Source of the DNA: Macrostomum hystrix
Taxonomy: Eukaryota; Animalia; Platyhelminthes
DNA: 64,000 nucleotides
Assembly (NCBI GenBank): GCA_950097015.1
Contig: CATNEN010000029.1
Span: 3,472,001 to 3,536,000, forward strand
Direction of reading: 5' to 3'
Position numbers and translations under genes: made by a program. This document shows positions 1 to 64,000 of this stretch, one piece after another (the first letter of the stretch is position 1; every line of letters begins with the position of its first letter). The notes under the pieces are model-generated. The model worked only from the letters and a program-made list of their open reading frames with translations, was not told the DNA's origin and ran no database searches.

Positions 1-628
1 AATGAAGTAAAAATATCATAATTTGAATTAAAACTAAATTTAGCTATCAATAAAATGAAGTTTAACATAGCATATTCTTATTAGCCAAACATTTTTAGCC
101 CCCAAGTAATTTTTGTCTGATTATAGTTAAAAGCCATTTTCTTTTTGTAGCTTAACCTAATACCTTAAGGTACATGCTTTTATTCTCAAATAAAACTAAT
201 TATAAAGCTAGTCTAATATTCATTGTAGGTAAGACTGCTATTTGTTTTGTAATATTGAATAGCATAGCTCAAACACTAGACCTCTAGAATACACAGTAGC
301 CACTTTAAGCTTTGGTCTTCTCACCAAGACCAAGTCTGTCCTTAAGCAGGACACTAAATTCCCAGGTGATTCAGCTCTCCCAGCTATAAAAGAGGTACTA
401 TTATTAGCTAGCTAGGATAGAATGCGATTGTGGCAGCCTTTTCAGTCCACATTCTTAACTTCTGTACAGAGCCATGTACTTTAGATACACCAGAAAATAG
501 CTGTAGCTATAATGATAGGCTAACTGTACATATTGCCTTACTGGCACATGTGTAATGAACATGCATATTGGAAAATGGAAATCATTTTTTCTTTCAGTTT
601 TTTATTAAACAAAATAATAAATATTGAC

Positions 629-3600
629 ATGGCTGAGAAAGGTGACACAGACGACTTGGCCCCGGAGGACACTGGCTTCAAGCCGCCGCCACCCAAGTCC
701 TTGGACGAGATTCTAAATGCCGACAAGGACGATCCGGCCCTGGAAAACTATAAAAAGCAGCTACTAGGCAATGTGGTTGCTCCCGTGTTTCCCGACAATC
801 CCAAGAATGTTATTGTGCAGAAGCTGCAGATCGAATTCCCGGACGAACGCCGGCCGCCAGCTGAAATCATACTGATGAACGCCGACCTGGCTACGCTGAA
901 GAAGTCGCCAATTGTGATCAAGGAGGGCGTCACCTACCGCGTCAATGTGCACTTTTTTGTGCAGCGGGAGATTGTTGCCGGCCTGCGCTACATTCAGGCC
1001 ACTTACAAGCTCGGCATGCGGGGTAAGGCTTAGCTTGACTTTTAATGGATAAAAATATTCTCAGGGGCTGTTGCACTGCAGCATAATTTGGCAACATTCA
1101 ACCCGCAATCATCAAGGAGGCCATTCCACTGACCCCTAAGCACAAATAATGTCTATATATATGCTCCGACTTTCTCATAGTCAGGCATGCACTCTCATTG
1201 ACTAGCCTGATTGTGCAGAATTTTTTTTCTTTTTGCTGCTTGCCGAAGGCTGCTTGCCGAAGGCTGCTTGCCGAAGGCTGCTTGCCGAAGGCTGCTTGCC
1301 GAAGGCTGCTTGCCGAAGGCTGCTTGCCGAAGGCTGCTTGCCGAAGGCTGCTTGCCGAAGACTGCTTGCCGAAGGCTGCTTGCCGAAGGCTGCTTGCCGA
1401 AGGCTGCTTGCCGAAGGCTGCTTGCCGAAGGCTGCTTGCCGAAGGCTGCTTGCCGAAGGCTGCTTGCCGAAGGCTGCTTGCCGAAGGCTGCTTGCCGAAG
1501 GCTGCTTGCCGAAGGCTGCTTGCCGAAGGCTTCTTGCCGAAGGCTGCTTGCCGAAGGCTGCTTGGCAGAGCGCAGGTCTCCATCCACTTGGAGAAGTAGT
1601 CGCAAATGCTCATAACCTAGCTGTTTCCTCATGGCGTTCTTGGCAGAGGGCCATTGATATTGATCTGGACCATTTCCTATGGCCGAGACGGTTGCGGCGT
1701 CGGCTGCAGAGGTGCGCGTTGCGGCCGGCTGCTGTTCTTTCGCCAAAGGCAAGCGGCGCAGCTGGTGACCGAGTTCTTAACATCAAGCTGCATGCCCGGC
1801 CACCAGCATCGCTCGGTCAACTTGTCCAGCGTTCGATCCGTGCCTAGGTAGCCGCTGCTGGCGGCAGCGCGTCAGCCAGGAATTGCGCGCGAAGGTGACC
1901 ACCGGCTTGCCCTGACGACTCTCTGTCGACAGCCTTCGGTCAAGTGCTTAAGACCATCATTGACCGCTGGGAAGACATTCTGCAGAAGGCTGTCGCGGAG
2001 CTGCTCTGTTAAGAAGTCGTCGTGATTTGCCAGCTGAGTGACCTTTGTTCGACTGAGCAAGTCGGGCAGCACGTTCTCTCGCCCCGGCCGGTAGCAGAGC
2101 GCAAAGCTGAACTGCTGGATGGTGTCAAGCCAGTGCGCCAGCCGACCCTCCGGCTCCTTGGTTTGCAACACGATCAGATCGTCCACGTAGACGAGTACCT
2201 CCATCGGCCTCTAGAAGGTCGCAGGCGAGTTGTACATTCCAAAGCCGATCTTCTTGAACTGCATAAGGCCTCTGGTGTAGTAGAATGCAGTGTTGTAGCG
2301 GTCTGCCTTGTCAACCAGCACCTGGTTGCAGAACCCTTGCTTGCAGTCGATTGTGGTAAACCAGAAGCAGCCGGCCAGGGCAATGATAGCTGCAGATGCG
2401 GCAGAGAGTAGGCATCCTTGACGGTGGCTGCATTTAGCTGACGCTAGTCGGTGCACAAGCGAATGTCGCCATTTTTCTTCCGTATGACGATCAGATTGCT
2501 GGCCCATGGCGAACTAGATGGCTCGATAATGTCGTACTTTAGCATCTGGCTGATCTTCTCGTCGACCTGCTCTCTCACCGGCAGTGGGATTGATCGTTGG
2601 CGCTGGCGGTAGGGCTGCGCACCAGGTTGCAGCTCGATGCGATGCTTCAGCAGCGTAGTTATGACGAGGTCGCATTCGTGCGCACTGAATAAAACGCTGT
2701 TTCTCTCCAGCAGGGCCAACAACCTCTGCCTCTGCCGGTCAGTCACCGATATGTCCTGATTGACATTCCAGCTTGCTGGCTGCTTCGCTACACTGGAACC
2801 ACCGTTGACCCGGTCGGCAGCTTCAAAAGAGCCGATGGCCTTGTTAGCGTACAGCGTCACTTCTTCTGTGCCCAGATTGCACAGCCGAACCGGAATCCTC
2901 TGATTAGCCGAAACTGCCAAAACTCTTCATGCAAGCAGACCAGTCGCTTGGATGAAGTTGTCATCAGGCTCGAAGATGCATTGCTCATCTTCCGACTTGA
3001 CGCGGAGCCACACCAGCTTTTCGCTTCTAGCTGGCACGCTTGTGGTGTGCGTGATGACGAATTACGGACACTTGTGTGACACCGCCATTGAATTCAGAAT
3101 AGAACTTGTGACACCTTCCTTGAATAAAACACCGTCGTTCAATTCGGAATAGAGATTGTGACACCGTCGTTGAATTCGGAATACAACCTGTGACACCAAC
3201 GTTAAATTTGGAACACAACTTTGGACACCGTCGTTGAATTCGGAATAGAATTTGACACCATCGTTCAATTTCAAATATAAATTGTGACACCATCGATGAA
3301 TTTTAAATAGGCACTTGTGAGACCGTCGTTGGATTCCGAATGGACACTTGTGCACCTTTAATGGCAATTGGTACGAAGAGTTAGGTTGTTGTACATACGA
3401 GTAATAAAAAAAATCGAAACTTTGTTGCGCACGCGCTTTTCAAGCTGTTCATCCATAGCAAGCTTCGATGTTAGTTTACCTCGTAGGGTATATTTCGCAT
3501 AAAAATATAAAATTCTATATTTTGCATAATACGAGTATATACTAGAATTCTAGTGCATATGTAGTTAACTACGCGACTCTTAAATCAATAGGCGCAGTTT

Positions 3601-5114
3601 CCATAAGGAATATTAATTAGTGGACAAACTCCAAGTATACAATAAGTTGCATAAATTAGCCCCTGTGTTATTGAGTATATGCTGATAAGACATTCACGCA
3701 AAAACTAGCTTCTGGCACTGTGCATTAGACTGTCTAAATGTGTGCCCTGTAGAACGATAGATAAACAGGAAGCATCTGTGGCTGCATACTTAAAGTAGGT
3801 TTTCAGATAGTCTGTAACTGCAATTATATTTATACGAAGCCCATTATCGGCTTTAAATAATAGATTATCGAGTTATTTCGTATACAAGCAAAGCACTGGT
3901 TGTCATCTCCTAATAATATATTGAATAGACAAGCTTACTGAACTCTTCTGTCTTTTGGTTTCTACTGTCCTGAACTCTTCTGTTCCTCTGGTTTCTACTG
4001 TCTTGAACTCTTCTGTCTTCTGGTTTCTACTGTCTTGAACTCTTCTGTCTTCTGGTTTCTACTGTCCTGAACTCTTCCGTTCCTCTGGTTTCTACTGTCC
4101 TGAACTCTTCCGTTCCTCTGGTTTCTACTGTCCTGAACTCTTCTGTTCCTCTGGTTTCTACTGTCTTGAACTCTTCTGTTCCTCTGGTTTCTACTGTCTT
4201 GAACTCTTCTGTTCCTCTGGTTTCTACTGTCTTGAACTCTTCTGTCTTCTGGTTTCTACTGTCTTGAACTCTTCCGTTCCTCTAGTTTCTACTGTCTTGA
4301 ACTCTTCTGTTCCTCTGGTTTCTACTGTCTTGAACTCTTCTGTTCCTCTGGTTTCTACTGTCTTGAACTCTTCCGTTCCTCTAGTTTCTACTGTCCTGAA
4401 CTCTTCTGTCTTCTGGTTTCTACTGTCCTGAACTCTTCCGTTCCTCTGGTTTCTACTGTCCTGAACTCTTCCGTTCCTCTGGTTTCTACTGTCCTGAACT
4501 CTTCCGTTCCTCTGGTTTCTACTGTCCTGAACTCTTCTGTTCCTCTGGATTCTACTGTCTTGAATTTTCCGTTCCTCTGGTTTCTACTGTCTTGAATTTT
4601 CCGTTCCTCTGGTTTCTACTGTCTTGAACTCTTCTGTTCCTCTGGTTTCTACTGTCTTGAACTCTTCTGTTCCTCTGGTTTCTACTGTCTTGAACTCTTC
4701 TGTTCCTCTGGTTTCTACTGTCCTGAACTCTTCTGTTCCTCTGGATTCTACTGTCTTGAATTTTCCGTTCCTCTGGTTTCTACTGTCTTGAATTTTCCGT
4801 TCCTCTGGTTTCTACTGTCTTGAACTCTTCTGTTCCTCTGGTTTCAATGTCGCTTTCCGGTTCTGGAGTGTGTCTACATGAGTGAAACACAAATTCTGTT
4901 TGCCCGGCCCGCAGTGTCCAAGGACGATCTGATGGTGGGCAGTTACCCGCCCAAGTCCGAGCCGCATGTGTATCGCAGTCCTCCTCACGAGGCACCAAGC
5001 GGCATGATGGCCAGGGGTGCCTATTCTGTGAAGTCGCGCTTCACAGACGACGATAGAAACGACTTCCTGTCCTGGGAGTGGGCCATCAAGATCAAGGACT
5101 CTTGGAAGGATTAA
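629..5114 (+). CDS. RhoGDI: Rho GDP-dissociation inhibitor, 2 coding exons (629-1022, 4915-5114)
   Basis: Translation contains [13 protein letters not shown]...[32 protein letters not shown] and [19 protein letters not shown], typical of RhoGDI. The GT donor at 1023 and AG acceptor at 4913-4914 join in phase (G+TG=V). Confidence 0.95.
1235..1566. repeat. 14-bp minisatellite (GCTGCTTGCCGAAG)n
   Basis: About 23 near-perfect tandem units read directly. Confidence 0.97.
1566..3060 (-). mobile_element. Degenerate, internally deleted Ty3/gypsy LTR-retrotransposon pol fragment in the RhoGDI intron
   Basis: Minus-strand pieces read [12 protein letters not shown]...[11 protein letters not shown] (RT N-terminus), [10 protein letters not shown]...TAF...F...FGM.NSPATF and YVDD (RT core), and RLAHWL...F...[15 protein letters not shown] (end of RNase H). 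Stops, frameshifts and a large deletion are present; no LTRs seen. Confidence 0.85.
3065..3360. repeat. Imperfect ~32-bp tandem repeat (GTGACACCGTCGTTGAATTCGGAATA-like)
   Basis: Recurrent tgtgacacc...gaattc motif, about 9 diverged copies. Confidence 0.75.
3938..4846. repeat. 32/33-bp minisatellite (TGAACTCTTCTGTTCCTCTGGTTTCTACTGTCT)n
   Basis: Tandem units ending about 70 nt before the RhoGDI exon 2 acceptor. Confidence 0.97.
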
Positions 5115-5792
5115 CGAAGGTCGTCATCTGGCGGCCCTTGCTGTGCCGTTTTTTTGACATCCCCTTAAGGTTTTTTATACCAGACAACATACTGCCTGTA
5201 GTTCACGATTGCCTCTACAGTTACCTATCCGTAAATTAAGTATCAATAATATGTTTACTGCTTCCAATACCATCAGCCAACGATTTTAGTTTTCTTCGCA
5301 CTATATTCCGGAATTTTTATCCAGTGTTAGTTTTTATTCGTTCCTTTTTTTATGTTCCAGTGTTTTTCCAACCTCCAAACTTCTTTTGATATTAATAGTT
5401 ATCATTACTGCTGTGCCCAGTATCAAATATCACAACTAACTATTCAAATCCAACCATCCACTTAAATAAATGTTTTTCTTATCAGATTTTTTCTAGCAGA
5501 CAATTTTGATACTGTCCCAATCCACTATTTCGAGCAGTACTGTAATCAACTGCTTGCCTCCCTCTCTGTCTCATTATATCTATTGTCTAATCCAGTGTGA
5601 AATTTCCATAATAGCCAACTTATATAGGCTCGTATAATTAAAAAATGGTGCGCTCTTTGTGTTCAGCTAAACAAAACTACCATTTGTGTATTTCAAGCTG
5701 ACTGACTACTTGCAGGCGTATTGTGCGTTAAGAATTTTTTTAAGCATTGGCCAAAATTATTACAAACTTTATAAAGGTTCGTACGATTTTTT

Positions 5793-8400
5793 ATGATCTT
5801 TCATTGGGGCTTGTCTCTGCTGCTTTGTTATTTCAGTTTTGCCGTAAGTTAGTTAAATAATTAAGCTTAGCTGTCACAACTGTCACGCATAATTAATTAG
5901 AAACAAATTATGTACTATTGTCACGGTAATTGTGATCACTTCAGCTTATTCACTTCTCTTCAGCGTGCAGATTTTGGCTTGGATTTACGGCTTCGATGGG
6001 ACGGTGGAAAGGTGAGCCCTTTTTTACAATTTTGTTTCGATTGAATGACAAATTGTTATTATATACTATGGTAACGAAACTGGATCGTCATTGCAGACTG
6101 TTCTAGACTGGCCTGTGTGCCTGCCCTATTCTGCATCTACACTGCCTACCTGTACACCCTGGCTACTGTCTATAAGCCAGCGAAATTGGTTAACCCTGAT
6201 GCTGAAGGCAAGAGGTAAGCCTAGTCAAGGTAGGTACGCTAGAGCAGGGAAGGTTTGGTGGCAGGGTAGATTCGGTACAGTCTCCTTGTTAATAGAGTAG
6301 GGTAGCTAGGCTTAAATGGGATAAATTTTACTAGAGTCTGTTAGGTTTGAGTTGAGTCGGTTAGGTTTGAGTAGATTTGTTTAGGTTTGAGTATATTGGG
6401 TTAGGTTTAAGTAGAGTCGGTTAAGTTTGAGTAGAGTCGGATAGGTTTGAGTAGAGTCGGATAGGTTTGAGTAGATTCGGATAGGTTTGAGTAGATTCGG
6501 TTAGGTTTGAGTAGATTCGGTTAGGTTTGAGTAGATTCGGTTAGGTTTGAGTAGATTCGGTTAGGTTTGAGTAGATTCGGATAGGTTTGAGTAGATTCGG
6601 ATAGGTTTGAGTAGATTCGGTTAGGTTTGAGTAGAGTCGGATAGGTTTGAGTAGATTCGTATAGGTTTGAGTAGAGTCGGATAGGTTTGAGTAGAGTCGG
6701 TTAGCTTTGGGTAGAGTCGGTTAGCTTTGAGTAGAGTCGGTTAGCTTTGAGTAGAGTCGGATGGTTTCTAGGAAATGCTTCCAATAGTGATGTGGCACTC
6801 TCGTGGACTTTCGATTCTCTATTCAGCGCTGAAGTTCGATTCCCCACCAGTCTGGCTGACCTCAATAAGCTGGCTGGTTTGTTGAAGGCCTACAAAGACG
6901 AGAACTCGGCCTACGTACTGCTGCTGTTCTGCAGTGCCTATGTATACAAACAGTGCTTTGCCATTCCTGGATCAGTGTTCATGGTTTGTTCCGCCTTGCT
7001 ATCATGGCCCTTATCATTTATTTTAGAGCTCAGTCACGCTCCCGCTAGTGTTTTGTCACTCAGTCTCATTAAAATTCAGTTGTCACACACAATGTCACTA
7101 ATCTTCAGTCACTCCCAATGCCACTAATCTTCAGTCATTCCCAATGCCACAAATCTTCAGTCACCCCCATTGCCACTAATCTTCAGTCATTTTCAATGCC
7201 ACAAATCTTCAGTCACTCCCAATGCCACTAATCTTCAGTCATTCCCAATGCCACTAATATTCAGTCATTCCCAATGCCACTAATCTTCAGTCATTCCCAA
7301 TGCCACTAATCTTCAGTCACTCGCTCATTTTTCCCAGAACCTACTGGCAGGCGCTCTGTTCGGCCTGTGGCTCGGCTTTCCCCTCAGTTGCCTGCTGACC
7401 GCCTGCGGCGCCACCGGCTGCTACCTGATGTCGCGCCACTTCGGCAAGCGCCTAGTTGAGCGCGCCTTCCACAGCCGCCTGGAGCCGCTGCGCAGGCGGG
7501 TGCAGCAGAACCGGCGCTCCCTGTTCGCCATGCTGCTGTCTCTCCGGCTGTTCCCAATGTCGCCCAACTGGTTCCTCAATATGGCCTCGCCCCTGCTGGG
7601 TGTCCCGTTGACGCACTTTTTCCCCTCCGTGTTTCTCGGTGAGCACCGTGACTCGCTATTCGCAAAATCCGAGAAAAAGTCCCACTCCCACCCATTCCCA
7701 CTCCCACCCATTCCCACTCCCACCCCACCTATTCCCACCCCCACCCCACCCATTCCCACCCCACCCAGTACCACTCTCACCCAGTCCCATTCCTACCCAG
7801 TCCCACCCCACCCCACCCATTCCCACCCCCACCCCACCCATTCCCACTCCCACCCAGTACCACTCTCATCCAGTCCCACTCCTACCCAGTCCCACCCCCA
7901 CCCAGTCCCACTCCCACCCATTCCCACCCCCACCCATTCCCACTCACACCCAGTACCACCCCCACCCATTCCCACCCCCACCCAGTCCCACCCCCACCCA
8001 GTACCACCCCCACCCATTCCCACCCAGTCCCACTCCTACCCAGTCCCACCCCACCCATTCCCACCCCCACCCAGTCCCACCCATCCATTCCCACTCCCAC
8101 CCATTCCCACTCCCACCGGCTGTCCGGTGACATGACAGTCCGGCTGTCATGTCTGTCAAGTAGCCATCAATCTACTGAAACGTGTGTCCTCCCTCAGGCC
8201 TGATGCCCTACAACTTCATCACAGTGGAGGCCGGCTGCATGCTGAGCAGTCTCACATCAGTTAGCGACCTGTTCACAGCTGGCACTATGGTCAAACTATC
8301 GACCATGTCAGGCCTGGTGGCCGCATTTGTACTTTTGCGCAGGCGTTACTCAACCCCATCTGAGCCTGACTACAGTCTACCGAATGGAAAGGCTCTCTGA
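5793..8400 (+). CDS. TMEM41A: TMEM41A-like VTT/SNARE-associated-domain membrane protein; exons 5793-5843, 5971-6011, 6827-6983, 7338-7638, 8198-8400
   Basis: Spliced translation has FPTSLADL..L...Y...AYVLLLFCSAYVYKQCFAIPGS.F.NLLAGALFG...LRLFPMSPNWFLN..SP.L.VP...FF.SV..GLMPYNFI, matching TMEM41A. All junctions are GT-AG and phase-consistent. The first two small exons are less certain. Confidence 0.9.
6340..6762. repeat. 20-bp minisatellite (TTAGGTTTGAGTAGATTCGG)n in TMEM41A intron 2
   Basis: About 21 tandem units. Confidence 0.95.
7091..7320. repeat. 26-bp minisatellite (ATGCCACTAATCTTCAGTCATTCCCA)n in TMEM41A intron 3
   Basis: About 9 units ending about 17 nt before the acceptor at 7336-7337. 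Confidence 0.93.
7660..8116. repeat. C-rich low-complexity repeat (CCCACCCATTCCCACT-like) in TMEM41A intron 4
   Basis: Mosaic of cccacc/cattcc/cagtcc motifs; the G-rich opposite strand could form G-quadruplexes. Confidence 0.9.
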
Positions 8401-8880
8401 CCACCGTTGATTGATTGAGATAAGACCAGTATAAAAATCTCAAGCTGACCAATTGCAAAATAACATTTTTGGCGGCCTGTAATATTTCATTATTCGAATA
8501 CTCAGTTTTTATATTTGTTTAACTTTTTACTTGCAGAGTCAGTTGCCTATCTGCAAAGGTTTCTAACAGGCAGACGGCTGGCAGTCACTGAGTCTGTTTC
8601 TTTTATTAGCTTGTTGTTTCTTTTCTTTTCAGCATTTTCTTGCCGTTGTAGTTTTTAAATGCATACGCCTATTTCTGTTTTGTTTAAATCAATCAAATGT
8701 ACTGAAATAGTGTTCATTAACACGACTATCGTAATAAAGAGGCTTAGATAAAAAATATTGAGCAGAATCTCGTCTATTCGGAGCCTGCACGAAGTCAAAT
8801 TAATCGCCTTTCGTAAAAGCCCACAGAAAGTCTGTATCTGAGGTTCTTTGACCAACTCTGACCAACTCTCAACTTACACA

Positions 8881-9140
8881 GGGGTTGTAGCCGAAAAACT
8901 ACCGAAAAGTAGTGTTTAGAGCGTCGGACTCGCGACGTGTCGGTCGGGGTTTCTTTCCCAGTGACTCACTGGAACAGCGTTAGCCGGTGTCCCTCAGCAA
9001 GACACTTAACTCAGCATTGCTTAAGTTCACCCAGCTGTTAAATGGGTGCCAGCATCAGCTGGGGTAACTGAGGCTGGGTGTGGCGTCCCCCCAGTCCACG
9101 GGCTGAACAGCCCTTCGCAGCCTTCAGATGTGCCGCGCAA
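8881..9140 (+). mobile_element. tRNA-derived SINE, family A (diverged copy)
   Basis: Starts GGGGTTGTAGCC. Shares AGAGCGTCGGACT, GCAAGACACTTAACTC, TTCACCCAGCTGT and CCCCAGTCCA.GG.CTGAACAGCC..CGCAGCCTTCAGATG with the copy at 21845-22114. Confidence 0.8.
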
Positions 9141-9354
9141 TAGCTGCAGCAAATCTATTAAAGTGATTATATCTATGGTGAAGACATCATTTTAATCTGC
9201 TGGCTGCGGGATTGACGATCTTTTAAATAATTCGTACTTTTAAATTGGAATTGTTTCGTCTATGGCAAAAAGCAATGACGAACTTTTGAAGATGACGCAC
9301 TTGCGTTCTACAATCCTTCCAGATGGTTCATTTTGTGTGGTTTTTCTGTATAAG

Positions 9355-10112
9355 TTATTTCCGTTTATTTATTTATTTGGTCTGAATTAATTGCAGAGGA
9401 CTCGACAAGCGAGTCCGAGGCCGTTAATTCAGACCATAGACTAAATAAACGGAAATAAAATATTTATGTTCGGTATGTTAGCTGCTAGTGGGATGAGGGG
9501 CAGATTGCTCGCTGGGGTGTGGGGGCGAAGCTTATTTGGTCGGATCCGATGCACTATTATAACCATAGACGAAATAAAATTTAAGAAATCGTTATTCGTG
9601 CGTCCAATTATTTTGCTCGGGCTAAATAAACAGCTTTAACATTGGACCATAGATTTATTCCCCAGTTGGATTGGCCCATAGACCAGATAAATTTATTTAT
9701 TTGGCCGTTGAAATTTATCTGGCCGGGACAGATAAACATTTATCTGGTCCGGTGACAATTATCTGGCTTCAACTGTGGAATAAATACATTATCACCCACT
9801 TGTTTGACTTATCTATGGCCGGGAACGGCTGAGGACTCGTTTATTGGCCGAAGCGAAGCCTCCCGGCCAAAGTAAATAAAAAAAGTGGGTGATAACTTAT
9901 ACTTATCCCCCACTTGTCCCGGTCAAATAAGTCTATTTGACCTATATAAGACCGAGCCAAGTTGGTGAAAAATACTATCTCCCCCCGTTTATTCATTTGT
10001 CTATGGCCAGAACGACTTCAAACTCGTTTCTCTGGCCTGGGCTGCGCCTCGGTCGAGAAACAAGTTCTCAGTCGTTCTGACGGCCACAGATAAATGAATA
10101 AACGGGAGAGAT
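9355..10112. repeat. Cluster of three long imperfect hairpins (foldback/MITE-like)
   Basis: Inverted arms at about 9355-9458, 9789-9896 and 9977-10112 with perfect 12-15 bp stems. Confidence 0.65.
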
Positions 10113-11591
10113 TATATACTTATTTGGAGCGGCCAAAAGGGGTATAATTGTATATAAAATCCGGCTGCTTATTTATTGCACGTTTAATGGGCTTCTTTTA
10201 GGTATAGAATCTGATTTCTATGGTTCAAACTGTCTGCATTTCGAGCCAATTAAATCATTTTAAGGTCCCCCTGACCATCGGGTTTCATACATATATAACA
10301 AACGGCGTTTCTATAGCGTTCCTACTTCACAATAGCTCTCAAACCGAATGACAGATTTTCCTGAAGTCCTGTATCTGAATCTAAATTTTACCACCCTTTA
10401 CGATGAACTAATTTTCAAAGCCGTCTGAGTCAGCATCGTCGAGATGTTTACCGATTCTTGTCGAAGACACTGGTGACAAGGACAAGTAACCTGCTCTGTA
10501 TTAACCACTATGGCGAATCCATATTGGTTAAAAAAATAAACAAAGTAAAATTTAATCATTCGAAAATACTTAACAATGATAGCCAACGTGATTACATTTT
10601 GTGAGCAGAAAATATGCCTATTGTAGTTATTGCCACCAGACACCTCAACGATCGGAAAGGTTGAATATGCCAACGATGCGGATGCTCTGTGATTCTGGAA
10701 CTTGTTTCATTAATAAAATACTTAAAAATTAATCCACTACATTCTGGGCGTCGGAACACTTTGAGCAATTAGAAACTGAGTAGCTAGTACTGGATTCCAG
10801 CTTGTTTAACAAGAATCGAAGACAAATACATCCGAAGATAGGTTTGCATTGAAATTAATTTATTCACGCAGTCATAAAACATTTTTATTTACATTCAAGG
10901 TCATTGTGTTTTTGCGAGTTTCCATGCCAATAGTAAGTGATCAATTGCTTGTTGGTTGTGTTCAAAAGCTTGTTAGCATTAGACGGCAGACACTTACTAT
11001 AACTGGTAGAATTACCGAGAAACAGTTCTGGAAAGTTTGCAAATGAATCAATAGCAATAACTTATAATTTGTACATCAGCAATGAGAATCCGGCTGTTTC
11101 ATTGTGCAAAGCAAGCAGGCAGTACGAAAAGTTCTAATTGCTACTGCAATTAAGCAGTATTTTGATTGAAAATGAAATTAAAAGCGATTATAAAAATGTG
11201 CTTAGTGTGAGAGATAGTTGAGATAAGGTAAAATTCAAGATCAAATGGACTGGTCCAGACGAAATCGTCTTTCATCGCATATTCGACAAACTGCGATCAT
11301 TGATTGTTTCACTTCGCTAACACTACTCATAGTAGGCAACTTTAGACTCAGATTACGATTAAACATTAATATTTCGTTTAAGCAATTTTTTACGCATAAC
11401 AGAAAGCTCCAAGCCTGAACTGACTGTTGACGCTATTGATTGTCCCACCTGTGTGGCGAGGGCGGTATTTCACTAGCTTGGGCCACTGAAGATCTGCAAT
11501 TTTAAACAGCTTTTTGTTACATGACGCAGCTAACTAGGACTTCTAATACTCGTATTAGCAAGGGCAGTTCATTATTTAAATTGTTAATTGC

Positions 11592-12012
11592 TTTATCAAA
11601 GGATCGGAAAGGAGCGGCTTTATCACAGGATCAGAAGTGGTGGCGGCATTATGAAAGGATCAGAAGAGGCGGCGGCTTTATTAAAGGATCAGAAGGGGTG
11701 GCGGCTTTATCAAAGGATCAGAAGGGGTGGCGGCTTTATCAAAGGATCAGAAGGGGTGGCGGCTTTATCAAAGGATTGGAAGAGGGAGGCGGCTTTATCA
11801 AAGGATCAGAAGGGGAGGCGGCTTTATCAAAGGATCAGAAGGGGTGGCGGCTTTATCAAAGGATTGGAAGGGGGAGGCGGCTTTATCAAAGGATTGAAAG
11901 GGGAGGCGGCTTTATCAAAGGATCAGAAGGGGTGGCGGCTTTATCAAAGGATTGGAAGGGGGAGGCGGCTTTATCAAAGGATCAGAAGGGGTTGCGGCTT
12001 TATCAAAGGATC
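11592..12012. repeat. 29-bp minisatellite (GGCGGCTTTATCAAAGGATCAGAAGGGGT)n
   Basis: About 14 tandem units. Confidence 0.95.
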
Positions 12013-12191
12013 AAAATGGGAGGCGGACCAGTGAAAATTTCCTATTTCCGAAGGGTATTTTTTGGCGAAAAAAAGCCTCCTAGACTTTTCTAAGATACAT
12101 AGTTTCCCGTCCTACTCCTTGTGTTTCTTGCTTTGGGACTTGAGTTCGGAAGATCCGAAAACCCAGAAGCCTGATTCAGCAGCCTGAAGTC

Positions 12192-27227
<15,036 letters not shown>

Positions 27228-28025
27228 TGGCGCGGTTATAAATTAAAATGAGTATTACTCCAGATATACTTAATAGGTGTGTCTGATAGACAGCCTTCTA
27301 TTGCGGTGAGTCGATGAAAGCACGCGGCTATATTGTAAAGGTAGAGCTAAGCTTTTTATTTTCTTCTTAAGTTAGGTAAAGAATAAAGCCAAGCATTTAT
27401 TTTGAGAGTTTGGGGAGAGAAAGACAGGAGCGAGATGAGAGGAGGAGCTGAACGAATTCTGGTTGGCTGGCAAACTGCGTTCAGAGCCTGTGCTAAAGGA
27501 AGGGACTGGAGTGGGGTGGGCGGCTCGGGCGTCGGGGTGGCTGGAAGGTCAGCCACGAGCTCCGAGGCCACACACTGGGTGAGGGGCAAATGACTGCCTC
27601 CGGGTGGTTTGCCGCGCTTGAACACAAGCCCAGTCTTGTGTAATGACTGAGAGGGGCTGCTGTGCCTCCTTTCCGTTGCCTTCCGAAGAGGAGAAGGTCG
27701 GGACTGAATCAAATCGATTCCCCGCAGTCTACTTGGGAATATAGACTGTTTTACATTTTGTAGAGATCCTCTTTCCTCTTGGAGAAATACGTGGCGTAGC
27801 CGCAACGACCAGTCAGTAAAGCAGTTTTCCACTAAGGAGCTTTTTAGTTTACTCGATGTACACTTGGCCAGAATCTGTTTATGAATGAAGTTATAAAATA
27901 CAGTTAGTTACACAGCCGATTGTCTAGAACTTTAAACTTCTCAGCGGGATTTCATATCTCAGCCCAAGGGAGACAACTTGTGTACACTGACTGTAATATG
28001 GGTACAGTTGGCTGAACTGAATAAG

Positions 28026-28100
28026 GGTGGGTGTGGCGCATCGCTCCCCAGTCCATGGACTGAACAGATGTACACAGTACACAGCTTTGTGCAATAGCTG
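28026..28100 (+). mobile_element. 3' fragment of SINE family A
   Basis: GGGTGTGGCG...CCCCAGTCCATGGACTGAACAG matches the SINE A 3' region. Confidence 0.55.
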
Positions 28101-28162
28101 CGGCTTTGCCGCTAGCTGTACATGTTGGCTAGGTGTATTTTTTTTTCAGCTGAAAATAAGGA

Positions 28163-28289
28163 GGGCCTCCCTTTCCTTTGCTGCTTTCATATTTTGGTCT
28201 GGTCTGCTTTGGGGTGGGCCGGGTGATGGCTGACTGTGGGCTTCAAGATCACAGGCATAGCCCCACAGCTGTAGACTGGTCTAGTGACT
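28163..28289 (-). repeat. 127-bp segment, perfect inverted copy of 26050-26176
   Basis: Base-by-base reverse-complement identity. Confidence 0.95.
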
Positions 28290-28974
28290 TTCAGCTGTCT
28301 ATCACTTTTAAGCAACTAGGTGCACTTGCACCGCTCAAGGATCTTGTCAGTAGATACTACTAACTCTGACTACTCACTGATTTCTGGCTCTGATTCAGAC
28401 TCAGATTCGGATCATGACGGCTTTCGATTCTGCCAGTGGCACAAATTTTGTTGTCAGCAAGAGTGTCTGGGAAATCACAATTTATCCTGTACAACACTAC
28501 GGACTGTAAGTCCTAAGACTTCCCTGAATAGCTTTAAAAACGCGATAATAAAGTAATAAGGTAAAGTAAAAAAAAGAATGTGACGACGACCATCGTTGGG
28601 AATTATTAGAAAACTGTTGAGAATTCGTAGGAATTCTTCTTCAGGAATTATTATTCTTAGGAGTTAGTTTCATTATTTTTTTCCCCGCTTTTTCCCATTC
28701 ATGCTTTTAGCATTTGTTTTTAGTCCGTTTCGATTCACAGTGATTGCTTTCGATTAAAATATAAAATAGACAAAAATCAGCACCTTTAGTGAGTGCGCAT
28801 TTTATAATAATACGAGCTAATAATCATCTCATCATGATTGACCAGATTTATTGATGTCCGCGTCTTTGCGAGTATAACAGCATGAACGTCAGGACTATAC
28901 AGTCGGCAGGTGCTGTATGACACGTGTAATCCAGGCGAGCGCGCCCATGACGCAAATAGATTACACTTTTCGAC

Positions 28975-29120
28975 GCAGGCATGTACGAGTAAGAGTACGA
29001 GTATGTACGAGTACACTTTCACTTGGAGGTTGGCCCTCATGGTCGGAAATTGTACATCAAGCCCCCAAGCCTTCTCTCCGCGGCTGCGCCCCAAATTAGC
29101 GTGGCCTCGCCGCGGAATCA
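28975..29120 (-). mobile_element. SINE family B copy (5'-truncated)
   Basis: Shares TTGGAGGTTGGCCC, CAAGCC.CCAAGCCTTCTCTCCGCGGCTGCGCCCCAAAT and GTGGCCTCGCCGCGGAATC with the reverse complement of 32445-32616. It has a GTACTC-type repeated tail. Confidence 0.7.
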
Positions 29121-29915
29121 AGTGGCACTCACCCGCTTCCTAAAGACGTTTGTAGTCGTGAATGGTAAATTTTTTGAAAGTGTGATATCACTGGCAAACG
29201 AAAAAATTACGAGCGTACAGGTCATGATTCTCAATAACGCTTGTACGAACTATTGCCTGTATGCTGGCGAGTAAACACCAAAGCAGAAAACCAGCACTTG
29301 CTAGCTCCATAAATCCATAAATGGAAGTCGGGACTAACTGTACCTTTCTGCACACCCGACTTGATAATCATGGAAGTCGCAACTATTTAAAGTACAAGGC
29401 CTAAAAGCATTATGACGATCGATGCGATCGTCATATTTAGAGTCAAGATTTATTTCCCTAATGAAAACAGGCGAGACAGCAAAAAAATTTGCTTTCCTTG
29501 TACACCAATCTCCCTTGTCATATTTACGAGTAATTCGAAAAAGCCAGAAGGATGCCAACAGTAAGAATATATACAAAGACTGGGCGAGTTGGAAGCCTCC
29601 AGTCTCGAAGTGGATGCTATAAAATGAAGCGATATTTTTATTAGGAAAACCGGTTTTTTATTTATAGAGCAAATATTAAGCTTGCTATACTACTAATATA
29701 TCACGAGTAGGCAGTGTGCGAACTTAGTGTCCATTTTTTATGAAGGTGAAAATCAAGGCAACGGAGGTGTGCACCGCTTTTTAACGACTTCGCTTCCATT
29801 CGCCGTAATAAATAAGGCGGATATGAAACAGTCTTATCTAAATCAAAATTGCACATTGTGGAAGTTAAAAAAGTTGAATTCAAAGGTTTTAACGCGTTGA
29901 GAGAGCAGCTGCGGA

Positions 29916-32143
29916 TTAGGGCAGGTAGCCAAGCGCAGCGGCAAAATCTGGCGTGGAACCTCCGCCTCCACTGCTGCTGCTGTCAGCTACTCGGGCTGAG
30001 ACACCAGTAGGTCGGAGCCGCCGAACTTGCTGCTTCTGCTGTTGCTGCTGCTGCTGCTGCTGTTGCTGGTTTTGACGGCTGCTGCTGCTAGAGCGGTGGT
30101 GAATTCGATGCGGTTGCAGCTCGGAGACTGCTCCACTGTTAGATCGATTGACCGGCTTCTGCAGTTGCTGCTGCTGCTGCAGCGGCTGCCAGGCCATGCC
30201 AGGTAGCGGCCTGGCTGTGGGTACCACTCGCGCCACCGGCTTGGTGGGATCGGCTACCTGCTGCTGTTCCGTCGGCGTTGGTGGCAATTCAAATCGGCGA
30301 CGTTCTGATTGGCCAGCGGCCGATCGGCTCGGCTGGGCTGGTGGCTGAACTGTTGGCGCGAAAGCGTACATCGGCTGCCGCGGATGCTGGTCGCTGGAAG
30401 GCGCAGCCGGCTGCTGCTGAGCCGTCCCCGCACTGTCGAAGGGGGTCAGGCTGGTTGGACATCTGCGGAAATCGTGATTAATTTATATTCATTAAACCAT
30501 CGCCTCCTAGGGCCATGCACCTTCGCTTTTTATTGTTACTTTTTATTGTTTTATTGTTACTTAGATATGCTTCTTGCCTTGAAGGCGCCGGCTGCAGCTG
30601 TCTCGCCTTGATGTTCCCGTCTGACGGGAATTTGGCGCCAACGTTGAATCCAGGGCCCGAAGGCGGCGCGCTTCTCGGCGGCAGCCTCGGCGGGTGCTGC
30701 TGAGCCGAGGACGTCGCCTCGGAGTAGTCGGCTCGGAGGCCGCTTGTTGGCGGCCTTGGCGGTCGCTGGCTTTGTGTTGGCACCGGTATTCGACTTTGAG
30801 GCTGTCTGACTTCGTTGCTGCTTTGATGACTGAAATTGACTGTCTGCTGCTGCTGCTGCTGGCGTTTCTCATGCACTGCCCTGCGCACCTCCTGCAGCTC
30901 CTGGAAGCCCATGTATTCGTACTCGGGTATGTTAAACACGCGTAGCTCCTTGTACTTGTCGAAGATCGTGCCAGAGGCTGTTCGTCGAATCGGTCCCGCA
31001 TCGTCATCATCTCTGTCATTGGCTGCCGCGTCGTCCTCGTTGGCCGGATCAGCCAACGCAGCTGCTGAAGGCGCCTGAGTTGCGGGAACGTCGAGGTGCG
31101 CCGGGCTAGGGCTATGTGCCTGAGCGGTGGTCGACTTTAGCAGCAGAGGCTGGGACGCCCACTTGTTCATGCCGACCTTCTCATCAGACTGCTCGAGCTG
31201 CTGCTGCTGTTGCTGCCGGGCGCTGCTGGCAAACTGACTTCGAGTCTCCGCAGCCAGCCTCGCCCGACTGCGGCAGTCGACCTCGCGGATGAAGTCCAGC
31301 CCATCTCGCTCCGTCTCCAGCTGGTAGATGTGGCACTCCAGGAACTGAATGAGGCCTTGCGGCCGGCGGACAATCAGGCAGAGCATCGGTCTGTGCCGCG
31401 CCTTCGTCACTAGCCGGTGGTCCTTCTTGTGCAGAGGAATCAGCACGGACTCCGGCACAACCTCCGTGCCGTCGCTGTGTCGCCGAAAGTAGCCGAAGTG
31501 GCGCTTTCGGCCTTTCACGGTGTGAAATAGGACCACATCGATGTAGGCCAGCGAGTCCAGAGGGTACAACTCTGGCTGCTGCTGCTGCTGCTGGTCACAG
31601 CAAAGCATCATCAAATTCGGACTGTAGAAATAAGAAAAGAAAGGAAATTTTAGATTTAAATTGTTCTCCTCTTTTTTAAGTTAGCTCGTAAATATCAACT
31701 CGATTTCGCACTTGCAATGCTTCAAAGAGTTCAGCATAAAGCACATGAGCTCATCACTGCTTTCTAGAAGCTCTCGAAGTCTAAGAAGTGTCAAGTTGGA
31801 GAAGTATCGAGATCGTAGAATTTCGGAACTTAGAGGTTTCAGGTTGCGTTCAAGATTAAAAGTGCAAATTTCTGAATTCAGAAAGTTTTTAGTTCGGAGA
31901 ATTTCGGGCTTCGTGATACCATTCACGCACCCGTCAAAGCTGGCCACCCGCTCCGTCAGTCGGTCCACTCCCGCAGACTGCACGCCATTCGCCAGCAGGT
32001 GGCTCAGGTAGATCTCCTTCAGCGGTTTCTGCACAGAGCCGAAGCCTGTGCCGTTCGGCCTGCTGAGGGCCTGCCTGCCCAGCAGGGACAGCCGGAACTC
32101 GCGCGGTGATGATGATGCAGCCAGGCTGGCGTCTGGCTGCTGC

Positions 32144-32189
<46 letters not shown>

Positions 32190-32217
32190 TTTGCCTGTGG
32201 CTGCTGCTACGCAATTC
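29916..32217 (-). CDS. PTB/PID-like domain, polyQ-rich adaptor protein; exons 32217-31931, 31621-30578, 30462-29916; 5' exons unresolved
   Basis: REFRLSLLG...G.GSVQKPLKEIY followed by a beta-rich segment (FGYFRR...MLCLIVR...FLECHIYQLETE...FIREV) resembles a PTB fold. The 31931/31621 junction is GT-AG and in phase; the last junction needs a GC donor. Confidence 0.6.
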
Positions 32218-32444
32218 CTGCACAGAGGAGGCAGCGTGGAGACCGCGTCCGACTCTGGGCGACTTGCCGCTGCCGTGACCGGACAGGCTCAGCCCGAACT
32301 GTCAAGTTGGCGAGTTTTCATGGGATTCGAAGCTTTGGGACTTAACTATTTTTTAGGCTTAACTTTACTAATTTGAGGAATGAGTAGCTGATTGGGGATT
32401 CTGTCAGATTGAAAACAGATTGGGGATTCTGTCAGATTGGAGAC

Positions 32445-32616
32445 GGGGATCGGTGGGAGAGCGGTAAACGCGTTTGCCTCTCGATAAGGTTCCCAAGTTC
32501 GATTCTGCGGCGAGGCCACATTTATTTGGGGCGCAGCCGCGGAGAGAAGGCTTGGGGCTTGTCGTGAAATCTACGCCCTTGTGGGCCAACCTCCAAGGCA
32601 CAGTGAGAGTGTACAC
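32445..32616 (+). mobile_element. tRNA-derived SINE, family B (best copy)
   Basis: Head GGGGATCGGTGGGAGAGCGGTAAACGCG...AAGGTTCCCAAGTTCGATTC has A-box-like and B-box-like motifs. The body is shared with two other copies in the window. Confidence 0.75.
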
Positions 32617-32920
32617 TGCCTGACGATGAGAAAGTCAGGGCAGATGTACACACCCGTGTGAGCGTGCGCCTGTGTACGGTATAGATCTGTGTGCGTGTGT
32701 GCCCAGGATTCAGCGAAATGGGCAGAATTGCCTACTCGCTGGCTCCGGGTCTAGTGCATCAAATGATGTGCCATTGTCCGCAGCCCTCCTGCAAAAATAA
32801 TAATAACAGATTGTAGACGGATTTGGGATTACTCTCGGGTATTTGTGATGATGTCAAATTTAAATGCTTCCTATTTCACCGAGATATTCTGAAGCCGACC
32901 CTATGGGCAAAACCATTAGG

Positions 32921-34213
32921 AAGGGTAGGTACAGCAGAACCAGTAGGAAGGGTAGGTACAGCAGAACCAGTAGGAAGGGTAGGTACAGCAGAACCAGTAG
33001 GAAGGGTAGGTACAGCAGAACCAGTAGGAAGGGTAGGTACAGCAGAACCAGTAGGAAGGGTAGGTAGAGCAGAACCAGTAGGAAGGGTAGGTACAGCAGA
33101 ACCAGTAGGAAGGGTAGGTAGAGCAGAACCAGTACGAAGGGTAGGTACAGCAGAACCAGTAGGAAGGGTAGGTAGAGCAGAACCAGTAGGAAGGGTAGGT
33201 ACAGCAGAACCAGTAGGAAGGGTAGGTACAGCAGAACCAGTAGGAAGGGTAGGTACAGCAGAACCAGTAGGAAGGGTAGGTAGAGCAGAACCAGTACGAA
33301 GGGTAGGTACAGCAAAACCATTAGGAAGGGTAGGTACAGCAGAACCAGTAGGAAGGGTAGGTACAGCAGAACCAGTAGGAAGGGTAGGTACAGCAGAACC
33401 AGTAGGAAGGGTAGGTAGAGCAGAACCAGTACGAAGGGTAGGTACAGCAGAACCAGTAGGAAGGGTAGGTAGAGCAGAACCAGTACGAAGGGTAGGTACA
33501 GCAGAACCAGTAGGAAGGGTAGGTAGAGCAGAACCAGTACGAAGGGTAGGTACAGCAGAACCAGTAGGAAGGGTAGGTACAGCAGAACCAGTAGGAAGAG
33601 TAGGTACAGCAGAACCAGTAGGAAGGGTAGGTACAGCAGAACCAGTAGGAAGGGTAGGTATAGCAGAACCAGTAGGAAGGGTAGGTATAGCAGAACCAGT
33701 AGGAAGGGTAGGTACAGCAGAACCAGTAGGAAGGGTAGGTAGAGCAGAACCAGTAGGAAGGGTAGGTAGAGCAGAACCAGTAGGAAGGGTAGGTAGAGCA
33801 GAACCAGTAGGAAGGGTAGGTAGAGCAGAACCAGTAGGAAGGGTAGGTAGAGCAGAACCAGTACGAAGGGTAGGTACAGCAGAACCAGTAGGAAGGGTAG
33901 GTACAGCAGAACCAGTAGGAAGGGTAGGTAGAGCAGAACCAGTAGGAAGGGTAGGTAGAGCAGAACCAGTAGGAAGGGTAGGTAGAGCAGAACCAGTAGG
34001 AAGGGTAGGTAGAGCAGAACCAGAAGGAAGGGTAGGTACAGCAGAACCCGTAGGAAGGGTAGGTACAGCAGAACCAGTAGGAAGGGTAGGTAGAGCAGAA
34101 CCAGTAGGAAGGGTAGGTACAGCAGAACCAGTAGGAAGGGTAGGTACAGCAGAACCAGTACGAAGGGTAGGTAGAGCAGAACCAGTAGGAAGGGTAGGTA
34201 CAGCAGAACCAGT
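32921..34213. repeat. 27-bp minisatellite (GTAGGAAGGGTAGGTACAGCAGAACCA)n
   Basis: About 47 tandem units; the 489-aa and 458-aa ORFs here are artefacts of the repeat. Confidence 0.98.
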
Positions 34214-34924
34214 ACTATCGAATGAATCAGTCGCATGGATGCCTTACTCAGCTGAGCAGATGAATCAGTGGAGCACGCAGAAGCTAAGATAAGTCGCTAC
34301 AGTGAAACCTAGACAGATTGAACTAATATACCTTACCTTGAGCTGCTGCTACACCTACTGCATTCTGGTCGGATGAATTTATTGAAGGTATCGCAGAGCG
34401 CTAACACTCTGATGTACGCTTCCTCACCTGCGTCCAACTAAATGTAAATGAATGACGCCTATTGTACAAACTGCAATAAGCCTTCCCTAGTTTAGGCCTG
34501 CTCTTACACATGCTGCTGGATGCCACGGGGAAGAGAATGGGACAGAAGGGACAGGATCAGCCAAGGGAAGGATTCTATCCATGGTTCTGGCAGCAATGGA
34601 AGGTAAGGAATAGAGAAAAATCGGTGCATTGAGAACGGCGACTCAGTTTGCACTGAGCTTGACCCGACCACCCCGCCCTTAGCTGCACCGTGTTTGCCCG
34701 CCATGGAGAATGTCTAAAAGTAGCTGAGTTTAGTCAGTCGCTAAATTTGGCTCGCCAGCTCCTGCTATGGCGCTGAGAATGAAGTTGTACTTGCTCTCGC
34801 TCACTAGTCAGTTAAGCTGTTGAGTTGGTCGACTCAAAAAAGGGATTAATGAATTACGAGTACGTACTGTACTCGTACTTAAAAAAGCAGCTCTAAGTTC
34901 CGTTTGAGAGCATGCTAGATCCCT

Positions 34925-35357
34925 GATTACCCGAATCTCAGATTACCCGAATCTTAGATTACCCGAATCTTAGATTACCCGAATCTCAGATTACCCGAAT
35001 CTCAGATTACCCGAATCTTAGATTACCCGAATCTCAGATTACCCGAAGCTCAGATTACCCGAATCTTAGATTACCCGAATCTTAGATTACCCGAATCTCA
35101 GATTACCCGAATCTCAGATTACCCGAATCTCAGATTACCCCAATTTCAGATTACCCAAATCTCAGATTACCCGAATCTCAGATTACCCGAATCTCAGATT
35201 ACCCGAATCTCAGATTACCCGAATCTCAGATTACCCGAATCTTAGATTACCCGAATCTTAGATTACCCGAATCTCAGATTACCCGAATCTCAGATTACCC
35301 GAATCTCAGATTACCCGAATCTCAGATTACCCGAATCTCAGATTACCCGAATCTCAG
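34925..35357. repeat. 16-bp minisatellite (GATTACCCGAATCTCA)n
   Basis: About 27 tandem units. Confidence 0.97.
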
Positions 35358-36599
35358 TTTCAAAAAAAATTGACGATGTTCCAAATTTCGCGTTTTTTAT
35401 TGTAGAAATCTGAAACCTCAGAATTTTTTTTCCGAATTCCGAATTTCGAATTAGTTTTCGGATTTGAAAATTAAAACATTAAAAGCCAGAATTGCACACA
35501 GTGAGCTCTCACGGGCATTCCAAAGCAAATTGGTTAATCTTTGTGTCCTTTTTTGAAGCTACAGTGGCTTTTCTTCCTTATCTGACAGGCAGTGTCCGAA
35601 ATTCGGGCCGAGGCGAAGCCGTATGCAGCGAAAGTGTGAATCTGTTCCGCTTCTCAAAGTTTTTTCAACTTATATTACACACTCACGCACGGCCATAACT
35701 ATTTCTGCTTTGACAAAAGGCCTTGCGGTCTGCTTTCGGGTGTCTGGGCTTCCCTTTTGTACCGCCTAGCTGCTCCCCTTCTTCCCCAGCCTGTGCTCCG
35801 CATTCCCTGCCCTCCGCAGTCAATACAACGTGGACGCAGCGAATAGCCCTGGCTTGGGAGTTCTGCAGCTCTGCCCCCCAGCCATTGGCGGCCCAGCACC
35901 CGTGTAGCTACACTTCCTCGTCCCCCTTTAATTCTTCACTTCTTGTGGAAACGCTTTTCCCGGTCACCCGGGTTGGGAAGCCGTCAGGTCCATGACTCAC
36001 CGACAGAGCGCCCGCTTCCTCCCCATCTCCCTGTGCAACCTCCTCCGACCCCGAGGGTAGGCGAATATGGCAATCAGTTTGCCGACTGGGGATTTCTGTG
36101 TCTGGGATTAGACTGCAAGGAAACAAAAAGCTGCACCAATAATGATCATCAAATTTGGACAGCCCGGGGCTGGTCCAATACGCGGCTCAATTGGCTCAAT
36201 CTGATCTGATCATCATCATACATCTGGGAAATCTAGGCCGAGCCTGAGGAATTGGAAAAAAATCGGCGCCAGTGAAAATAGATTTAGCCTGTGTGACCAA
36301 CTCGGCGATGAAAGCATTTTGTTCAAATCTCCGAGATTGCGTAATAGCAAGCCTTGGAGCAGCGGCTCAATGCCTGCCAGCACTAATTAGTGAGGCCGTC
36401 CCAGCTTGCAGGCACTGTCACTAGTGACAGGACTAGTTGTTCAATCCCAGTGATTAGCGTACACTTTTTCTTGATCCTCGTATCAATTATTCGAAATCCT
36501 CTGTTAATACGAGCAGATGAGCGCATATTATTTATACTGTTTAATCAAGCATTTTAACTGTTCTCATTTTTGCTCTGATAGTAAGAACACTATTTAGCC

Positions 36600-38205
36600 A
36601 TATTTGAGCGTCACTTTGCGTATCATTTGAACGTCAATTTGTGCGTCACTTAAGCGTCTGTTTCTGTCACTTGAGTGTCTGCTTGTGTGTCATTTGAGCG
36701 TCTGCTTGTGTGTCATTTGACCGTCTGTTTGTGTGTCATTTGAGCGTCTGCTTGTGTGTCATTTGAGCGTCTGTTTGTGTGTCACTTAAGCGTCTGTTTG
36801 TGTGTCATTTGAGCGTCTGCTTGTGTGTCATTTGAGCGTCTGTTTGTGTGTCACTTGAGCGTCTGTTTGTGTGTCATTTGAGCGTCTGCTTGTGTGTCAT
36901 TTGAGCGTCTGTTTGTGTGTCACTTGAGCGTCTGTTTGTGTGTCATTTGAGCGTCTGCTTGTGTGTCATTTGAGCGTCTGTTTGTGTGTCATTTGAACGT
37001 CAATTTGTGCGTCACTTAAGCGTCTGTTTCTGTCACGTGAGCGTCTGCTTGTGTGTCATTTGAGCGTCAGTTTGTGTGTCACTTGAGCGTCAGTTTGTGT
37101 GTCATTTGAGCGTCTGCTTGTGTGTCATTTGAACGTCAATTTGTGCGTCACTTAAGCGTCTGTTTCTGTCACGTGAGCGTCTGCTTGTGTGTCATTTGAG
37201 CGTCAGTTTGTGTGTCACTTGAGCGTCAGTTTGTGTGTCATTTGAGCGTCTGCTTGTGTGTCATTTGAACGTCAATTTGTGCGTCACTTAAGCGTCTGTT
37301 TCTGTCACGTGAGCGTCTGCTTGTGTGTCATTTGAGCGTCAGTTTGTGTGTCACTTGAGCGTCAGTTTGTGTGTCATTTGAGCGTCTGCTTGTGTGTCAT
37401 TTGAACGTCAATTTGTGCGTCACTTAAGCGTCTGTTTCTGTCACTTGAGCGTCTGCTTGTGTGTCATTTGAGCGTCAGTTTGTGTGTCACTTGAGCGTCA
37501 GTTTGTGTGTCATTTGAGCGTCTGCTTGTGTGTCATTTGAACGTCAATTTGTGCGTCACTTAAGCGTCTGTTTCTGTCACTTGAGCGTCTGCTTGTGTGT
37601 CATTTGAGCGTCAGTTTGTGTGTCACTTGAGCGTCAGTTTGTGTGTCATTTGAGCGTCTGCTTGTGTGTCATTTGAACGTCAATTTGTGCGTCACTTAAG
37701 CGTCTGTTTCTGTCACTTGAGCGTCTGCTTGTGTATCATTTGAGCGTCAGTTTGTGTGTTATTTGAGCGTCTGCTTGTGTGTCATTTGAGCGCCAGTTTG
37801 TGTGTCACTTGAGCGTCAGTTTGTGTGTCATTTGAGCGTCTGCTTGTGTGTCATTTGAACGTCAATTTGTGCGTCACTTAAGCGTCTGTTTCTGTCACTT
37901 GAGTGTCTGCTTGTGTGTCATTTGAGCGTCTGCTTGTGTGTCATTTGAGCGTCTGTTTGTGTGTCATTTGAGCGTCTGCTTGTGTGTCATTTCAGCGTCT
38001 GTTTGTGTGTCACTTGAGCGTCAGTTTGTGTGTCATTTGAGCGTCTGCTTGTGTGTCATTTGAGCGTCAGTTTGTGTGTCACTTGAGCGTCAGTTTGTGT
38101 GTCATTTGAGCGTCAGTTTGTGTGTCATTTGAGCGTCTGCTTGTGTGTCATTTGAGCGTCTGCTTGTGTGTCACTTAAGCGTCTGTTTGTGTGTCATTTG
38201 AGCGT
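36600..38205. repeat. 23-bp minisatellite (GAGCGTCTGCTTGTGTGTCATTT)n with 136-bp higher-order repeat
   Basis: The variant monomer GAACGTCAATTTGTGCGTCACTT recurs at 36995, 37131, 37267, 37403, 37539 and 37675. Confidence 0.97.
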
Positions 38206-39111
38206 TTATTAGCTTTCAAAATGATTCAGGTTCTTTTGAATCGAAAACTTGCATTCTCATTTCGGACTTTTGTCCGAGTATATACGAGTATATACCACCT
38301 AAATAATTAGAAGAAAGTCTGCTAATTTGATATGCACGTTGCAACTTTGAAATTGGCTTGCTTTCAGGTACTGACAAAACTGAGTTGCTAAATTGGATCC
38401 CGGCAGACAGAATCTGCACCTTCATATTTTTATTGATTTTAGCTAGTATATACCCGAAAATGTCAGCAACAGGGCTAGTAAAACAGTGCTGACTAACGCT
38501 CTATAAGTTCCTCCACTTGTTGAAAGCCAGGTTAACTGCATGTTTGCTTTTGTTGCCCAACGGTCATGGGGCATGACTCGAAGTTCCTTAAAAATGTAAT
38601 CCTTTAGTTAAAAGTTAAAAGGCCATAGTTTTCTCAACGGCCGTATGTTGTCTTTCGAGAAAACTAAAAGATTCTGCCAAATCTACGGACAGCCTAAGAG
38701 TGCATAGTAAGAGTAAATTATCTAAGAGTTTTAAAAAATAATGCTAATCGATTGAGTGCCAGAGGTTCATGTCCTTAAGGAAGCGTTTGTGGGACAGCTG
38801 ACTATCAATAGGCTTGTGGAACTGTCTTAGAAGTGTCAATCAACTTACCTGGCCATGGCAGGGTATATTCTCTGGCTGGGGGAATGAGTCATCCCATCTC
38901 TTTCCGCTCTGTAGGACTCGCGTGACGGGACGACTACATTATCATTATCCCAGCCTTACTACAAGGATGCATTTAGAAAGGCCGAATTTACCTAGCTTGT
39001 TATGCTCTGTTCCTTGCATCTTATTATCTTTTTCTCCGCGTGTTTATTGTTAAAGTAAATTAAAAGCTTAATTTTTTTCCTGAGCTGGCTGACAATCTCA
39101 CCTTAGTCCCG

Positions 39112-39245
39112 TCTCTAATCTCTGCTTATTCTCGTCTCTAATCTCACCTGATTCACGTCTCTAATCTCACCTGATTCACGTCTCTAATCTCACCTGATTC
39201 ACGTCTCTAATCTCAGCTCAGTCTCGTCTCTAATTTCACCTGAGT
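39112..39245. repeat. Short 23-bp tandem repeat (TCTCTAATCTCACCTGATTCACG)
   Basis: About 5 units. Confidence 0.8.
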
Positions 39246-40004
39246 CTGGTCATTCCTAATCCCATCTCACCTCAGCATCCTAGCTGTGTCTCGAATCTCA
39301 AGTAAGTCGTGTGCTGTCCCTCAGGTGCCAAATTTTTTACCTTTCCCTCTCCTATTGAGGAGGCCTCATTTCCTTTATTCTGTTATAATCCATTTCGATG
39401 CGCTGGCTGGATGACTAATAGCTTTATTTCTCTGAAAGCACATCGATTTCATCTCTCTCAGCCCAGTTCTGCTCCAAAGACCTCGCTTCACCTCAGTCTA
39501 AGAGTTTCCATTTTTTACTCGCTCTATAAGGCCCCTTGAATTTGAAGCATTCTACACACAGTCGCTCGATAAGGTAAGTGGTAGAATACGCTAAGAATGA
39601 AACCAAGTAATATATAAAGCTTAGCATTAGTAAGAGTGGGTAAGACAAGCCATTAGTCACAGCCTGTTCCAGCGCAGCTATAACGTTGTTCGGTCAATTA
39701 TTTCGTTGTAAAACCTAAAACAAAATATTAGAAAAATCTTTACTAATATACTATAGAGGTTAATAGTGCATTGAATCCCAGACCAGAACAGGAGACTTTA
39801 CGCAAGCGTTCTTTGCTGATTGGCAACTAAACTATATGGCTGATGACTACATACATTAGACGCTTATGCTACGCATGCCTGCGCCCTGAAGAAGACTTGG
39901 CGTATGCAGCGTCTGACATTTCAGACATTCCTAAGCATAGACTTGCTGTGTTGTTTATCAGCCTGTCTCACCCATGACCATTATTATTAAAGTTGTAATT
40001 GAAA

Positions 40005-40180
40005 CAGAACACTTACGACTTGAAGGTCGGGGGTTCGATTCTCGACTCCAATTTGCATCTTTTAGCAAGACACTTAACTCTGCATTGCTTCATTTCAGCC
40101 GGCTGTAGCATTAGCTATCGTACGAGTAGCAATTAGGGTCAGAGTGTTGGCCCCCAGTCCATGGACTAAGCAACACTGCA
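40005..40180 (+). mobile_element. Degenerate SINE family A copy
   Basis: GGGTTCGATTCTCGACTCCA, GCAAGACACTTAACTCTGCATTGCTTCA and CCCCCAGTCCATGGACT match family A. Confidence 0.7.
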
Positions 40181-40533
40181 CACATCCTTTGGATGCGTTT
40201 ATTTCTCGATAACGTTTATTTCTTCAGTGTGGAGTTGGTAGCTCGTGGAAGCATCCGTGTAAAGTCGCGCAAAGTTCTCAAGAAAACTGATTCGCAGTTT
40301 ATATTTCCAAGCAAGCAAATAACATTTGGACGCAGTGAAGAAGCATTGTTGCGGGGCAAAGTGCAAAAGCATATAGAAGGAGTGCTGTTATTAAAGTGAT
40401 CTTAAGTTTTAAATTTAATGCTTGAAATCCGATCAAAAAGCTGTGAAACAAAAGTACTTTTAAAATTTGTTATTGCACATCATGCATCTCATGCATTTAA
40501 AAAAATGTATCTTTTATGGTGGGAAATTATCCC

Positions 40534-41118
40534 TCTAGAATCAGGACATATGTAGGGGTCACTCTAGAATCAGGACCTATGTAGGGGTCACTCTAGAATC
40601 AGGACCTATGTAGGGGTCACTCTAGAATCAGGACATATGTAGGGGTCACTCTAGAATCAGGACCTATGTAGGGGTCACTCTAGAATCAGGAACTCGGTCG
40701 GGGTCACTCTAGAATCAGGAACTTGGTCAGGGTCACTCTAGAATCAGGAACTCGTTTGGGGTCACTCTAGAATCAGGAACTCGTTTGGGGTCACTCTAGA
40801 ATCAGGAACTCGGTCGGGGTCACTCTAGAATCAGGAACTTGGTCGGGGTCACTCTAGAATCAGCAACTCGGTCGGGGTCACTCTAGAATCAGCAACTCGG
40901 TCGGGGTCACTCTAGAATCAGCAACTCGGTCGGGGTCACTCTAGAATCAGGAACTTGGTCGGGGTCACTCTAGAATCAGCAACTCGGTCGGGGTCACTCT
41001 AGAATCAGCAACTCGGTCGGGGTCACTCTAGAATCAGGAACTCGGTCGGGGTCACTCTAGAATCAGGAACTTGGTCGGGGTCACTCTAAGAATCAGGAAC
41101 TTGGTCAGGGGCACTCTA
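40534..41118. repeat. 29-bp minisatellite (CTCTAGAATCAGGAACTCGGTCGGGGTCA)n
   Basis: About 20 units with a polar gradient from ACCTATGTA to AACTCGGTC variants. Confidence 0.96.
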
Positions 41119-44100
41119 TTCCTCTTGCGCTCTCTTTGGCGACTCCAGCTCTGCCAGGCACTCCTTGATAGCTCGCATGGCTCCTGCGGAATGTTCGAAA
41201 ATCGCAATCACCTTAACGGCATTGCAAATAAAGTACATCAGCTGACTGAAGCTGTCAGTCAGTCAGTCCAATTCTCACCGGGGGTGTGCCGGAAGTAAGC
41301 CACGCACGCCTGAGACACGCTGTTCCGGTTAGCCTCGTCCGGTATCTCGGTCAGCCGGTTAAGTCTCAGGTTGAAGAAGTCCCGCTTCGTGTGCATGTAG
41401 TCCTCCTCCCTGCGCTTGCTGGTGGAGTGCAGCATGTTCTGGCCAACCTCGCGGCTGCGATGCGGCAACGAAATTCATTCAGGAAACTTAATCAATACTA
41501 TAGAGCTAAGGAAGCAGAGGAACTAGAGCTAGGGGAAACAGAGGAACTAGAGCTAGGGGAAGCAGAGGAACTAGAGCTAGGGGAAGCAGAGGAACTAGAG
41601 CTAGGGGAAGCAGAGGAACTAGAGCTAGGGGAAGCAGAGGAACTAGAGCTTTGGGAAGCAGAGGAACTAGAGCTTTGGGAAGCAGAGGAACTAGAGCTAG
41701 GGGAAACAGAGGAACTAGAGCTAGGGGAAGCAGAGGAACTAGAGCTAGGGGAAGCAGAGGATCTAGAGCTAGGGGAAGCAGAGGAACTAGAGCTAGGGGA
41801 AACAGAGGAACTAGAGCTAGGGGAAGCAGAAAAACTAGACCGATTGGAAGCTATAAACTGTTGGTGAAGTTGAAATTGAAGTATCTAGGATGAAATGTTA
41901 CTAAGAGCAGGAAAGTTTGAAGAAAAGTTTGATGAAAAGGAAGCAGTGCTGATTAAATCCGGAACCTGAGTTCGCAGTCCTCACCGGATCATCGTCACGT
42001 CCTCGCTACTCAGATCGGTCAAGAGACTTCGATCGAAGTTGAAGATAATTCTTGGAAAACGGGCTTGATGGCTGCTCAGTCGTTCGACACTGGCGCCAGA
42101 TCTGTCTGTGGACAGAGCGGAGGAGCGTTGCGTACCCGTGAGACCCAGCTGTCGCCGGCGACGCCGTTGACTAGCCATCTCGGCTGTTGTTCCACTAGGC
42201 GACATCTGCCTGGTGGACATTGTGTCATCATGCGTTGGCGGCGGCAGCGGCGGCGGTGGGGCTGTATCCATGCGGTAAATCTCCAGTGCGTCGCAGACTC
42301 GATTGGCGGTGAGCCGGCTGGCATGGCCGCCTGGCAGCTTCGGTCGACTCGACTGCGTTCGGCAGGGTACAATTGGCTCGATTTGCACTACTTATGAGTA
42401 ATATCATGCGCAAATTGGTTGGTAAGAGCCTTTAAGAGCCTGACCATCGCTTTTCAAAGCCTATTCGTTTCAGAGCTAATTTATGGCACCAAAGGCTATC
42501 GACGCACCATGATCCATGATCAGGTACAAACTAGGTTGTTGAAGTTTTTCATTTATAGTGAAAATGTGAATTACCAATAGTACAAAATAATTCTTCACTT
42601 TGTATTTCATTTTGGATTTGCGTTTTCTTTAGTGATCTAATTGACGAAACTGAACTGCGCCTATGAGAATTTCTCTATGAAGAAGAACAGTTTAACGCGG
42701 AAATTTAATTAATTGACTTAAAAGGCAATTCTTGAAGAGAAAATTAATTCACAAAAGGCCGGCTACTTACGGCTGTAAGAGTTCGCATAACAGTCTTAGT
42801 CTCGCGGTACGGACTCAGGTCATTGAAGGTGGCTGGTGTGTAGCGACGTCTGAAGAATTAAAAAGTTTTATATTTTTTTCGAAAAAAACTTGAGACTAGT
42901 GTGTACGGCCCTGGCCGGAACTTTCGGACCACGGCGAGGTATCGACAATTTCTAGACTCAATATAAAAATGAGTTCAAATCGCATCGTACTAAATAAATG
43001 TCAAAATGTCTCACTCCCTCGGCCGAAGTCCCTCAATACGGTGGCCGAATTTGCTTAACTCGTGCTGCAGCTTGTGCAGCTGCTCCTTGAGCTGCTCGGT
43101 CTGCAGGTCCTTCACCTTGAAGTCGGCCTTGAAATTTGATGCGTCCGTCTGATCTAGAACGATTTTTGTAAAGAAAAAATTCTTGACTGTGGCCGTAAGC
43201 CATCTGTACTTTAAACAATTCTTAGCAGGCCGTAGTGGGGGCCACGCCTGTGCTGAATCTCGCATTTTGAGGGGGCGAAAATGGTTTGAAACGGACTTGC
43301 TAGTACGGAGCATCGCAAAGGAAATGGAATGGCGAAAGTCGATACTTCAATTCTAGCAGTATTGGTAGCCATGGCAACCTATCAAGTAAGCTACGAGTAT
43401 AAGGAATACTACGCGACAGAGTTGTTTGTTGTGAGCTCCTCTTTGCTCGGATGAAGTTAAGCGGGTGAAGGAGACACTGGCTTAGACAGCTCATTTTAAC
43501 TGAGAAAATAGAGGAGAGAACACAAGTAATTTGATCTCAATTGGGACTCTAGTAACAGGCCAACAATACCTCTGTACAAGCTACTGTCTAAGTATTACCT
43601 GCAGTACGTTTTAGTAGACTCATAAAATTCCTTAAAATTAAAAAACTTTAACCTAAAAACTTCTTTGCGTAAGGGGTAAATTTGTTATTCAAAAAGTATA
43701 CCAACATATTGTTAAGCCGCACTCACTCGAACTTTTCTCGCCACCAGCTGTCGGACTTCTGATGGAAGTCGTCGGTGGAAGCTCCCACTGCCTCTGGTCC
43801 ACCTCGTACACGTAGTCGATCCTCAACAGGCTGGATGTCTCATCTTCCCTGCGTCGACGGCGTCGCTTCCGTTGTCCATCCTCGTTTGGCCCGTCTCGTC
43901 GGACGCCGTATCGACCTCTTCGATGATGACGACTACTTTCGTCGGCGGCGTCTGAGTCACCGTAGGAGGAGGATGAATGCGACCGATCCAATGGAGTTGA
44001 CGAAGCGCTTCTGCCTGGCGAGCTCTTTCTGCTGCGGTGCCGATGCTTCCTCTGTCTCTGGCGCTGGTGTCCGCCCTCTGGAGCCTCCTCTGTTGAACTG

Positions 44101-45965
44101 TCTGATGAGTAGCGATTTCTATGCGGTCGAAGAATCTCCCGGCGCAGCTGCGTGTCTTCAGAGACTGGCGAGCCGTGCGTTCGCCTGTCTGCTATGCCCT
44201 GGCTACTTTTACGATTCACCTTGTGCTGCCGCCGGCGTTGTGTCTGATGCTGTCCATCACCGCTAAAGGAGGCCTCACCACCCCGCTTGCTTGCGTTATC
44301 ACGACTTCGGCTCCTCGTACCGTTGTTGTTGGTCTCAGTCGTTTTGGCTGCCTGACCGTCGTCACTGCTTTTGCGTCCCATTTTCTGATCGTCTGATCGA
44401 GTGGAAGATCTAACTCCATGAGAGGTGGTTGCTGTGGTCTGGGCTTGTTTGTTTGCTTGGTTTTGCTCGACTACTGACGATCTCGATTGCCGTTGTTTCC
44501 CACCAAATGCTGAAGCAGATTCTCCTGTCTCTGACTCCGGGCCTTTTTCAAACCTTCTGGTTGATTTGGCGCTCACAGCGGCGCTCACAGCGGCGCTCAC
44601 AGGTCGTGAATTGCTCCGAAGCGAGCCCAGACTCACGTTAGGTATTATATGTAGCTCTGAGCCGCTGTCGCTGTTAGCTGCCTCGTCTTCCTGTTCTGTT
44701 CTGTTTTGCTGTACAGACGAATTTTCCTTCGCCTCCTTCAACTCCTCTGCTGCCGCATCGCCGCGGTTGGCGTCTATCTGACTATTCTCGTTTCTCAAAG
44801 AACTGTCGCTTTGGTGTTTGCGTTCATCCGAATCCGACTTCTTCAGAATCGTGCCTTCTTGGTCGTCCTTACGATTCGCACTATTCTCTCCCATATTCGG
44901 CTTTTTTCGCAGCGCAGAGTCGTGGTTGTGCTGTCTGTTATTTGCTATTTCCAAATATTCATATCTGTCTGCGCCCTTTTCGCCAGCTGAATCTTTATCT
45001 GGAATTCCAGCAGCTTCGCTCTCGTTGATGTCTTGTCTCTTCTCTTCTTTAGGTTGGTTGTAACCGCCGATGTGACCTTCTGAGGATTCAGTGCTTTCAT
45101 TGTTCGAGCCTTGTTGTTGATTGTCTTCCACGAAGTCTTTTTTCTTGTTCGCTTGCTTGTCCACGGACTCTTGCTCGTCCTCTGACGCAGATTCTCGTTG
45201 CGCATCCCTATTGTCTGAACCCATTTGAGTCTCGCCACTATGAGAATTGCACTCAGTCAGCTCGTTCACAACTTGGCCCTGAAGTTGAGCAACGTATTCA
45301 TTTTGCGACGAGCCACGCATTGCTTCCCTTGCTTTCTCGTTGCTCTTCGAATTTTCTCCATCAGTTTCATGCTGATCAACTGTGTCTTTCTGAAGACTAC
45401 TGCCCTCCTCTTCGAATGGATATTCTGCATTCTCGTCAACATCATTTAAACAGTTTCTGCCTTGGTCATTGGCTTTCTCAACTTCAGCCTTACCTCGTTT
45501 CGGCTCAGCAACCAGTTCGGTTGTTTCTATATCGGTCTGTGTTGTTTCGAGTGCATTGTTCGACTTTGAACCAACTGATTTCTGGGTTCTTGTGTCGGAA
45601 TCGGACATGGGGTTGCCTGCTACTCCCGCCTCGGGATGTGCACTCAGTTCACATTCTAATGCCATATTGTTTTCAGCGACCTCCATAGAAATGCTTGTGT
45701 TCTGCTGCTGATTGGCAATACGATCTGTTTCGATGGCTGATCCACTGCCTGACTTCCTGCTCGCAGCTCCATCTGAGTAACCGATGACTGAGCCAGCACC
45801 TGGCTTGCTGCTGTCTCCTCCATTGCTGATGCCGCCGTCCGGGTTCAAATTACCTTCGCCACTCGATTCTGACTTTGCGGAACTGCCGGACAGCTCAGTG
45901 ACCGCTTGACTTGACCCATTTGCAGCTAGTTCGGTCTCTTCACTTTGCATCCTTCTAGAATTCAC
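41116..45965 (-). CDS. Uncharacterised protein: very large charged low-complexity exon plus a compact C-terminal region; exons ~45965-43727, 43153-43015, 42849-42771, 42387-41985, 41454-41279, 41183-41116
   Basis: There is a 758-codon open frame, and four of five junctions are GT-AG and phase-consistent. The 42771/42387 junction is not, so an exon may be missing. The start is unresolved. The C-terminus reads REVGQNMLHSTSKRREEDY...QACVAYFRHTPGAMRAIKECL. Confidence 0.6.
41500..41840. repeat. 24-bp minisatellite (GAAGCAGAGGAACTAGAGCTAGGG)n, intronic
   Basis: About 14 units, inside intron 41455-41984 of the minus-strand gene. Confidence 0.95.
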
Positions 45966-46854
45966 GGTCTCTTCCTATCTGGTCTTTTCAGATATTCTGA
46001 GCGTCCTGTTTTGTCTTGAGTTGAGTCATTGGCTCGAAAAAGAATAAACTGGCGCTTTTAGCTAACAAATATGTACACCTCTTTGTAAAGTTAAACTCAC
46101 ATTTCTTTTCTGCCGATGCATGAACATGAGAAAAGTGCCAGCCCAAAGCGATCCCCTCTCACTACTCTCTCCGCATCGTACAGTGTCACTTTTTTCATTG
46201 CAGTTTCCATGGAGACAAAAGAGAGACGGCAATGATTTGGGGAACGCAATGAGGAGGTGGGCCGGCAGCAATAGCATTTGCTGGGAGGCCTGCTGACGGC
46301 AGATGAAGGCGAGTTGGAAGAGATGGATTGGCCAAAAATATGCTGTCCATTGAGCGGCGTCAGCTCACCATGCATAACCCGCTGCTGCCCAAACAATAAG
46401 CTGACAGGAAGCCATGCATTGACTGTAGGTCTAAGCTGTAAAGCGTCGGTTAGCGCACCGATTCACAAACAAGAGCCGCTTTATTGGTTATGCTCTGCTT
46501 CACTGAATCGGAGAGCTAATTACTTTTATTGAGCGGACGGTGTAAATATAGTAGTTGCAGTTTTTATGAGTACTTTTTCGCTTAAAAGCTCAGGTTCCAA
46601 AAAGTTGTTCAAATGTATGTCCAATTCTTTGGTAGCTGCAAGACCATGCGATAAGCAGTCACATGACCGCAGGTCCGACCAAAATGACCATGTCGGGTGC
46701 CTTAGAAACTTGCTTAGAAGTGTACAATTATAAATCTAGACTACGCAATCCTTTGCGCAATTTGTATGTGCTCTAACATATAAAAAAAATAACCGAAGCG
46801 AGAGGCACAAAAAATTAACCAAAGACCACAAGACCACAAAGACCACAAGTGTAG

Positions 46855-46892
46855 CTAGCTAGCTAGCTAGCTAGCTAGCTAGATAGATATAT
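46855..46892. repeat. (GCTA)n/(GATA)n microsatellite
   Basis: Read directly. Confidence 0.85.
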
Positions 46893-47103
46893 AGATAGAT
46901 AGATAGATAGAATCCAAAAATTCCGGAATGTTTCGATTGCACACGAAACGAGTTTCTTATGCAATGGCGTACGTTTGAAATGCCATTTTCCAAGACATCT
47001 ATATTCTTTTCTGCCGAATTTACCCGTTCTTAATCTCTAACGTAATTTAGGCGGTATACGAAACTTATCACTACATTAGACTGGCTTGAGGAATAACTAT
47101 AAA

Positions 47104-50100
47104 ATGGCTGATAACGTTGAGTCAAGTTACGATGCTCAAAGAGAATACCAGCAAGAGCAGGTTGCTGATTCTGGTGAGCTTCGCCAGAGAAAGGTAAATA
47201 TGTAAATATAGGTTTTATTTCTGTGTTCTATGAAACTATATATATATATTTACTATCTGATATTGTCCCTTCTGAATATATAGTTATAATTACAGATAAT
47301 TAGTAACTAGTATTTTTGTAATTTATGAGCTCTAGCAAAGTAAAATTCATGTAGGTACTTTATTTAACTGTATGGTCTTCATGAATTCTGGTCAATTAAG
47401 AAATAGTAAACTGGGTAATAACTGTTTGGTATTTAGCTATCTATAATTAACCAGTTACTAGTTATTACTTGTTAGAATGTTAACTCCCCTAAGTATTAAA
47501 TGCAATATGCATATTAAGGTCCTAAGTTAAATGTAGTATATATTAGTATATACAATAGTAAATATCTCTTTAGTTAATAACCTAGTGTGCTTTTTGTATA
47601 TTTTTTGTAATACATTTACTAACTAAGCAGATCTAGCTAATGTTCTGTAGCATACTTTTTCATAATTTATTGTTCACCTAGCCTGAAAAGTATTAACTGT
47701 AGTCACTAGTCTACTTATTTGACCTAATATTGTTCTAATATTTTGTAAGTTAAAATTACTCAGTTTTGGGCATAGGTCTGATACTCTGATAGTATTGCCA
47801 ATATCGAAGTATTGGACCTTGATACCTTTTTCTCAGTATTTGACCTTGGTATTGAGCAATACATTTTCTAAGTTCAATAATCCAATTCATTTAATTTAAT
47901 AGTAATAAATTTTGTTCTTTGTACTAAAAAGCCTAGAAAGGATTAAAAAAAGTAACAAAAATACAAAAGCATGTTGTCTACTGATGATGATTTCATTTAT
48001 GTTGATGATGCTTCTATGACTGTTTCTACCACTAGCACAATAGGCCAAAGTCTGCCTAATCAAGAAAATCTAATTGTGGCACTGCCAAACTTATAATATT
48101 TTGCCCATTTAATCTTCTTCGCTGGTCAGCCACATCTCACTAGAGTCTTTAGTGTCTAAAAAAAGTAGCTAAGAGCTTTTTCTTCATTTTTGGCTTGATA
48201 GATGCAGAAAACACAAAAAATGATGTATCGGACCATTTATTGGAATAAAGTATTGCGCAATACTCAAATTTTGGTATCGGACCAACAAATATTGCCTATA
48301 CCTTTTAGAGAATTGGTATGGGAGTATCACTTTAAAGCGATACTTTGTTAAAGTATTGCACCCAACACTGAAAATACTATTTTACTACAGTATAAAATAA
48401 AATTTGTCTGGCTGTATTGAATCATTTATCAAAAGGAAAATCTTTTTCATGCATTTTATTTACAATTAACAACTCATGCTAGCTGCTCATAAATATCCCA
48501 AGGTTGCCACCCAAGCTGCTGCTGCTGATGATGGCGATGCTGCCACTGTGGAAGACGAAGCCACTGCGCCTGTCGATCCAGCTGTGGCGCAGTCCATTGG
48601 GCAGGGCACAGACCAGTCGCCCGGAATTCTTCAGCGCCTGCTGGCACCGCTGCCACCGCGCTGGCAGAACTGGGTGGTGCGCGGCATCATGAGCGTTGTC
48701 ATGATTAGCATCTTCTCTATTATCGTCTATTTGGGACCCCTGGCCATGGTTGTGCTGGTAAGTTATTGTACTGAAGTATCGGGGTGTAGCTGTGACAACT
48801 GACTCACTGAAGTATCGGGGTGTAGCTGTGACAACTGACTCACTGAAGTATCGGGGTGTAGCTGTGACAACTGACTCACTGAAGTATCGGGGTGTAGCTG
48901 TGACAACTGACTCAATTAATTATCAGTGTGTAGCTGTGACAACTGACTCACTGAAGTATCGGGGTGTAGCTGTGACAACTGACTCAATTAATTATCAGTG
49001 TGTAGCTGTGACAACTGACTCAATTAATTATCAGTGTGTAGCTGTGACAACTGACTCAATTAATTATCAGTGTGTAGCTGTGACAACTGACTCAATGAAG
49101 TATCGGGGTGTAGCTGTGACAGTGCCTCGCACTGATGTCATCATACCTCAATCTACCAGAAGAGATGAAACCACATTTCAGATTCTGATCATCCAGATGA
49201 TGTGTTTTTACGAGATCATCAACATCGGCTACGTGGTGTACAAGAGCCAGGACCTGCCCTGGTTCCGCACCCTGAGCTGGTTCTTTCTGTTCACATCAAA
49301 TTATTTCTTCTTTGGCGAGAGTATGATCGATCAGTTCCGCATTCTGCTGCAGCGAGATGTGAGCCGACCTTCTGACTTGGCTAGAATAATTTCGGGTGTC
49401 GTTAAAGCAGACCACGGGAATAATTCAAATAGTCACATTATTTTTTATTTATCTAAAATATTTAACCAATCGTCATGAAAATCCAGATGGCGGACTTTTA
49501 CGAAAATCGGTCATTCGGTTTGGGAACAATCGTGAAGTAGGCAGTGGAGTAGAGTTTTGTAGAGTTCATTTCTAAAGTTAAAGCTATCTAGTTTGTCCCC
49601 GCCGTGCCTCCGCAAAAGTGTCTCTGGATAATTAAAATAGTGACCAATTTGGATTAAACGAATTGTAATCGACAAGATTTCTATTTCAAACTTTCAGCAA
49701 TTTCTGCAGCCGCTGCTAACCTATCACCGGTTTATCTCATTCTGCCTGTACTGCAGCGGCATTGTGGCATTCGTGGTCAGCCTAGTCAAGAAGCACTACC
49801 TGCAGCAATTCACATTGGTAAGTTTCTAATTTGAAAAGCACTATTTAAACGCAGACTATAGAGTTCGACCGACAAATATTCCCGTTTCCAGTTTGGCTGG
49901 ACGCACATGGCTCTGCTTGTACTGGTCACCTCGTCTCACTTCATGATTCGCAATGTCTTCAATGGCGTCATTTGGTTAGTGCCTGATTAAACAGCTTGCT
50001 TCTTTTCATTCAATCTCAATGTACCGTATGTAAGAACGGATAGACTTAGAGATTTACTGGAGTATCAGGGGAGCTGCTGACTTACTTGACTTATCTGCAG

Positions 50101-53100
50101 GGCGGTCCGACGGACGCAGCGGGGAGGCGGGAGTCGCCCATTCCGCTAATCCCTGAAAGACCCGCAATCGGCCGATGGCGCGGGGCCAGTCAGGGAGGTC
50201 CGTGTTCGGTCCTTCCTGCAGCTTGTTCCTCGCTGGGGAAGAAAGAGGCTCGTCTGGTAGCCCTTAGGAACCGGACGAGCCGCGGGATGTTCTCGGATCT
50301 GCAAACATCGTCCATGGATGGGTTTGGTCCGAGGTGATTAAGCCTCTCTCTGGTGAAGAAAGGGCAGTGGCAGACGAAGTGCAGGGCATCCTCGTCCTCA
50401 AGGTTGCAGAAAGGGCACAGCTCACTCCGGAGGTCTCCACGGAGGAAACAGTGTCTGGCGTAGCAGCCATGGCCCGTGAGGGTCATGGTGAGGGCCCGGA
50501 TGTCCTTCCGGGTCTGGTTCAGAAGGACCTTCCGGAGCCGAGCGGATGGCACTGGAACTGCCGCTTTGGATTGGCGGCAGTTAGTGGTGCTTCTCCACCG
50601 GGTAAGATGGAGGTTGGCAGTCCAATCATTAATCTGACGATAAATGACGGTGCTCGGAATCGGAGCCGGGGGGAGGGGCCCGGCGCAGAGCTGGCTCCTC
50701 CCTGCTTGGCCAGGTGGTCAGCAAGCTCGTTACCAGGGAAACCGGCGTGCCCTGGTATCCACTGAAGTCTGACGGTATTTTTACCGGCCAGGTTATTGAG
50801 CTGCCGGACACAGTCGGAGACTGTCCGGGAGGTTGTGGTGGTGTGACAGAGGGCTTGCAGAGCAGCCTGACTGTCCGAGTGAAAGATGATAGTCCTGCCT
50901 GAGATGTTTTTCTCATTCAACTCCGCAGCGCAGGAGCTGATGGCCAGGACCTCGTTCTGGAAAACGCTCGAGGATTTTCCAGTGTGTTGGGCGTGTGTGG
51001 CGACAACACGTCCGTTGATAAGGATACAGACCCCGAAGCCAGCGGAGTCATCCTTCATGGATCCGTCCGTGTAGCAGTGGACCTCCTGGGTGTTCCAGTG
51101 GTCGCTAACTTGGTCCCTGGTGGGGATGAGAACCTTAAAGCGCTGAAGGAGGTTGAGCGAGCACGGTTCACCGTCCGTAAGGACATTGATTCCGTTGCTC
51201 GTACCCAAGTCTCTCAGGCAAAGGTCCGTGTGCGGCAGGAGCTTTCGCTTCGCTGCCGCTCGTTGGGGGACGAAGCGCACACCGGCATCAAGGAGACGCC
51301 GGGCGGTTTTTGCCGCCTCCCCGCGGATAAAGATATCGAGCGGGAGGATGTTCAAGAAGGCGTTGAGGCCATCGAAGGGGGCGGATGGCGGGGCGCTCAT
51401 GATCGTTCGACATGCGCGACCTTGCACTCTCCGAAGAGTCTCATGGCAGGTCTTAAGCTGCAGGGCACTAGCCCAGATCAGTCCGGCGTACGAGACAGCC
51501 GGCCTGACCATAGCAGTGTAGATCCACCATAGACGTTTGGGGGTGAGACCCCACGTGTTGCCCACCGCCCTGCGCAGCTGCGCCAGGATCGCAAAGGCCT
51601 TTTTGGCTTTGGCATGGACATGAGGAGTCCAGCTGAGCCTGTGATCGAGCGTTATGCCCAGGCATTTAGTTTGCTTCTGGAAGGTGATGTCCTTTCCATA
51701 CAGCTGCAGGGGGCGAATATGCCATTTGTTTTTGCTGGTGAACATGATCGCCGCTGTCTTAGACTCGGAGAGCTTCAGACCGCAGCGAGTTGCCCATCTT
51801 TCGGCGTTGTTGATAAAGTTTTGCAGAAGGTCTCGCAGGGCCTCTGGTACCGGGCCAGATGCCACTGCCGTAACATCATCCGCATAGCCGACCTTTAGGA
51901 TGGGGTCTGGCTGAGAGTCTCGTAAGAGCTCGTCGATAACCATGTTCCAGAGAACTGGTGAGAGGACGCCGCCTTGTGGGCAACCTTTGCAGACAGTGAC
52001 CGTCCGCTGGTGTCCAAGAAGGTGTGCCGTAGCAGTGCGGTGGCGGACTATGTACATGATCCACCTCCTAAGATGCGAATGCGTGTGCCGCATACGTAGG
52101 GCCCTGTCAAACGCCTCGAAGAGAACGTTGTCGAAGGCCCCGTCAATATCCAGGAAGATGCTCAGGGCAAAGCCGTTCCCGAGGACGGCCTTTTCCAGAG
52201 CGTCCACCAGAGCGTGGAGAGCGCTTTCGGTGGAACGTCCCGACCGAAAGGCGTGTTGATTGCCGCTTAGTGGCATATTTTTCAGCTCCACAGAGAGGAG
52301 GCGCCAGAGCACCAATCTCTCCATCAGTTTGACCATGGTGGAGGTTAGGCTAATTGGCCGAAACGATTTAATGGAATGGTAGTCCGGGCGGCCTGGCTTG
52401 GGGATAAAAACCACCCTCGCCTCGGTCCATGCCTTCGGAACATACCCAAGCACAATGCAAGCCTTAAGGAGCTTGCAAAGATTAGTGAGGAAGCCATGGC
52501 ATTTTACCGCCTCGCGGATGAAGGCTGGTATAATGCCGTCCGGCCCCGGGGATTTGAAGGGTTTGAAAGACTGGGCTGCCTTGGTAACCCGGTCTTCAGT
52601 AATGATGGACGTCGCAAGGATATGACCTCCCTCGGTGTGATCCGGGGGGTCTGTCCCTGCTGGCACGCTGGGGAAAAAGGCTGTGAGCATAGTGTCGAGC
52701 GTTTCCCCAGGGTTCTCGGTGGGTCGGCCATCGGCCTTCCTCACCGTCGAAAGCTTGGACATTTTGTCCAGCGTGAGGGCTTTGACAATTCTGGAGGTGG
52801 GGCGAGTGCCCTCAAGCTCCTCACAGTATTGCCGCCACTTGCTGTTTTTGGCGTTTCTGACTTCCTTCTTGAAGCTATGGATGGCTTCGAGATACGCAGC
52901 CTGATCAGCCGGGTTTTTTGTCTTCGTGGCCCTGCGGTGCAGCCGCTTCGCCGTTCGACGGAGCTCGCCGAGCTGCGGATTCCACCATGGGGCCGAAGTT
53001 TTGCCTCTGTAAGCTTTGAGGGGGCAGGAGGCCTCGAAGGCGGTGGTCAGCGAGTTGGTGAGAAACTCAGCTAGCTCATCCGCTTCATCGCAGGTGTTGG

Positions 53101-56100
53101 CGGGGGGGCTGAGGTTCCGTTGGGTTCCTTCGAGGCTATACCTGAAGGCTTCCCAATCGGTATTCCTAGCGTTCCTTTTCCAAGTGATCTGGTTAGTGCA
53201 GCGTGCACCCGCCAGTTGGAAAGAGATGTATTTGTGATCGGAGAGGGAGGTCTCCGGCAGAACCTGCCACTCCCTAAGGCTCTGGTAGAGCCCAGGTGTG
53301 GCTAGAGTGGCGTCGATGACCTCAGACCATCGTCCATTGTCAAATGTCGGGGTGCTCCCTGTGTTGCAGAACTCCAGAGGCGTGGTTAGGATGTAGGCAA
53401 GGAGGTCCTCGCCTCTCGAGTTAATGTCAGAGCTCCCCCAGTGGGTGTGGTGGGCGTTTATATCGCCAGCCACCATGAGCTCATAGTTTTTGGTAGCGCA
53501 GGTTTCAGTCAGAGAGATCAGCTCCTCAGGGACTGCCGGCCTGTCGCCCGGTAAATAAACCGAGGCGATTAAGACGGTTTTGCCTGGGAGGATGCTCTCC
53601 GTCTGGATGACACAGGTGTCCCGATCAGAAAGGTCGGGTCTGTACCAGGCGTTGAGGGAGTCTCTCACGAGGATGCACGCCCTGGGATTTTGGTTCTCCC
53701 GGTGACGGCTGTTGTAGAAGCAGTGATACCCATTGGGTACATTTTGAGGCTTACCTTTATGAGTCCACGGCTCCTGGACGAGGATGAGACCCGGCGTGTT
53801 GAGCTCGACATAGCGCATCAGATTGACGGATGCAGCTATGCAGTGTTGCAGGTTGACCTGCAGGCAGGTAGTCCCAGTCTGGCCGATCATGGTCCAGCGG
53901 GAGACTCCTTGAGCAGCTCGTCCTCCTCAGACGGGGTCGGGCTGCAGACCTCCATGAGTAGCGGCGCGCCCGCATCCGCTGTGGAGGGAACGGCGGGAAT
54001 CGCTGCGGAAAGCTGCTGCTCTGACCGCTGCGTGTCCCGGCCGCTCCACCCAACAACGGTGCAGTCGCTGCCATCACTCGACGCCTCGCTCTCGGGGGTC
54101 GGGTCCGTGTGGATGGCGGCCTCCTTCCAGTGAGGGAGATCCTCAGACCAGTCGGTGGCCACCGCTCCGTGGGTCCCGGCACTCTGCGGCTGGCTAGGGG
54201 GGGAGGAGGTTTGCGCTTTTGCAGCGCGGGAGCGCTCCAGGTGCTCTTTGAGCGCCCGGGCTTCGCTGAGCGCCCGCAAGACCAGGCCCGATTTGCGGTT
54301 GTTGCGGGCTGGTCTACGATCTCGGGGGCCGGATTCGGCGACGCGGATATTTTTGCCCGGGCGGGGGTCTACGGACGTCGCATGCCGCTTAGCTGGCGGA
54401 GCTTTCGCCCCAGGGCCAGGAGCGGTCCGCTTGTTTTCCGGTCCCTCCCCGGCCTTCCTCTCCTGACAATCCAGGATGGTCAGCGGGTAGAGTCCCGGTT
54501 TGATAACGCTCTTGTGAGGGATCCTTTTGGACCAGGCTTCGGAGAAGCCGTAGATCGCCGTGAAACCCTCCGCTCCTTTGCGGACGGTCTCGTGGCAGAT
54601 CAGCCCGGAGGCTGGGAGGTCCGGGTTCATCTTCAGCAGCAGCTGCCGAAGTTGGTCCCCGGACCGGATTGAGCAGGCGTCGGGGACCCAGACGCGATGG
54701 CGTCGGGTCCGTGGACGCTCAGACTCGGTGGTGCACCTCAGTCTTCCGACATCGGTGCTCCACTTGAAATCTTTGATCCGATCGCGCAGTAGACGGCTAT
54801 CCCCGGCCGATTTGCACCAGAGGAGGACAGCCCCCTCCTGCGCTTCAGACCTGACAACGCTGACTGGTGTCCCAGCCAGTGCCAGGTCCGTGAGGCCCTC
54901 GTCGATGGTTTTGAGCATGCTCTTGAGCTGCTCGTCCGAGAGGTCCTGTTCCTCGCCGACCACAATGATGGCCGGCTGGGCAGGCTCCCGCTTGGCTTTG
55001 GAGGCGTAAGTCTCCTTGGCCTTGCTGGCGTTGGACGTGCCGGCCTTGTGAGTGGTGGTGGCCGTGATGGCGCTGGGGGCGGCGGCTCCAGAAGGCCCTG
55101 CTGCGCCTTCCACGCTCTTCCCATCGGCGTCGGTGCTGGCCTTGGAGATGGTGATGGCCGGCGCGGCGGTGGGGGCGGCGGATCCAGGTGGCCCGGCCGC
55201 ATTTTTCGCACCCGCCTCCTGTGCAGGTGTCGGGCGCCCACCAGTCGCAGCCGCCGCAGCATTGCGGCGGCGTTCGTTGCGCTTCTGGTTGCGCCTAGCA
55301 CGCGCTTCCTCCGAGCGTTTGCGGCTCGGGTTGCGCTTATTTTGGTCGACGATTCCGGTGGCGGGATTCTCAGACCCACCGGCTACACCGAGGACGTGGG
55401 ACCTGCCAGTGGCAGCGTCCGGAGCGGCCGAGTTTTCGGTTTCGATTGAAGAAATGGGCGAGGCCATGGCTGAAAAGCGGGTGGGGGGCTGCTCGTTAAC
55501 GAGTGAGAAAAGCCCGACTGGCCGACACCCCAAGCCAGCCGGGAGCAACAGAGAGAGTGAAACACCGTTAGCGGCTGGAATACTCCCCAGCCAAAGCGCG
55601 GACCAAGGTCCGGCAAACGCCCAACAGCACGGATGCACTGGGGACATTAGAGGGCACCAAATGGCCGGAAACCGGGGCCTGCGGAGCTGGCCGCATACCC
55701 TGTTAAGGTCGAAGGGTGACACCTTTCCCTCAGAGCCGTAGCCAGAGGTACCTGATCACGCACAGGTGCACGAACGCTGCGGACTGGCCGCATACCCTGT
55801 TAAGGTCGAAGGGTGACACCTTTTCCTCAGAGCCGTAGCCAGAGGTACCTGATCACGCACAGGTGCACGAACGCTGCGGACTGGCCGCATTCCCTGTTAA
55901 GGTCGAAGGGTGACACCTTTCCCTCAGAGCTGTAGCCAGAGGTACCTGATCACGCACAGGTGCACGAACGCTGCGGACTGGCCGCATACCCTGTAAAGGT
56001 CAGAGGGTGACACCTTTCCCTCCAGCCGGGGCTAGAGGTACCCAGTTTGGCCAGAGGCCCTGGATGGGTCATCCAGCGCTGTTGCCCATTCTGTCCGGCA

Positions 56101-59100
56101 GCCCTAGGGTCAGCCTTGAACACTCGCGGGACGTGTACCCATGGGTCAGCTGACGGGACAGCGTGGAGGGATTCCTGCACCCGAAGGCACAGGGCTCCTT
56201 CCTGCCAGGCCTGCTCAAAAAGCGACTGAAGGTATGAGGCATCGCAGACCTTAGCCCGTGGGCCTGGTCTGACTCATACCTCACAGGCGCTGTGTCCCGC
56301 CGGTGCGAGCGGGGGGGGGAGCTGCTGACACACTGGAGTATCAGGGGAGCTGCTGGCACACTGGAGTATCAGGGGAGCTGCTGACACACTGGGGTATCAG
56401 GGGAGCTGCTGACACACTGGAGTATCAGGGGAGCTGCTGACACACTGGGGTATTAGGGGAGCTGCTGGCACACTGGAGTATCAGGGGAGCTGCTGACACA
56501 CTGGGGTATCAGGGGAGCTGCTGACACACTGGAGTATCAGGGGAGCTGCTGACACACTGGGGTATCAGGGGAGCTGCTGACACACTGGAGTATCAGGGGA
56601 GCTGCTGACACACTGGAGTATCAGGGGAGCTGCTGACACACTGGAGTATCAGGGGAGCTGCTGACACACTGGGGTATCAGGGGAGCTGCTGGCACACTGG
56701 AGTATCAGGGGAGCTGCTGACACACTGGGGTATCAGGGGAGCTGCTGACACACTGGAGTATCAGGGGAGCTGCTGACACACTGGGGTATCAGGGGAGCTG
56801 CTGACACACTGGAGTATCAGGGGAGCTGCTGACACAGGCGTATCAGCTGCTGACACAGGCGTATCAGCTGCTGACACAGGCGTATCAGCTGCTGACACAG
56901 GCGTATCAGCTGCTGACACAGGCGTATCAGCTGCTGACACAGGCGTATCAGCTGCTGACACACTGGAGTATCAGGGGAGCTGCTGACACACTGGAGTATC
57001 AGGGGAGCTGCTGACACACTGGGGTATCAGGGGAGCTGCTGGCACACTGGAGTATCAGGGGAGCTGCTGACACACTGGGGTATCAGGGGAGCTGCTGACA
57101 CACTGGAGTATCAGGGGAGCTGCTGACACACTGGGGTATCAGGGGAGCTGCTGACACACTGGAGTATCAGGGGAGCTTCTGACACACTGGAGTATCAGGG
57201 GAGCTGCTGACACACTGGGGTATCAGGGGAGCTGCTGGCACACTGGAGTATCAGGGGAGCTGCTGACACACTGGGGTATCAGGGGAGCTGCTGACACACT
57301 GGAGTATCAGGGGAGCTGCTGACACACTGGGGTATCAGGGGAGCTGCTGACACACTGGAGTATCAGGGGAGCTTCTGACACACTGGAGTATCAGGGGAGC
57401 TGCTGACACAGGCGTATCAGCTGCTGACACAGGCGTATCAGCTGCTGACACAGGCGTATCAGCTGCTGACACAGGCGTATCAGCTGCTGACACACTGGAG
57501 TATCAGGGGAGCTGCTGACACACTGGAGTATCAGGGGAGCTGCTGACACACAGGAGTATCAGGGGAGCTTCTGACACAGGAGTATCAGGGAAGCTACAAC
57601 AATGTTAAATTGCTAGCAAGGTGCACTCTCACATAAACTTCCTCTGCGACACTTGAAGGCTGCTACTGCCATCTTCCATGATCATCTGCAACGACATCAT
57701 GGCGTACATGTTCGGCTTCTTCTTCGGCAAGACGCCCCTAATAAAACTGTCACCGAAGAAGACCTGGGAAGGCTTCATCGGCGGCGGCCTCTCGACCATT
57801 GTATTCAGCGTACTGCTGAGCAACTTTCTCATCCAGTTCGACTGCTTCGTCTGCCCACTAGAGTACGATGAAGTCAGCGACGCTGTCAGCCTCAACTGCG
57901 TCCGCCACTGGATCTTCGAGCGCTCCACCTTTCACATTCCGGTTGTTGGCAAACTGGTGAGCCCTGGTGCAGTGTGTGCTACTGCAGTCAGCTGAATGTG
58001 TGCAGTGTGTGCTACTGCAGTCAGCTGAATGTGTGCAGTGTGTGCTACTGCAGTCAGCTCAGTGTGTGCAGTGTGTGCTACTGCAGTCAGCTCAGTGTGT
58101 GCAGTGTGTGCTACTGCAGTCAGCTCAATGTGTGCAGTGTGTGCTACTGCAGTCAGCTCAGTGTGTGCAGTGTGTGCTACTGCAGTCAGCTCAGTGTGTG
58201 CAGTGTGTGCTACTGCAGTCAGCTCAGTGTGTGCAGTGTGTGCTACTGCAGTCAGCTGAATGTGTGCAGTGTGTGCTACTGCAGTCAGCTCAGTGTGTGC
58301 AGTGTGTGCTACTGCAATCAGCTGAATGTGTGCAGTGTGTGCTACTGCAGTCAGCTGAATGTGTGCAGTGTGTGCTACTGCAGTCAGCTGAATGTGTGCA
58401 GTGTGTGCTACTGCAGTCAGCTGAATGTGTGCAGTGTGTGCTACTGCAGTCAGCTGAATGTGTGCAGTGTGTGCTACTGCAGTCAGCTGAATGTGTGCAG
58501 TGTGTGCTACTGCAGTCAGCTGAATGTGTGCAGTGTGTGCTACTGCAGTCAGCTGAATGTGTGCAGTGTGTGCTACTGCAGTCAGCTCAGTGTGTGCAGT
58601 GTGTGCTACTGCAATCAGCTGAATGTGTGCAGTGTGTGCTACTGCAGTCAGCTGAATGTGTGCAGTGTGTGCTACTGCAGTCAGCTGAATGTGTGCAGTG
58701 TGTGCTACTGCAGTCAGCTGAATGTGTGCAGTGTGTGCTACTGCAGTCAGCTGAATGTGTGCAGTGTGTGCTACTGCAGTCAGCTGAATGTGTGCAGTGT
58801 GTGCTACTGCAGTCAGCTCAGTGTGTGCAGTGTGTGCTACTGCAGTCAGCTCAGTGTGTGCTACTGCAGTCAGCTCAGTGTGTGCTACTGCAGTCAGCTC
58901 AGTGTGTGCTACTGCAGTCAGCTCAGTGTGTGCAGTGTGTGCTACTGCAGTCAGCTCAGTGTGTGCAGTGTGTGCTACTGCAGTCAGCTCAGTGTGTGCT
59001 ACTGCAGTCAGCTCAGTGTGTGCTACTGCAGTCAGCTCAGTGTGTGCAGTGTGTGCTACTGCAGTCAGCTCAGTGTGTGCAGTGTGTGCTACTGCAGTCA

Positions 59101-62100
59101 GCTCAATGTGTGCTGTGTGCTTCTATGCAGCGTCTAGTTTTTTATATTTAGAACAAAGCAGAGTTTGTACTTCATATATTAATAAATGTACTGCATAAAT
59201 ATCTATACGTTGTCTGCCTGTCCGATGAAGTGAGCTGACTGGTTTGTACGGTCACATGCATTAGCGTAGCTATTCCGTAGCTACAGCTTGCTATAAGTAC
59301 TTGCTGGTTCAGTGCACTTATACTGCAAACTTTTCTTCCCTTGCTATGATAGAAACCGTCTTCCCATGCTGTCTGGCGGGAAACAGCAATAGAGATTAGG
59401 CCTTCTGTCCAACAACCCCGCATCCCATCCAAGAAGGCAGGCTGATTCGTGACGAGGCCTTGCAGAGCAGCTAGATTTCCTTTGGTAGAATTATTGCGTG
59501 TCTCAGTATTCTCAGTTTTTCTCTCAACTTGTCATTTTTTCTATGTACGAAGCATACACAATATTATCATGAGAGACAAGTCTGCCCATTCCGCTGTACA
59601 CTCACTGTGCCTTGGAGGTTTGGCTCTGATTTGCGTAAATTGCACGACAAGCTCCCAAGCCTTCTCTCTGCGGCTGCGCAACAAATGAATGTGGCCTCTC
59701 CGCGGAATCGAGCTCAGGAACCTTGGTGCGAGAGGCACATCCTTTCTATGTGCAAAGCCACAAGTTTTGTAGGGAGTTGTAGCCTAGTGAGAGGGTTACA
59801 TCCTAGTGATGGGGTTGTATCCCTAGTGATAGAGTTGTAGCCTAGTGATAGGGTTGTAGCCCAGTGAGGGGGTTGTGGCCTAGTGAGGGGGTTGTAGCCC
59901 AGTGAGGGGGTTGTAGCCCAGTGAGGGGGTTGTAGCCCAGTGAGGGGGTTGCAGCCTAGTGAGGGTTTTGAGGGTTTTGTTGGCTAGTGAGGGGGTTGTA
60001 GCCCAGTGAGGGGATGTAGCCCAGTGAGGGGGTTGCAGCCTAGTGAGGGTTTTGAGGGTTTTGTTGGCTAGTGAAGGGGCTGTAGCCCAGTGAGGGGGTT
60101 GTAGCCCAGTGAGGGGTTGTAGCCCAGTGAGGGGGTTGTAGCCTAGTGAGGGGGTTGTAGCCCAGTGAGGGGGTTGTAGCCCAATGAGGGGGTTGTAGCC
60201 TAGTAAGGGGTTTGCAGCCTAGTGATGGCAGGTGTAAATAATTTTTTTAAGATTTTAAATTATTGACTAGATGCAATCCTGTTACTTTGGTACGCAGAAA
60301 AGCAAACAGACAGCGCTGGTCTGTGAGTCCTATACCGCATTGATGCGATTCGCGTGTCCTGTCGATTTTTTGCCGCATTCTGTGACGAATAATTCAATAG
60401 CTAGGCAGAGAGCTTAGGGAAGATCCCCGTCAATGTGCTCATGAAGATATCACCTATGCTATAGGAAATGTCTAGTTAGTGAGAATTAGCAACTCTTTGA
60501 GAATAAGGCTGAATCTTCGCACAATGCGTGGGACACGCCCAACGGTGTTTTTTTAGAATAGCAATTGTACAGTGAGGAACGTCAGTCAACCAATTGTGTT
60601 CACCGAGCAGGCCAGGGCAAGAGATGCTCGGCTCGTCTTATCCCTGCTCGGCTCGCCCAGCCACTTCTTCCCTTGATAGTTTTTCGTCTCCGCACACTTA
60701 AAAGTACTTTTACTTGGGCCGGCTCTTCCTTTGATCCTGGCGTCAACACCGTTTCGCAAGAAGAGGCCAGGCCGACTGATGTGTAAAAACAGGAACTGGA
60801 TGGGGATTTGGGATTTAGGATGGCAGGAGACAGAGCTGAGGGGAGAGAATGGGAACTGGATGGGGATTTGGGATTTAGGATGGCAGGAGACAGTGCTGAG
60901 GGGAGAGAATGGGAACTGAGTGGGGATTTGGGATTTAGGATGGCAGGAGACAGTGCTGAGGGGAGAGAATGGGACTGGATGGGGATTTGGGATTTAGGAT
61001 GGCAGGAGACTGCTGAGGGGAAAGAATGGGACTGGATGGGGATTTGGGATGGCAGGAGACAGTGCTGAGGGGGAGAATGAGAGGGGGAGAGGGGGAGGAT
61101 GGGGATTTGGGTCTGTGTGTCGTGTGCCGGATGAAAGCATAGGAAAGGAAGGAAATCGGGTAGTAGCATCAGGCAAAAGGTTCTGAGCTACTGGGTCCGA
61201 GTAGAAGAAAGTGCAAGGCAAATAGACGGGATTTGGCTGGACCAGCGCTGGTCGTCCTCTAATTCAGGGGATTCCAAGATTTTATGCCTCCGCGCTCCGG
61301 GTCATAACTCTCTAATCCGATTCTTATGGCCGTTCAGTGACACCCATTTGTAATGCGCAATGGTATACTTTTCAGTAACTAGGGCTTTATTTGCTTAAAA
61401 TTAAATTCCTCACGAATATCAATAGTACCCGTACCTTCCTTATGAATTCAGTGGCTATTTTTTATGTACGTTGTACGCTTTTATCGATTGCTTGTGCTAC
61501 TGGATGTTAGTGCGTTTCTGTAGTGTTAATTCATTGAGATGTCTCAGTAGAATTGAGTTGTCTCAATAGAATTGAGATGTCTCAATAGAATTGACCTGTC
61601 TCAGTAGAATTGAGTTGTCTCAATAGAATTGAGATGTCTCAATAGAATTGACCTGTCTCAGTAGAATTGAGTTGTCTCAATAGAATTGAGATGTCTCAAT
61701 AAAATTGACCTGTCTCAGTAGAATTGAGTTGTCTCAATAGAATTGTGATGTCTCAATAGAATTGAGATGTCTCAGTAGAATTGACCTGTCTCAATAGAAT
61801 TGAGGTGTCCCAATACAATTGAGTTGTCTCAGTAGAATTGAGTTGTCTCAGTAGAATTGAGGTGTCTGAGTAGAAACTAGTTGGAAGCATCTGTAGTGTT
61901 AGATAGTGCTAGAAATCTACTCTTACAGTAGAACCGTTGCTCAACCAGCGCAGTTCGGCGAACATTCCCGCAGCTGTTCCTGTCGTCCATTCCGTGGTAC
62001 CCGTTCTACTGGCACAGCATCATCATGGCCACCTTCGCCTCCTTTGTCGGCCCTTTCGGCGGCTTCTTCGCCTCCGGTTTCAAGCGCGCCTTTAAAATCA

Positions 62101-62664
62101 AGGACTTCGGCGACCTGATCCCCGGCCACGGTGGCATGACTGATCGCTTCGACTGTCAGATCATCATGGGCACCTTCGTCTACGTCTACTTCCAGACTTT
62201 TATCATGTGAGGAGGGTGATGGACGGGGTGGTTTTAAAAGACGGTTGTGATAAAGGGCAAATTTTTTTTGCTGGCGGTTGGTGATGGATGGCGGAGGTGA
62301 TGGATGGCGGTTGGTAATGGATGGCGGAGGTGATGGATTGCGGTTAGTGATGAATGACGGGGGTGATGGATGGTGGGAGTGATAAATTGCGGGGATGGTT
62401 GATAGCGGCGTGAAGGCTGGACTGAGTGAATGAAGGCGTGGATCGTGTATGGGTTGAATGAGATAGTGGTGGGGTGACGTAACCCTGAGTAGGCAGTCCT
62501 CAGACACACAGCCCCGCTGGTTCTGTATCCGCAGGGTGACGTCGCCGCACCACCTGCTGCGCCAGGTGTACTCACTGAGGCCAGAGGACCAGCTGAAGTT
62601 CTACGAGGCCCTGACTGACGGCCTGACCAAGCGAGGCATGCTCAACGCCACAATGGGAATCTGA
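47104..62664 (+). CDS. CDS: Phosphatidate cytidylyltransferase (CDP-diacylglycerol synthase); exons 47104-47193, 48503-48757, 49182-49358, 49698-49817, 49892-49974, 57659-57956, 61974-62206, 62535-62664
   Basis: Motifs [54 protein letters not shown] and [37 protein letters not shown] match CDS1/CDS2. All junctions are GT-AG and in phase. Confidence 0.95.
47761..48370. mobile_element. Probable hAT-type MITE in CDS intron 1
   Basis: Ends CAGTTTTGGG and CCCAACACTG (9/10 inverted match). Flanking 8-mers AAATTACT and AAAATACT match at 7/8. Internal GTATTG/CAATAC/GATAC subterminal motifs recur. Confidence 0.5.
48771..49121. repeat. 36-bp minisatellite (CTGAAGTATCGGGGTGTAGCTGTGACAACTGACTCA)n in CDS intron 2
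   Basis: About 10 units starting 13 nt after the donor at 48758. Confidence 0.95.
50190..53890 (-). CDS. E2 ORF2: APE endonuclease, reverse transcriptase, RNase H and C-terminal Zn-knuckle-like domain; one -1 frame break near 50670
   Basis: QVNLQHC, VQEPW, GDINAH, SDH (APE); [47 protein letters not shown] (RT); YTDGS, E..AI, DSQAAL, WIPGH.G..GNE.AD (RNase H). The tail LTGHG...CPFC...ED..H..C.C lies in the -1 frame and ends at 50190. Confidence 0.93.
53887..55467 (-). CDS. E2 ORF1 (gag-like, no obvious CCHC knuckle; resembles the DUF4780-type ORF1 of LOA-like elements, from memory)
   Basis: Open frame from the ATG at 55467 (MASPI...) to the TGA at 53889-53887, homologous to E1 ORF1. Confidence 0.85.
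   Translation of the reverse strand: MASPISSIETENSAAPDAATGRSHVLGVAGGSENPATGIVDQNKRNPSRKRSEEARARRNQKRNERRRNAAAAATGGRPTPAQEAGAKNAAGPPGSAAPTAAPAITISKASTDADGKSVEGAAGPSGAAAPSAITATTTHKAGTSNASKAKETYASKAKREPAQPAIIVVGEEQDLSDEQLKSMLKTIDEGLTDLALAGTPVSVVRSEAQEGAVLLWCKSAGDSRLLRDRIKDFKWSTDVGRLRCTTESERPRTRRHRVWVPDACSIRSGDQLRQLLLKMNPDLPASGLICHETVRKGAEGFTAIYGFSEAWSKRIPHKSVIKPGLYPLTILDCQERKAGEGPENKRTAPGPGAKAPPAKRHATSVDPRPGKNIRVAESGPRDRRPARNNRKSGLVLRALSEARALKEHLERSRAAKAQTSSPPSQPQSAGTHGAVATDWSEDLPHWKEAAIHTDPTPESEASSDGSDCTVVGWSGRDTQRSEQQLSAAIPAVPSTADAGAPLLMEVCSPTPSEEDELLKESPAGP
55680..56043 (-). promoter_or_regulatory. Array of 97-nt monomers in the E2 5' UTR (about 3.7 copies)
   Basis: Unit starts on the + strand at 55687, 55784, 55881 and 55978; a regulatory role is inferred. 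Confidence 0.7.
56078..56310 (-). ncRNA. Predicted HDV-like self-cleaving ribozyme at the 5' end of LINE E2
   Basis: P1, P1.1, P2, P3, P4 and C-A-G-A J4/2 can all be formed. G1 is the element's first base. Confidence 0.75.
56316..57590. repeat. 28-bp minisatellite (GGAGTATCAGGGGAGCTGCTGACACACT)n with blocks of a 21-bp derivative
   Basis: Tandem units; one partial unit also lies left of E2 at 50058-50081. Confidence 0.97.
57968..59110. repeat. 33-bp minisatellite (GCAGTGTGTGCTACTGCAGTCAGCTGAATGTGT)n with 24-bp derivatives, CDS intron 6
   Basis: Begins about 11 nt after the donor at 57957. Confidence 0.97.
59590..59750 (-). mobile_element. SINE family B copy
   Basis: Minus strand TGCCTCTCGCACCAAGGTTCCTGAGCTCGATTCCGCGGAGAGGCCAC...AGAAGGCTTGGG...CTCCAAGGCACAGTGAGTGTAC matches 32445-32616. 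Confidence 0.75.
59778..60227. repeat. 19-bp minisatellite (GGGGGTTGTAGCCYAGTGA)n
   Basis: About 22 units; the unit equals the first 17 nt of SINE family A. Confidence 0.95.
60791..61110. repeat. 60-bp G-rich tandem repeat
   Basis: GGAACTGGATGGGGATTTGGGATTTAGGATGGCAGGAGACAG... recurs at 60792, 60852, 60912 and about 60972. Confidence 0.9.
61534..61875. repeat. 19-bp quasi-palindromic minisatellite (ATTGAGATGTCTCAATAGA)n with 57-bp trimer periodicity
   Basis: GAGTT/GAGAT/GACCT variants alternate in order. Confidence 0.93.
62250..62400. repeat. Degenerate GATGGATGGCGG-type repeat in CDS intron 7
   Basis: Short imperfect units. Confidence 0.7.
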
Positions 62665-64000
62665 GCACTGCCAGCAGAACTTGACTCTGGCTTGGGACAT
62701 TGCATCCACTCCGATGCCTATAAAGTCTTTGTTGGCAATTCTAGGCTGGCTTTCTTAGCAGGGATTCGCCTATGATCGATAACTTGAAATTCCCAGCACG
62801 TTTGCTAGTCAAAAGCAATACAGCCTCTATTCTTACAGTCTTCTTAGTTTAGTCAAAAAGAATAACAAGAAAAGTTGGTTTGCGTTTCCATGGCGAATTG
62901 TTCTGATTTACGACGCTTGTTGTCGCTTTTCGTCGCTTGTGGTCGTTCGAGATGACATTGTCAGTTTATACATGTATAATATCAGTTTCTCTACTGTATT
63001 CTTTTGAGGATTGTCGGAGACTCAGCGAAGGATTGGTGAGGGAGTCGGTCTGGGTCTCTGTGTTGTTGTAGTTTAATGCCTTTATTTACCGCACCTGTTG
63101 TGTTTTTAGTTTCTCCTGTCCGATTTTTCTATTTCGCTTTCATAGAATTGATAGAAATCAAATTTTATCTGGCGCAATTTTGAACAATTCTGTGGTCCTG
63201 GTCCCTGGAGAAGTTTTTTGTCTCTACATGAGATTGTTTGAGTAGGATTCATTCTGCTATTATCTGCGACTCATTGTGTGCAATAAGACATTGTTGTCAT
63301 CCTCTATTTTATTTCCTATTGTTTGGCTTTATATGTTTGGTTTTCCATTGTTGTTTTAACTTATTAGTCCGAGCGCTTTAGTCTGCTCTGCTGCGAGTAC
63401 AAGCTTTGAATCACAGCAAACGCTTAGTGCAATGTACTTTATCTTTAATGCACCGTACATAATAGGTTCTAGACGAGCCTCATTTTGATTTATACCGCAT
63501 CCTTGGGGACTTCTATTATCAATTGAATTGGTTTTATTTCTGAAACTCCTGACTACAATACTTTGCTTCTGAAATGCAACAGCGTTTCTGTCGTGGAAAC
63601 GAAAGGGTTTTTTAATTTCTGTATTTGTAATAACTGGATACTGAGCATTGTGAATTGCTTCTTCGTTTTATTTAGCTTTTTAACTTGTTTAGCTAGCAAA
63701 GAAATCCTCTCTTTTTCATGCACTTATTATCGAACATTTTATTTTATTTATTATCGAGGCACTATTTTTGTTGACTTTCGTTTCCATTATCTATTTATTT
63801 ATGTTCAGTTTTTGGCGTAGATTCAGAATTCATTGTTGAATGTCGTCAAGAATATTGTTGTCTACTTAATACACAAACTTATTTCGAGGAAATCTTTCTG
63901 AAACTTTCAAGCCTCAGTCTAGTTTTTTAAACACAACAAACTCCTTCGTCGTTTTGAAGAAGACAGAATATAAATTAAACAAGTATATACCCATACATTT

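Follow-up and report, generated by a model that had tools for sequence, protein, structure and literature searches.

An RNase H-bearing LINE and its 5' boundary

The window (the whole stretch of DNA analysed, 64,000 nt) holds a LINE, E2, on the minus strand, with its first base, G1, at 56310 and its end (...GUAAG) at 50081. The ORF2 open frame (50247-53890, minus strand) carries APE endonuclease, reverse transcriptase and RNase H domains (Pfam matches PF03372/PF14529, PF00078, and PF00075), and the upstream ORF1 open frame (53887-55722, minus strand) gave a weak match to PF16012. The ORF2 domains, the upstream ORF1 and the TSDs place E2 among the RNase H-bearing non-LTR retrotransposons of the I/ingi/LOA type. 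Searches with ORF1 returned only the homologues P0001 and P0002, and with the ORF1 of a related element, L052, one Macrostomum entry; the closest named proteins were from the flatworm Macrostomum lignano. The first-pass annotation had called the LINE intact, but its ORF2 homology shifts frame near 50669-50708 and its open frame has 1135 codons, compared with 1245-1273 in several other copies. The 5' UTR carries a 97-bp tandem repeat of 3.8 units (55679-56042, minus strand) downstream of the predicted ribozyme described below, and the number of repeat units differs between copies.

The 13-bp TSD of E2 reads TCAGCAGCUCCCC on the minus strand, with its 5' copy at 56316-56328, in the last unit of a 28-bp minisatellite, and its 3' copy at 50068-50080. 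The same 3' end was found in E1, a second copy in the window, and in other copies. All of the genomic copies examined (30/30) begin at G1 with unrelated flanks upstream, and the TSD adjoins G1 without extra bases in E1 and in 14-15 of the 16 copies checked end to end. The claim that the predicted cut site coincides with the boundary set by the TSD was thus exact for these copies, but missed in E2 itself, where five extra C (56311-56315, minus strand), part of the same minisatellite unit, lie between the TSD and G1. TSD length in the family was 10-14 bp, with insertion at many sites, and the start of E2-family elements can be placed to the base in annotation.

The genome contained 175 core copies that differed by no more than 3 mismatches. 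Two internally deleted forms, 592 and 1291 nt long, kept the 5' module and the 3' end, and had TSDs. Two covariance models, R1 and R2, were run against the whole genome and all of their scored matches (150/150) belonged to E2's own family, so that no diverged family could be seen. Contigs carrying the sequence cross G1 into the flanks of other copies, as DNA of the same species would, and none of the runs was recorded as RNA, a result that counts neither for nor against the ribozyme.

Fold of the predicted ribozyme

The first 233 nt of E2 (56310-56078, minus strand, as are all positions in this section) can be drawn as an HDV nested double pseudoknot, with the parts in the order P1, J1/2, P2, P3, L3, P3', P1', P1.1, P4, J4/2, P2' of the HDV topology. 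P1 pairs GCUCGC (56305-56310), which starts at G1, with GCGAGU (56122-56127) in 6 bp that include a G1.U wobble, and the predicted cut site lies 5' of G1, between 56311 and 56310. The first-pass annotation gave this length correctly but took it as a departure from a usual 7 bp, while a P1 of either 6 or 7 bp is published as normal for R2 and Agam-2 ribozymes (PMC4908430, PMC3774820).

P2 (4+5 bp) is formed by a 5' strand at 56141-56150 (outer GCUG, 56150-56147, a bulged A, and inner CCCAU, 56145-56141) and a 3' strand at 56078-56089 (inner AUGGG, 56089-56085, a CAA loop, and outer CAGC, 56081-56078). P3 (56128-56140) consists of 3 bp, GGG (56140-56138) with CCC (56130-56128), around L3, UACACGU (56137-56131). 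Bases 2-3 of L3, A56136 and C56135, pair in P1.1 with U56120 and G56121 of the GU that forms its 3' half (56120-56121). The P4 hairpin region (56094-56119, stem 56097-56115) is followed by J4/2, CAGA (56090-56093), in which the candidate catalytic C is 56093, four bases before P2'. By reading and script indexing of the sequence, every pairing that had been proposed for P1, P1.1, P2, P3, P4, and J4/2 was located at its position, and no core pair is broken in E2. P4 is weak in E2 (-6.9 kcal/mol), with a bulge and one U.U mismatch, where most other copies have a U-A pair.

J1/2 is a P1.2-like peripheral domain of 154 nt (56151-56304) made up of a linker ACC, a 12-bp closing stem (56288-56301 with 56152-56163), three hairpins, and a linker A. 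The closing stem and the UUCG-loop hairpin were as originally described; the length of about 160 nt and the count of two hairpins were not. Long J1/2 segments are known from R2, where they measure 216-498 nt, and a separation of P1 from P1' by more than 700 nt also occurs (PMC3774820).

Covariation in related elements and tests against chance

We compared E2 with two lineages outside its genome, L052 and L038, and the covariation reported here rests on these two only, with L038 represented without its 5' end. L052, a Logan contig from another data set whose ORF2 is 62% identical, has the homologous G1 as its first base (the contig opens with GCCUGC). In a structure-blind MAFFT alignment, P1 pairs 3-187 and 4-186 were changed on both sides in L052, as were both P1.1 pairs (C-G to U-A, and A-U to C-G), and none was broken. 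P2 and P4 were largely rewritten in L052 with their helices kept; P2 covaried with both L038 and L052, and outer P2 and P4 counted likewise. Across the nested part, 94% of cells were paired, compared with 23-52% when partners were slid, and four pairs were changed on both sides. Covariation across genomic copies had been put forward with the first-pass annotation as a check on the fold, and the compensatory changes between lineages in P1 and P1.1, together with those counted in P2 and P4, bear the fold out.

P3 was invariant across the lineages compared. E2, L038 and L052 share the L3 pattern U-N-N-N-C-G-U, which the CPEB3 consensus also fits, including the U at position 1 and the G at position 6, the bases of the U.G reverse wobble that is a known feature of HDV-like ribozymes (PMC3774820). 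All three have a C four bases before P2', in J4/2 sequences CAGA, CGUG, and CUGC. J4/2 is conserved at the C only, and L038 and L052 do not fit C-N-R-A. The G1.U of E2 is G1-C in L052, and the P1' of L038 also ends in C. P4 occupied the same place with different letters, with energies of -6.9 (E2), -9.5 (E1), -14.8 (L038), and -24.0 kcal/mol (L052). A consensus fold of J1/2 with L052 gave the closing stem and three hairpins (48 pairs, 4 changed on both sides), and a stretch of about 30 nt was nearly identical between the E2 family and L052, a hint of a further role. Among genomic copies, per-site variation was low and mostly in P4, with P1 biased by the way copies were selected, and this variation was therefore set aside as evidence.

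A covariance model built from copies of E2's genome only, then run on the two relatives, gave the predicted site as the best match in both L038 (54.6 bits) and L052 (20.9 bits, E ~1e-4). The alternative that L038 is a minimal ribozyme, with GCUCGC directly before P2, was rejected: the bases upstream in L038 can be aligned to the J1/2 domain, which indicates a contig truncated at the 5' end. More distant elements, L057-L059 (ORF2 34-37% identical) and L053 (45%), showed no similar 5' region and no descriptor match; the L053 contig begins within ORF1.

The descriptor search that the first-pass annotation proposed was done with a relaxed descriptor in which P1 was fixed at element base 1, and with dinucleotide shuffles of the first 331 nt as the null. 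It found the nested architecture at base 1 in E2, E1 and L052. The anchored descriptor was matched by 63 of 100,000 shuffles for E2, a chance of about 6 in 10,000, and by 55 of 40,000 for the L052 counterpart. Without the anchor, 12 matches were obtained on both strands of the window (128 kb), two of them E1 and E2. The proposed covariance-model search, run with Rfam models, did not bear the claim out: the HDV-type models (HDV, CPEB3, drz) gave no match at E up to 10 in window 50-58 kb, L038, or L052. This silence carries little weight because the 154-nt J1/2 and the pseudoknots fall outside what the models score, although it still counts as a negative finding. Rfam matches to isrG, miRNA, and CRISPR were discarded as chance, being located on tandem repeats or hairpins. 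A first pattern scan of metagenomes gave no match, and the two matches of a second scan were unrelated prokaryote-like coding ends.

The first ~630 nt of the element, with the ribozyme and the 97-bp repeats, were 98% identical between subfamilies of E2's genome, while ORF1 was 63% and ORF2 74% identical. This pattern fits a recent exchange of 5' ends better than common descent under selection, and a possible swap of the 5' UTR between subfamilies is thus supported by the comparison. LINE lineages may pass the 5' UTR with its predicted ribozyme among themselves as a mobile cassette, with a second function in the nearly invariant J1/2 stretch, a tentative proposal whose chances we put a little short of even. 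Template switching is one example of a route for such an exchange, and protein binding or ribosome entry are candidates for the second function. A 5' module common to diverged subfamilies bears on how LINE 5' ends evolve.

Proposed role and comparison with known ribozymes

Among LINEs, R2, R4, Dong, baggins, RTE, and L1Tc are known to carry HDV-like ribozymes at their 5' ends. The first 233 nt of the E2 family are very probably a further HDV-like ribozyme, one predicted to define the 5' end of the LINE RNA. The HDV-like reading is strengthened by L052, which starts at the homologous G1, keeps the helices by compensatory changes and has the same L3 U...CGU and J4/2 C. The E2 ribozyme would then be an addition to a known kind, a well-supported case in a dispersed LINE that bears RNase H. 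The LINE would be transcribed within a longer RNA, and the ribozyme would cut 5' of G1 (56310) by means of the J4/2 cytosine (56093), freeing a LINE RNA with G1 as its first base. Target-primed reverse transcription to the end of this RNA would produce new copies that begin at G1, adjoining the TSD. P1 and P2 are probably kept close to each other by the structured 154-nt J1/2 domain, through the short ACC and A linkers, and by the extended P2, as has been shown for Agam-2 ribozymes. The comparisons show the fold, its maintenance by compensatory changes and the exact 5' ends of the DNA copies; cleavage and co-transcription are inferred, as would be any part that the folded 5' end plays in RNA stability or translation. 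Such a ribozyme offers a natural explanation for the expression and exact 5' end of ~175 young copies without an obvious promoter.

A fixed start site would likewise yield a uniform 5' end that adjoins the TSD, and an internal RNA polymerase II promoter starting at G1 could instead determine the 5' end, with the conserved pseudoknot serving non-catalytically in binding of the element's proteins, in protecting the RNA end, or in internal ribosome entry. Internal promoters are common among I/jockey-type LINEs (cited in PMC8501958), the first 77 nt of L1Tc are both promoter and ribozyme (PMC3383444), and the 98% identity between subfamilies extends beyond the ribozyme to the whole ~630-nt 5' UTR. 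Nevertheless, what is conserved is the HDV core (P1.1, L3 U...CGU, the C four bases before P2', and P1 from base 1), none of which a promoter or a protein-binding site requires, and the covariation of P1 points to selection on RNA pairing, base 1 included. We therefore regard a promoter without catalysis as unlikely.

Still less probable is that the fold is the relic of a working HDV-like ribozyme that has lost cleavage through its 6-bp P1, weak P4 or non-canonical J4/2, the family being expressed by other means. The weakness of P4 in E2 and the differences in J4/2 between lineages are consistent with such decay, and some natural HDV-like sequences are inactive because of mismatches in P1 (PMC3774820). 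However, the family is young and abundant (the 175 core copies), its new copies still start exactly at G1, the core pairs of E2 are all unbroken, and rigid conservation in R2 is limited to the catalytic C and four further positions (PMC3774820). That a GC-rich 5' UTR resembles a ribozyme by chance might be suspected from the silence of Rfam and from the 10 other matches that the loose unanchored descriptor gave in the 128 kb, but the low rate of anchored matches among shuffles, and the recurrence of the same architecture, with compensatory changes, in the same place in the diverged L052, make it very improbable.

The R2 ribozymes of Drosophila, Bombyx and other animals, like the one predicted in E2, are HDV-like double pseudoknots with which a non-LTR element begins, with a 6-7-bp P1, a J1/2 that can run to hundreds of nt, a variable P4 and few fixed positions beyond the catalytic C. 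The R2 ribozyme releases the element RNA from a co-transcript (PMC3774820), the role proposed here for E2, and the R2 SIDEs, internally deleted and non-autonomous, keep the ribozyme (PMC3414825, PMC6765202), as the deleted copies of the E2 family keep their 5' module. In contrast, R2 uses a restriction-like endonuclease, has one ORF and is confined to 28S rDNA as its insertion site, whereas the E2 family combines two ORFs with an APE endonuclease and RNase H, and uses many sites with TSDs of 10-14 bp. R2 also often cuts upstream inside the 28S sequence, while the predicted cut of E2 is at its own first base.

The architecture of E2 resembles drz-Agam-2 (Anopheles gambiae) in its large paired J1/2 (P1.2), short linkers and extended P2, although the two lack sequence similarity and the Rfam models match neither E2 nor its relatives. 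Agam-2 ribozymes are activated by a structured J1/2 with an extended P2, and the P1.2 arrangement of drz-Agam-2 speeds cleavage by 'pinching' P1 and P2 together (PMC4908430). With E2 there would be two natural cases, each with a large structured J1/2, on which this model can be examined; unlike that of drz-Agam-2, its J1/2 is a three-hairpin domain with a stretch nearly invariant between lineages. At the level of single motifs, the L3 of mammalian CPEB3 (RF00622) is one base apart from that of E2 (UUCACGU and UACACGU), and both have GU after P1' and a C at the same four-base distance from P2' (the C of CGAA in the CPEB3 consensus). CPEB3 differs in being single-copy and intronic and in its 7-bp P1 and short J1/2, and the window had no RF00622 match.

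L1TcRz/Pr77 of Trypanosoma cruzi resembles the predicted E2 ribozyme in being HDV-like and in occupying the first bases of an APE/RT/RNase H LINE that is dispersed, and it cleaves co-transcriptionally at the element 5' end (PMC3185411, PMC4035085). It is compact (77 nt), doubles as an internal promoter and belongs to a protist with polycistronic transcription, while the predicted E2 ribozyme measures 233 nt and belongs to an animal-like host. The LINE ribozymes that we found described in flatworms were twister variants, in Schistosoma only. Perere-3 of Schistosoma mansoni shares with E2 a 5' self-cleaving ribozyme (predicted in E2), a TSD, and its nature as a dispersed APE-type flatworm LINE (PMC8501958), but its ribozyme is of the twister-variant class rather than HDV-like, and it belongs to another LINE clade.

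Ribozyme fold at the 5' end of E2

We read the minus strand of window positions 55900-56500 and then indexed it by script to check the pairings of the HDV-like ribozyme that the first-pass annotation had placed at 56310-56078, the 5' end of the LINE E2. Both steps found all of its named pairings in place on the minus strand. P1 (GCUCGC at 56310-56305 with GCGAGU at 56127-56122) has 6 bp and opens with a G1·U pair, where G1 is the first base of E2. P2 consists of an inner helix (CCCAU/AUGGG, 56145-56141 with 56089-56085) and an outer helix (GCUG/CAGC, 56150-56147 with 56081-56078), and P3 (GGG/CCC, 56140-56138 with 56130-56128) encloses L3 (UACACGU, 56137-56131). The second and third bases of L3 (A and C, 56136 and 56135) pair with the GU after P1' (56120 and 56121, respectively) to give P1.1. 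P4 is a weak hairpin (56119-56094) with a U·U mismatch where most family copies have U-A, and J4/2 is CAGA (56093-56090), with its C at 56093.

The J1/2 insert (56304-56151) had been described as about 160 nt, closed by its own stem and holding two hairpins. The closing stem was confirmed, but the insert measured 154 nt and the consensus fold contained three hairpins. Earlier reservations about the 6-bp P1 and the long J1/2 no longer stand. Published P1 helices have 6 or 7 bp (PMC4908430, PMC3774820), J1/2 loops of silkmoth R2 span 216-498 nt, and the separation of P1 and P1' can exceed 700 nt (PMC3774820). The E2 insert has linkers of ACC and A and a 12-bp closing stem, next to a P2 of 4+5 bp. 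This is the same layout as in Agam-2 ribozymes, where a paired J1/2 on short linkers, together with an extended P2, made the ribozymes nearly three orders of magnitude faster (PMC4908430).

Two neighboring hairpins were also seen. A two-step hairpin of about 30 nt inside J1/2 (56240-56275) is nearly identical in L052, a related LINE on a Logan contig (32-86), in contrast to the otherwise diverged domain; this stretch may act as a binding site or take part in a tertiary contact. Directly 3' of the ribozyme, a hairpin at 56078-56040 (stem CUGGAU/AUCCAG) is kept in L038, a related LINE on a JGI contig (156-200).

Element boundary and copy number

A search of the genome (220 Mb, 42 contigs) returned 40 or more nearly identical copies of the 233-nt ribozyme region, and the core 26-mer occurred 175 times at up to 3 mismatches, compared with 0 for the reversed control. 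Similarity began at G1 in all 30 copies fetched, with unrelated flanks upstream. Among the 16 copies fetched end to end, 14-15 carried a target-site duplication (TSD) of 10-14 bp abutting G1 with zero extra bases, and the TSD of E1, the second family copy in the window (TCATCTGTTAATA), likewise abuts G1 without an extra base. The claim that the TSD boundary coincides with G1 is thus exact for the family, but E2 itself is off by 5 nt: five additional C separate G1 from its 13-bp TSD (56328-56316 and 50080-50068). E2 was inserted in the last of about 48 units of a 28-bp minisatellite (56316-57595), which has embedded 21-bp variant arrays. Rfam matches to isrG and mir-1992 over this interval were rejected as artefacts of the repeat.

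It is very likely that an HDV-like ribozyme fold, with predicted cleavage just 5' of G1, lies at the first base of this young and abundant LINE family. R4, Dong, baggins and L1Tc are known examples of elements cleaved at their own first base (PMC3774820, PMC3185411). An internal promoter starting at G1 could also account for the boundary, as exact 5' ends would be expected from it too. It could coexist with the ribozyme, as promoter and ribozyme do in L1Tc (PMC3383444). A search for RNA runs containing the sequence found none. The contig sets that contain it extend past G1 into sequence flanking other genomic copies, as expected of DNA from the same species, and are neutral on cleavage. Under the ribozyme reading, cleavage would most likely free the element RNA out of longer transcripts. 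For flatworm LINEs, the only ribozymes found in the literature were twister variants of Schistosoma (PMC8501958), and no paper in the library searched linked an HDV-like ribozyme with Macrostomum.

Related LINEs, covariation and chance matches

Protein searches with ORF1 and ORF2 reached L052 and L038, the two lineages that supply the comparative evidence from outside the genome. L052 (6492 nt; ORF2 62% identical to E2) opens with GCCUGC, and its first base is the homologue of G1. Its P1' is GCAGGC, directly followed by AG, its L3 is UCUCCGU, its P2 is CUCAGA/UCUGAG with an outer GCCG/CGGC, and its P4 is an 11-bp hairpin. It too has a C four bases before P2'. The G1·U of E2 is G1-C in L052. 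In a structure-blind MAFFT alignment, two pairs of P1 (3-187 and 4-186) and both of P1.1 were double-changed in L052 and still paired. L038 has a 5' UTR 78-85% identical to the E2 family, and its contig is truncated at the 5' side, within the J1/2 domain, hence without P1. It has P2 CCCAAA/UUUGGG, outer P2 GCCG/CGGC, a perfect 8-bp P4 and L3 UUCUCGU, and keeps the C four bases before P2'.

A covariance model trained on copies from the E2 genome only gave the predicted site as its best match in both L038 (54.6 bits) and L052 (20.9 bits, E about 1e-4 with filters off). In the alignment this produced, 94% of cells were paired, compared with 23-52% after the partners were shifted by 1-3 columns, and four pairs were double-changed; this alignment leans to structure because it is fitted to the model, whereas the MAFFT counts for P1 and P1.1 are free of this. 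The L3 U and G, a known reverse-wobble pair, were present in all three lineages. J4/2 differed by lineage (CAGA, CGUG and CUGC), which is not disqualifying, since in R2 only five positions, one of them the catalytic C, are rigidly conserved (PMC3774820).

Chance matches were counted with a loose descriptor (P1 6-7 bp, P3 3 bp, L3 6-8 nt, one or more P1.1 pairs, P2 of 5 bp or longer, and a C four bases upstream of P2'). When P1 was anchored to the first element base, the descriptor fitted 63 of 100,000 sequences obtained by dinucleotide shuffling of the 331 nt at the start of E2, and 55 of 40,000 shuffled versions of the corresponding 331 nt of L052. Without anchoring, the two strands of the window together yielded 12 matches, of which two were E2 and E1, so the descriptor is weak by itself and the improbability of the match comes from anchoring at base 1.

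Rfam gave no HDV-type match in 50-58 kb of the window, L038 or L052. Elsewhere in the genome, two low-copy CPEB3-like candidates scored 34.3 and 30.3 bits, just below the Rfam cut-off of 35: G000:C1:21386521-21386593 on the minus strand (fetched locus L031:1501-1573) and G000:C38:8568484-8568574 on the plus strand (L032:1501-1591), respectively. In each, L3 is UUCACGU, P1 has 7 bp and the P4 domain is long, and the differences between the two in P1 and P2 are compensatory. No large ORF was found nearby.

ORFs and shared 5' module of the family

E2 (56310-50081, minus strand) ends in ...GUAAG. The 5' UTR includes a 97-bp tandem repeat (56042-55679), and the element carries an ORF1 open frame (55722-53887) and an ORF2 starting at 53890 with APE endonuclease, reverse transcriptase and RNase H (Pfam), all on the minus strand. 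The closest named proteins were UniRef entries of the flatworm Macrostomum lignano, with 55-78% identity over parts, which makes a related flatworm the probable source of the genome. E2 had been called intact, but homology to the protein P0003 revealed a frame shift in ORF2 near 50669-50708, beyond which the last ~150 codons, including a Cys/His motif, are out of frame. The ORF2 open frame has 1135 codons, compared with 1245-1273 in five near-full-length copies among those fetched. The unit number of the 97-bp repeat differs among family copies, and this variation together with internal deletions accounts for the element length of 5984-6639 nt in the longer copies.

We compared the 5' module of E2 (56310-55680) with that of E1 (16903-17321) and of the fetched copies L067, L069 and L062. 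Identity between E1 and E2 was 95.5% in the first 419 nt and 71-73% in the ORFs; for another subfamily, identity with E2 was 98% in the first ~630 nt, 63% in ORF1 and 74% in ORF2. Across subfamilies, the first ~420-630 nt (ribozyme and 97-bp repeats) were 95-98% identical and ORF1/ORF2 63-74%, with at least five ORF2 subfamilies adjoining the same ribozyme core. These identities suggest that the 5' module was recently exchanged among LINE lineages. Internally deleted copies of 1291 nt (L066) and 592 nt (L072) retained both the ribozyme and the 3' end, between flanking TSDs. Such copies resemble the SIDEs of R2 and probably represent non-autonomous derivatives mobilized in trans. Two further internally deleted copies (L073 and L074) also had the ribozyme 5' end, the 3' end and TSDs.
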